NCBI GenBank assembly: GCA_051942245.1
Contig: JAVECL010000030.1
Span: 1-64,000, forward strand
Direction: 5' to 3'
Source: Trypethelium eluteriae
Lineage: Eukaryota
Length of the DNA stretch: 64,000 nucleotides
Of this stretch, positions 1 through 64,000 are shown in pieces; position 1 is the stretch's first letter; each line of letters opens with the position of its first letter. The translations under genes and the position numbers were made by a program. The notes below the pieces were generated by a model. That model was not told the origin of the DNA. It ran no database searches and saw only the letters and a list, made by a program, of their open reading frames with translations.

Positions 1-751
1 CATCCTGCACACCCAGCGCGCCCTGCACCACCCCTCCTCCCGCATCCAAATCCAGCGCGGTCGCAACGCCGACGTCGTCGAATACATGCTTGTGGACGAT
101 GCGGTCGATGAGGGGAAGGAGAAGGTCGTTTTCAAGGCGGCGCGCTACTACGGTTTCCGCAATATCCAGAACCTCGTGCGACGGCTGCGGCCGCCGAGGC
201 CGTCGCGCATGTCTGGGGCACGGCCTGTGGGGATGGCGAGGAGGCCTGTAGGGAAGGCGGGGGAGGGGGCAAAGGAAGATTATGCGTATGTGGAGGTTAT
301 GGCGTGTCCGGGAGGTTGCACGAATGGTGGGGGTCAGATTAAGGTCAGTGATGTGGTGGGACTGCGGAAGGGGGTTGAGGGGGTGGAGAATGGAGGCGAG
401 CAGGTTGTGAGTGCGGATCAGAAGGCGTGGTTGGCAAGGGTGGATGAGGCGTACTTCTCAGGGGTGAGCGGAAGCGAAGATGAGCAGGGTGAGGAGAATG
501 AGGACGTGACGACGAATGGGCTGGGTGATGGCGTCATGGATTTTGATGATGATCCTATGGATGTGGTGAATGGCATTTCTCGGCGTTATATCATGAGTGT
601 CCTGAGGCACTGGGAGCATCTCACTGGCGTGGGCCTAGACAGATTGGCGTTTACGAGCTATAGAGAGGTCGAGAGCGATGTAGGGAAGGACAAGATGAGC
701 GAAACTGAAAGAGTGGCTGGCCTAGCGAGTGCTGTGGGTGGTGGCTGGTAG
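1..751 (+). CDS. NAR1: Cytosolic Fe-S cluster assembly factor Nar1 (iron-only hydrogenase-like), 3' part; 5' end outside window
   Basis: Motifs [12 protein letters not shown] and [17 protein letters not shown], plus a C-terminal ...GGGW* end typical of Nar1/IOP1. Confidence 0.93.
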
Positions 752-1224
752 GCTTAATACTCTTGTGACTACAATCTCGGAGGGTGCAATAGCCAGCATC
801 GGACTTATGTGGTCCAATTTCGCGCTGTCTATAAATCAACACAGTGTTAGAATATCAATTCCGCGGATACGATAGACTACTGTGAGTGTGATCAGGCTTT
901 CCCAGCGCGTGCTTATATAAATGCTTGAAAGGTGTTGTTTCTTCCGACGCTTCGGAAGGCCAGAGATCCTTGGTACCGGATGCCCCGATACTTATTTGAC
1001 GCCACTGGGATTACACGCCATCATGCTATATGTGTTGTAGAGCTTTGATCCAGAGAGGAGCATTGTTCCGAACATCTTTGTTGTAGATACATGAGTCCCA
1101 ATTTAGTGATTTTTCTACGTCGTACAACCTCTATCCCCTGCGTATTAGCACTGCTCCCTCTTTGATCCCATTCTGCAACATTAGAAGTCCCTAGGATTGT
1201 TATAAATCCCCTTTTCCACATTAC

Positions 1225-2367
1225 ATGATGGCCGCACTGTTTCTCAAGTACCGAATTATAGAAGCTGTTTTCTATCTTACCCTCATCAACAATGCACTCG
1301 CGAACCTACCAGTTGGAGACGGCGTAAAGCCTCTCTTAACTAATCAAACCTCAGGCACTTTAAGTTCAGTCGATCATCCTTCACCCATTCAAACGCTATG
1401 TGCGCCCGACACTTGCGGCACTGAGTGTAGTAAATCTTTTCGTCCACCGTCTAGGAAATTTGGTCACTCTAAAATCCCTATTGAGGCTATAAGGGCAAAC
1501 TCTACCTTGGACGACATGATAACACATGGCCTACAGAATCGTACAAGCTACCCACGAAAGAGGGCGCTTGACCCTGTTCCAGCGGCAGTTGCCGATCGAC
1601 GAGAGCACGTTGCTGCTTTATCGAGGTACATTACTGCAGAAGATCAGTGGGTTTCTTATGATACCAGACGTAGTCTGGCACGGAAAACTACTACTTCTGC
1701 GGTGGAATTCGACGAGGTCAACGCCAGAAGTGCCTTCGGTGCCAAAGGGCTTACCGGATGCACGGCCGTTCTCATTGTATCTACAAGAGGTATCTTTGGT
1801 GCGCATATCTGGGAATTTCCCACCTTTGTGAACTCGGGCGGTCGAGAGCGACCTGATGACTTTTTCATTCAAGAGGGCGTCGACGTGCTCTTCAATGGAA
1901 GTCCGGAGGAAGGTGCGGGTGAAACTGACATCGGACTAGACCTCCTTACCATAGAGGGGGAGATGATGATGCATGGAACTAACCCAAGAATGTTTATTCT
2001 TACGCCATTTAGCAATGATCAGGATAGAGAGGGGGGAATACAGACGGTTCTTCGGTATGATAGGCAAGTGAACCTGCTTGCCGAAAGGTTGCAGCAGGAA
2101 GAGGGGTGGGTTCCTAGAATTGTAGGATACACTCGTCGCCGTCTCATCGATACTACTGGTGATCGGCTAAGTCGCGCAAGGCCATACCGTGGCTTTGGGG
2201 GGAGGGCTATCTTCGAATGGGACTTGAATGAACGTCTGGAGGAGGGAAATCGGATAGGGAAATGGAGACTGTGGCTTGAGGATGAAATGATCATGGAGCA
2301 AGAATTTCAGGTAGATGCAGAGAATTTAGATTCAGAGAGTAGCATATCTGAGAATACCGGATTTTAG
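1225..2367 (+). CDS. Intronless putative secreted protein (signal peptide, possible Kex2 site PRKR, GLTGC...AHIWE motif)
   Basis: 380-aa ORF; hydrophobic N-terminus (AVFYLTLINNALA); conserved-looking KGLTGCTAVLIVSTRGIFGAHIWE block. Confidence 0.7.
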   Translation: MMAALFLKYRIIEAVFYLTLINNALANLPVGDGVKPLLTNQTSGTLSSVDHPSPIQTLCAPDTCGTECSKSFRPPSRKFGHSKIPIEAIRANSTLDDMITHGLQNRTSYPRKRALDPVPAAVADRREHVAALSRYITAEDQWVSYDTRRSLARKTTTSAVEFDEVNARSAFGAKGLTGCTAVLIVSTRGIFGAHIWEFPTFVNSGGRERPDDFFIQEGVDVLFNGSPEEGAGETDIGLDLLTIEGEMMMHGTNPRMFILTPFSNDQDREGGIQTVLRYDRQVNLLAERLQQEEGWVPRIVGYTRRRLIDTTGDRLSRARPYRGFGGRAIFEWDLNERLEEGNRIGKWRLWLEDEMIMEQEFQVDAENLDSESSISENTGF

Positions 2368-3277
2368 TAAGCGACTCCCGCTGTGGTGGGCAGGAGATAT
2401 CACACAGATCAGAAGTCGAATCCAGCGTGAGAGAAAGTGATGCCCTGTGTTGGATGACTTGTCACGATGTAATGCTGCAAGGATATTCTGATGCAGGAGC
2501 AGACTTGCTCGCTTGTCCGAAATCGACATACTATGTTCATAGATGTGAGCGGACATGAATGGAGCAGATACAGAAGGATGGAGGAGGATCAGAAAATGCG
2601 GTAGACAGACGCCCCATCAGTATACTCCATCACAGCCGAGCACCGAGCTTCTCAGTTTGGTTGATAACGTGCTAATCTTGATCCTAGGCGTTAGGGGGCT
2701 TATTGGAAATGTGGGAATGAAGTGGTACTAAATGTATTGGTCTACGTGTGAAGGAGCTGCAGACTAGACAGCCTGAGATGGAGCATCTAAAGAAGCTAAG
2801 CCGAGGTTGAGCCGACCAATGAAATCTCCTCATCAAGTCTAGCGTGATGCTCGTCATCAGCGCAACACAGAATAACTTATTGTACAGGAACAGAAGACGA
2901 AGACAGATTTCAAAAGTCTGGAGCCCAGCTTGTATGTGCGTGAAGAATTGAGTTCATACCTCAAGACAGATTCTGCTCAAGATCGTAGATTTTCTGGGTT
3001 TTTCTGGTCTTCGTCTTCGTCTTCTTAATATAGTCATATTCTTCAGATACCACTCAGGATACGAGTCATGTGTATATTATGATTTAGTCAAAAGTGCATC
3101 TTTGTAAGATCCTGAAATCTATGGACAGGTATCGCTTTCTCGTACATGTGGTAAGTAATAATTGAACTAAGTATACTTCAATACAAGAGACGTCAGACGA
3201 GATGTCCAAGAAAGGGATGGAAAAGGGAAGAATGAAGATGTATATTGCAAAAATTCGAAACTGAATCATTCAATAAA

Positions 3278-3356
3278 GGCTCTATGGTCTAGAGGTATGA
3301 TTCCTGCTTTGGGTAATGTCTGCAGGAGGCCCCGCGTTCGAATCGCGGTGGAGCCC
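3278..3356 (+). tRNA. tRNA-Pro (anticodon TGG) with a 7-nt intron (3314-3320)
   Basis: Acceptor stem GGCTCTA/TGGAGCC; anticodon stem CCTGC/GCAGG with loop TT-TGG-G[TAATGTC]T; T arm CCGCG-TTCGAAT-CGCGG; T-run Pol III terminator just downstream (3362-3366). Confidence 0.95.
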
Positions 3357-4795
3357 TAAAATTTTTGCGTTTGTTTTTTAGGTTTTGAGCCTTTCATCCC
3401 TTCTTCTCGACGTCACAGCAACAAGAATGAAGCTCCTCCGTCTTTCTTGTCGCAGTCCTTTGCTATCCTCGGGTCAGCCTGTGTATTTGATGGATTGTGG
3501 ATACTAATCTAGGGCCTGATGAGGCAAATCGAAATAAAGTATGGAACAGCACGACCCACTCCTTTTTTAATGTAGGCTTATCTTTTTAGTGATACCTTCA
3601 GCAACTGTATAAGGTATTAAGAGATATACGTACAATTTTAAATGGGCCGTTGAGAATTCTTGAGACGGGACTAATCTCAACATGAACGTTGGATCTGATT
3701 TGGCATATTGCGATCTTGTATGATCAATAGCTAAACTTTTCTATCGATTGTACAGAGAGGAGAGAGGTATTCTTTTTGCACGTTCGCGTCTACTCCGTAT
3801 GCGCTCAGACCCTCATGTTCTTGCCGAGGGAAGACTGTGCTCGATCATACTACTTCGAGCGTTGCTATCTATAATTTTCGTCTCACTGGGATCAGATCAT
3901 GGTTCTATCGGAGGAAGTCTTTCGTAGCAGCAATTGATCGTATGCATGGACTCTCTCAATCCCGATTTGGCGTACTTGAAATTTTGCACAGGAAATTATG
4001 AAGGTCACTTTAACTTCTACAGAAACACTAAGAATCTGCACAACTGCTTGGTTACTCCCATAAGTGACGTATTCAGTAAAACCGAACGGCCCCTCACATA
4101 CTTATGGGCCCATCGCCAAAGTATTGCCAGAATTCATATATAGGACTACTACCCAAAAGTCCAAAATTTCTAGCTAGGGGTCCAGCTTCCCGTTCCTGAT
4201 GCCTCTTCTAAGCATGTCCTCAACAACGAGCATTCTCTGAAGGATGTCTTCGTCTAAAGGACTTTGTTCCTAAACAATGCTGTTGATTTTACGTTAGATC
4301 ATGGCTTGTTTTTCCATCGCTCTGCCTGAGGGGATTCGGGGAAAGTGAATGTCTGGACAGAATTTCCACATCTTGGCACCTAGGTCTTCGCCACGCTGGT
4401 CTTCTCACTCCTGAGCTCGACTTTCTTGTGTCTACGTTGTAATTGTTACGTAGTATGTCCAAATTCAGAAATAATTCTGCAGATGCGAAGTGGATAACCG
4501 TGGTAAAAGTCAAATAGTAGATGAGACCTGCACTGTGGAGAGTGCGGGAGACATCCAGCAGACATTTCTAAGAAAGACGGACATCTCTATAACGAATATG
4601 ATTCAGCAAATGGGACGAACTACATCAAATATCCAAATCCGAATGCCAAAGCGGCCCAGCAAATCCAACACCAAAGCTAGATAGCCTGGCCACTTGGCCA
4701 AGATACAGAAAATTATAACCTGGCGAACCAGACAGACATTATACACCGCGCCACATGCTCATCCTCTTCAACCTTGATTCAGCGGTCGACAGTGC

Positions 4796-5861
4796 TTACC
4801 AGTCAAGGTAGTTACACTTCAACGAGAACCCAGGCTTCAAGTTCCGCTGATCATCCATCGCACCCCAATGCTTCTCATCCTCCGGCTGGCCATTATCCCC
4901 AACGGAAGCCGGCTTCCACGACTCATCGAACGCCTCAAAGTAAAACACATTGACGCCCCACGCCAGCATGCCACACACGCTCTTGGCATAGTACTCGGCC
5001 GCCCACGAAGTATTCGCCTGCGCAGGCCCGTACGGCGTGCCGCCCGTCGTCGGCCACCCGGTCTCGCCATTCCAGATCTCGATGGAGGTGGTGGAGCCCG
5101 CCAGCTGCTGCACGTGCGAGATGGCCTGCGACATGTCGTCGAAGTAGACGTTGTGGGAGCCGGTCGCCTGGTCGACCGTCTCGCCCTGCCAGTAGGCGAA
5201 GGCGTTGATGAGCAGGATGTCGACGCCGCCGGTGACGAGGGCATCGGCGGTGCCGTCGGCGTACTTGTTCCAGGAGTCTGCCGTGCCGACCTTGATGTGC
5301 GAGGGGAGGCCGGATTTCACGGTGTTGATCTTTTGGAGGAGCTCGGCGCCGGTGAAGTTGCCTCGGTAGAGGGTCTCGGAGCCGACGGTGACAGCGTAGA
5401 CGGCGGAGGCGTATTGGTTGGCGTATTGTTGAACGGCGCTGTTGTCGGCGTCGAAGGAAGAGGGCTCGTCGGGCCTGGAATGGATGGTAAGCGACGGTGT
5501 TTTGTAATTGATTCAAGATGAACCATGAGGTCCTTCGAAATCGGAAGGACGGAGGGAAAGGAACGGATGATTCTTACCAGATGCCTAGAATGACCTGGAA
5601 CCCCCTGTTCTGTGCAGCAGGAAGAATCTGCTGGGCAAAGTTGCAGTCACTCGCTGAGTATCCACGGACGATCTTGCTGCCAGTCTGAGCAGAGATGGCA
5701 TCAAAGTCCTTTTCATAATCGTTTGTGTATTTGCAGGCACCGCTTGGAAGCTTCGTGCCCAAAGCGAAACCGAGTTGAGCGCCCAGAGCATGGGGGTTTT
5801 GTGCGACGACAGTGAGAGGGCCTGCTGCCGCAAGAGCTGCTACAACAGTGGAGGCACGCAT
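4796..5861 (-). CDS. BGL2: GH17 cell-wall beta-1,3-glucanase/glucanosyltransferase (Bgl2/Bgt1-like); intron 5475-5577
   Basis: Signal peptide MRASTVVAALAAAG; motifs VGSETLYR, NAFAYWQG, GETGWPT, FEAFDESWK, EKHWG; the GT..AG intron restores ILGIW-PDE. Confidence 0.9.
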
Positions 5862-7197
5862 CGTGAAGATGGTATTAATGTAGGTGATTTGCGTGAAATA
5901 GGTTTTAAGAAACAAAAGGAGACGAATGGGACGCGACGATCTCAGTGACCCCCAAAGGAGAGACGATATGGTGTTGTACACCCAAAGGAATGTAAAGTAG
6001 TGCCAATGAAGCCACCACCAGTATAGACTATGGTCAGTAAAGAATGACGAGTGTTGAGAGAGTGTGTGTTGGTGTGTCGTTGAGATCCGCAAGTCGAGAA
6101 TAGGGAGAAGGGGGAATACGCGCCCGCAAATTCGGTTTAGCGCGAAAACGGCAAGAAACAAAGCGAGCCGTGCAGCAAGTTAGGAACAGGAAAAGTGTGA
6201 ACACAGGCAGCTACTTTTAGCTAGCGCCACATGTGCAGGCCTGCATAAACATCGAAACATCGAAATATCATGTTTCTACGGAATATCATCCACCTTTCGT
6301 GGCCAGCACGTGTGAACCCCTTCCCGAAGTTTCACTTCTATGTTGATCCTCATGACTTCTCAAGTTCCTCCCGCTGCGGTGGAATTGATCAGGAATAATT
6401 TGGTGACTCACTTTGAACCTTCTCCCAGTCTCACAGCTCCGTAGATTCCTCAGCTTCCGTAGAAACTTGATGTACGAGATTTGTATGTCATGCGACATGT
6501 AGATCCACCAACGTGCGTCTGGGCCTGACCTGCAGAATTTGCATTGGAACATCATCAGATTTCCATTTTCGTCATGGCGATTAAAGTGTGCACAAGGATC
6601 ATGACCATCACAGCACGAAAGTCTCAAAGAGATGCGAGGATTGATAGAAAAATGTTCGACTCGTTATTCGCTCTACCCCGAGCTCGCAACCATGACTGTC
6701 ACCCAACGAGAGTGGTATATTACAATTGTAGCTACCAAACCATCATCCCGCCTGCCTGTCATAGAATTGACCAATAAGCCAGCAAATTCCTCCTGCAGCA
6801 CGTCATGAAGACGGTCGTGCGCTCGTGATGCTCCATTAAACTCCAGCGTGATGGTGTGTGGTATCATGAGAAAAATCCCCCTAAGTAGCAAAATCCTTGT
6901 AGAAGCGAGTGTAAAGAAGTGAAAAAAAAAAAAACAGCAGCGAATTGCAAAATCAGCTCGATGTTGGCAAGAACAGGAAATTTCCAGTGAATTGATGTTA
7001 TTAGAGGAGTAACATCGGGGTAGAGTTTTCGGATAGAGTTTTTGAAGAGTAGAGAGATGTGGAGTAACTCTGGTGCAGTATTACAACCACTGAACTCGTC
7101 ACTGTTGTCGCTTGATGTCGCACGATTAACCTTTCACTCGAGATAACCCAGAGGTTTCTGTTTTTGGAGCATTGGTATGCAGGAGCGTTGCTTTTGA

Positions 7198-7635
7198 TCA
7201 GTTGCCACGCATGATCTCGTCGATGCCTCCGATTGGCATGATGCTGACGTCCAATTTGTCCATGGGTCTCGGCTCCATGATAGTATTGGCGCGGCCACCA
7301 AAGATCTTGCGTTCCTCCTCAATCTCAATTTCCATGCTGCTGGGCCTCCTCCTGATCAGGATCGCCTGGTTGATGCTTGAGGTGATTGACGGAGTCGCTG
7401 AAAACTCGGAGGTTGCTGAGAATTCGGTCGTTGCGGAAAGGTTGGGAGAGGTGACGAGATGCCCCTTGTCCGAGTGGGATGTAGCTGGGAACGAGGTAGG
7501 TTCGACAAAGCTGGAGGAGGACGAGAGTGGGGACTTGGAAGTGGTGGAGGCACGAGAGGAAGGCTTCGGGGAGCCAGGAGTGAAGACCGTGCGGATACGG
7601 TGAAGTTGCTCAGTGAACATGCGTGGACCATGCAT
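7198..7635 (-). CDS. Small Ser/Thr-rich hypothetical protein (145 aa)
   Basis: ATG-initiated ORF with RRRPSS kinase-site-like motif, an 18-nt duplicated unit (TEFSAT/SEFSAT) and an ordered C-terminus (IMEPRP...GGIDEIM). Confidence 0.55.
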   Translation of the reverse strand: MHGPRMFTEQLHRIRTVFTPGSPKPSSRASTTSKSPLSSSSSFVEPTSFPATSHSDKGHLVTSPNLSATTEFSATSEFSATPSITSSINQAILIRRRPSSMEIEIEEERKIFGGRANTIMEPRPMDKLDVSIMPIGGIDEIMRGN

Positions 7636-9185
7636 CTTGACGGTATTGACTCAATCGAAGATAGATTGGTGGATTTTGAGGATTTGCAGGGTTCAAGTCA
7701 AGGGACAGATTGCTTTGCGTAGACTTATAGCAGTCAATGCGGAGAACCAAAAGGCGGGAATTTAAAAGTTATATGGCTGGGCAAGTTGGCACCTGAGAAG
7801 TACCAGAATTGAAGTGACTTGGAAGGAGCGTAGGATTGCAGGCTCAGCTCTGCGTGAGGTAGATGATGAAGAGAATGATCGTGTGACCAAGAAAGATCCA
7901 ACAAGCAAACGAATTCCAAGGTCGATAGGGCTTGGCCTTTGATAAGGAAACAGTGACCGATGCAGGTGACCAGACGCACTGTGAGAAGGGAAGGTAGAGT
8001 ATCGAGATGGTTACCCAGGCCCACCAAGAAGTGAATGGGGGGAATTGCTCAAGAGCGGTGCACACAACACTCAGAGTGGGCAGTCGTCAAGCCCGCCTAA
8101 TATTCCAGATGACCCCAACGGAATGGCGCTCGCTGATATGTATATTAAGGGCGGGCGGAGAAGGATGAGCGGGACAGCTGTTCAGCCAGGACACTTGGAC
8201 GCGCATTTCATCATTCTTTCAACCACTCACCTTACATTCATTGCGCCAGCTTCGGAAAGCGCGTGCACATCATTGCCCGACCCAAGCATTGGCCTGACTG
8301 ATTGCGGCAGGTGGAGGTTACGAATGTGTGGAAGGCGGAGCCCCTGGCCCATGGAAGGGACGTTGCGAGATGATGCACGCGACGCGGCACAGATGAGACG
8401 GCAGGGGCCCACCCGTTCGCGCGTTTGAAGTTTCCGCCCTGACCTCTACGTGAGACAGCGACGCCAGGCACGCCCTCCACAGACTGGTGGACGCTCCACA
8501 GACCCTTCTCCGATCGGCTAGACATTCCGTCGGTACCCTCTTGTGCTCTTGCCCCTCTGCTGCCTCCCATGACCCTGACCATCGCAATTCGCCCCACAAG
8601 GAATTTAATTGGCTGGCGTCGCCCGCCGAACACTCAATTGATGGAATTCCGAAGATCTGTATATCTAACTTTGGATGGACTCCGGCCGCTATGCATCACA
8701 GGAGAAAAATACTAGGTGCCTGAAAAATAGGGGATTAGGTAAACCCTTGAGACTCCAACTGCGGCCGTCTCATCCCTGCCTTGGTATCATGACCGCGCCA
8801 AGTCCAAGCATAAAGTCCCCAGAGTCCCTCAAACGCTTACGCCACTGCGCCCAAACAAGCGCTGATACTCCAGACGCAACACCCACGACCGCTTTCGTGG
8901 CCGGCATCAGCCACGATCGAGTCCACGTCACAAATTCTCTTCGTATTCCACGCCTCGGATCGCAATGCTTCCAGAATTCTCCAACGCCGTGACCCTCAGA
9001 AATTCTTTCCATGCTCCTCTTCATCATCATAGACCCAAAGATAACCTCCAGGCCACTCAAAACCTTCCCCGGCGAGGATCCGTAAATCCAATCGCAATTC
9101 GCACCAGCGATCTCGCCGAACTTCTTGTGCTTTGCCTCGTGGGCTGTCGCATCCTCCCTCATCATGACTTCAACTCTCCCCAAAT

Positions 9186-12100
9186 TTAACTCTCATCCCT
9201 CCTCCTCCCAGGCGATCCCCGTCTCAGCGTAAAACTCCTCCGGATACTCTCCCCCCACGCCGAATTATCCAGCACCTCGAGCACATCCTGCGCACTGACA
9301 TTGCTATTCCCCCGACTGCGTCCACCATGCCGCGACTCATCCGGCTCTGCTAAGCCACCAGCACCAGCGACAGCACCACCCTCACTGTACAGGTAATGCT
9401 GATGGCTCTGACTCCGCTGATGCACCGTCGCCCCCGTCATCGTCGTCGTAGGCGTCGACGGCCCGCTACTGCTCCCACCCCCCGTCAGCGCCTCCGCAAA
9501 CTGCCAGTCCTCGGACCCTTGCGCTCGTAGGTGTCGCGGCGTGAGCTGCGGCGAGATCTGCAGGCTGTTGGGCCGCGCCGTCGGCGACGACGGCGAGATC
9601 TGGATCGAGCTCGAGCGGGCGCGCGCGCTGGCTGCTGCCCCGCTGTTGCTGCTGCTGCTGCTGGGGCCCGCCTCGGTCTGCGGCGTCGTCGTTGTCGGGA
9701 AGGAGGAAGAGCCCGCGGCGGGTGGGCTGATGGGTGGCGAGATGCGGGCGAGGCCGCGACGTAGTCGGTCCTGCGGGCGGAGGATCGGGCTGGGGACGAA
9801 GGTGTCGGTGTGTTCGTAGCCGTCGGTGGGGGTTGATGCTGAAGCGTTGGCAGCTAGGTGTTGCCCGTGTTGGGGTGGCGCATCGCTGGCGCCGTCCTCG
9901 TCGACGAAGATCTCGGGGACGGTGAATTGTGGCACGTCGGTCATATTGCGCAGGTTGCGGGATTCGATTTGGCGGCGGAGTTTGCGGGACCAGTAGACGG
10001 TGTCGAAGAAGCCGATGACGATGTTGCGACGGACGGCTTCTTCGACGCGCTGGAGGCGAGCGCGGCGGCGGAGGTATTCTTCGAGACGCAAGCTCTTGCT
10101 GTCGTTGATGACCTTGTAGTGTGCCAGAATCATGAGCAGTGAGTTGAAACTGATTCCTCGATCGGGATCGGCAGATACGAGAACTTCTTCGTAGAAGACG
10201 TTCATGCGCTTACGTCGTCGTCGGATCTCATCGATGGGAAGGCGGACCAGTCGTTCGCGGAGTTTCTTTATATCGATCTCCACTGGAGGGCCGGGACCAC
10301 CGTCAAGTGGCAATGACGACTCACGAGGTTGGACTTTGCAGTCTTCCACAAGCCGGCCAACCGTAAAGTCACCATCGTAAATGCGCATTTCAAAGATGCC
10401 AGAGAGTTCCTACCATCTCGTCAGTATAATCTGGATTTATACATCATCGTATGCACTTACCCCAAGGAATCGCGGAAACTGCTCTTTGGTGATGTAACCG
10501 CTTCCGCCTGGATCGAACTCGGCCCAAGCCTGCTTGAAACGCCGGATCTCTTCCCTCGAGATGACCGAAAGCCCACTGCTCCTCTGGTAGACGTATGAGA
10601 AGCTTTCGTAGATGAGCGAGACAAACAAGTTCACGAAGATGTACATGCTCAGAATATTCCATAGGATGAAGAGTGCTCTTGCCCACTCAGGACTACCACA
10701 GTCCCCATTGTAGTATTGCTCACTAGTGACGCAGAATGGTGGTGTAACGGTGGCAAAATCCTCCATAATTTGATTCCAGCCTTCTCCCATACTGGTCCTA
10801 AACAGCAGGATTAAAGCTTTTGGAACGTTGCGAAAATTGAGGTTAACGGTTTCTTGAGAGTTGAAACGGGTCAAGCCAAAGGTCTGAGTCAATGCAATGG
10901 CAAAAACCAGGAACAAGACGAACCAAGTCGCCATGAGGTTGGCAATAGATCCGAGCGACGCTGCTGCAGTCTTGAAGAGCTGGTCTAGCTGGTTGTTCCG
11001 CGGAATGAGTAGCAAAGCAATGCCGACGAGAGCGAGCTTGTGGATTTGCTGGAACGTCCGGTCATCGTATCTTGAAAAGGTGAGAATGGCGAATATGAAG
11101 GCAACAGTAACCATGAAGAGGGCATAGACATCCCACGAAGACTTGCGAAATCGTGTCCAGGTAAGGCCAATGATTCGGATAGCAAGATTGGACATGTAAA
11201 TGAGCGTGAAAAGAAAGAAGATGGAATCCCTCAACTTGTCCCACCATGATACCGAAGGGTAAAATTCCAAGCACAGTAAGATCAAGTGTATGATTAGTAT
11301 GAAAGTGATGGATCGCTGCCATCTACCCCCTTTCGTAATAGCCCGTCGGTAGCACCATTCTTCCCAGGTTTCCCGTTTCTTCGAAGATGAAGGCCGTTTC
11401 GACGGTGACACTTGCCGTAAGAGTTTGCGTAACTCCAGCCACGACCTTTGGTCGGTTGTCAGAAATGCCACACCCGTCTGCTCCGTGTAGTTGCGCATGA
11501 AGACAGACACGAACAGGGTCAGCACGAAGACAGCGCCGAGCAAGTTAAAGATAACGAAGAAAACAGCGTTGCCCTGAGAAGAATATGCTTGTGGCTGCGT
11601 GAATAGACCGGTGATAGACTCGGCGGCCCACATGACATCTATCCAACCTTCTTGAGAGACAATTTGGAAGAGAATGAAAAGAGATCCTCCGAAACTGTCG
11701 AAATCATAGTATGGGTTTGCCACTGTTCGCGGGGCCAAGACATTCCAACCGTAAGGCGAGCTGAGGTACTCGCCGGTACAGTCGGTAAGGTTGCCGATGT
11801 TGAGGTTGGTGTCATTGCATTGCATCATTTTCCCATTGAATAGGTTGAGGCCGTAAATGGCGAATGGAATGAGCAAGCTGAGTGAGACAAAGGCAGCGCC
11901 GATAACCTTCCATCCTCCCAGGATAATGACGGAATGAAATGTATCCCTCGCACTGTCGCTGACATTGAGTAGCCGCAGAGCTCGAAGAGCTTTGAAGGCA
12001 CCGACGGCTCGCGAGACAGCACCTTTATTGAACAATGACGTTGCCACGTTGATCCACAAAGTAATCAACACGATGCCGTCAATGAACCCCCAGGTACTTC

Positions 12101-15100
12101 GAAAATATGCATTGGGCGTGAACCAGAATCCATCAGCGATGACTTTGACAATGGCTTCAACGGTGAAGAGGGCCGCGAATCCCATGTCTGAGAATACGAA
12201 CCAGTTCTTGACGGTGAAGCCATGGGTCTGAAAGTACTGCCTCTGATAGAGCGGAGTGGTTACACAAGCAAGTACAACCATGGCTACGATGGCAGCATAG
12301 ATGAAGGCAGAAAAGGCATACCACAGCGGGATTGAGGGATCTACACCTTCGATTCGCTCTCCCCGTCCGGGTCCGACGAGACGCTGGCAAGCCTTTCGAA
12401 TCCGATTATCCGGTCCAAAGAGGTACAAAGACACATTGTAACTTTTGTGTTTGCGAAGATAATCTCTCTGCGCACGCTTTCGAAGTTCGGATGCCGTCAC
12501 AACCTCCTTAACCATTTGACGTGTGTCCAAATCCTCGTATGCTCGAGAGAGTTGCAATCGGGAATAGAAAGGGTTAGGTTCAGTGTCTTTGAAATACCCG
12601 ACAACAGATCTGAATATGGAATTCAGCGGTCCGGTATTCACGGTTTTCGAAGTTTTCCCGCCTGGTGAGCCTGTGCCATCAGCATCATCTGGACTTGGAG
12701 AGCTGCTTCGCTCGTCGTCGAGGAAATCCCTGACAACAGCATCTTTCAAGAGCATCTCTGTTGCCGCCGAACCAAAGTCCAGAGGATCCTGACGCCTAAA
12801 CTGGCCAAACTTAAAGATCGATGAGAGAGAAAGGTTACTGATCATGTCAGTTCCATTTCAGCTAGTAATGCATTTCCAACTCACCCGTGCGAAGAACCAC
12901 CCAGCTCTTTATGCTGCAGGAAAGCTCTGACCTGCTGCATGCGTTTTTCATCTTCGGACACGTCAAAGTTCTCCTGTATGACAGCGATGAACATATTGAG
13001 CACAATGACTTTGCTGTGGTTAGTAATGACAAACTTTGATGTAACGAGGATAGCAACATACAATTAGCAAGGATGAACCACAAAATGAAGAAGGCTGCAG
13101 CCATCCAAGCGGTCTTGAACATGTATTCGTAACTCGTTGCATTATACAGAATCGTCGTCCAGTTTTCGGTGGATAAGACTTGATACATTCCAAGAAACGA
13201 ATTGTAGATCGTAGCGAACGTGATGTGAATGGTATTGCCCTGAGAATCCTGGGAAGGGATCTGGTTGCGGAACATTTGCACTGCAAATATAGAAGCCAGA
13301 AAGGTGAGTAGGAACACGAAGAGAATTAGGTTAAGAAGACCAGAGACATGGCGGAGAACGACGAGCTAGATGATAATTTAGCAACCAGTCAATTTAGCCA
13401 AGATTTCTGGACTTACAATGAGCTCCCGTGTGAGAGGTACAGCCAGGACCACACGGTAAATTCGTAGAATTTGAAACAGCGTGAGCCAGGCATATGGCTG
13501 GCCCGAATTGTGTATCTCCGGGATCTGGATGATGGTGGTGATTATTGCAAGGAAAAAGTCAACCACGTTGCGCGGCTTATAGAAGAAGTTCCGCCAGTCC
13601 ACGGCCAGACGAATCATGATTTCAAACAAGAGTATAATGGTAACAACCGTTTCGGAGACATCAACAAATTGTTGGTGGCCATGGCTCATATTGGCAGTTC
13701 GAAGACACTGACATACTAAGCCGTATACGATGACAGCGATCCAGAACGAAGTGGACTTCTTGTAGAGTTTCTGCAGCGGCCTGGGTTTCTTAAAGGGATG
13801 ATCCTCAGGCTCCAGAATATCATTCCGCTCTTCAGCAGTAAAGGCACTGGTCTTGCTTTCTTCTCGGATGACCTGGAACGAGGATGTGATGACAGCGATC
13901 AACAAGTTGATGAGCCACAGACTCATGATGACAATGCCGAATGCAAAGAAGAGCGAAGCAGCAAGGTAATCGGATTGCGTCAGGTAGTACAGAAGGTCAC
14001 TAAACGTATTGGACGACATGATGACGAAAACGAGCTCCAAAGATTGAAAGATATTGTCGAAGCTGACCGTGCCATTGTACGGGTTCCCGCCCTCGATACA
14101 CTTGGATCCAGCTGGACAAAAATAACCTTTGGGGGAGGTGGTGCCTGGGCTGCCATCTGCGGTGATCCAGGGGTGTGGAATGTTGGAGTTGTCAAGCCAG
14201 CCACCGCAGAACTGAAATTGACCGGTCTGATTCTGTGTGAAGTTGGATTGGTTGCTGTCATCTGGAGCTATCCAGACACAAGTACGCCGAAGGCTCGACT
14301 TGAAGCTTTGTACACCGACAATTGCGAATAACAGCCAGAAGAAGCTGATCAGGAACGCAACATTGAGGAGCGTAGGTGCCGCTCTTTTCAAACTCCGCAG
14401 GATTACCGACGTACCACTTGTCAAGCCTAGTAGTCTCAAGATCCGTAGGCATGCGAGCATCCGGAAGAGGTAGAAATGGTCCTTCCATTCCAGCATAAAG
14501 ATATCCAGTATGAAGGAGGTCCAGAAGGAGCAGACGGCCAAAAAATCTAGTCGATTGAACGAGTGCCGCATGAAAGCACGGTGGGCAAGTCGAAAACGTT
14601 GTTGCTGCCGGTGATCTCTTGGCTGGTCGGGAGAGATAGAGGGGCCAGACGTGAATTTTCGGATGATCGACTGCTGGACTTCATCAGATCGGGGTGCATC
14701 GTGTCTGAACGAGGGTTTACGCTGCAGAGTGAAGAGGTTTTGGGCTTTGTCGAACAAGGCCTGTCGAAGACCGATCTCGCGATTGATGGTACTGTATTCG
14801 GTCGGATTCAGAATGAAGCCCGATACTATGATTCGAACAATAAGTTCGACAGTATAGATAGAAAACAGTATCAGCAGGCAGAAATCTATCCATCGACCTC
14901 CCCAGCGATAAGGAACATCTGCGATGGTTTTGGCCGAATCCACTGCCAGAAGGATTGTTTGGATGACGATCAGCACCAGGATGAAAGGTTCTGTAAGCGG
15001 ATGCACCAAGAGATCAAAGAGCCTCAATCTAACAGGACTGTCGGGTGGAAAGACACCAAGAGATCTTCCTCGAAGAGGGTTTTCCTCGAGCTGGGGTCTC

Positions 15101-16119
15101 TGCGGCTCTTCGTGGGCAATGATTGGGGTGTGATTTGGCGATGGCTGTTTCTCATTTGAAGTTGAATGCGGGCGGCTGGCAGTACCATCCATGAGATTAT
15201 CGAAAGACGGATCGCTATTCCGTTCGTGTTCAGGACGATTCACAGAGGACTTTCGTCGGATATGATGTTGAACAACTTCTGGCTCGTTGCTGAGATTGAC
15301 GACACGCTGTGACATCTTCCGAACCATTGTACCAGCCCTTTGCAGAGGCGTTTCGACTGTTGAAGGTGATAAAGACCGCTTCCGAGAGTCAGAGGACCTT
15401 GGCATACTGGGTGTCCCGAAACCGGCTTCCACCTGGCGCAAATCATCTCCGAGACGTGACCCAGGAGAATTTCCTCCAGGAGTGAGAAAGCGTATGCTCT
15501 GAAAACTATTTCTATCATGCCGCTGTCCGCTGGGAGTAGACGAGTCTGTGCCGCTAATGGGCTGCAAATTTCGACTATCCGTTAGTGGTGTCGTATCTCC
15601 GTAGTCTGGGGACAATGGATCTTGATGCTCATCATGCGCTGGCGGTGTATCTTGGCTCGAAGGTGTCCACGTTCTTTCTGGTGTTCGTGGTCGCTCATTT
15701 GATCTCGAACTTTCAGCATGCTCTGATGTTTCACCCTGAAAGCTCAGTCCCGCGAATCCGATCGCATCCTGGAACCCACTCATATCTTCGATTGGAGTGA
15801 AGCCAGCGTCCTCGTCATCATCCTGCAGATGGTGGCCAGTTGCAGAAGTTCTTGTGTAGGCTCCCTGATATTCTGCTCCCCCTCTTGTTGGACTAGCAGA
15901 ACCTTCTGCAATTGGTGCATATCTCCTTCCGAAACCCCTCGTAGCCAATGATGGACTGTGTCTTAGTATGTTCCTCCCTCTTTCCGTGAGACTTCGTGGC
16001 CTGGGTTGAGCATTTTCCTCATCACGCTTCCTCTGATCAGGTGGCCGGTTGAGGGTTTGCAGAGGTATTGCCTGCGGGGTCGAGCGAGCTCTGCCATGTT
16101 CAGGCTCATGGGAGGCCAT
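9186..16119 (-). CDS. CCH1: High-affinity calcium channel subunit Cch1 (4 x 6TM); introns 13366-13416, 13009-13061, 12838-12884, 10410-10460
   Basis: Four channel repeats with S4 segments (FRMLACLRILRLL, FKALRALRLL); pore loops SSNTF/STENW/SQEGW/MGEGW (N-E-E-E filter); EF-hand-like FDPGGSGYIT; canonical GT-AG introns join the ORFs in frame. Confidence 0.96.
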
Positions 16120-16891
16120 GGCGACGCGGCCCCAGCTACCGCCAAAACCTCATCTGTAAAGTCATGTGTACCTGTCAAGATCGAAAGCGAATCCTTGCTC
16201 AAGCTTCGATGGAAGAGGGCGGGTGCAGAAGGGATGATCGTGGTCGTGAAGGGTAATCGATAAAGGGAGAGGATGAGACGTTCCTTGTAAGATGAATGGA
16301 AGTCGTCAAATGAGGCAAAAGTCGAGTCAGTCGAGCAAGCTGTATTAGGGAAGTAGTCAATTGTGACGTAGGCGAGTCTAGGCGAGAGTTCAAAAGGTGT
16401 CTAGCAGGAGGATTGGCGGCGGCGGCGGATGGTGTTGGGTTGAGGTGTCGAGTAGTAAATAGCTATTCTTATCCAGGGACGAGGATCGGACTTGCGCCTC
16501 AAACGCATTTCAGCCCTGAGCCACACGCGTCTCATTAGCTGGCGTATGCAGAAACCGCCGCACTTGAGCAGGGGCACGGCCGGCTCCGAATCTTCAACAC
16601 CACATTCTATAGGCCACCACTTTTCTGTGGGCGAGCCCCTGATCTTGGGTCAACAACGATTATTTCCGTCCAATCTCGATGAGATTGAAGTTCCATCTCA
16701 ACTTTGAGAGTAATCAATACGCATCCAAGGAGAGTGACGCAACTATTTTGTATCCACATCCACCTTTGATGTTGAGTGGAAATCAGACTGTGTACGAATT
16801 TACGTTCACAGAAGGGCTAAATACCTATACTACCTATGAATCCACTTATCTCCGTCGCCTGGCAGATGCCTGAAGGTTGGCACGGTCGGTT

Positions 16892-16969
16892 GGGAAGCTG
16901 TAAGGACAACACCGCCGATCTGGAGGGACAATACCAACTAACCCCTTTTGGCCGTCATCAATGTGCCCT
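16892..16969 (+). repeat. Left terminal inverted repeat
   Basis: Aligns to reverse complement of 25479-25552; contains two copies of a CTG(T/G)A(A/G)GGACAA(C/T)AC motif. Confidence 0.88.
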
Positions 16970-17299
16970 TACATTTTATGTTTTGTTTTATAAATATTTC
17001 AAGTTTTTAATTTTCAATAAATATATAGCTATACGCTAATCTTTGTTTATTCTTATGTCTAATAAGCTCATTATTATAAGAAATATTAACTTTCACTTTT
17101 ATATTTACCAAAAGTACTAGCTTTGAATTTTCAATGGTCGTTGGGTTGGTGCGCATGACATGTGATGATGGGGAGACTGCCTGGACTCTTTTTTTGGTGT
17201 AAGCAGGCCTATTGTAGAGTAAACTAAAGCTGGCCATCTCTTCGCAATCACCTCTATCTTCAACAGTATTTCATAACCTCAACATAACATCATCCTATC

Positions 17300-18616
17300 T
17301 CAACCCATAGCAGGCTGCTCGTTGCCAGCGCTCGGCTGTGGCGTTAACCCCTTCGTTGAATACCCCAAAGGCATTCCCACAAGATACTTCTGCTTACTCG
17401 TTGGATTCCCTTGCGCGTCCGTACCTTGCGCTCCCAAGATCTGGACATCAGCGCTCGCCTGGAAAACCAGTACAATATCGCTTCCTCCAAATTCAAAGTG
17501 ACTGATTTCCTGACCTTTCGTAACTATGTCACCCGGCTTCACCGCAAGCTGAACGGACGAGACCTGGGCCATGCCAATAGGCAAGACGGCGACGTACCCC
17601 AAAAGCTCATTTTCGATGATGATGCAGCCACGGGTCTGCAGCCATTGGTATCCAGCGTCGTCAGGTGCATCCAGAGTCCCGGCGACGCCTTTCTTGGGAT
17701 CGCGGTTCTTCCTGTCCGGGTTGATGTAACTGCGGTGCGGGCGCAATTGACGTGTCACAGGATCCACTGTGACTTGCAGATAAGCCATGGCTTGGAATAC
17801 TTTCGCCTCCACGATCTTGCCAGCGATCGGAGCGTGCTGGCGGTGGTAATCGAAGGTATTGAGGAAAGCGTGCATCCAAATGCCTCCCGTGAAGTAAGGG
17901 GTATATTTTGGGGTGGATTCTTGTAGAAGATCTTTGATGTTCCACTCGATGGATTTGATGTTGACGTTGTCATTAGAGTCAATGGGCCAAGCTCCGTCGA
18001 AGGTGCTGTCGGCCGGGAAAGTGACAAGGCGGTGGTAATTGGGATCTTGCGCGCCGTTGGCGGCGCCGCTGATGGGACGCATGCCTTGTTTTAGCTTGCG
18101 CGAGAACAGCTCATTGAAAGTGGTATAGCCACCAGATGGCAGATCAGCCTCTGCGTAATTGTAAAGTGGCGACGCTTGAAAGGTGGCAATAGAAGCCTTG
18201 GCGAGAGAGTTCGCAGTACTCATCCAGCTACCGACCTCTTTGGCAAAATCAACAATGAACTGGCTAAGCTTGAATAGAGGCTGTCCGATGGAGCTTGAAG
18301 CGATGTCATTCTGATAAGGAGAGGCATTGAGAGGTGCCTGGCCGAAAACAAAGTAGACCAAGCACTGCGCATTATAGATGAGCTTGCCATTTGTGGTTTC
18401 GGTTGGTACCCAGGTAAGAAAGCCGCTCAAAAACCTCAGGAACGCATCACTATCGCCGATACCCCAGTCATCAAATTGAGGAACTTTAGACTGTACGGCA
18501 GTCTCCATCGCAGTGTCCAAGTCGGTGATGTCTCCATTGAAGACCCCTTTGACGAGGTGATCATTGGTCCATTGGGCTACGGTCGTGGGGATCTAGAATG
18601 GTGGAGGGTCAGACAT
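17300..18616 (-). CDS. Phosphatidylserine-decarboxylase-family pyruvoyl enzyme; in-frame TAG at codon 8 (18593-18595), possibly disrupted
   Basis: FNELFSRKLK, DYHRQHAP, PIGMAQVSSV and FEFGGSDIV (GGS self-cleavage motif). ATG at 18616 in CATAATG context is in frame and reads MSDPPPF*IPTTVAQW. Confidence 0.85.
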
Positions 18617-18713
18617 TATGAGTGATCCGGGTATTAGAGCTTCCTGAGTCGATTGTCTTCCAGATTGTATAAGAGGTGGAAATGTATTCGAGATCGATAG
18701 CTCCGGTGTCCCT

Positions 18714-18721
18714 CTTATATA
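18714..18721 (-). promoter_or_regulatory. Candidate TATA box (TATATAAG) for the PSD-like gene
   Basis: About 100 bp upstream of the ATG at 18616 on the minus strand. Confidence 0.45.
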
Positions 18722-19107
18722 GACTGGAACTGTGTTAACGCAGGCTCTGGATAATCACGCGAGTGGAATGAAAAAATACAGCCATAACCTTCAGTTGAAG
18801 ACTTACTTTACCATAATTGCATTTGTAGACTGCATGAGTACGCTCTTGCTGCACAATGGTCACGCGTGGCACAAAGCATGCACCATGACTTTTTGCGACT
18901 ACATTGGTTGCAGCATACGTCACTATCATCCGATCTGACTGATTGAAGAAATGATTCACGCCAACGCATCGATCCGTATCCAGCTCATGTAAGCTGATCC
19001 AATGCTACCGTATGAAATTCCAAACAGCATACGCCAATTGATGTACTCTTTGTCGCGGGAGCTGAGGTCCTCTCTCTGTCTGGACTTGGGCGCAAAACAC
19101 CACCATC

Positions 19108-19320
19108 GCTGCTTGCGTAGCCAGCCATTTCTTGACATGATACCTGCTTGCGTAGCCAGCTATTTCTTGACATGATAGCTGCTTTCGTGGCCAGCCATCT
19201 CTCTTGACTTTATAGCTGCTTATATGGCCAGCTATCTTTAAACATGAGGCCCTGTATGCTAACTTTCCAAGCCAGCGACCTCTCTTGACACTCTCTGAGC
19301 TAGCGACCTCTCTTGATAAC
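19108..19320. repeat. Degenerate ~35-bp tandem array (GCTGCTTGCGTAGCCAGCCATTTCTTGACATGATA), 4 clear plus 2 decayed units
   Basis: Units at 19108, 19143, 19178 and ~19215, then shorter AGCGACCTCTCTTGA copies. Confidence 0.8.
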
Positions 19321-19682
19321 CTATCAATCTTAAACCTTCTACTTATGCACTAACAATTGGGACCTCGGATCTGAGCCTCTTACTGTATGGATCCAACTCT
19401 TAATCTATCCCTTGGATAATCATAATCCTCCTTTACCCTCCCAATAATATATCTTTCAAACTCTGCTAAAGATAAACCACTGGGTCTGCCTTTGGTCTGC
19501 GCCTCTGGGTCTCGCTGGGGCAAGGGGGGTAGGACGTGAGTGGTTGGTTGGATGTAAACTAGACTGCGAAGCTTTAAGTAGCCTTCGCTCAAAACTGCGA
19601 CGTCGTGTAACCATATGACTGTCGCCCAGATAGATTGGTAAAATGAAAGCGATCCTAGGCTGCAATAGAGTAAGGTCAGTGC

Positions 19683-19724
19683 TCGCAGTTCGCAGTTCGC
19701 CGTTCGTCGTTCGCCGTTCGCAGT
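19683..19724. repeat. 7-bp tandem repeat TCG(C/T)(A/C)GT x6
   Basis: tcgcagt tcgcagt tcgccgt tcgtcgt tcgccgt tcgcagt read directly. Confidence 0.85.
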
Positions 19725-20599
19725 TGTTGAACATATCTCTCTAGGTACTATCTAGAGCATCACGTAAAACCTACTTAGCCACAGTACTAAGCTAAGAAGG
19801 ATAGGGCGGTACGCTTGTGGCACCTTATCGCACTCTAGCCGTAGGGAAGATAGAACCCAACATCTCTATCCTCCCAGAATTATCACCGTCGTGTCACGGC
19901 CTAACGCAGATAGAAAGCGAGCGAGAGGTCGCGCTAGGTAAAAATCGGTTAGGCACGTAGCTGGCCGTCGACAAATCGCCCAAAGCTTAATACAGTTACT
20001 GTACACCGACGACGTACACGCACCCCAAGCACCCCCCAAGGCACCTACGGAAACGCTAACACAGTAAGCCACGTCCGGAGGCTATCGACGTCCCCTTTCG
20101 ATAACGTCGAGTAGATAGAGTATCTAATGGCGACACCACGGGGACCTTCACCTTGTCCCGTACATGGGAAACTATTAGCTATAGCCTACATGGAATGTAC
20201 AACCATCGTCACGAAATTGCCACTTCTCTTGGAGTCCTCATCGTCTTCAATCTGTGCTTTCTATTCTGCTTGATACCAATCCTAGATGTGGTTTTAGCGC
20301 TTCAGACAGAATGCAGGTTGCTGAAGCCGTCGAGACGGTCTGGTTCGCGGTCCTAGTGCAAGGCTGAGTTGGGACACAGTGGAAAGGACCTCTACCACCT
20401 TACCATACTTCGAGGCCGACTTGGCAATGCCGGCTATCGCTAGTGCTTCGTATCTGGTGAGTCTGCATGATTTATATCTGAGCATTCGAGTCTTGGAATT
20501 TTACGTCCTAAGCTCCTTTTTCCTCGTCCTCTTTATTTCTATTTCTTTCCTGTTCTCGTAGAGCAACACGCAAAGCTATCAGAGTCAATACTTTCCAAA

Positions 20600-21400
20600 A
20601 TGCCCACTGTGGAGGTCGTCGCAGGCTTTAGTTTGCTCAACCGATGGCTACTTTACACAAGCGTAATGCTCGCACCTGCACAATTCGTTTCAGGACTTGG
20701 TAGCTACTGGCCAACTTCGATTGGCTTTCTAGCGTACAACTACTACACGCAAATCGCTTGGTACCACGCAATCGAACGTCTCGAGTTGCATGCGTTATCA
20801 CTACTAACCCCCAACTTCAACATCATCTACTTGGTCAGCTACCTGGGCGGCATCAGCAGCGGTACCATGTACCTGGAAGCTCCTTTGGGTGTTGGAACTG
20901 CAGGCGTCTTGCTCCTCAATACAGTCAGTGCATGGAAGAGCTGGGCATTATGTATGCCCCAAGGGTATCGCGTCTACGAGTTTTTCTTTTTCGGTTGGCG
21001 CAGACTTACGCCGGGTTGGCATCGTTTCTTTGGGGTTTGGCAAGCTAGTGATTCGTCCCTGACCTTAGCTGCAGCCATTCTCGCTGTGGTGATCCCTCTG
21101 ATTCTCAACAACAACGTGAGCAAGGCAAATGTCCCACGGTGGCTTAGGTGGGTTGTCTACCTGAGTCAGGCAGCGAAGGATGATCGGCTCCCGTGGTGGT
21201 TTACTCACGCCGCGCTCATTCCTGGGGCAGTAGTGATGCTGGTCTACAGCTTCCAGTTGATTCTGTGGACGGAGCTCATCGTACAGCGGAATAACATTGT
21301 CAGCCCGACCGACTGGATTGCTGTGTGGCTGTTCGTCGCGCAGATTGGAGCATGCTTCTTACCGCCATTGATACATTCTTTTCCGCCCTTACGCGAATAA
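20600..21400 (+). CDS. Multi-pass membrane protein of unknown function (266 aa)
   Basis: Good start context (CAAAATG), several hydrophobic Trp-rich segments, intronless. Confidence 0.75.
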   Translation: MPTVEVVAGFSLLNRWLLYTSVMLAPAQFVSGLGSYWPTSIGFLAYNYYTQIAWYHAIERLELHALSLLTPNFNIIYLVSYLGGISSGTMYLEAPLGVGTAGVLLLNTVSAWKSWALCMPQGYRVYEFFFFGWRRLTPGWHRFFGVWQASDSSLTLAAAILAVVIPLILNNNVSKANVPRWLRWVVYLSQAAKDDRLPWWFTHAALIPGAVVMLVYSFQLILWTELIVQRNNIVSPTDWIAVWLFVAQIGACFLPPLIHSFPPLRE

Positions 21401-22419
21401 TGGCAGGCAGACCACCAAAGAGCGCAGGCTTCGCTACACAGCTCAAGTGGTCGCAGGAGCAGGCGGAAAAGGCGCGACAGGCGAAGAGTGGGCCAGTCAG
21501 TGTGGAAGAAGCCCGCTTACAGCAAGAAGCCCGCTTACAGCAAGAGCATAATCAGTTCCTGGTTGCCATGGGACTTGTCTGGAAAAAGCAAGTTTTAGCG
21601 CACCCATATTGGCACACGATGACTCTTGCTCAGAAAGTTGAATATTTGCACCAGTTCCGGAGGGAAAAGTATTCACAAGCGCAGCAGCAGCACCCCTATA
21701 GTCACGGTACATTAGCCTCACAATACCCAGCAGCTATTCAACATTTACCGGCTACAGATGATGTACAAGTTATACAGTGCTCAGCGGTCGCTCATCGGCC
21801 ACCAGCTACTCAGTACCCACCAAGTACTCAGTACCGACCAGCTACACAGCACCCACTGAATATGCAGTACCCATCAGCTGCACAGCACCCAACGGCTACA
21901 CAGCGCCTCCCAGCTACACAGTATCGACCGGTTACACAGTGTCCACCAACCATAGAACGTCCACCAATTACACAGTACCCACCAGCTATACAGCGCCCGC
22001 CAATTATACAGTATCCACCAACTGTAGACCCACCGGCTACACAGTACCCACCGGCTACACAATATCCACCGGCTACACAATATCCACCACCTACGCAGTA
22101 CCTATCAGCTACACAACATCTACCAACTACACAGTACCTACCAGCTACGCGACCACCTTCGTCCCTCCAGTACCAACAAGCGCCTCGTCAATTACAGAGC
22201 ATTCATCGCCCTATCAACGAGAGTAGTAACCGTCAGATGCATTTCACATCAGGCATCGGACATAGCGCTTGGTGCAATGATCCCGAGCAAGAACGAGGCC
22301 CGCATGACACCTACAATAATGCGCAGGCTTGCTATTCCGTACCCAGGGCAACGGCAAACGAATTCAAGCGCGGGCTTAGCGCACGCCCACTTGCACCTGA
22401 TCGGCGAAACTCTTGGTAA
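21400..22419 (+). CDS. Gln/Pro/Tyr-rich protein with ~20 degenerate 6-aa (PPATQY-like, 18-bp) repeats
   Basis: Open frame from ATG 21400 (overlaps the upstream TAA as TAATG); repeats ~21795-22170 stay in frame; duplicated EARLQQ. Possible splice donor GTAAG at 22416. Confidence 0.55.
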   Translation: MAGRPPKSAGFATQLKWSQEQAEKARQAKSGPVSVEEARLQQEARLQQEHNQFLVAMGLVWKKQVLAHPYWHTMTLAQKVEYLHQFRREKYSQAQQQHPYSHGTLASQYPAAIQHLPATDDVQVIQCSAVAHRPPATQYPPSTQYRPATQHPLNMQYPSAAQHPTATQRLPATQYRPVTQCPPTIERPPITQYPPAIQRPPIIQYPPTVDPPATQYPPATQYPPATQYPPPTQYLSATQHLPTTQYLPATRPPSSLQYQQAPRQLQSIHRPINESSNRQMHFTSGIGHSAWCNDPEQERGPHDTYNNAQACYSVPRATANEFKRGLSARPLAPDRRNSW

Positions 22420-23074
22420 GAGATCCAGCTATTTGCGGAACACGGTTCCTCTCGGGATCAAGCGCGTATGCAATAGCGACGGACGTACTTTGCTGTTAGC
22501 CAAGATCGGGCGGTTCGAAAGAGCAACGTTACGCAAACTCCATAGCAAACTCGAGAGAAAAGATGGACCAGAGATTCTCTTCTGCTGCAGAATCGAAGCA
22601 CCTGTGGATTTTCTCGCGACGCAGTGGTTCTCGCCACAAATTTGGAGATGTAATCATCATTAATCATTGTTTCTCAATCAATGAGCATGAAGAAGCAAAG
22701 TCCGGACCTTTGATATAGGTTGTTATGGTTGTCTAGTCAATTGCCCGTCCAGGTAAAGCTGCCTGCTTCTTGATGGTTCTAGAATGCTTTGACAGGTCTT
22801 CGCTAGGATCTAGAGATTCTTGGGTAATCATAGGCGTATCAGCGATCGCAACCTAAGTAGAAGCGCACATTGATCACATATTCTGGCATAACAACTTGAT
22901 GGCGAATATGAAGTAGAGATTCTCATCGCAATGACAGATGGTCTTAAAAACTACCTTGACCATTGGTTAACTTGTAAAGGCGGCAGAGCTTGAGCAGCTT
23001 AAGCATATGTAGGTGTAGATAAAGCCAACGTAAGGCCGGTGGCTTAGATTACCACATTTGCGTTAGCGTAAATA

Positions 23075-23265
23075 CAGTAAATATTCGATATCACGTAATC
23101 TGATATAGCGAAATTATGCGATATTACGGAATTTCACGGTGATTTGAGGGGCATTCTAACCTGAATGGGTATACGCTAAGCCATATTAGTCGATTTGTCA
23201 ACGAATATTCGGTATAACGTACCAAATCTCCAGATCATTTCGTTCGTTATATCGAATATTTACTG
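23075..23265. mobile_element. 191-bp MITE (Tc1/mariner-pogo type) with 21-bp TIRs and TA target duplication
   Basis: TA|CAGTAAATATTCGATATCACG ... CGTTATATCGAATATTTACTG|TA (20/21 match); internal partial TIR copy AATATTCGGTATAACG. Confidence 0.9.
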
Positions 23266-23592
23266 TACAACTGATTTGGGTTACGAACGTGGTCGTTTTT
23301 ATCTTCGAGAACGTAAGGTACAATCTTAGCAAGATCGAAACCCAAACGGATTAGCAGGATCCTTGAGGATACTTGCTCGTTCTATGGTTCTTCCATAATT
23401 ATTCTAGCGTTTGAAGGAAGACTCTTTCGCCAATTGGTCGAACCGAACCTTGCGACAAAAGCGTTCGAGAGCCTATCTACCTATGTCTTGGTTTAGCTCC
23501 GCTGGTCAAACTACCGCATACTCTAGCGTGGCATGCCGAGCTTGGCTGCGGTATTCACAACAAGGATTAGCTAATCATCGCGGAGAGCCAAG

Positions 23593-25125
23593 ATGCACGC
23601 TGCATGGCATATTTACGAGATTCGGCATCAGATTTTTAGTAGCCTTGAGCCTCAAGACTTTGCACGACTTGCACGCATTTGCTCAACCCTTTTCACGGTT
23701 TGCACTGACAAACTATGGGCACGGATAGCGTCCCTCAAACCATTTCTCCATGCTCTACCACAGGACTTCAGGGAGCGGCCACTTACAAAACAAGATGTCC
23801 AGCGACTCAACTTGTACGCTGACAAAACCCAAGAGCTGGACCTGGAAAAGGAAAGTGGCAGGCGCGCCATTCGATTGAAGAGCAAGGGCTTGGAGCAAAA
23901 ATCTTTGAAGAAATGGGACGAGCTATGGGCCGAAATCGCAGCGTTACGACCACTATCGGATTTCCTGCCCAACGTTCGTCGGGTTTGCTTGTATAACGTA
24001 ACTGCAGATGTGATTGTTCCACTTATCAGCATAACTGGCGCGAAGTTGAGTCATCTTTCTATCAACATCTATAACCCTGAAACCAACGGCGCCGTCTGCC
24101 AATTCCTAGAAAGCCTTGCCGACACCTCTCGACTCGAGTCCGTTTCCTTACACGACGGTCTCATTCCTCCCAAGCTGATCCAACAAGCACCTCTCAAGCG
24201 CCTACGCCTGAACCATGTCTTCTTGTTACGCAGCGACCAGAGACGTATTCCTCTCTGTCTCGACCTCCTCGAAAAGTCCACGCTCGAGCGCCTATCCTTT
24301 AGCCTTCCTGTGGAATGGTGTTGGCCCCTCATTGATACACCGAAGGGTAAGTACCTTCCGCGGCTTCAGAAGCTCTGGCTAGATCTTAAACATTTCGAGC
24401 CCGAACGCTGCAGCCGCTGCCTTTATACCAAAGACCTTTATATCAAAGAGCCCGGCGAGCAGACGCGCACCCATAGCGGCCGGTACGCGCCTGCCCTATT
24501 CCTCGAAGCGCTGGATCGGCGAGAGCTCAAGCTGCTGAAAATCGAGCTTCCCGGTGACGCAACGCCTAAGATGGTTCGAGACGTGGTACGCGCGGCGCGG
24601 GATAGCTGCCAGCTCAACACTTTCGAGGATCTCACGCTCGGACGCAGCGGGTGGTATTCACAATGCCAAGAGTGTCGCGACACCGTGCTGCCGGAGAGCA
24701 AGCCAGAGCACGTGCGCGAGGTGTTGAGCACGTTGCTCCCGATGCCGCATCTCCGGAAGCTGCGCTTAAGCGTCCCTCTAAATTTCGTCGACAGCCTAGA
24801 TGTAGCTTTTTACTGCGAGATGGCAAATGGCTTGCCAATGCTGGAGACTCTAAAGCTAGACTTCCGTGAATCGGTGCCGCTGCATCACCTCGCTGCATTT
24901 TGTAGCATGCTGCCGAACGTCACGAGGGTGAGCTTGAGAAAAGCAGACTACACGGCGCTAGAGGAGATGCCAAGGGAGGAGTGGGCGTGCCCGCGTGTTC
25001 AACGGTTGAAAATTATGGATTGGGACCCTGATGAAGATGGAGAAGGCGCGTCGAGAGAGGCATTGTACCGCAACTTGCAAACCTACTTTCCAAACACCGA
25101 GCTGGCCAAGAGAGGTCCTGAATAG
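23593..25125 (+). CDS. F-box-like / leucine-rich-repeat (RNI-like) protein (510 aa), intronless
   Basis: N-terminal MHAAWHIYEIRHQIFSSL...FARLARICSTL...KLW F-box-like segment; repeated LxxLxL units (LPRLQKLWL, MPHLRKLRL, LPMLETLKL). Confidence 0.8.
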   Translation: MHAAWHIYEIRHQIFSSLEPQDFARLARICSTLFTVCTDKLWARIASLKPFLHALPQDFRERPLTKQDVQRLNLYADKTQELDLEKESGRRAIRLKSKGLEQKSLKKWDELWAEIAALRPLSDFLPNVRRVCLYNVTADVIVPLISITGAKLSHLSINIYNPETNGAVCQFLESLADTSRLESVSLHDGLIPPKLIQQAPLKRLRLNHVFLLRSDQRRIPLCLDLLEKSTLERLSFSLPVEWCWPLIDTPKGKYLPRLQKLWLDLKHFEPERCSRCLYTKDLYIKEPGEQTRTHSGRYAPALFLEALDRRELKLLKIELPGDATPKMVRDVVRAARDSCQLNTFEDLTLGRSGWYSQCQECRDTVLPESKPEHVREVLSTLLPMPHLRKLRLSVPLNFVDSLDVAFYCEMANGLPMLETLKLDFRESVPLHHLAAFCSMLPNVTRVSLRKADYTALEEMPREEWACPRVQRLKIMDWDPDEDGEGASREALYRNLQTYFPNTELAKRGPE

Positions 25126-25478
25126 ATTCATGGACCTAGCCTTAGATTTAGTTAAAATGACTGTCAGGATACATTTCTCTCTTTACTATGACCTACACAT
25201 AGAGACATGATAAATATAGAATACTATAAAAATAGTAAGTATTCTATTCTGTCTTGACCGGATAGAATTAGACATATTAATCCTACTATCAGTTAACGAC
25301 ATACAATAACATCTATAAATTGCTTTCTACTTTCTCTTTGAGACTGTTCAGAACGAAAAAAATGCCTTATAAATATCTTGTATATTGATAAATTTATTTA
25401 AACTTTAAAGTATCAACTATAAGTAATCTTAATTGTAAGCCAGAATTTTACTTTAGTATATTAACTTTTACACAGCAG

Positions 25479-25552
25479 AGGGCGCGTTTGTTACGGACGA
25501 AAAGGGTTAGTATTTTCCTTACAGATCAGTGGTGTTGTCCTTACAGTTTCCC
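25479..25552 (-). repeat. Right terminal inverted repeat
   Basis: Reverse complement GGGAAACTGTAAGGACAACACCACTGATCTGTAAGGAAAATACTAACCCTTTTCGTCCGTAACAAACGCGCCCT aligns to 16892-16969. Confidence 0.88.
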
Positions 25553-25905
25553 GGTTGGTTTCGATAGGGGTCATGGGGGTGAATGACACCGATACCGATT
25601 TCAAGATACGCCACTCCGGATCGGACCGAAATTCTCCGGTCTCCGTGCGATGTCTTGGAACGCTTTGGGAACGCGACTTGACCTCACGAGCCACCTGAAC
25701 TTTTGCTCAATACGTCGCACGCGTCCTCCCCTGCCCGATAACGGATTTCACATTCTCCACTAACCTGCAAACCCAAGTCTTTATGAGCGCCTCGAGCGGT
25801 CAAGAAGCTTCGAACTACCTATTGCCTACCTAGGCATTGCCCCGAAGTCCATTCCCTCCGACGTCTCTTGCGACTGAGCGCGTCACTCTCATCCCTTCTC
25901 TAAAA

Positions 25906-28628
25906 ATGCCCGGTCGAAAGAGGAAAATTCAGGATGTCGAAGTTGAGAGTGTACCTCGTGCATCGGCGCCCATCGATGATATCCTTCGAAGGCTCCGTAA
26001 CATGTGGCAATTTGCTAGTCTAATGCAATACCTATATTTATTCGGAAAGGCTGTCAAAGTCGACGAGGACCTCGATATCGATGTAGGTGTTTCCCGAGAT
26101 CATCTAGTGCCGCCCTCATGGCGTCCTCTATAGCAGTGGAATCTGACACGTCACTAGGAACTTGAGCGGGAATGCATGAAGCCAACCCCGTCTGAGAGAC
26201 TATCCGCTCTTGGGCTTGCACTCCTCAAGTTCGTTTCTTCGCACAGAGGCTTGACACCCGAGATCTTTGACGAATACACGCGCCGTCAATATCTAGCTAA
26301 AGCCCCGCAGCGTAATCCTTTTGGGGAGGACGAGGTGCCTAATAAGTTTGACGATTTTGACATTTTCACCAAGATTCAAGTCCTACATCAATTATCTACG
26401 TGGACATTCACCAACCCTGATCGCATCAGGGAGCGTATGAGCGAGCGTGATTACCAACAAGCATCCTGGGTATGTGTACTTATCAACCGTTGGCGAGAGG
26501 CCTCTGACCGATTGTACAGCGAATGGAACCCCAAGGCTGGGATGCTGAGGATCGTGCTTACTTTGTCTTGGATGATGATCGCCTCTACCGCCTGACTGAG
26601 GCTCCTCTTCCGCCAACGCCTGCTAAAGGAAAGTCCAAACTCAAATCCAAACCAAAGCATACGAAAGCTACGAGGTCAAACAAGCGGAGAAAGATTTCAC
26701 GTACAGTCGTTGATACGGAGGACGAGGATGATGAAATGATAACTGCGCCTGAACCTGAACCCGAGCCTGAGCCGGAAGAAGATGGGTTTGGAGGTCAGAA
26801 GTGGGAGTGTATTGCCATCACCCTTCAAGACTACCAACAATTCCTGGAAGACTTCCGCCGCAGTCGTCATCCCGCCGAACGCCACCTTCACAAAGTTCTG
26901 TCGACCAAAGTGCTCCCCGTTATACAACAAAGGGCTGAGGCACAAGCGCGCAAGGCCGCTAAGAAGCAAAGGGAGCTGGAAAATCTGCAGAAGATGGTGA
27001 CTGCGAAGCGCTCGAGTAGACTCGCTGACAAATATGAGAAACAAAAACAGGAGGAAGATGCGGCTGCGGCAGAACGCAGACATCAGGCGGATCTTGCCAT
27101 GGCCAGAAAGGAACAGGAAAGGCAGCAAAAGATGGAAGCTGTAAGTGCTACGTGGATGGAGGCCAGCCTCTTTAGCTGAATTTCCCTAGGCACGCGAGTC
27201 TCGAATGATGACACGCGAACAGCGACTCAAAGAGCGTGAAGTTAAGCGCATTCTTGAGGAAGAGGAGTTGACGAAGCTTGAAGAAGATAGCAAGAAAATC
27301 GAGACTGGCGATTCCCGCATTTCGGAACGACATCTCAAAGCAGAGATGGAGAGGCGCCAGAAAGAGCTTGAAAAGCTGTCACAGGAGGACGATTGGGTGT
27401 TTGACTGCGCTGTCTGCGGGATGCATGGAGAGAACCTGGTACGTTGGCACATCCAATCCGGTAACTCGAGACTCATGGTAGATAGGATGATGGATCACAT
27501 AGCATTGCTTGCGAGAGTTGCAATGTTTGGCAGCATAGCAAGTGTCACGGTATCGCAGTCGAGGAGGCTGAGCGAGACGACTTTCATTTCATTTGCACGG
27601 CCTGCAAGCGTCATGACGAGCAAGCAAAAAGACCAAAGACTCCGTCTCTCAAGATTCGCTTGTCATCATCTCCAAGGACCGAGAAGACCTCCAAACCAGC
27701 CGACATGATTGGAGATACTGCTAACAACGTTGAGATGGATCGACCCGTCATCTCGAGGGAGCTTGAAAGTGTGCAAATATCACCGCCACAAAAGCCTCAA
27801 CGCCACTTCAACCACGCAGGCACGCCGGCTAGTGTTCGGAGTGGCCCTAGTCTATCTCCGCAAGGGCAAGGGGCAGCACCTCCCGGCATGTATCGACCAA
27901 ATGGTAATCCCAACCTTCATCAGTCCGCATGGAACGGCCACCCACCGGATTCTCCTGCAAGGCTTGCATCCTCTACTCAAGCCCTCGGACTTGCGATCAC
28001 TAATGGCATATCAACAGGCTCACCACCCCCAGCTCGCATGACTAATGGCTTCGTTAATGGTACTGATCATGAGGTGGGCCCCAATACTCCTGTGAAGCAC
28101 ATGGCAAATGGCACCAAGGCAGACACGTCTTCGTCTGGCGTAGCTCCATCAGGAAACGATCCTTTCCATACCTCTTTTGGACAACAGCGATCCCCTTCCA
28201 ACTATTCTGGCATGAATGCACCATCGCCTATTAAGCAACAATCGTCGCATTCTCCCCATCAAACAACAAATTTTTATAATTCAAGCCCTTTTTCAGGGCC
28301 GTCAAATCCTTCCACCTCCTTTCCGCCAGTATCACAACAACCGGCAAGATTAAACCAGTCTCCCACAAAGCAGAGTACATCTCCACCGCAGCCTGCATAC
28401 TCTCCTCCACAGCACTTCCAACAAGAAAATGCTAGAAGCATCTTTCCTCCAAGTATCCCACCTCCAGCAAAACAGGAAAACGTCCGACCACTCTCAAGTC
28501 ATACTCCATTGAACTCTCAAGGGATTCCCCCTGCACCGGCATTATCTCCAAGCGCGCACCCGCAGATTTTGGATCCGCCAACCAAAAAGTCCCCAGAACA
28601 GCTGTCGCAGGGTACTAATTTTGGTTGA
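25906..28628 (+). CDS. WHIM/DDT-like plus PHD-finger chromatin protein; about 4 introns (near 26083-26157, 26470-26519, 27141-27190, 27439-27486)
   Basis: LRNMWQFASL, KIQVLHQLS (WHIM1-like), GWDAEDRAYFVLDDDRLY and WECIA; spliced PHD FDCAVCG...IACESCNVWQHSKC...FICTAC; Pro/Ser-rich tail. Confidence 0.85.
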
Positions 28629-29120
28629 GAATAGTGAGCGAGGAGTCGCTCAAGTTTATGAGTACCAAGATCTTTGTTGCATAGCATTGGATGAATTGCA
28701 CTTAGAGGTATGCGTCAGGGACTATGCTTAATGGCAGGGGTCGATGCGGCGATTGTTAGACCTCACTTCATTCATAGATTGCGAATACTGCAAGATGTAT
28801 TCTGCAGCCAATTTCAATTTTCAGACAATGCTTAAGAGATTCCAAGGCCCCTCGTTCTCATGTACTTCTACCTAGACTTGATGATGGGTCAATTGAGGCT
28901 AAATTGCCCAAGTTCCAGATGGCTCCGCCAACAACCGGTTGTCTTTTCCGATTCAAGATCTTGATGAATTTGGGTTCGAGGCTAAATCTTTACAGTCATC
29001 TTCTACAAAGTATCCATGTTCCCATTTTCTCCGGATTATAAGTGCAACAGATGGCGCAAATGCTCTTGATGACTGCTCAAATTAATTCCGAGATTCATCT
29101 TCCTTCTGCAATCGATCGAG

Positions 29121-30095
29121 ATGCTTTACACCATCGTCTCCTTCCTCTATCTTAGCTTACGAGTTATTGCTCAGCCTGCAACACTTTATGGTACATCAAT
29201 CTCTATCCCTACCCACCAGATCTTGGCTCATATTTCCACGGTAATGTCGAGGCACAAGCTGGACCGGACCTACAAACTAGCCCTCCGGAGCAATATGTGC
29301 TCTAGAGCACCAATATTATGCAGAAAGCGTCATCTCCTGCCCAGCTGGCTAGTCCTGCAGCGGTGCAACGGCCACTTCCATTCCTAGCGCTTCCGCGACG
29401 ACCTTGAGCGCGGGCATCGCTGCCACAGGTACAGCATGCATCATGACTCCCTCCATGGACTGCTGCAAGCCGCCATGCGCCTGGCCCCGTAAAGCCAACG
29501 TCTCAAATCCGGTCCGATTCTGCGATATTGACGACGCATCAGTTGCGGACTACCATGCGCAGTCCGCGTGCGACAGTGGCACGACGTATATGTACAGCTC
29601 GCAGACCCCCTGGACTGTCAATGATACCTTCGCGTATGGTTCCGCCTCGGTTGTCCTGTCGGGCGGGACTGGACGAAGCGGAGTCTTGCTGTAGCCGCTG
29701 TCAGCTCATTGTTACGAGCACGGCCACCGCCAGGGAGACGATGATTGTTCAGGTCATTAACACAGGTCTATCATCTTTCCCTCTTTCGTCTACAGCTTCA
29801 TCTGGAGCTCCAGTTTCCCTCTCCGCTCTCCCTCTGTCCACCAGTTCCTCTCCTAACTTAACTTCGTTTCTTTTTCATCAGGCAGCGTAGCGGGCAACCC
29901 ATCCCGCCTTGCCAGTCCCGCCAGCGGCGTCAGCCAGTCCTACGCCTGTACGCAAAACTGAAATGCTCCCGCCCAAGGCTGGGGCTCATAGCACAGCGGC
30001 GTGACGGTTGTCGCAGTGCCCTTTGCTATCAACGACGCTGCGGGCTGGCTGCGGCTCCCGGTTCGATCGAGTGGAGGGCGCGGACAAATTAAATA
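29121..30095 (+). pseudogene. Degenerate CBM1-GH45 endoglucanase pseudogene
   Basis: Signal peptide; CBM1 relic CRGTSWTGPTN*PSGAICALEHQYY; GH45 relic DCCKPPCAWPRKANVSNPV...QTPWTVNDTFAYG...MIVQVINTG...APAQGWGS*...RFDRVEGAD; stops, a frameshift near 29670 and loss of TRYWD. Confidence 0.88.
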
Positions 30096-30740
30096 TGATT
30101 CTTGCGCCGATAAATCAAGATTTATATTTTCGCTGTAAAACATGTCAAAGAAATGCTTCTATATTTTTCGATTAGTGTCAGATGAATCACTTGAACGCTA
30201 ATAGAGACGTTGTCACAATAAGTCTAGTTTGAGGAACGGGGAATACTATCACTGAGATATCTTCCCGATCTCATAGCTCTTACTTTATAGTAATAAACGC
30301 TTTGCAGACCTCGCCTTAAATGATAGGTTGCTCGAAGACTTACTGCTTAAACCAGAAAAGACTGGTTTGCTGAACCTCACACGTCTACATGGTTTGTCGC
30401 TACTCTGCCGTGGTGTTTTCGTTGTCACTGAGCGATTTAGCGCGGCCGATGAAGAGCAAGCCCTTAGGACCACTGCTGGAGGCCGCTGTCCATCAGCTTA
30501 TTGTTAAGGGCGCATGATAAGTAACAGATAGCAGCGTCCTGGCCAAGCTTCGAGTCCATCCCATTGAACTCATGGACCCGGGCCAGGACGGTCTCATCAG
30601 ATCATATTTGATCTGCTCTGTGTAGACGTGTATTGGAGCAAGACTTGATATTCAGGGATGAAGCGAAGACACCCAGAGATGTGATCTTTGCCCCTGATTT
30701 ACTGTCAAGTATATCCTTGCTGTTCTAAACTTAGAGCCCC

Positions 30741-31396
30741 TCACATTCTTCTCTTTCCCTTCCGTTTCGACGCTTCCTCATTTTTGAAGGGCCACCCGCT
30801 CGTCCGTTTATCTGCGCCCGTTCTTTGGCTAATCCTTCCCTCCTCACTCCCAAAGAGCAGGCACCAGACCGCTGTGAATGCAAGCACAGTGCTACCAGTC
30901 GCACCAACGGCATAGCTGGTTACATATGTACTCGAGTACGTAGCGTACGAGTGGAACGCTGCAAGAGAATGATAGCATAACGTGACGATGAGCGTCGCAA
31001 CCGCATACGGAGCTTTAGGATCGGAAGGATCAGCTAGGTTAGAGGACGTAGACGATGTTATAGGTATAGCTCCGTTGAGGACGAGTGTCAGAGCTGCCAA
31101 TGCTATTTGGGACATCCCTAAGCAGCGGCCGAAGTAGCTTTCAAGCGCTAGGTGATTGTGCACGTTAGTGAGGCTGCAGGAAGAAGGATACTCAGGCTGG
31201 AGAAATGCTATACCAGTCACCTCTCGCATTGCTGACGAGCTCATGCTCATAACGACATTAGGAGTAATGACTAAGGGAACCCCTTGAAGAGCGAGCCAGC
31301 CGGCACTGCCGTACGTGTAAGCGTGAAAGACCTGGCAAAATCAGCGCTTGAGCCTTCAAGATCCAGTTGATAGAGACATTATGCTCGTACATCCAT
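30741..31396 (-). CDS. Conserved-looking small fungal membrane protein (4 TM); 2 introns
   Basis: ATG GAT|GT...CAG|VFHAYTYGSAGWLALQG; hydrophobic helices; C-terminal ISQRTGADKRTSGWPFKN. Confidence 0.75.
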
Positions 31397-31973
31397 GGTC
31401 AGCGTTTGGGAAGGACGCGAGTTTCAAATGTCGGAAACCTTGGCTCCGCTAGGAAGTTATTACGTCGACATGAGGTGGCAATGTTGCGGCCGTTGGCGGA
31501 TCGTCAAGGTCCGACCCATTTTCTAATTGCGGAGTGTGGGGTATGGGATTTATAGTACCGCAGTAGTTGCGAAGGGTTTAACCATTGTCCTCAAATATTT
31601 AGCGCCGTGGTTTGCTGTTTAATCAGCTCTGAGATCATAAAGTGTGCAACTGTATCAATATATTGATATACGCCCAAGCTACTTGCTAGCAAACGATATG
31701 GAGTTGTTTGGCGTTCGGGACAATGCTGGTTCGCGATGTGACAGTCCATTTGCTACGAGAAAGCATCAAAAACAACCACTTAATTTCAACATCGTTTGCG
31801 TGGAAAGCTCGTTTGAACTTCCAATATATTGCAAGCAAGTGGTACAAACGCTTGCGCTGTGATAAAATTGTTAGAGGTTTGCTCTTGGGCTGAGTAGATT
31901 TGCTAAGATATAAATTATCTAACTGATCTATTTTTTGGCCTCGTTCAAGCTGATTTGCGCAAGCCAACCGGAT

Positions 31974-33964
31974 TCATACAGGAGCTGAACAGCCAAAAGA
32001 TGAGGCTGCGGACGACTTGTATGCTGCCGCAATTGAAAGACCAGATCCGTAGATCCCCAGACCGGCTGTAGCCAGAGACGTAATAGATAGTAAGAAATTG
32101 ACCCATTTAAAGATCTGCAAGAAGGATGGTTTCGGAGTCTCACCGAGCAAGCCTCGCTTCCATCTGTTCCAGGAGCTCCACGAATCTTTTCTTTTGGCCG
32201 AAGATGGGCGATACGGTTCATCTGCTGATGCAGCGTCCAGCTGAACCAGATACAGAAAAGTAAAGCCTGTTGGGAAAGCATACGTGAATTGCATGTTTGT
32301 CACAGCGCCAACCATACCGCTCAAGGTCTGAACTTGTGGGATGGCAGCGCCGATAACAAAGCCCACCCACCAGAACACAGCAACAGTAACAGACCAGCAT
32401 AGGCGACCTCGACCCGTGAGAAGTGGTGGGCCTTTCAGAAATCGTTCGATCACGTTGACATAAAATATTTTAAGGCCGATATTTCCATACAGACCCCCGG
32501 CAATGATGGTAGAGATCAAGCTCAGTACATTGCCGACTGTCTGCCATGAGTAGCGGCTGACACCCTGATATGCGACAGCGAGGGTGTATTGACCTTGAAA
32601 CGAATAAACAAAGAGCCCGTAGAACACATAGATGGTAAATATAAATGCTTGAGCGATGGAAAAAGCCTTGAGGAAATCCATGGGTCGCCGCATTTCTGCA
32701 ATGATCTGAGGGAAGATCGTGGCACCACCATAAGCGTAGACTATATTCATCACACCGTTGATCCTTTCATAAAAGGGATACGTAGCGAAGGCTTGCTTTG
32801 ACACGGGTCCCGCAGCAACGCCATAGGCTGCCTTGGCTGAGGCGTAATTGGGTGCCGAATGCGCGATGAAGCCAACAGAGAGCAGGATGACAAGGAGGTT
32901 GAGCCAAATTGCAGAACTTGCAAGCCAGCTATATCGTTTGAGTGTCCGTATCTGATTGAGCATGCAGCCCACGAGAATCCAGATAACGATAGAAACGACA
33001 AAGCAAAGTCGGCCCTTTGAGAGTTGGTACAACGATTGAGCAGAGCTTAGTGACGTAGTGGCTACGTTAACAATCCTGCTCGACCTTATTAGCAGAAACA
33101 TCACAGAAGCGATTCGCGAAATTGCATACATGTGGATGAAAACCAGCCAAGTGACCAGAAGCCGCATAGCTTTGCCTGCGACTCGTTCCGTAATGTCGCT
33201 GTAGCTCTTGACGGGAAAGCGATCACTATCTAGTTTCACATAGAGCCACCAGAGCAGAGCACCACAGTAAAATGCAACAGCCCCCATGAACACGAATAGA
33301 AGGGTTCCGGGGACGTAGCCATTCTGGCGGAAGGCATAGGGAGCATTGAAAGGCCCCAGGATATCGGTGGTACAGAGCCACAAAGCTCCGTACCACGTCG
33401 ACTGCCGCAATGCTCGCCAAGCGTTCACCTTGTCGACCTCATCTTGCGTGAGGCCTTCAGTCTGCTCATTACTTACAGATTCTTGTGTAGCTTCATGCGG
33501 CAAGCGTCCAGCGAAGATTCGCTGTAGCCTTTGAGCCCACCCAAGCGATCTGCTGGGAAATTAGCGACGCTACTTCAATCTCGAGGCGTGAAAAATCTTG
33601 TGCGACTGGCGAACAGAGGGGTAGGAACGTTGAAAAGAAAGATGATCAGTGCAATTGCAGAGGCTGTACTGGAAATATCTGAGGCTGGCAGGAAATAAGA
33701 TAAGGAGAAGGTTCAGAAGTACGTCTTTCCAGTGTTAAACTCATCTTCGATTCTTTGTGCCTCTGCATAGTACACATAGTCTTCGAACGTAGGGTGTCTG
33801 CCACTCCTTGAATTTCGTAACTGGACGTCGGGGAAGCCTGATTCTACTCTAGCAGTCTGCTCTTGTAAAGCCAGAACATCTGGGGCCAGCTGCCAATGTT
33901 CAGTTGTGCCCTAATACACCAATCATATCAGGCTCACAGTCGATACGTCCTTCTCAGCAGCCAT
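31974..33964 (-). CDS. Amino acid transporter (Aa_trans/AAAP, Mtr-like); 5' exons approximate
   Basis: TDILGPFNAPYAF, NIVYAYGGA, AEMRRPMDF, ~11 TM segments; upstream exon TFEDYVYYAEAQR near 33750-33800; start ATG at 33964 tentative. Confidence 0.85.
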
Positions 33965-35156
33965 TACGATGCTCCTAGCTCACCGGCGGCTGAGGATGCG
34001 TTGGAATTTTGTTTTTTTTCTTGATGAGGTGGAACATCGACTGCGTGAACTTCCGCGACATGTTCATATAGATAGTAATGTACTCCGTAATAAGTGTATA
34101 ATTGGACCGAGCACTGGGACAACCCAGTGCCCAAGTGCCATTCACGGGAGGGAAAATGGGTAGATTTCCTGGATTAGGAAGGTACAAGGCAAAGTCCGAG
34201 GATGTCGCCATCCGGGCTAAAAATGAAAGATAGAGATCTAACAGTGCATTGCATCACAGCTTGCAAAATCGCTGATCGAACAAGAGTGATGTGTTTTGAC
34301 AAGCACGCTCCAGAGAATGACGGCGTACGTAATACGATACTGGATGGTGCCCTTCAGCAGTCTCATTGGATGCAACAACATCTTCAAGGGTCAGTAGTCT
34401 AATGCTCCCCCAAACGCATTAAGTCAATGCTTGATTGGACATTAGGAATTTTGTCCATAGAGCAATGAACAGCATTTGCATATACTCTGCACAGCAAACT
34501 GTATGTCTCAGTGATTCCGTGCAAGATACTGGTTATGGTATCTGAGTTCGCAAGACGCCTTGCCATGATAGATCTTGATACAATTCTTTTCTGAGGGGGA
34601 TCAGCCGCTTTCATCCTGTCACATCGTCAGATAGCTGAATCTAAATGGAAGGGATCGAGAAAGTAGACCGGAGATGGACTGATGGTGTAGAGAGAAGTGT
34701 GCTCCGTTAGGTAAGGTAAGGTAGGAATAGGTGCCCACCCAGCCGTGCCAGCCCCCAGCTACCGGGGCACCGAGGACTGACTAATGGACACTTCACTTGT
34801 GCCCCATGCTTTCTAGCCTCTTCACCTCCCGTCTTCTACATGCGCCAGACACAAGCACCCCGAAGGCATGAGGATCCTGATAGTGCAATCACTACGTGCC
34901 TAGGAGTACTTCTGCTCCAAACCCAAACTGCGCGTAGGTCTGCGGAAATTCAAGTTTAATCATAGTAAATGTGGAGCATTTGCTTCGAGCCTGGAATTTA
35001 ACGACCAGTGACGGCGCTTCGATCGTAGTACTACAAAATATCCATGCCTCTCATCGCGTTGTATAGATCCTCTATGCCGTTCACATCCAACTCCGTGATA
35101 AAAACGCCTCGCTATGCATCCTTGCCCTTAGATATTGAATATGGTATATGTCCTTC

Positions 35157-36452
35157 TCAGCGATTTAGATTTGCCGCTGCAACATATCTGGCAAAACTCA
35201 TGTCGTCTCCTTCTTGGTTGCCTCTACCTTCGTGAAGTGCTCTCTCGTATCTTGCCTTCAATCCTTCATCATCGTCGTCTTCGTCATCCACAATCTCGTC
35301 ATCGACATCCTCGTCAGCGCCCATCATACGATCTTCATCGTCTTCTTCATCCTCCACGTCACTGACGGTCTCAGGCTCGTACTTCTTCCGAGTTCCTGCG
35401 GCCTTTTGCTTATTTCCACCAACATCCATATCCTTCATGAGCCTTCCCAACTCCTTCTCCCTTCTCTCTTCCTTGGCCTGTTCCCGTTCTTTCCACCTCT
35501 TCTCCAGCTCAGGCCGGTAGTCCTTCTCAAACTCTTCTCGCTTTTCCTCCACCACCTCAAAGAACTCTTTTATGCCATCTCCTGTCATCGCACTAACACC
35601 GCAGACCTTCAGATGGCGGTAGAATTCTTCTAACACCAGACTCATACTATTCAGAAGACTGCCCATATATCCACTGCCGCCGCCATAGGCAGTGCTCGTC
35701 TCCCCACCTTCAGCGCCACCAAAGCTGCCGCTCTCTTGCTCCTGCTGCAGCGCTGCCTGAAAAGCCTCGAAGTCCGTCATCCACTTCTCCGCCCAGCTCC
35801 AGTCACCATCTTTGCAGGCATCAGTCTTGTTGAAGACCAGTATAAGTGGTAACTTTGTCTTGTAGAGTATCGAGATCGCATAGAGCATATTGGACATGAA
35901 CGTGGATGTAGAGGAGGACCGAGGAGTGTCGACGATGTAGGCGATCACGGTAGGGAAGGTGGATGCAAGGGACGAGAGAAGAATATCGCCAGAGGCCGAC
36001 CAAACGAAAACTTCTATTTGGCCTGGCGTGTCGATAAGGATGCGGGAAATGGGTTTCGTATTCGAAGGCGAGCTCGATGATGCTGGGGTGGCAGCGGACG
36101 ACGACGAGTATGCTGACGTGGCCGTGAAACTGGTTGGAGGTGGTCCGTCTGGAAATGCGCGCTTTTCTAATAGACTAAGAATTTGGTCGATCTTGGTTGT
36201 GAAAAGGTTCAGAGACGTGAGAATGCCACCGTTAGGTCCCAGATTATATTGTTTCATGACTTCCTTGTAATTGACACTATCTCGTATATCGATGTTACTG
36301 TCGAATGGCACACTACGAACAGCCGGGTCCAGGTTCATCACGTATGGTGGATCCTTCTGGCCATATAGGTAGGAGTTTATTCTTTGCATGAATGTAGTCT
36401 TTCCTGACCCGGCCATGCCGACGCAGACAATAGCGACTGGTGGCTTAGACAT
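35157..36452 (-). CDS. NPA3: GPN-loop GTPase 1 (Npa3/Gpn1)
   Basis: [10 protein letters not shown]-loop, NLGPNGGI (GPN), DTPGQIE, NKTD, acidic tail. Confidence 0.96.
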
Positions 36453-36643
36453 TTTTGCGGTTTGCCACCGTCGTTAAGACTTATGAGGGAGGAAGTTCGT
36501 GTCGCAGTCGCGTAAGGAGGGGAGCTGGGGTCAAAATTCGGAGAGAGTGATGCCAGAAAAGTTCCGGCTCCCACTAATCCGATCTCCGTCAAAATCCTTC
36601 AACAACTTTAGACCTTTTTGCGCCGCCTGAAAGATCCTTGGCA
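36453..36643. promoter_or_regulatory. Compact bidirectional promoter between NPA3 and the CWF19L2-like gene
   Basis: Divergent ATGs separated by only 191 bp. Confidence 0.6.
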
Positions 36644-38761
36644 ATGGCGCTTGAAGATTTTGAGAAAGAGCTGGCGGAGAGTAAGACCAAGCATTCTCAT
36701 CGTAAAAGAGAGCGCAGCAGAAGCCGTGACCGCGAACGTCACCATCACCACCACCGATCCTCAAAGAACCACCTCTCAAAGCGGGACCATGAGGACAGTC
36801 CGAGACATCGAAGTAAAAGATCACGGCGGCATGACGCGTCTCATGACAATGATGCACACGAACATCTACCAAAGCGTAGGCACAAGGAATCACCCCCGTC
36901 TGGCGATCTTGCGGAAGAGGATGAAGAGGACGAATGGGTTGAGAAGGAAGCAATGAATGCTCCGCCCACTGATCAGACTTTTGACGCTGAGATAAGTGAG
37001 GCACAAGCATCAAATAGTAAGCGCGATTCGTGGATGGAAGCGCCGTCCACATTAGATATCGATTACGTCCAGCGGCGCAAAGAGGAACCCAAACCTTCAA
37101 GAGTACACGCATCTAAGAATGATTACGAGCTAAAAATCCATAAGAATGAATTGAACCATCACTTGAAGGATCTCCATGACGGCAAAACAGTTGACGAGCT
37201 TGAGAACGAACCGGCACAGCATGAAGTTAACTATGTATTCGGCGACGCTGGCTCACAATGGCGGATGATGAAGCTCAAGGCTGTCTACAGGCAGGCTAAA
37301 GAGTCCGGAAGGCCCATCGAGGAAATCGCTGAGGAGAGGTTTGGTGATATCAGGAGCTTCGACGATGCTCGGGAAGAGGAGATCGAGCTGGACAGACGCA
37401 AAATGTATGGCAACGACTACGTGGGGAAGAACAAGCCGAGTGGGGAATTGTTTGAAGAACGGAAGATAAAGAATGGCTTCACGAGAGACTCAAAACATAT
37501 CGATCACGAGGAAGCAGAGCCTAATCTACCACAGGGAGAGATTATGGAAGAGCAAGGGCCCCTTGCTAAGACAGTTGTGCTAGACCAAACTGCCCTCAAT
37601 AAGCTAAAAGCGCAGATGATGAAAGCCAAATTGAAAGGTGCATCTAATGCAGCGGAATTAGAGGCGGAGTACAATAACGCCATGTCGAGCGCAGCGAATC
37701 GAAAAGAACCGGAGGTCGTTGTACTAGGTGCAATGGAGAGCCGGATGTTAGCCGGGGGACGGAAAGGGGAGGTCAAAGCAGTCGACACGAAACGCGGACG
37801 AGAGAGAGGCCTTGTTGAAGAGAATGAAGACATGAGCATTGAGGATATGGTTCGGCAAGAGAAACGAACAAGAGGCACGGCTGGAGGTGAAGGCAGAGTC
37901 TTTGCTGAACGGATTGCTAAGGATGGCAAATTCGACAACGATCTTGACTATATCGATGACAACGCCAGCAAACTCGCCAAGCGTGTCCAGAGGTCCGAGA
38001 TTAACCTTCGGAATACAGCGATCTCGGATTTTCAAAAGATAACCCGCATCCTCGATACTTGCCCCCTTTGCCATCATGAAGATACAGATAAGCCGCCTGT
38101 GGCGCCAATATTGTCTCTAGCTACTCGAGTCTACCTTACCCTCCCGACGGAGCCGGAGATCAACGAGGAAGGCGGCGGCGCTTGCATCATTCCCATCCAG
38201 CATCGTTTCAATCTTCTAGAATGTGACGATGATGAATGGGAAGAGATTCGGAACTTCATGAAGTGTCTCACGCGCATGTATCATGATCAAGGACGAGACG
38301 TCGTCTTCTACGAAAATGCTGCACATCAGCAACGAAAAAGGCACGCAAGCTTGGAAGTTGTACCAATTCCTTTCAGCCTCGGTGAGACCGCACCGGCTTT
38401 CTTCAAGGAGGCCATTCTCAGTGCAGACGAGGAGTGGACCCAGCACAAGAAAATCATTGATACCCTGGCCAAATCGAGAGAGGGGCAGGGGAAGCTTGCC
38501 TTCCGGCGTTCTATAGCGAAAGAGATGCCTTACTTCCACGTCTGGTTTGAGCTAGATGGAGGTCTAGGACATATCGTGGAAGACCAGAACAGGTGGCCAA
38601 AGGGTGACTTGTTTGCAAGAGAGATTCTAGGGGGCATGCTTGATGCTCCTCCAGATGTCATAAAGAAGCAGGGAAGATGGCATAGGGATGATCCGAGAAC
38701 AGATGGCTTCAAGAAGCTATGGAGAAAATTCGACTGGACGAGAGTTTTGACTGATGGATAA
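36644..38761 (+). CDS. cwf19: Pre-mRNA splicing factor Cwf19/CWF19L2-like (CwfJ C-terminal domains)
   Basis: Basic/His-rich N-terminus, GDAGSQWR, CPLC...CIIPIQH, WEEIRNF, FFKEAI...EEWTQHKK, PYFHVWF, FDWT. Confidence 0.9.
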   Translation: MALEDFEKELAESKTKHSHRKRERSRSRDRERHHHHHRSSKNHLSKRDHEDSPRHRSKRSRRHDASHDNDAHEHLPKRRHKESPPSGDLAEEDEEDEWVEKEAMNAPPTDQTFDAEISEAQASNSKRDSWMEAPSTLDIDYVQRRKEEPKPSRVHASKNDYELKIHKNELNHHLKDLHDGKTVDELENEPAQHEVNYVFGDAGSQWRMMKLKAVYRQAKESGRPIEEIAEERFGDIRSFDDAREEEIELDRRKMYGNDYVGKNKPSGELFEERKIKNGFTRDSKHIDHEEAEPNLPQGEIMEEQGPLAKTVVLDQTALNKLKAQMMKAKLKGASNAAELEAEYNNAMSSAANRKEPEVVVLGAMESRMLAGGRKGEVKAVDTKRGRERGLVEENEDMSIEDMVRQEKRTRGTAGGEGRVFAERIAKDGKFDNDLDYIDDNASKLAKRVQRSEINLRNTAISDFQKITRILDTCPLCHHEDTDKPPVAPILSLATRVYLTLPTEPEINEEGGGACIIPIQHRFNLLECDDDEWEEIRNFMKCLTRMYHDQGRDVVFYENAAHQQRKRHASLEVVPIPFSLGETAPAFFKEAILSADEEWTQHKKIIDTLAKSREGQGKLAFRRSIAKEMPYFHVWFELDGGLGHIVEDQNRWPKGDLFAREILGGMLDAPPDVIKKQGRWHRDDPRTDGFKKLWRKFDWTRVLTDG

Positions 38762-38989
38762 AACTTTCCTTCAAAAGAGACAAGTAATTTTATATTGTAT
38801 GAGAGTAGCAATATGTCTTCAGAGCAGGCCGTATATGCGTATCCATGGTCTACCTATCTTGATGATAGCTGTTAGCGGACTCAACACCATCGAGTACATA
38901 GCACTGTCCCATCACAAACGAGCTCTCATCCCCTGATAAAATCGCGAAAATCTAGCTACCTCCTTATTAGATACGTCTCTTCTCCCTTA

Positions 38990-39651
38990 CGCGCTTGGGT
39001 TCCGTTAGTCCTTCCTCGACCCCCGATCAACCAGCTTCAACATCGGCATCTGTGCCATTCCCCGACTTAACGTCTTCGCTCAGATACCTTTGCCGCCCTT
39101 CTCCTTTGCCGATGTCTCCACCGCTCCAACCATAGCATGCTTCGACGCCAAATAGACTGAGCCCTGCGCAGCCACCACATTCCCTGTCGTGCTCGCCCAG
39201 TTGATAATGGGTTCGCCTGCAGTATCATTCCGCCTGTTCTTGAGGCAGTTCAGCTACATAAGTATACATTCCAGCAGCCCTTTCAGGCCGACACCAATAC
39301 CTCGTCGAAGCTCTTGTTGGAGAGGTCCAGTCTGAGTCCAGCGCCGCTTCATCTGTTAGGCCGAGAGATTCAGCAGTAATGGCGGCGCTATTAAGGGGCC
39401 GCTTAAAAGGTAGTGCGGTTTTCTTGGCTATAACTTGACTACGGGACGAGCTTTAGATGAAGCTGGTCAGAATATGTGTGCTTCAAGCTTCGAGGGCTGT
39501 CTCAACAAATTGAAGGGGTTCCGCTTGGATGTCACAGGCCAAGGCGAGGGCGCCTCGCGAGGCAAGGAGGCAAGGAGGCAGGTAGTGGTGAGATCAACCC
39601 CAAAAGCTGCATCAGCGACGACGAAGAACTTATTTTTAACGGGAAAGACAT
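38990..39651 (-). pseudogene. Short-chain dehydrogenase/reductase (SDR) pseudogene
   Basis: Relics KNKFFVVADAAFGVD (decayed TGxxxGxG), LLASRGALALACDIQ, IINWASTTG...VYLASKHAMVG (YxxxK at 39140-39154), KGI*AK (TGA 39080-39082); frameshifts. 3' limit approximate. Confidence 0.8.
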
Positions 39652-40356
39652 TTGGTGTATGTATGCAAAGAAAGTCGTGATCAGAAATCTAAATTCTGGG
39701 AGTAGCTCTTCACCATGCCAAGCGACTAGAAAATAGCTGAACTCGATGGAAGACCCAAGAGACTTGAAATCGACTTAACCAACTTTCAATATGTGTATAC
39801 CTATTCTGACTCCACATGTCCAACTTCTTGCCCATATATATCTTCAATACCAAGTTCAAATAGGCATTGTAAGGGGCACTGGAATACACATTATAAGAAA
39901 CTGGATCCCTGATCCGTTTGGGAGAATCCTAAGTTCCGAATAAGCGATACAGATATGGAGATTCAATTGGACGAATGCATCTTGAGTCTGCACGCAATGC
40001 TCCCTATGGAGTTGACTCGTTCGCGTGAGCTCCATGCCTGCACTCTCAACGGCTTGTAGATATCGTACAACATGCCTATCCATTAGATTTCGAACTTGAA
40101 TATCAAATTCTCTTTTCGTGAATTTATCCTAGCATTGACATTGCTAAGTGTTAAAAAGTGAACTCACCTACCTTCACCCACATCTAGCGTCTCACAAAGA
40201 CCTTCCTTAATACAGGACTGACATTTCTCACTTATAAGACGGAGTTAATACGGCTCGTCGCGTGAAAGACCGTTTCGGGTGCACTTCCTCCATCTTCCCA
40301 TAACACCCTCACTTCGCCTTGATCTGGGGGTTCCTCTGTCGATACTTTGAGGCTGC

Positions 40357-42012
40357 ATGATATTCATCCCTCCAGGCCCCAGTCCTCAAAGTCCTGCCAA
40401 GATGTCAGGGCAGAGCTTCGCTACCATGCCAGGAAAAAAAGACTCTCCATCAGCAACACTGGATTGGGTCAAGCAAGTTGCGGGAAAGTCGACGAAGGTC
40501 CGGGCTGAGACCACAGCGCTGGACACATTCTGGGAGGCGCTTCGTCAGGATGTACTTGTGCGAAGCATTAGAGCTAAGATTCCTGGAAGCTATACACGCA
40601 TCCTCCAAACTAAGTCGCTTGGCGAATTTATTAAGATTCTGGAAACGGGGGGAAGTTCTCTATTCGTCGAAGAGAAAGAATTTGAGAAATACGGATTTAT
40701 GATATGGAAATGCTTTCAGGAGGCTTTCAAACCAGCGGTCCAGCTCTTTGAAGGTTACCCTCTGGCGTGCCCTGATTTCTGCAAAGGATACCTGCTTTCC
40801 GCATTGCCAACGCAAGTAAAGAAAAAAATCATTGGATACCTAGTGCCCACATCTGAGATTTTTGGTTTGGTGGTCACCGATTGCTTGGTTACTACTAACC
40901 TTAGGGCACATCAAACGTCGTACAATCTTCAAGACCGGGTTGGAAGACTTTTCACTAGGACTTACGGGGTCTCAAGACGCGGATCACCACCGTGGAAGCT
41001 CCCCTCAGTGCTGGCTCCCTTTCTGAAATCCAGAGCGTTCTGCCGCTACGTACAAGAGCTGGTATATGCAGGCGGTATAGATTTTCGTGGTAGCCCGGAG
41101 AGCGTATCTGCGTTCATGCACGACCGTATGAACAAGCTGGATCTGATGACAAAAATCCGACTGAGCTACCGATTCGAAGATACGGCGCCCACGAAGGATC
41201 CGAGAACCACTCTGGGAACGTCTGGAGCTTGGCGCAAATTGTCGAATATGCTCGTACATGATTGCATAGGGCTTAAGGATGTCAAGATCCTTGTTAACAA
41301 GGACTTCTGGAATAAGATTGCGTGGGAAAGACACGGTGCGGATCATTACGCTACAGTATCAGAGCTCATACGCCTTCCGAGAGCATCTTCGAAGGAGACT
41401 GGGCTTCCGCCAGACATAGAATATGACCGTCCATGCGGGTTCTTGGAGAGGGTCGGCAGGCTGAGCAACGAACAAATTCACCTTGAGGTTGAGATTCAAG
41501 GAGCCGACACCAAGGAGAAGAAGAACTTTCAAAAAGCTGTGGATGTGCGGTTGTACCACTGTACGGGGGTGCGAAAGCCACTCGCTGAAGAGAAGAAGCG
41601 TTGCTGATGCTCCACGAAATCTCTTTGGAAATCCTGCGCCTGGTACCCACCTGAAGCCGACTAGGTAGCTGCGAACGGCTCTGCAGTCATCTTGAAGGTT
41701 CCAGGGATTGAAGGAATGGTTTCCTGGAAGGGGCTGAGCCTGACCCGATTTTCAGAAATCGATTCTCGACGGCAGTATTGGATGAGAGGTAAAGGGGGAA
41801 ACTGGTTTGAAGACGGGCTCGAAAGATCGGCGTGCTCCTGTGGCATTATTTCAGAGAACCTGCAATGCACATGGCCTTGCATCGAGACCAATCTAGCATA
41901 TGAGCTCCAGGCTTTTCCAAATGAAATTATTCCTTTAATGGATGTTGCCGTAAAGGATGTAATGGAAGAGCTTACATCAGAGAGCTCATATAGAGATAGA
42001 GATGAAACTTGA
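40357..42012 (+). pseudogene. Hypothetical protein paralogous to 54275-55564; frame interrupted by TGA (41605-41607) and TAG (41662-41664)
   Basis: Shared motifs with the paralog (F.G..ES..AF.HDR, WR.L...LVH.C, FLER); the TGA falls inside the shared CxCx8CxW motif; the same frame continues to 42012. Confidence 0.65.
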
Positions 42013-42460
42013 TTGGTAGCCTGCAACCGCCTGCAATTTTCATCAAATATTGCGAGGTGTTTTGCTTTCAACATTGAAATGCCACAGATTGCCCAAACTA
42101 GATAGCAATGTCTAGAAGGATTATGGGCGAAAATACAACTCAAAGTATTTGATGATCAGCTTCATCGTTCTATTCCTTCGCCCAAGCCTTGCATGTGTCT
42201 TTTGGTAGTGTCCTCGAGCAATTATACATACGAATCGCAGAAGACGTAGAGAATCGGTACACTCGGTAGGAATTGGGGCCGAGAGAAGGTGCAGGCATCG
42301 TTGCTCATCATGAGAGTAGGTGAAGAGGCTGAAAGCATTCACGGCCGCCGGCGGCAACTTTCGCTTCCGCACAGAAATCTTGACGAAGATCAGCATAATT
42401 TCAACTAGGTCCTCACCATCCTTCCGTACACGACGTGATCCCAAAGCCACTATTTTAAAT

Positions 42461-43709
42461 ATGGCGGACTCATTGTAAGTTTCGGATCTGGGTCTGAAGT
42501 ATTGTGCAACTAACCCACGGAAGGCGAGATGCGTCTCTTCGCGAAGTTCAGATTGAGGCACTGGTAAGACTATGTTCATGTCGCGACCCTGGAATTGATA
42601 TTGACAGTTCGATAGGTGGTCATGAAAATAATTAAACATGCATCCCAAGCTTTTCCAACCACCATCACAGGCTCTATAGTAGGCATGGATAACGGCGACA
42701 AACTCGAAATCACCAACTCGTTCCCCTTCCCTAGCATAGAGCTTCCCGCAGACTCGCATCAAGACTCGTCCAGCCTCTCGGCAGCAGCACCACGCGCAAA
42801 AGCGAATACTTCATATCAGACAGAGATGATAAAATTTTTACGGGAAGTCAATGTCGATGCGAACAATGTTGGTTGGTATACCAGTACAAACATGGGGAAT
42901 TTCGTGAACGCAAATACAATTGAGAACCAATTCTTCTACCAGAAAGAGATGAATGAGCGGACGGTTGCTCTAGTACACGATGTGAGCAGGAGCTCGCAGG
43001 GCAGTTTGAGCATACGAGCTTATCGACTATCTCCCATGTTCATGTCGGCCTATCGTGAAGGCAAATTCACAACGGACAGGTCGGCTATGTCTTGCTTATC
43101 TCAGTAGCACACTGTACTGACACATCAAGCAGCTTACAAAAAAGTGGTCTCCGATATCAAGATATCCTTGTTGAACTACCAACGACCATCCACAACTCTC
43201 ATCTGCTTACTAGTCTCCTCCATCAAATTCCGTCAAATCCACCTAATGAACCCCTGGACTTTCCGCCAAATCTTGCCGCTCTCTCCCATGATCCTCAGGT
43301 TTCCTCTAACCCCATGTGTCCAAACTTCGATTCTCTAGATCTCTCCATCGATCCTTACCTGGAAAAGACCTGCGATCTCTTGCTCGACAGTATAGAGAAC
43401 CACCACACCGAGCTAAACAATCATCAATATTACCAGCGGTCATTAGGACGTGAGCAAGCAAAGATCACGGCATGGCAGCAGAAGCGGAAAGCAGAAAATG
43501 CGGCACGTGCAGCTGCCAAGCAGCCATTATTACCTGAGGACGAATGGCAAAGACTTTTCAAGTTACCTCAGGAACCGAGTCGGCTAGAGATTCTCCTCAA
43601 TTCAAGGCAGGTAGAACAGTATGCTAGACAAGTGGACGGATTTACAGCCGGCGTAAATAGCAAGATGTTTGCCGTGAAAAATAGCCTGTTGCCTGGCGAA
43701 GGTGTTTGA
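42461..43709 (+). CDS. eIF3h: Eukaryotic translation initiation factor 3 subunit H; 3 introns
   Basis: [46 protein letters not shown] (MPN-domain eIF3h); GT-AG introns near 42475, 42564 and 43080. Confidence 0.93.
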
Positions 43710-44184
43710 ACGGATGTGCTGGGGTGAGTAAGCGGCTAGATCCTGGAAGCATGGTACTGCGGCGTTTGGGGCATTAACGATCCAAGGTCGGTGGGCTTTA
43801 CCCATTTGCAACGAAAATCAAGGCTCCACGTCTGAAGTTTTTTCTGAGGAGCAGTTGTGCGGGCTGCCTAGACAGACCTTCATGTCGGTTACGTTAGTCT
43901 ACAGAATATGACGGGGAATGACTGAAACAGCGATGAAGTTGAGTGACTCGCTTATTTTATAATCTTCACGATCAAAGAACCATTGGAAGTTAAGGCTGCC
44001 ATTTTGCACTGAGAATAGGCGGTATTTGACGCAATAACGCGTAAATCGTCGCGGAATTCCCCTACAACGGGAATATATCGCGATCATCACGTGATCTACG
44101 CTCGTCCGAGATGCAGTCGATCCTCCATCCAAACGCGAGGTTAAAGAGGCAAGAGATTCCGCCCGTCGGCGTTTAACGCGCCTC

Positions 44185-45357
44185 ATGAACGTTTCCCCGG
44201 GGTCTACGTTACCGCAGCAGCTGCCGTTACCGCCTCTGCTTCGACAGCAGACATCGCAATCATATCAAGACGTCCATAGCAATGACAATCGCAGCTTGGG
44301 TCAATATGGATCAAGTCCTACAGGATTTGATGGCTCAAGTCCAGCAGAACCACCAGGACGCTACCAAAATGACTTCGTCATCCAGAGCCAGTCGCTCCAA
44401 GCGATTGACCCTTTCAACCCGTCTCTACCGCCACTGAATACTTTCGGGGGTACGAACCATCAGCTATTACCACCACACATCTCAGAATTCTCATTTGCGC
44501 CCACACCGCAGAACGGCCAGCAATTCGATGTTGCACCTCCAGGTCGACCGCTTCTAAGCCAGTCAATTCACGAATTTCCCAGTAGTGATCCTTTCAGTGG
44601 CCTCCAGGGTGACACGGCTTTGCTAGATGACCCTCCCGTTAAGAATGATTCACATTTGGAAGGATTGAAGCTCATTCCTCATCCGCGAGAACTGAACGCT
44701 TGGCGGGAGAAGCTGTTCCATATTGAAGAGCCTATCACGCTGACTGAAGAAGAGTGCGTTAAATTGTATCGGTTCATTGTTTGCAAGCTAACACAGCTTT
44801 CACCCCGAATCAGATTCCAGACTTACTGGCCTCATGTCGATAATGTATATTCCCACCGCTCAACCCAAAAGTACAAGCGAAAGCCTTTCATATCACATTA
44901 TTGGGACTGCCGGTTGAAAGGTAGACCCCCTGGAACACCGAAATCCAATGACCCAAATAAGAAGAAGCGGAAACGGACAGCACGTGAGCGTGACCTCTGC
45001 GATGTAAAGATTAAGATTACAGAATATTTGCCTGGAGCAATAGTTGAAGATGGTCAGGACTCTCAGGCGGCAAGCTTCAATGGAGCGTCTTTTGGGTCGA
45101 TGTCTTCTGATGGACCACTCTCCAGTCAACAAACGTGGTCGCTTCCTTCAATGGCACCGGCCGAACCTCTTCCACCGCCACCTTCTGGAGGCGGCAAGTA
45201 CTACACAATTCAGCGAGTTAATGGATATGTAGGAGATGGGAAGACTGAGGGAGCTCCAGAAGTGCATAGACATACCCTGGAAGATAGCGATCGCGTTAAA
45301 AAGAACAGTGTAGTGCGATGGGTGTTAAAAAGAGAGAAGGAGGACAAGAAGAATAAT
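44185..45357 (+). CDS. Pro/Gln-rich protein with WRKY/GCM1-like (Rbf1-type) C-C-H-H domain; in-frame intron 44754-44813; ends at a splice donor (45358)
   Basis: HYWDCRLKGR...KKRKRTARERDLCDVKIKI...VHRHTLEDSDRVKKNS; phase-0 donor AAT|GTAAGT. Confidence 0.7.
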
Positions 45358-45750
45358 GTAAGTGAATCTTTGACCAATTCCGAAAATTTTTCTACATTTT
45401 TAAGCATATGCCTCTTCTGGAAAATTGTTGTGATAACGTCATAATGAATTGCGGGGATGGTAAGGATCGCATCATTGGTAAGGTAGTGGGGTGCTTTGGA
45501 GCATTTGTAACAACTGTATGACCGCCCACACCATTGAGCAACACTTTTCTTTGCATTGGAGGGTGCCTCAGAACAATATATGAAGCGGCTTATTTGTAGT
45601 GCGCAAAACGCTACTTTCAATAAGTTCCTTTTGTACCACTATCCAAACCGCTTTCCGAATCTACCTCGAGTACATGTAAAATCAAGGATTATCCCATCTC
45701 AGACTCGCATCTACATATCATCTGCTCATTATACATCCTCTGCAACCACA

Positions 45751-46837
45751 ATGTCGAACAACGTTGACGAAAATGGCAAGAAAACCTATCACAAGAAGGC
45801 ATCCGGGAAAGCCCTCGATACCGTCAAGAAACGCTCCAAAGAACACGACCTCAAGCTGTTTGGCAGCTGTTTCTGGTTAGTAAAGCACGCTTAAGGAAGC
45901 TTGTTAGATTGAAGCTCCCAAGGCAATTATCGTATGTGGTATCCGCTAACGACCTCTAGTCCTTTCGTGCAGCGCGTATGGATTTCTCTCGAGGTGAAAC
46001 AGATCCCCTACCAGTACATCGAAGTCGACCCATACAAAAAGCCCCAATCCCTCCTCGAAGTCAATCCGCGTGGCCTCGTCCCCGCCCTCCGGCACGGCGA
46101 CTGGGCCTGCCACGAAAGCACCGTCCTCATGGAATACGTTCGTACCATCTCCTCCTCTACCCCACTCATTCCCCCTTCCCCGTCTCCTCAAAAAATTCCT
46201 CCGTCCACCTCCCCCCAAGCTGACAGCTCTCCTTCCACCTTCCAGCTCGAAGATCTCAACACCGGCACGCCGCTCCTCCCCTCCTCGCCCCAATCCCGCG
46301 CCCACTCCCGCCTCTGGGCCGACCACATCAACCGACACCTCATCCCCTCCTTCTACCGCCTCCTACAATCGCAATCCACCGACGACCAGCCGGCGCTCGC
46401 GACGGAGCTGCACACCGCGCTGCACGAGCTGATCGACGCGGCCGACGCGTCCGGGCCCTTCTTCCTCGGCGCGCGCATCTCGTTCGTCGATATCCAAGCC
46501 GCGCCGTGGATCTTGCGGCTGGGTCGCGTGCTGAAGCCGTATCGGGGGTGGCCGGATCCGGAGCCAGGGACGAGGTGGTGGCGGTGGGTGGAGGCGTTGG
46601 AAGGGGACGAGGCGGTGGCGAGGACGGTGAGTGAGGATGAGTTGTATTTGGATAGTTATGAGAGATATGCCGGTGAGTTGTAAATACCTTAGGGTTCTTG
46701 TTGTTTCTGCCCACGCGTCTGTGTGTGTTTTGTGCGTGGCTGGGAATGGGAATGGAGAACTGACGGACCTGACAGAGAACCGTCCGAATACGTCGCAGGT
46801 ACAGAAAGCGATTAACTCTGGCCGGGGGCTTCCATGA
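45751..46837 (+). CDS. Glutathione S-transferase (omega/tau-like, CFCPF active site); 3 introns
   Basis: LFGSCFCPFVQRVWI after splicing, NPRGLVPAL, HESTVLMEY, GPFFLG..ISFVDI..APW; introns near 45876-45959, 46138-46244, 46673-46775. Confidence 0.9.
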
Positions 46838-49800
46838 GGCGCGGGTTGGACTGGAGTGGTGTAGTGAATATGCAAATGTGGAATGCACATTAGTAGATAC
46901 TAGGGAATCAAGCAATATCGTAGAGATACCAGGTTCGACGACGCCATTACTATTGTATTAGGCAGTGTTCAGGCCGCCTTCGTGAACATCTATGTACGAT
47001 ACTTTGCAATGAAATTACAAGTGAGATATTCAATCAACTTAAGAGCAATTCTCCAGTACAGTACCTTGGTAGTATTTCCGCAGTTTTTAATGAATTGAAT
47101 ACGGCTATAGGGTTTTGCCCGAGAGGATCTATCACATAAGACGCGTAATAATCTCTATAGATACGACATGATATTGTCTTACCTTCTTTATAAGCCTCTT
47201 GTCAAAGAGTCCTAGCACAGAGAAATCCTAGGGTATGGTCCAGGGATGGGAAAGGCGCTGTGATGCTCCCTTCTGTCGTTCATGTAATTAGCCGGTCAAC
47301 ACTTGAAAAGCAGCCTTCCTTACAGGGAGATGTCACGGATTTTCACGTTTCAGTTGTGAGCCTCCAACGAGTTCAAGATAGGAAAGCGCAACCCAAGGAT
47401 GGATAGCTTGATTCGTCGCACAACAACAATACTATTCTGATCCATTGTACGGGAATAATCTTACCATATCACCGGGCCAACAGACTCATTCCTGATTCCT
47501 TAGCTAAATGACGAGTCAGTCGGACTGAACGTACCACTGTACCACCAGGGAGTTGGTACGGGGTACGACCAACGCTCGGAATGGGACCCGATCGTCGGCC
47601 GTAGAAAGCGATCAGGGTTCCAACAGGTCCGCGTGCTGTCAAGCCACACCTGTTATCTGACAGATGATCCTCCTGACTGATTGTCTCAGGGTCTCAGGGT
47701 TCAAGGGTCCTGGTGGAGATCTTGCTGGGTCACTTTGTCTTGATCCCTCTCTCCGGTTTGTTAAAAAGGGAATCAAGGTGGATCTTGTGTATGATGCTCA
47801 TTGATATATCGTTAGGATGGAAGGATGGGTAAGGGACAGTGTTTCGGTAGGTATCTTCGCATGCGCACGACAGTCGGATTCTGTAGATATGGTTTGACCA
47901 AGCACCATACAGCCTTGCTGTCGGAGTAGGCCGACCAATTGGCTGCCCATGGAAGCTATTCACTCTGCAGAGTTGGAGCATAAATATTTACCCAAAATAG
48001 AACGACCCGTTGTAAGGAAAGGGCAAAGCCGTCTGTACTTCTTGTTGGCGGAGCCGGCTGGTTTTTATGCAATGCGGAATTCCTTGCATGTCTTCGGTGC
48101 TGCTTTCATTTTTGGATCGAAGCAATGTTCCGTGCATGTTCGCAACATTATCCCGCAATCACTGGATCCCAGGTGCTTGGAAGCCCTTGCCGCTTTGGGT
48201 GATTGCTCGAAGGGCAACATGGGCAATTACAATGTCTAGACCTTACACCCTTAGTTCGTGAATAAAGCCTCAGACCTCTTCCTTCCGCGGAATTCTTTCT
48301 CTCATAAAGAATTTGAAATCTTGGCACGGAAATGAGAATGGGTCTTGATCATTCCAGCCACAAGATGAATGATGTCACAGGGGGCTCTTCAGGGTTGATT
48401 GCGGCCATGGTCGTGATCCACACAAGCGGTGCAAGCAGCGGATGAATGCCGGGCGCCACGTGTTTGGGCACGAGTTGCCAAGACTTCGTTTCCAGTGAAA
48501 CGGGTCGGTGGATGGACTGCAACACTGGTCGGTGGGTATCTAGCGGCTCAAGCGAAAATTCCATCTTGTCGAATCTGTTCCTATCCGTAATAGACACACT
48601 CATATTCTTTACGGTGCGATGATAGCAAAACCATACGAAGTACCGGTATCAGATGTTCGGTCAAGTCGCCACCTCGCGTTGCAGAGTTCCAGCCGGAATC
48701 CGTCCGTCATCCGTCGCCAACAGGCTGGTGTGGCCAAGCAGGATTTGTGGTTGTGCCGAGTCGCTGCCATTTGTTGTCATCTGGTGTGGGATGTGAAAGA
48801 TCGAAGATGAGAAGACGCGATCGGTCGATCTGGGGTTTTAGTACTGGTAAGCCCCGCAATTTACCCTGGTGATATTCTGATAGCACCCTGTTATCATCCC
48901 TGCCACCGGCCCGTTCGTCTGACCCAACAGGCAGGGCCCCGGTGGGCCCGTTTCAAGCCACAGCCTTGCCAAGACAAGAAGCTCGGGGGCTGAGAATTTT
49001 GTGCACCCTGACTGTTCCTGATTTTCATTGCTTCCGAGGTCCATCGGGGTCCAGGTCCCTCCAACAAAGGATGGAATGAGGCAGAAATGCCCCAAAAAGC
49101 ATTCTCCGTGAGCCAATGCAGTGTCCGCCAAGGGTCAATATCATCTATGAGAGCATCATTTGAATATACTTTGAGCCTTCAGCACGTGTCCCGGAATCTG
49201 ATAGGGCACTCGCCAGGGTCTGCATACAGCGTTGCTAAAATAAATACGGGCTCCTGAGGTACCGGGTATCGATACTCCAAGCGGTGCCAAGCACATTCGA
49301 GGAACACCGACTGACAGCGCTTAATCTCTACCTTATCTGGATAACTTAAAATCTGCTCAGACTTCAGTCGATTACACGCGGTCACATGAACGGAATCGAA
49401 AGCGCCGCCACGGAGAATTCTTTTCCTTACCGGCGAGCTGACAGCCACAACAGCCTTGAGAGTTGAAAGGCTGATCTGTCTTACTCATGCCAAGATTGCT
49501 CGCAATGCTCGCCTCATTGCGTCTCAGTTAACGAGCTTATTGATGGGCTTTGAGCCCAAGTCCCTGCATTTAACAGAAGCTCCCACTTAACGCGCGAGGG
49601 ATGCGGCGATTCACCACATCGGAGTTCCTTCAACCTAAAGAGGCTCTTATGAGGATGCAACATGGGATGCAGGTCAATTGTGATGTGTTACAAGGTTTAT
49701 GACAGGTGCGAACGACTTGGCAGATTTCGTTGCGCCTGCCGCCCATCCAAATACCCAAAGTAGGGATGTATCGTGACAGGCAGGGGGTGTGGCTAAAGTT

Positions 49801-51415
49801 TGGTATGCGGTCCATCTCCTGGACCAAGATGATGGAGTCCGTGACAGCGATTTTCCGAAATAATTAAACTCTACGATCCAATTGCTGGCGGATAGAGACG
49901 GATCGCATGACCGATAGCACAGAAGAGGGCCGGCAGTTGGAGGAGGGTTTTGCGGCGCCTAAAGGGGCAGCTTCCCAACCCAACTGACCGAGCCTGGCAG
50001 CAGTTCGCTGTGGCTTGTGGGAAGATGTGGAGGACCGATCGAGAATTTGACACATAATCGGTGAAAATTAGAGCTGGCCCGTGCAGGCGCCAACGGCTGC
50101 ATCCCTTCTGCACCCCTACTGCATCCCTGCGGCCGAGCAAAGTTGCGCAAGCACCAAACGCGTGCGTGGCATCGCTCGACGCAGGGTCTCAATGATGTAA
50201 CTCATGCCACAGTCAGAGCCTGCGAAGGTAAATGCGGTGAACAGAGCGGCGACAGGGTCGGCCTACCTCGATCATGCGCAACCTCTTGGGACGGGCCTTT
50301 TCGCGCGGAATCTTCTAGTCCGTCGCGTGTTCACTGTCCGATGGCCTGCAATCTTCACCTGTCGCAGGGCGAGTTGGGTCGGCTGGGCGGTCCTGTTGCA
50401 AACGCTTCCCTCCCCGGCGGAGGAGGTGTTGTGGACGTGTTGTGGACGTGCGTTGGCACTCTTGCTCTCGGGACGGGCGTGACGGGCACGCCGTACCTAA
50501 GTCACTGATGTAGTGGCAGCTGTGGCGTAGGTTGGTACGTACCTGAGCAAGTCGCCAGTACTTCCTACTTGGTGAGCTCGCACCCTCGTACTCTCTAAGC
50601 GAATCCCTGATCCTCCGTGCCTCTGAGGTGAGGGCGAACCCTGGTTGGCGGGGGGGCGCACGTCTTTCTTACAGCAAGGCCTAAAAGTGGTCGCAGTAGC
50701 AGTCATGACTACAGGATGAAGCAAAACGCCCAGCGCTTAGCCGGCAGATGAGTGGTAAAGGAAAGGATTTCTGGATAGCAGGGGAGCTCTGGTGCAGCTG
50801 TACGGAGTACTTAGCTGTAGGTAGAGGTATGATGAAAGAGGGGAAGCCAAGGAAAACAGGGCAGCGACGGGCAGGGCGGACCCTCACGGCAGGGATGGAA
50901 GCTTCCAAACCTAGGTAATAGGGACGCAGTAAGCTCCCTGGCCGCGCTACCTGATAACGGGACGCAGCATGGGTTGCAGACTTCGGTGCCGATCCTCGTC
51001 GTCTAATAATTAGCAGCATCAACGATCGAGAGATCCAAGGGATCAGAGTATGGCATTTTCACAAATTCGCATCCGACACTCCGTCCTCAGCGCCCTGTCC
51101 GTAGTCCCTCGCAGCCTCCCCTGACAACTCATATAGCCCAGCTCCCGCTTCCTGACCGACTGCCTCTCTATTGCTGCCCCCTCTGTTGCTCACCCATCGC
51201 ATCTCTCTCTGTTGTGGTGTTTCGCTGTGTCTGTCTTCGCGACAGCTGCCGCCACTGCTTACATACAACCCGCCCTCATTTGACCGTGCCCTTCGCCTGA
51301 CCGCATCGGTGAATTGTATTTGTGGGCTTTGACAGAAATTCTAGCAGCATTGGACTCCGAGAGAGACTGTGTGTGCGCCGCGCCGTTGAATAGCTCGTGC
51401 TCCGACATTGTTGAT

Positions 51416-52423
51416 ATGGAGGGTACGAATGCAAGTGGTCGCAGAGTGAGCCTGTTGAATGAATCAGGCGAAGCGCCCGCACCTTTCCGCCACAACTCAC
51501 AACCCACCCTTCACTCTCGCACCTCGAGCTATGTTTCTACGCCCGGCTTCCCGCCAACACCTTCATTAATCCGCAGCGATTCTTCGGACTCTCGCGTCTT
51601 ACAAACTCCATCTCCTCTGACCCCGGCTTCGCATTTTGAAAGCCAGTCCTCGGATCCGGTCTTCATTCCGACACACCCCGAACTCTCGCCTAAATCAACC
51701 ATGGCCTCAACCTACATGGAACCCTCGAAGGAACAGCTGGCTTATCCCATTCTCGCTCAGCATGCCTCTCAAGGCTATCCGCTTCCCATGCCGCAGGCTC
51801 AGCCGCAACCACTTCCGCAGTCGCAACCGCAACCGCAAATGCAGCCGCAGCCTCAGCTCTTCCGCCCTTCCATGTCGCCCCCTCAGGAACCCTCTCAACC
51901 ACAACCTCGTGTCCAATCATCGACTTCTTCATCAAAGCCGACGCCTAAGAAAAATCAATATCCATGTCCGATGGCCAAACAATACGGATGCACCGACTTC
52001 TTCACTACCTCAGGCCACGCTGCACGGCACGCCAAGAAACACACAGGCAAAAAGGATGCATTCTGCCCCGAATGTAACAAGGCATTCACGCGCAAGGATA
52101 ATATGGAGCAACACCGAAGAACCCACCAACATGGCCGCGGTGCTGTAGCTGGCGAGTCACGAGCGAAGAAGACCAAGGCCCAAATGCGGAGAACCAAATC
52201 GAGCTCGATTGTCGACGCTCCTATTCCCCCTCAGCAAGCACCTATGGCTCCTATGCACATGTCGCGACCCCAGCTCCACCGAGCGACGTATATGGATGCC
52301 GTCAACTTCCAAGCACCCTTAAGCGCTGGTGGCGATTACAGTCCTCTGACGCCTTCAATATCGCATGGGCTCGATACGCTAGCCATTGCTGCCAGCGGCC
52401 AACAGCGCGACATCGAAGCCTGA
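51416..52423 (+). CDS. C2H2 zinc-finger transcription factor, Nrg1/CSP-1-like
   Basis: YPCPMAKQYGCTDFFTTSGHAARHAKKH-TGKK-AFCPECNKAFTRKDNMEQHRRTH; N-terminal RVSLLN; PQ-rich linker; ~4.5-kb gene-free upstream region. Confidence 0.9.
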   Translation: MEGTNASGRRVSLLNESGEAPAPFRHNSQPTLHSRTSSYVSTPGFPPTPSLIRSDSSDSRVLQTPSPLTPASHFESQSSDPVFIPTHPELSPKSTMASTYMEPSKEQLAYPILAQHASQGYPLPMPQAQPQPLPQSQPQPQMQPQPQLFRPSMSPPQEPSQPQPRVQSSTSSSKPTPKKNQYPCPMAKQYGCTDFFTTSGHAARHAKKHTGKKDAFCPECNKAFTRKDNMEQHRRTHQHGRGAVAGESRAKKTKAQMRRTKSSSIVDAPIPPQQAPMAPMHMSRPQLHRATYMDAVNFQAPLSAGGDYSPLTPSISHGLDTLAIAASGQQRDIEA

Positions 52424-54274
52424 TTTTTCCTTTTAATTGTTCTACTCCATTACGTCTGCTCCATCGGCAGACTTATCTGATACCCTGCTGGGCCTACGAG
52501 GGTCCGTGAACGGCCTCGACTACCGAGATCCATGCAATAGACGCATGCCGTCGTGGCTATGAAATGAATGGTGTTTTCGCGGTTTATTATCGAAAAGAGC
52601 ATACGAGTTTTTTTTTTGAGTTTCATGTGTATAGGAGACTTCAGTCCCATTTGTTGTTATGTACACAAGCAGGAGGACTTCTATCGCCCTGGCGACAATG
52701 ATATGAGATCTGATAGAATGACTGCTTTTCGGAGTGGCGTGCTTGGCTTTTGCGCCTCCCTGCCTTGTTTTCGCTTCAATGCTCAGGCCGCGCCTGGCTC
52801 GTAATACTTGGCAAGGAGAGAAGCTTGGCGATGATACCCTTGAAGAAGGCATGGGACGAAGCTAGAGTGTGTGATACCTATTTGCTCTCCGACGTTCTGT
52901 AGCTCATGTAGCTAAACGAAAGCAACGATTTTGAATCAACCTTATTCACAATTACGTATCTTAATCGCGCCTCTGGGATAATGCGTGCTCAATCTATCAG
53001 AGACATTTGCCTTCCCCACTTATTGGTCCCATTCGAATTTGTTAGCCTTAATCATATTTTGGGGTCAAAGAAATCTCAAAGCAAGTATGCATATGCGTCG
53101 AAGAAGCAAGGAGTTCGCGACTACCCGAAACAAGGCACGATGGAGTTGCACGCATAGCAATGCTTTGACTGGCACAAGACACATAGGGGCGTTGCTCCTC
53201 ATGTGGCTCCTCTAACCAATTCATAAAACCTTGAGGGCCAGAGCGGATATTCGGCTCGCATCCTCTCTTAGGACCATTGTCAGAGTAATCCTTTTCCAGC
53301 TGCATTTACCTAATTCACCCGCCTCATCCCAGGTCCAGCCATGCACTGCCTATCCCCCCCTCTTTGCCCTGCTCCAGAGGTCGCCAGTCTGAGTTCAACG
53401 AGTCACCGAGTCGTCACCCCGAAACCTTCCCCACCCTTGGCGCACAATCAGACAAACCGAATCTGCAAGCCCAGTCTTCATTGCCTTCACTGCCAACAAA
53501 CAGTGTTCCGGTCGGTTCTCGACGGGGAGCCGGACACCCTACCTAAGACCCTGTTACCTAGAACGCGAACCCTGCATTCGCCCTTGAAGTGGCAATCTTT
53601 TCTGTGGATACTTCAGGGTCCAAGCCAACTCAGACCTAGTCACCTAGCGGTGCAGGGCAAGCGCATCGTTCTGTCTATCTCTTGGCTCGTTACCAAATTC
53701 GAAGTTTCATGCTTATTCGGCCCGTCCGCCGTCGATGGCTCACTCATGCATACGCTAGAAGAAGCGTTGATGAACCTTGTGGAGAGTGGCACTGGTGACA
53801 GAGACACAGGAAAGTCAAGATGGGTGGTTAGAGGAGGAAGAGACCCCTTTCGTCTTTGCTTACCTAGCCGATCTTGTGTCTACATATTTCACTGATATAG
53901 GTAAGTGGGACTGTTGTCGTCAGTTATGGTAATATTAATGCAGAAGACGGCAACTCCAAGCGCCAAGTGTGAAAAGTCTGATGTAACTCGTTTTCAACAT
54001 TAGCTCACTGGCCCATCACCTCTAAATTTCTCAATATGCCCGGTTCCAAGTCTTGAAGAGGCCTGGTCGAGTCAAATGGGTCATCATGATCGCCTGCATG
54101 ATGGAATGCCTCTCAATTGACTTCCCTTGCTGCCCTTTGATGCCTTTAACACAGAAGGAGCCTATCTTCCGCTGAATTGATGGTTCTTGATGTATGGCTG
54201 TATCTGGGTTTTGAAGCTAAGTGCAGGAAACCTCAGGTGCGCTACACCTGGTTTGAATGGGCTCAGGTTTATCT

Positions 54275-55564
54275 TCAGTATCCTCCACGCCTCTCCCACT
54301 CCATATACCTCTGCAACTCTCGTTTCTTTCTGTCCTCTTGTGGCCATATGCAGCTCTTCTTCAAGTCTCGCCCTTGGCATTTGCAAGGTCTCTCCTCACA
54401 GTCCGTTTCGACGTTCTCTCGTTGGCTTTTGAGCGCCTTGATTCGCTGCTCTAATTTCTGCTGAAACGTCTTCTGCTCATCAGTCTCCGCGTCACAGATC
54501 ACCAGCTGAAAACGGCCAGGAATTTTTGCGATTCTCTCCAAGAACTCCACCGGCCCTCTTCCGTCATCTTCGTACTTCGTATTTGGCATCACGTTTCGCC
54601 AAGACTCCTTATAATGGGATTCTCGCTTGACTGGGTCGAGCATGATGTCGTCCAGAGGACCCCTCCAAGGGATGATGCGCCAGAAAGCTGCGTCGACGAC
54701 CAATTTTATCTCGGGCTGCAGGCATTGGTGCACGAGAAGTTTGCACAATCGTCTCCATGGGTCTCTTCTCGAGTGCATTAAGATCTCCGAGTCATAAGGA
54801 AAATCTATGCGCCTTGGCCGGAACCAATAGCGTAAGACGAACTTGTCGAGCAGCCTACGATTCGCCCACCGATCGTGCAAGAACGCGAGTGCAGATTCAG
54901 CCGTTCCTACGAAGGTTATTTCTTGATAAATGCCTTCCTTCATTATCTTGTAAAGGCCAGAGCATGTTTGCCAGAGATTGAGCGTTCCTGGTGTGAAGGT
55001 GGAACCTGGTGCTTCGACTTGATAAGTTGTAGTCCTTTGGCTCCCATCTTCCATCCACACCTCATATTGCGTTCTCTTGACCGATGTGTCAGGGACCTCG
55101 TCTGGCGGATAATCGCGCACGACGAGCGGTGCGAAGGGCCGATCACCCGCAATGTAGTAGCAAATTCTCTCTCGAATATTTGGCGGGAGAAGTAGGAATT
55201 GAAAGCCACCGAAGAGTGCTCGGCAGCTTGCCGGGCAACCTCCGTAGATCTCGATAAGCGATGTTAAGCAGGCTCGCACCACTGGATAGATTTTTCCACG
55301 ACGCTTCTCGTCCCAAAAGTGTCCATCTCCAAGGTCTTGTTGGATGATACAGAGGATACGGGATGATGACAATGTCGTTATTTTAGGGCTCCCGTAGCCG
55401 TCGAAGAAACGATTAGTCCGAGAGATGATGATCTGTTTCAATTTTTGGAAAAAGGCTTCGACCTTATCCGGCTCGACGCGCTTCGACTCGCATTGATTTA
55501 TATTAAGTTTTCCAGCTTCGGAACTTATTTCAACCCAATTGAATGGAGTTTCTGGAATGACCAT
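54275..55564 (-). CDS. Hypothetical protein (429 aa) with F-box-like LLPPNIRERI segment and C-terminal CxCx8CxW; paralog of the 40357 locus
   Basis: Long ATG-initiated ORF; motif-by-motif similarity to 40357-41664. Confidence 0.7.
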   Translation of the reverse strand: MVIPETPFNWVEISSEAGKLNINQCESKRVEPDKVEAFFQKLKQIIISRTNRFFDGYGSPKITTLSSSRILCIIQQDLGDGHFWDEKRRGKIYPVVRACLTSLIEIYGGCPASCRALFGGFQFLLLPPNIRERICYYIAGDRPFAPLVVRDYPPDEVPDTSVKRTQYEVWMEDGSQRTTTYQVEAPGSTFTPGTLNLWQTCSGLYKIMKEGIYQEITFVGTAESALAFLHDRWANRRLLDKFVLRYWFRPRRIDFPYDSEILMHSRRDPWRRLCKLLVHQCLQPEIKLVVDAAFWRIIPWRGPLDDIMLDPVKRESHYKESWRNVMPNTKYEDDGRGPVEFLERIAKIPGRFQLVICDAETDEQKTFQQKLEQRIKALKSQRENVETDCEERPCKCQGRDLKKSCIWPQEDRKKRELQRYMEWERRGGY

Positions 55565-57342
55565 CTTCTGGACTAGAAGCGGTCGGAAATAATCAGTCTA
55601 TCAGTCAATGCCTTCTCAGGGAGCTACGCTTAGGGTCTATACGCCTTGTGAAAAGCGAAACGTTGCGTAGAGTGTGTGAGGTCTTCGAGCAGGTATGGAT
55701 AAGAGTAAAGGAGATACTCGTTAGTAGTCGACTAGTGAGGCACTCTCACTTGGATGACCATGATAAGGTCGAGTTTTACTAGAAATCAAAAGCACTCGAA
55801 AGAGCGGGCAAATGGCTTTGTAGAAGTGGACACAGTTCTCACTCATGTGATTTAGTATACTTACCTGCTTTTAAATGGTTACAGTGAGCTACTTTACTTA
55901 CAGAAGTGAAGACATAGATGGAGCTCAGAGACCTATACAGCGTGATTGATCTAAGGGTCCGCGCAGAATGGGATCTAGCTTTTCGTGCAACTTCTATGAG
56001 CTCCACTGTTACTGCTAGATGCTGGGCAAAGACGATCCACATTCCTACGTGCTTGATTTTGATGCTGTCTTCACGTATCTTCATCGCTTCCGCTGTCTTT
56101 CAATATCCAAATTTCACCTTTAATTTGTTTAACCTTGCCTTGGTAGATTCCAGCCGTTCTCCCTTTGCCTGGTAGAGGGCTCCGCTGGTCGCTAAATACA
56201 TCAAGCCCAGTCCTACGAGTTTAGTGATCTCGTTGAAACTTTCTCGCGAAGGCTCTTCTTTGTATGCTAATAACAATGTTTACAAGAGCAGGGCCGGATT
56301 CGTAGAATAATCACACCATGTTTTTGTCGTCAATCAGCTGCCCACAGTCTTGAGAAGTCAGTCATAGTCCTCAAAGGCTTTCCATATTTCGGATAGATAC
56401 CTCTTGTCTCTCCAGTTCTAGGATCACAGCCTTAACTTCAACCCCCTTCAAGAACAATTCCTATCGACCGTTACTAGGATGAACGGAATCATCACCGCAA
56501 CAAAACTTAAAAGAAGAGCTGAAAATGCATCTTCGCACTATTAGAGGAGATAATGAAGATATTTCCTTATATCCTAACATTTTTAGCGCTCTCACTCTTT
56601 AAGTGTTTCAGTTGTAGCGAGACTTCCTGAGTAGGAAAAGTAGCTGCTTACGGCTTTAAAAGGATCGCTAAGTTGCTTCTCCTCTTTGGAGTCGTCGATT
56701 ATCTTCACCATTTATCCGGGCAGTGTCATGGTTCTGGATAGAAGGCCCTTGGTGGAGCAGGGAGTAGGGAGTAAAGTCATGGAATGAGCACAGTCACGTG
56801 CATGCGAAGGACTTAGCAGTATGGAGTATGCACGATGTAGATTTAGAAACCTTGATGCATATATTTTCGTTCATAACAATATGAAGCTATTCAGCTTCGT
56901 ATGGGTCCATGGAAAATATTTTCTGAAGAACTTTGAATCCAAACGACTCTGTTCGAAAGCTTGAGCTGGTCTCGTTGGCTGGAAGCCGCATCTTGCGAAT
57001 TAATTCGGCATAATTTGTGACATCATGTAGAGAGTATGATTATGTGGCCGCAGGGGATGCTTACGCAGTCCGCAGGCATTGCATAGAGTCCCAGGACCAC
57101 CTGGGCCGTGACGCCATTCTGGTTTATTTGTAAAAATGGAGGTATTCTCCCTAACTTTGGTACAAAAAAGTATTGAGCGGCCCCCATTAAGTTTTCATTG
57201 GTCTTATCAATATCTCGATAGAGACCGAGATGCTATGAAATGATGTATTAGATTATATACAATCGTTATACTTTCTGCGATGGTACACAGCCGGGGTCAC
57301 CCCCAATCCATCAAGGCAGTGAAAGTCTCCAACAGCAGATTT

Positions 57343-59109
57343 CTATTCAGTTGGTAGATTTTCTAGGATCGCGTACCGATTGCCACTCCGGCTCACGGTC
57401 CGCTTCACGTTCCCAACTGGCTCGAGGGCAAGCCCATTGGCCTTCGTGCCCCCTTTCCCCACCGAACCATTCTTCCGGAGAGACCTTTTTGGCGCTCTCC
57501 TCTTCTCGGACAGTCGAAACCGTCTCGTTCTCATGCCCGAGGGCATTGACACATGGGGTGATCCCCTTGTGGCTACCTTCGCCACTCGGCCAGTGATAGT
57601 TCGTCGTAGGGAGATGCCCTTGGCTTCGTGGCTGCTTGCCTTCACAATATTGCCACTCAGAAGCCTCCTCAGGGGCGCAGTGAGGCTTTCCACAGTCTCA
57701 TCCACGATCTCGGCCTTTGCCTCGTCCTCCCACATCGTCATATCCAAGGCACATAAGCTGACGGATCTTGCTCCAGTCCTTGGGATGAAGAAAACGGCCG
57801 GGTCGGAAGGATCCGCACTATCCCAAGTGCTTGCTTGTTGTATCCGTGTAATATACTCCATTGGGATCGTCCAGTGAATATCTCCTTGAGGGTCATCTTC
57901 ATCGTGGGGTGGCCAATCATAGGTTGCCAGCCCATAGGCGCAATCGATTCTGGCGGAGATGGGATGGATTCGGCCGCCAAAGACCTTGCACTCGAATGCG
58001 CAGCCGGACTCTGCCCATTGGTTTCTATAGAAGAACACTTCGCCCAGGCGCATGGGGAAATTGTGTGCCAGTTCGAAGAAATGAGCAATCTCGTGGGTGA
58101 TATTGACGGCAAGAAAGAAGTTGAAACGTAGGACCATAGCTGGGTCAACGTTACGCTTGTCTAGAGTACTGATTCGTTTCGCAGTCGTGTAGAAATCAGT
58201 ATGAAGGCAAATTCGGGTCTTTTGCGTCCTGTAAGAGCCGTTATCGGCTGGGAGAGGATTTTTGTAATCCCGTACAACAGCACACAGACCGTACGTGTAG
58301 GAGGGCGTAATGGTCGGAGCTTGGAGTAAGTCGAAATGGAAATGTATCTGTTTTGATAACGTCTTGAAGTATGTCATTAGGTAGTCCGCATGGGCCTTGT
58401 CCCATTGTATGTCTTCTGCGATGCGCATGCATTCAATTCCATGCTGTTCAGTAGTCCGCCTGCATGACTCCCGCTTTCCGTAAGCGAGCGTGTGCCAGAA
58501 GGTAGATGAGGCGCGATGTGTAAGCAACAGCGAACTGAGCCGCAATGCTGGCTTGATTTGTTCGTAAACATCCAATGCACAGTCGTGGAAGTTCTCCCAC
58601 CTAAACAAAGGAATTATCTCGTTTTCTAGTGTCGATACGTCTGGAGGAGCATCCGGTGGGAGATTGATTGCATGCTTTCTAATGACCTGAACAGGATCAA
58701 AGCCATGTTGGAGCTTCTTTTTCTTCGATATTAAGCCGGTCAGCCCTTTTTTTATCCTTTGTTCTTCATACGTTTTTCCACGTGCTATAAGATCTTGATA
58801 CGCCTGTGAATCAACATGCATCTGCATGCTGTAGTCTGGTGGGACATATCTAGTCGACTTTTGTGAGCTTGTTGCAGAATCGTAAAGTTGGGTTTCATGA
58901 AGGTGGTGCATCAATTGCTCGACGTCAGCATCCAAAAGGTGGCCAACAGGAGCTTTGAATGTTGTACCAAGTACATCGCCTGCTTCTTGGGATTTGAGCT
59001 CGCCTGGTGTAGGTGACCTACTCGAATCATTGCTATCAGAGTCGCCAATCTGTCCGGGCGAGGGTCGCACATTCGGGGGGCGCGTATCTGTCCTGGTTGT
59101 CGGACTCAT
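57343..59109 (-). CDS. Hypothetical protein with HExxH zinc-binding motif (zincin-like)
   Basis: 588-aa intronless ORF; FFLAVNITHEIAH followed by AESGCAFECKVFGG. Confidence 0.8.
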   Translation of the reverse strand: MSPTTRTDTRPPNVRPSPGQIGDSDSNDSSRSPTPGELKSQEAGDVLGTTFKAPVGHLLDADVEQLMHHLHETQLYDSATSSQKSTRYVPPDYSMQMHVDSQAYQDLIARGKTYEEQRIKKGLTGLISKKKKLQHGFDPVQVIRKHAINLPPDAPPDVSTLENEIIPLFRWENFHDCALDVYEQIKPALRLSSLLLTHRASSTFWHTLAYGKRESCRRTTEQHGIECMRIAEDIQWDKAHADYLMTYFKTLSKQIHFHFDLLQAPTITPSYTYGLCAVVRDYKNPLPADNGSYRTQKTRICLHTDFYTTAKRISTLDKRNVDPAMVLRFNFFLAVNITHEIAHFFELAHNFPMRLGEVFFYRNQWAESGCAFECKVFGGRIHPISARIDCAYGLATYDWPPHDEDDPQGDIHWTIPMEYITRIQQASTWDSADPSDPAVFFIPRTGARSVSLCALDMTMWEDEAKAEIVDETVESLTAPLRRLLSGNIVKASSHEAKGISLRRTITGRVAKVATRGSPHVSMPSGMRTRRFRLSEKRRAPKRSLRKNGSVGKGGTKANGLALEPVGNVKRTVSRSGNRYAILENLPTE

Positions 59110-59366
59110 TTTCTAATTCTAGACAGAAGCTTGAATGACATCGATAGTGATCTTAAAGATGTTTTATTGGTACGTGGGGTCAATATAAACAAAGGCAGAC
59201 AGAGCATCTGTAAGGTTGTTGATGTGAATCACGGTTTTGAGAGCAAAACGCGGTGTCATCATGCGAAATCACAACGCGATCCGGTCCAAATGCAGTGTTA
59301 GGCTCTACAGCCTAGAAGGAGTGTTCGAAAGAGTCAGGGACATACAGTGTTACACTGAGACAGCAT

Positions 59367-60232
59367 TCAGTCTGCTTCGTCAGAAGAGTAATCGCCCAAG
59401 CCCAATCCCGTACTACTGGCGGCTGGCAGTTTTTCTGAAGTCGCGGGCTGAGACTTAGAAGTCTGCAGCTCCCGAATTGGATTCGTAGAGGATCCTAAGG
59501 GCGAGGACTCGGGTTTGTTCTTCTGGCTTTGAGCGTCTGTGGATTTAGCAGCGCTTTCTGAACTCCCCGGAGGAGTTTCTTCCAGGCTGCCCTCCTTCAG
59601 TCGTTCGAAATTACTGTCACTCTTGTTTTGTGCCCCAGATGAAGATTTGCGAAGCTTTACCCCTGGGATTACGTCTTTCTCTCGTTTCCTCTTTCTAGGA
59701 CCGGCAACCCAGTGTTCCTGTTCAGTAACTGGGCTCCCCCCTTGCCCTTCTGCGAGCTCGGGCTTTTGCGCTTGTTCCTGCTGTTTTCGGAAAGACTCAA
59801 GCTGCTCTGATGTTTCCCTTCGCAGAGCGTCTTCCTTGGCACGAGTCGTATTCAACACCGAGTCTAGGAATTCGGCTTCATGCTCGTCCAGCGATCTAAA
59901 TTGGTTCTTAAGCTTTATTGACTGCACAGAAGAAGCTTAGCTAAAAGGCCAATAAGCGGATGTACGTAACGAAAGCTAATCTGACCTCTTCAAAAGCTTC
60001 CTGCTTTGCGGCTTAACCTGATCAGACTCAAGCTAGAAAGTTGTAGAAAAAAGGCAGGCTACAAACCTTTATTCGCTTGCAATGTCTCGAAAAGAGATTT
60101 GCCACCCGCTTGAGCTTTCTCCTCCTTCTCACGAAGACGTTTGGAGTCCAACTCCTTCTGAGCCTGCAACCACTCGTCGTCGCGCTCGACGGGATTGTCG
60201 ATAGTCCCGCCTGACACGAACCCACTTGACAT
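59367..60232 (-). CDS. Fyv6/FAM192A (PSME3IP1/NIP30)-like nuclear protein; 2 introns
   Basis: MSSGFVSGGT...SLFETLQANK...KQEAFEE-SIKLKNQFRSLDEHEAEFLDSV; C-terminal LGLGDYSSDE. Confidence 0.85.
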
Positions 60233-60618
60233 GGTCGGGACTTCCTGCAGATTTCCTCACCGGCATGAAGCCCCGGGGAAAGACAGTGAATACTGCTGCA
60301 GATTCAGGTACCTGAAGGGGGAATGGGGGTTGTGATAGAACAGGCCGGCTTGCCCGAAAGGTGAGTTGTGTGGCTTGAAAAGCTTGGTAATGTGGCCAGT
60401 GAGCATGCTAAGTTTATTCCGACCTCGACGCCTTACCCACCGTGATTTGTGTACATTCCCACGTGTCTACGTATGCAGGTGCATTTTAAGTATCGAGACT
60501 TTCTCCCGAGCAAAATGTCAAAGCCAATCTTGAAAGATTGGCACATTCGGAGGCGACACCAAGAATTGACCACGTTATCGCATGACCTCACTATCCTAGT
60601 TCACATGTCGCTATCATT

Positions 60619-63024
60619 ATGGCAGATTGTAGAGCCAAAGCAGACCAAACTAGTCTCCTTAGATCGTTGAACGCGCTGGCGTACGATAGCAATGATGATG
60701 AAATCGATGATGAAGGCTTACTGCAATCAAAAGCTGTGCTAAAGTCTGCCCGGAAACAGCAACCGTCCAAACGCAATGGGACCCCTTCCTCAAGAAAGGC
60801 TGGTAAAGCAGCGAATCTCGTTGGTCAACATCAATCCCCAGATACAATCAGGCCTATGTCCTCTTGTAATATCGAATATACTTCACCATCGATGAAAGGT
60901 AGCAAATCCGCACCAGAACGTTCACAGCAGCTTGCTCCCGCAAACCATACTCCTGAGACCCTCCCAGGACCGGCAATGGAGACCAAGGTAGACACTTCGT
61001 CAATCTTGCGAAGCTCGAACGGTGCTGCATTAGCTGCCCGACCAAGTCAGACTTTGGTTTCTGCATTGCCTCGCCCTATCGGTAAAAGAAAAAGAGCAAA
61101 CGTATATCCTAAGGTGGCAGAAGCACGACAAATCTTCCGAGGCCTTGCATTTTGTAAGTTACTCACTGATCTGCACAACTGTCCTGACAGCCGTAGATTT
61201 TTTCCCAAACAACGACGTTAGTCCCGCCAGACGAATGCGTATTCATAAAGCTCTAGAATACGGAGCTTTGTGGATCAAAGACTGGGCCCAAGGCATTTCT
61301 CACGTAATTGTGGATAGAGACCTGACGTATGCTCAATTACTTGCCTGGCTTAAATTTGATGCCATGCCCGTATGTTTTTGGTCCTTCCCAAATTCTTCAT
61401 TTACACTCAAATAAAGTGGCAGGCCGAGGTGATCGTGGTAGATGAGCTTTATCCCGCCGATTGCATTACATATCGGTTCCTTGTTGATCCAAAGCAGTTT
61501 CCATACAGAGTTCAGGGGCAGCCCGACGAAAAGCCCGAAAAGCCATGTTCTTCGACAGATTTTCCCTCTACAGACTCGTCGCTACAACTGAAGCCTCCAA
61601 GGAAAGATACTTTGAGACAAGAGCCTCGATCCCCATCGCGCACAGAGGACAGCAACAATGAGCCCCGAGCAGAATACCAAGAGCAAACACAAGATTATCA
61701 GCTTGATGCTGAAGAATTTGTGGCTGAGCTCGATAAGCCTCGGCCAAGTTCTACGGTGGACCGCCGTGACTCCTTCGATGAGGTCATCCGAGAGGCTAAG
61801 AGCCTTGAACATCTGCCGCTTGACGATGAAGATGAAGACGCTGCTGAAGGTTGTGAGGATGTTGATTCGGATTCTCAAGACAGTAGTTCATCGCCGATCC
61901 CCACTAAGAGACCCAGACGAACTGGCAACAGCTCGCGACAGAGCACTTTCCAGTGTATGGAAGCCAACAATGGCAAAGGAGCCGCTGCAAATCCCAATGC
62001 GCGCACCATTGAGATTTTAGAGCAAATGGGAAGATACTACGACAGGGTTCAAGACCATTGGCGAACCCTCGCATATCGGCGCGCTATCACTAGTCTGAAG
62101 CGAGAAACTCGCAAAATCACCACGAAAGAAGAGGCTGTCCTCCTCCCCTTCATTGGCGAACGTCTCGCTGCCAAAATCGAAGAGATCGTCTGGACCAACC
62201 GCCTGCGTCGTCTTGAGAACGCTCAACTCGACCCGACCGATAGGATCTTGCAACTCTTCCTTGGTATCTACAGCGTCGGTTTCGCCCAAGCCTCGCGCTG
62301 GGTCCGCCAGGGCTACCGGACCCTCGCCGACCTTCTCCATCGTGCACCGCTCACCACCAACCAACGCATCGGCATTGCGCACTACGACGACTTCGCCTTG
62401 CGCATCCCACGCAACGAGGTCACACAGCACGGCGCAATCGTGCGCGACGCCTTGCACGCCCTTGACCCAGACTTCGAAGTCGTAGTCGGGGGTTCGTATC
62501 GCAGGGGGGCACTTACTTGTGGAGACATCGACTGCATCATCACACATCCAACACATTCGCTTTCCACGATCCGCGCCCTGGTGTTTGATACGCTTGTCCC
62601 GCAGCTCTTTGAGCAGGGCTACCTCCGAGCAAGTCTCGCTGCATCTACGTCGGCGTCCAGTACGGGGACGAAGTGGCACGGTGCTGCGGCTCTACCTACC
62701 TCGCCATCCGGCGATTTCGTCGGTAGGCAGAAGAAGCTGGAGGAGGGCCCGTGGAGGCGGATCGATTTCTTGCTAGTACCGCAGGAGGAGACAGGCGCGG
62801 CGCTTATATATTTCACAGGGAACGATGTCTTCAATCGCAGTATAAGGCTGTTGGCGAGTCGGAAGGGAATGCGATTGAATCAGCATGGGCTATTTCGTGA
62901 TATCATGAGGGGTCCAGGAAGGGTAAAAGTGACTGATGGGATTCTGGTTGAGGGACGTGATGAGAGGAGGATATTTGAGGTATTGGGGGTGCCTTGGAGG
63001 GAGCCGGAGGAAAGAATTTGCTGA
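60619..63024 (+). CDS. DNA polymerase X family (polymerase lambda-like) with N-terminal BRCT; 2 introns (~61154-61197, ~61370-61421)
   Basis: BRCT (ISHVIVD); 8-kDa domain WRTLAYRRAI...LPFIGERLAAKI; GGSYRRG..CGDID; RRIDFL; YFTGN..FNRSIR; PWREPEER. Confidence 0.94.
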
Positions 63025-63500
63025 CAGCACGCTGACGGCACGCTGACATGCAATTGCGACAACTGCAGACGCAGAAGATGAGCATCGCGGTCAGCCGAAC
63101 CAGCTATACCATATATGGTGTCCAGCGATTTGCATATTAGATTCATGGAATACCCCATTGGAAAGATAGTGCATCAACAGTGTTGCACCATAGAAAGAGC
63201 AAGAATGCTCCCACCTTCTCGGATAGACATTGAACTGAACAGATATGAGTCTTAGCCATCACCACCCCTATTTTCCTTCCTGCAAAGAATACTCCTACGA
63301 TTTGGATAATATGCCGCTGATCCTCGCTGGCGCGTCGATAGGTTAGAAGCGCGAAATGAGGGCTGAGCCTCCAAAATTGCCCCTCACCTCCCCGCGAGAC
63401 CTCTCCGCCGCCGCCTGGATGACAACATCCAAATCGACCTCATCGCCAATCCTCACCCCTGCATACCCTCGCGCGCTTACTCTCACTTCTCGTCGTCAAG

Positions 63501-64000
63501 ATGGGGAATTGCTTCGGCAAGCAATCCTCCTCCGAAGAAAACTTTTCCGGCCCTGGGCGAACGCTTGGCTCCGCCCCAACACCAGGCTCAGAACCAATTG
63601 CTCGACCCACCATACCCGCACGCTCATCCGCTGGGAAGACATTAGGCGGAGGCGATGCCTCGAGTGACGACCCGCGAAGCGCCGCGGCGAAAGCAGCAGA
63701 GGTGGGTGGCTCTTCCTTGAATAATGCAACAGCACGCAAGATCGTGGACAAGCATGCGCCAAGAGAAGGAAGATGGAGTAGATTCGCGACGTTGGTGTGG
63801 TTATGGCGGATGGTGAAAGATGCCGCCGGTGCGAAGAACCAGAGAACAGAAAGAAAAGCAGAATTTGCTGCCAAGGAGACATCAGAATATCATCGAGTCC
63901 CTTTCATTCACGAAGGCCACCGTGGCAAGCACATAACACAGGTCTCGCTTTTGTCTACGGACCGGAGAAGACGTGCTATACATTATCTTTCACTACGCTC
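63501..64000 (+). CDS. Small putatively N-myristoylated/palmitoylated protein (MGNCFG...), first exon 63501-63701; 3' end outside window
   Basis: Not in the ORF track. Reads MGNCFGKQSSSEENFSGPGRTLGSAP...GKTLGGG...PRSAAAKAAE followed by donor GTGGGT; Gly2/Cys4 acylation signature. Confidence 0.7.
   Translation, partial: MGNCFGKQSSSEENFSGPGRTLGSAPTPGSEPIARPTIPARSSAGKTLGGGDASSDDPRSAAAKAAEVGGSSLNNATARKIVDKHAPREGRWSRFATLVWLWRMVKDAAGAKNQRTERKAEFAAKETSEYHRVPFIHEGHRGKHITQVSLLSTDRRRRAIHYLSLR

What the first reader, a model, noticed from the sequence alone, without database searches (positions are those of the whole stretch)
16884..25560. 8.7-kb cargo-carrying TIR transposon (fungal Pack-MULE-like element) between CCH1 and the PHD gene
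Seen: 16892-16969 and 25479-25552 are inverted repeats starting GGGAA (21/22 then 28/31 identical at the tips, recognisable to ~75 bp), each with a duplicated internal CTGTAAGGA-like motif. They are flanked by GGTCGGTT / GGTTGGTT (9 bp, CGGT(C/T)GGTT, if one terminal base is reassigned). Both sub-terminal zones are very AT-rich. Inside are four gene-length ORFs with no introns needed (PSD-like, membrane protein, QYPPAT-repeat protein, F-box/LRR), decayed relics and a MITE, but no recognisable DDE transposase or tyrosine recombinase. Known: long G-initiated TIRs with ~8-11-bp TSDs characterise Mutator/MULE elements, and gene-capturing Pack-MULEs are mainly described in plants. Inference: a non-autonomous MULE that mobilises whole genes in a fungus, distinct from Starships. 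Removing it leaves an ordinary ~1.1-kb divergent intergenic region.
Basis: partly seen in the sequence, partly recalled or inferred. Interest (0 to 1): 0.9.

Follow-up and report, generated by a model that had tools for sequence, protein, structure and literature searches.

The report
Gene-carrying transposon in a lichen fungus
An 8.7-kb stretch between two housekeeping genes of a lichen-forming fungus is a transposase-less cut-and-paste transposon that encloses three ordinary-looking genes, a rare but not unprecedented way for fungal genes to change place.

Summary
Window 16892-16969 and 25552-25479 are a real inverted-repeat pair (60/78 identical, tip 21/22, E 2.5e-11 against the window). 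It is flanked by GGTCGGTT / GGTTGGTT (7/8; chance about 4e-4). In the one public run that holds this DNA, about 15 further copies of the terminus occur. Those alignments stop exactly at the tip (16892) and diverge after 60-77 bp, so this is one member of a multi-copy TIR family with a private interior.

No transposase or recombinase domain was found inside. The "four ORFs" are three genes:
- a PsiD-like decarboxylase with its own promoter but a stop at codon 8;
- a membrane protein whose tail is now in another frame;
- an intact F-box/LRR protein.

A sister species (CCH1 94% identical) has 2 annotated genes between CCH1 and the GPN GTPase gene, where this species has 6, three of them cargo. 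That is indirect evidence for an empty site.

The MULE assignment is compatible (8-bp TSD, about 75-bp TIR) but untested; hAT and Zisupton also make 8-bp TSDs. Whether the cargo travelled with the ends or was acquired in place is not shown. Closest known: ToxhAT and Pack-type elements. Moderately interesting.

The parts
16884..16891 (.). Left target-site duplication, GGTCGGTT
   Evidence: Matches the right flank 7/8; chance 4.4e-4.
16892..16969 (+). Left terminal inverted repeat. The tip is GGGAAG. It holds two CTG(T/G)A(A/G)GGA-type sub-repeats 22 nt apart.
   Evidence: In run X1 other genomic copies begin exactly at 16892 and diverge at 16950-16968. 7 contigs carry T at 16923, and summed depth is 6616 against 404 for single copy.
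16970..17130 (.). Left AT-rich sub-terminal zone with RIP-like composition
   Evidence: GC 0.19, TpA/ApT 1.17, (CpA+TpG)/(ApC+GpT) 0.92. The whole window gives 0.50, 0.69 and 1.28.
17300..18616 (-). PsiD-like (phosphatidylserine-decarboxylase family) gene. The native ATG is at 18616-18614, a TAG stop lies at codon 8 (18595-18593), and the next ATG gives the 402-aa ORF 17300-18508.
   Evidence: Pfam PS_Dcarbxylase 1.8e-38. 100% identical to the C-terminal 402 aa of KAF2233558.1. Alignment with L001 and L002 shows AAG changed to TAG at codon 8. dN/dS 0.24-0.26.
18617..18863 (-). The gene's own promoter region, with a conserved TATA-like box, carried with the gene
   Evidence: Homology to L001 and L002 runs to window 18863 and 18812 and stops there.
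19132..19430 (.). Nested or adjacent multi-copy repeat of about 300 bp, with 35-37-nt tandem units at 19095-19247
   Evidence: the repeat finder family D2. In X1 there are extra contigs and loose ends at 19132 and 19430, and one contig joins 19170 to 19388.
20600..21400 (+). Membrane-protein ORF (266 aa) of an ascomycete family of unknown function
   Evidence: 57 cluster representatives at E<=0.001; best 52-54% identity; typical length 263-281 aa. The atlas gives only 'hypothetical protein' clusters of Ascomycota. No Pfam family.
21352..22419 (+). QYPPAT-repeat tail ORF. It is the former C-terminal part of the membrane-protein gene, now in another frame; the frames overlap at 21352-21400.
   Evidence: The tail of P0274 (523 aa; residues 254-372) aligns to the start of this ORF at 29% identity, E 4e-9. 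Sequence of the junction. 18-nt repeat units.
23073..23267 (.). Nested MITE, 23-nt TIRs starting CAGT, flanked by TA (Tc1/mariner-like by these features)
   Evidence: Multi-copy in X1: bin depth 1229 against about 415, with a loose end at 23073.
23593..25125 (+). Intact F-box/LRR protein gene (510 aa)
   Evidence: Pfam F-box-like 1.8e-7. AlphaFold2 model with pLDDT 76.4. Best Foldseek PDB matches are TIR1, COI1 and FBXL-type F-box/LRR proteins, E 3e-8. Only 10 proteins at E<=0.001, the best non-self 42% identical.
25130..25478 (.). Right AT-rich sub-terminal zone with RIP-like composition
   Evidence: GC 0.27, TpA/ApT 1.21, (CpA+TpG)/(ApC+GpT) 0.81.
25479..25552 (-). Right terminal inverted repeat. 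The tip is GGGAAA on the minus strand, with two sub-repeats 22 nt apart.
25553..25560 (.). Right target-site duplication, GGTTGGTT

Best explanation
The 8,661-bp stretch 16892-25552 is one copy of a non-autonomous class II (cut-and-paste, TIR) DNA transposon.

Inferred mechanism: a transposase made elsewhere in the genome binds the twice-repeated CTGTAAGGA-type sites in each ~75-bp end. It cuts at the GGG tips and joins the element into a staggered 8-bp cut, which leaves GGT(C/T)GGTT on both sides.

This copy landed in the shared promoter region between CCH1 and a PHD-finger gene, in the lineage of this Trypetheliaceae lichen fungus, after or around its split from a sister species.

Between its ends it holds no transposase. 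It holds three host-type genes of different ancestry: a PsiD-like decarboxylase with its own promoter, a membrane protein, and an F-box/LRR protein. It also holds a nested MITE and another repeat. Two of the three genes already carry lesions.

Shown: the ends, the duplication, the multi-copy family with a shared tip, the lack of transposase, and the gene content.

Indirect: the empty site in the sister species.

Inferred: trans-mobilisation, and that the cargo was inside when the element inserted (I put this at about 0.6). The superfamily is open: Mutator-like about 0.45, hAT about 0.2, other 8-bp-TSD groups or unknown for the rest.
For: (1) TIR pair: 60/78 identical, E 2.5e-11 in the window. 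The tip occurs twice against 0 expected.

(2) Flanking 8-mers match 7/8, chance 4.4e-4.

(3) Family: in run X1, 27 records were laid on 14 kb. 7 contigs carry the family variant T at 16923. Summed depth there is 6616 against 404 for single copy, roughly 15 further termini. 2 contigs have loose ends exactly at 16892, and others diverge at 16950 and 16968. A 52-kb contig matches only 16892-16962.

(4) The tip (1/22 differences) is better kept than the inner part (17/56 differences); Fisher p 0.016. This fits intrinsically imperfect TIRs with a functional tip.

(5) No transposase or recombinase. 10 long ORFs gave only PS_Dcarbxylase, F-box-like, Ion_trans and nothing else. 0 of 55 inter-ORF frames of at least 40 aa reached a curated cut-off at E<=1.

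(6) The same insertion is present in X1, where contigs bridge both junctions. X1 differs from the window by about 10 SNPs in 14 kb. Gene order in the second annotated assembly is CCH1 KAF2233557.1, PsiD-like ...558.1, F-box ...560.1.

(7) Sister species (CCH1 94% and another protein 90% identical): CCH1 is Q9165_003444, the GPN GTPase is _003441 and cwf19 is _003440, all on one 433,484-nt contig. That leaves only 2 genes between CCH1 and GPN. The other assembly has 6 there (KAF2233558-563, if the GPN gene, whose accession was hidden, directly precedes cwf19 KAF2233565.1), three of them cargo. No protein of that species appeared among the PsiD-like hits (best 120 listed) or the F-box hits (all 10).

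(8) In two metagenome contigs the closest PsiD-like genes (88% and 81% aa) share only the gene plus 270-350 bp of promoter with the window. No CCH1, PHD, membrane, tail or F-box match and no TIR occurs within +-10 kb of L001.

(9) The sub-terminal zones have RIP-like composition, as expected if only the family-shared parts were repeated. This last point is inference.
Against: - No autonomous partner and no second cargo-bearing copy could be sought, because no genome is held.
- The 90% clusters of the PsiD-like and F-box proteins hold only the two near-identical assemblies. There is therefore no sign that this cargo-bearing element ever multiplied.
- The empty site rests on locus-tag order in a differently sampled genome, not on DNA. 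Gene models could be missing there.
- The arms are only 77% alike and the TSD is imperfect, so the copy is old or its ends were never perfect. It may no longer be mobile.
- The right arm has few look-alikes at 80% or more in X1: bin depth 496 against 425.
- The organisms of L001 and L002 are unknown. The PsiD-like tree puts a Leotiomycete inside the clade, so the different contexts may reflect unrelated genomes rather than capture.
- The PsiD-like gene has a stop at codon 8 and the membrane gene is frame-split. The cargo may be decaying rather than serving the host.
Confidence: 0.7

Rival explanations
1. A small gene-less member of the TIR family (MITE-like) inserted here. It was later inflated in place by nested insertions and ectopic repair, so the three genes were never moved by the transposon ends.
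For: Nested insertions do occur inside the element: the TA-flanked MITE at 23073-23267 and the multi-copy repeat at 19132-19430. Other family copies share only 60-77 bp with this one. Only one cargo-bearing copy is on record. The empty site in the sister species fits this reading equally well.
Against: The gene blocks have no TIR, TSD or other mobile-element signature of their own at their borders. Placing three unrelated genes into one 0.5-kb target by chance, in a gene-dense core region, is unlikely. Acquisition in Pack-type elements is thought to accompany transposition (established view, recalled).
Confidence: 0.17
2. The genes are ancestral residents of the CCH1-PHD interval. The two ends are independent solo remnants of two separate family insertions, and the similar flanks reflect target preference or chance. 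The sister species lost or does not annotate the genes.
For: The arms are only 77% identical and the TSD is imperfect. The left flank holds a further GGTTGG just upstream, which hints at a GGT-rich target region. The empty site is inferred only from annotation order.
Against: - Only two termini lie in 64 kb. They are in inverted orientation with in-register flanks matching 7/8, chance 4.4e-4.
- Two full elements would leave four termini.
- PsiD-like and F-box proteins are absent from the sister species' listed hits.
- The closest PsiD-like genes lie in other contexts.
Confidence: 0.06
3. The segment arrived by horizontal transfer or recombination on a larger vehicle, and the TIRs mark only a passenger boundary. 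This is how ToxhAT sits inside Starships.
For: The PsiD-like gene has a cross-class, HGT-like phylogeny: Hyaloscypha bicolor lies inside a 100/100-supported clade with the window and Bathelium. The best named F-box hit is also a Hyaloscypha, at 41%.
Against: The flanks on both sides are collinear core genes shared with the sister species at 90-94% aa identity. Homology to other copies and the flank duplication coincide exactly with the TIR tips. There is no captain-type recombinase in the window's long ORFs.
Confidence: 0.05

Closest known systems
ToxhAT, the 14.3-kb ToxA-carrying TIR element of Dothideomycete wheat pathogens (PMC6737239; passages read)
   Same: Same fungal class. TIRs of about 74-78 bp. 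Several complete non-transposase genes between the ends. Nested smaller elements. RIP-affected ends in some hosts.
   Different: ToxhAT has no target-site duplication in any isolate, carries hAT and Tc1 transposase remnants, is 92% identical between its arms, and lies in large transposon-rich islands or Starships. The present element has an 8-bp duplication, no transposase trace, and sits alone in a core-gene region.
Pack-MULEs and other Pack-type (transduplicating) non-autonomous DNA transposons of plants
   Same: Transposase-less, family-shared long TIRs, private interior of host-derived DNA, insertion near the 5' ends of genes. The 8-bp TSD lies within the 8-11-bp MULE range (PMC6446971; passages read).
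   Different: Pack-MULEs usually hold gene fragments copied from a parental gene that remains in the genome (recalled). Here the genes are whole, one keeps its promoter, and no parental copy at 90% or more is on record. Membership in Mutator is untested.
hAT elements that captured histone H3 in Dothideomycetes (PMC6710886; passages read)
   Same: Same class of fungi, 8-bp TSD, captured host coding sequence, about 9.5 kb long.
   Different: Those elements are autonomous-type, with hAT domains present. They have 18-20-bp TIRs, an intron-less retrocopy cargo, hundreds of RIP-inactivated copies and a retained original gene. Here the TIRs are about 75 bp with a GGGAA tip, no hAT domain is present, the cargo is genomic-type and the element is single-copy.
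Hop-group Mutator-like elements of Ascomycota (Table 1 of PMC6446971; passage read)
   Same: Ascomycete hosts; TIRs of 51-99 bp in that table, similar to about 75 bp here.
   Different: Those are autonomous elements defined by their transposase. TSD lengths for that sub-group are 'not indicated' in the table passage read. No sequence comparison was possible.
Starships
   Same: Cargo-carrying fungal mobile elements that create presence/absence differences between relatives.
   Different: Starships are tens to hundreds of kb and are defined by a DUF3435 tyrosine-recombinase 'captain' (PMC9156397; search listing and abstract only). This element has neither that size nor that gene.

Membership tests
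Class II TIR (cut-and-paste) DNA transposon, non-autonomous | Terminal inverted repeats at both ends | tested here: met
   60/78 identical, E 2.5e-11 in the window; the tip occurs twice against 0 expected.
Class II TIR (cut-and-paste) DNA transposon, non-autonomous | Target-site duplication directly outside the TIRs | tested here: met
   GGTCGGTT / GGTTGGTT, 7/8, chance 4.4e-4.
Class II TIR (cut-and-paste) DNA transposon, non-autonomous | The termini recur elsewhere in the genome with the same tip | tested here: met
   X1: 7 contigs with the family variant at 16923, depth 6616 against 404, loose ends exactly at 16892. Pairing and TSDs of those copies could not be seen.
Class II TIR (cut-and-paste) DNA transposon, non-autonomous | No transposase inside | tested here: met
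   No transposase or recombinase Pfam family in 10 long ORFs. None of 55 inter-ORF frames reached a cut-off. 55 of 104 frames of at least 40 aa were sent; the 49 not sent overlap the long ORFs.
Class II TIR (cut-and-paste) DNA transposon, non-autonomous | Empty site in a relative | tested here: inconclusive
   Gene order only: 2 genes against 6 between CCH1 and GPN. No DNA of the relative was available.
Class II TIR (cut-and-paste) DNA transposon, non-autonomous | Autonomous partner with the same ends | not testable with these tools
   No genome is held for the window. The single read-laying run was used.
Mutator / MULE superfamily (including Pack-MULE) | TSD of 8-11 bp, usually 9 | tested here: met
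   8 bp in register, the lower bound of the range. Range taken from a PMC6446971 passage.
Mutator / MULE superfamily (including Pack-MULE) | Long TIRs (tens to hundreds of bp) | tested here: met
   About 75-78 bp.
Mutator / MULE superfamily (including Pack-MULE) | MuDR/MULE-type DDE transposase in related autonomous copies | not testable with these tools
   No genome access.
Mutator / MULE superfamily (including Pack-MULE) | Pack-MULE: captured fragments with a parental gene elsewhere in the same genome | tested here: not met
   The genes are whole. The 90% clusters of the PsiD-like and F-box proteins hold only the two near-identical assemblies. More distant paralogues in this genome were not excluded.
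hAT superfamily | 8-bp TSD | tested here: met
hAT superfamily | Short TIRs (18-20 bp in Dothideomycete examples; the usual YARNG tip is recalled) | tested here: not met
   The arms are recognisable over about 75 bp and the tip is GGGAA.
Starship | DUF3435 tyrosine-recombinase captain near one end; size of tens of kb or more | tested here: not met
   8.7 kb; no such Pfam hit.

The most novel reading that the evidence does not exclude
Lichen-forming Dothideomycetes harbour a still-mobile Mutator-like family whose transposase-less members pick up complete genes with their promoters and shuttle them between loci. Such elements may also be the vehicle for the cross-class spread of the PsiD-like decarboxylase seen between Trypetheliaceae and the Leotiomycete Hyaloscypha. 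That would be a small-scale fungal counterpart of bacterial cargo transposons, distinct from Starships.
Probability: 0.15. Interest if true: 0.8.

Novelty: new variant of a known kind. Interest (0 to 1): 0.55.

Why it matters
Small TIR transposons that enclose whole genes are well documented in plants, mostly as fragments. In fungi they are known from very few cases. The best known, ToxhAT, lacks a target-site duplication, so its transposition is disputed.

Here the ends, the duplication, the multi-copy family and a probable empty site in a sister species coincide. This gives a cleaner case that a cut-and-paste element delivered, or at least frames, about 8 kb of gene-bearing DNA in a core chromosomal region.

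If confirmed with genome-wide copies, it would show a route for moving accessory genes in fungi besides Starships. It is found in a lichen symbiont, where mobile elements are little studied. One cargo gene has a horizontal-transfer-like phylogeny, which makes the link between such elements and gene transfer testable.

Tried and rejected
- Whole-genome access: none is held for this window. No genome-wide TIR census, TSD survey or transposase partner search was therefore possible.
- Earlier findings by sequence (TIR, F-box) and by place: nothing.
- The look-up of sequencing runs: one DNA holder (X1). No RNA holder is listed, so nothing can be said on expression.
- TIR tip pattern in loci L001-L004: 0 matches. 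Relaxed blastn-short gave only 9-11-nt chance matches.
- Inverted repeats around the PsiD-like block in L001: none at the homology borders. L001 and L002 share a 3-kb block and then differ.
- CCH1 search for Bathelium synteny: no Bathelium CCH1 was among the 120 listed, so adjacency of its PsiD-like gene (M1822_000638) to CCH1 could not be tested.
- Element against the rest of the window, by blastn and tblastn: no other copy of any part.
- Second-level TIR/TSD at the borders between the AT-rich zones and the cargo: none seen.
- Full-text search for the TIR core motif: 0 papers.
- Searches for fungal Pack-MULE or cargo TIR elements gave ToxhAT, hAT-H3, Starships and TET-carrying transposons, but nothing on Trypetheliaceae. 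14 papers mention Viridothelium virens; none has a title or abstract opening on transposons (listing only).
- The ToxB preprint (passages read) concerns a Helitron-like element and is not comparable.
- Considered and dropped: Starship, Helitron, Crypton, and a composite of two complete small elements (only two termini are present).
- Complex prediction was not used; no binding claim is made.

Full report
**What the window is**

Protein look-ups place the window in a Trypetheliaceae lichen mycobiont. Its CCH1 is the record 'MAG: Q9157_001115 [Trypethelium eluteriae]' on an 87,626-nt contig. The PsiD-like and F-box ORFs fall in 90% clusters with Viridothelium virens KAF2233558.1 and KAF2233560.1.

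The surroundings are ordinary core genes: an Fe-hydrogenase-like protein, CCH1, a PHD-finger protein, an amino-acid transporter, a GPN GTPase, cwf19, eIF3h, a GST and Pol lambda. No whole genome is held for the window.

**The observation**

Arms 16892-16969 and 25552-25479 align at 60/78, with one 4-nt gap. The E-value is 1e-13 pairwise and 2.5e-11 against the window. The 22-nt tip occurs twice at up to 3 mismatches, against none in 100 shuffles.

Each arm holds two CTGTAAGGA-type units 22 nt apart. The 8 nt outside the tips are GGTCGGTT and GGTTGGTT. A match of at least 7/8 in register occurs in 4.4e-4 of 200,000 random position pairs.

The tip (1/22 differences) is better conserved than the inner arm (17/56); Fisher p is 0.016. 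The JC distance of the arms is about 0.22.

The sub-terminal zones have GC 0.19 and 0.27 and RIP-like dinucleotide indices, unlike the rest of the window.

**A multi-copy family**

Only one public run, X1, holds this DNA. Its contigs were laid on 14000-28000 at 80% or more, and 27 records laid.

- One contig bridges 14000-23131 and another bridges 23218-28000. The insertion is therefore present there too.
- X1 shows about 10 SNPs and an 18-nt deletion at 22048, so it is a different, nearly identical genome.
- At the left terminus, 7 further contigs carry T at 16923. Summed k-mer depth is 6616 against 404.
- Two contigs have loose ends exactly at 16892, and others leave the alignment at 16950 and 16968.
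- A 52,245-nt contig matches 16892-16962 only.

The output showed only 8 of 30 pieces and 6 of 19 loose ends. The right arm attracts few look-alikes (bin depth 496 against 425).

**Contents**

Pfam finds PS_Dcarbxylase (1.8e-38) and F-box-like (1.8e-7) and no transposase or recombinase. None of 55 inter-ORF stop-to-stop frames of at least 40 aa reached a curated cut-off at E<=1. I sent 55 of 104 such frames; the other 49 overlap the long ORFs.

*Gene 1, the PsiD-like decarboxylase.*
- Homologues are 438-443 aa.
- Aligned with L001 and L002, the window keeps the native ATG and seven codons, then has TAG where L001 has AAG. The promoter, with a TATA-like box, is conserved up to 18863.
- The 402-aa ORF starts at the next ATG.
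- dN/dS against L001 and L002 is 0.26 and 0.24. The gene was under constraint for most of its history.

*Gene 2, the membrane protein.*
- The family has 57 cluster representatives. The best are 52-54% identical, and most are 263-281 aa.
- The closest, P0274 (523 aa), has a tail that aligns with the start of the QYPPAT ORF at 29% identity, E 4e-9.
- The two window ORFs overlap in different frames at 21352-21400. They are therefore one former gene, now split.

*Gene 3, the F-box protein.*
- It is intact. Its fold model (pLDDT 76.4) matches the F-box/LRR proteins TIR1, COI1 and FBXL2 at E 3e-8 and above.
- It has only 10 relatives at E<=0.001, the nearest at 42% identity.

*Nested repeats.* A TA-flanked MITE lies at 23073-23267 and a repeat of about 300 bp at 19132-19430. 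Both are multi-copy in X1.

**Relatives**

*The second annotated assembly.* The gene order is CCH1 KAF2233557.1, PsiD-like ...558.1, one gene, then F-box ...560.1. The cwf19 gene is ...565.1.

*The sister species 'Trypethelium subeluteriae'.* Its CCH1 is 94% identical and another protein is 90% identical. On one 433,484-nt contig, CCH1 is Q9165_003444, the GPN GTPase is _003441, cwf19 is _003440 and a further flank gene is _003434.
- Two genes lie between CCH1 and GPN there, against six here, if the GPN gene (accession hidden) directly precedes cwf19. Three of the six are cargo.
- No protein of that species appears among the PsiD-like hits (best 120 of 1387 listed) or the F-box hits.
- This is indirect but consistent evidence for an empty site.

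*Metagenome contigs.* Those with the closest PsiD-like genes (L001 at 88% aa, L002 at 81%) share only window 17297-18863 with the window. Homology ends about 6 bp after the stop codon.
- Neither CCH1, PHD, the membrane, tail or F-box proteins, nor the TIR occur in +-10 kb of L001.
- The neighbours there are a HET-domain ORF, a DyP peroxidase and a C2H2 protein; in L002 the neighbour is an SDR.

*A caveat from the tree.* I built a tree of 34 of the 120 listed hits. The choice was mine: all of the closest unnamed hits except P0009, plus a spread of named taxa, leaving 86 out. It puts Hyaloscypha bicolor (Leotiomycetes) inside a 100/100-supported clade with the window and Bathelium, as sister to the L002 protein. 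The gene itself therefore looks horizontally mobile, and L001 and L002 need not come from close relatives.

**Interpretation**

The coincidence of ends, duplication, shared family tip and probable presence/absence boundary makes a single transposon insertion the best reading (0.7).

The mechanism is inferred from what is known of TIR transposons. A transposase supplied in trans binds the repeated sub-terminal sites, and an 8-bp staggered cut is made at the target. Whether the cargo was on board at insertion is not shown; I put it at about 0.6 against acquisition in place.

The superfamily is open. An 8-bp TSD fits hAT and Zisupton and lies at the low end of the 8-11-bp MULE range. Arms of about 75 bp resemble ascomycete Hop-group MULEs (51-99 bp) more than Dothideomycete hAT elements (18-20 bp). 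These figures come from passages of PMC6446971, PMC6710886 and PMC12730594.

**Comparison and novelty**

The nearest described thing is ToxhAT: 74-bp TIRs, eight genes and no TSD (PMC6737239, passages read). The nearest concept is the Pack-type transduplicating element.

This element differs by combining whole genes, a clear TSD, no transposase trace and a core-genome site in a lichen fungus. It is a new variant of a known kind, of moderate interest. Its value would rise sharply if further cargo-bearing family members or a link to the gene's cross-class spread were shown.

Noticed in passing
window 17300-18616 (-); proteins P0008, P0010, P0013: The PsiD-like decarboxylase has an HGT-like phylogeny. 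Hyaloscypha bicolor (Leotiomycetes; 75% identical to the window's protein, partial record) nests inside a 100/100-supported clade with the window and Bathelium (Dothideomycetes). By contrast CCH1, a conserved protein, is only about 50% identical to the hits named as other Pezizomycotina classes (class assignments recalled).
   Followed up: partly
window 18593-18595 (-): A TAG stop lies at codon 8 of the native PsiD-like reading frame, where L001 has AAG. No difference from the window was reported for X1 at this place. One public gene model bridges the stop with an upstream exon that lies in the conserved promoter and is probably artificial.
   Followed up: yes
window 23073-23267: A 195-bp MITE with 23-nt TIRs starting CAGT and TA flanks. 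It is multi-copy in X1, with bin depth about three times single copy. No other copy lies in the 64-kb window.
   Followed up: partly
window 19095-19430: A repeat of about 300 bp with four 35-37-nt tandem units. It is multi-copy in X1, with loose ends at 19132 and 19430 and one contig skipping 19170-19388. No TIR or TSD was recognised.
   Followed up: no
window 22048 (tail ORF repeats): X1 lacks 18 nt here, one repeat unit of the QYPPAT array. This is an in-frame length polymorphism between two nearly identical genomes.
   Followed up: no
window 23593-25125: 4 of the about 10 SNPs between the window and X1 in 14 kb fall in the F-box/LRR gene. 3 amino-acid differences separate the two protein records. 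This points to relaxed or diversifying selection, but the numbers are small.
   Followed up: no
whole window (protein records P0133, P0253, P0002): Records labelled with two different species names (a MAG called Trypethelium eluteriae and Viridothelium virens) are nearly identical here. The PsiD-like ORF is 100% identical, and X1 ('organism A', not identified) differs from the window by about 10 SNPs in 14 kb. One of the labels may be off, or the names may be used for one species.
   Followed up: no
L001 11841-12122: An inverted repeat with 70-nt arms (70% complementary) and a 142-nt spacer lies about 600 bp downstream of the PsiD-like gene in the metagenome contig. It is possibly a MITE and is unrelated in sequence to the window's TIR.
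   Followed up: no
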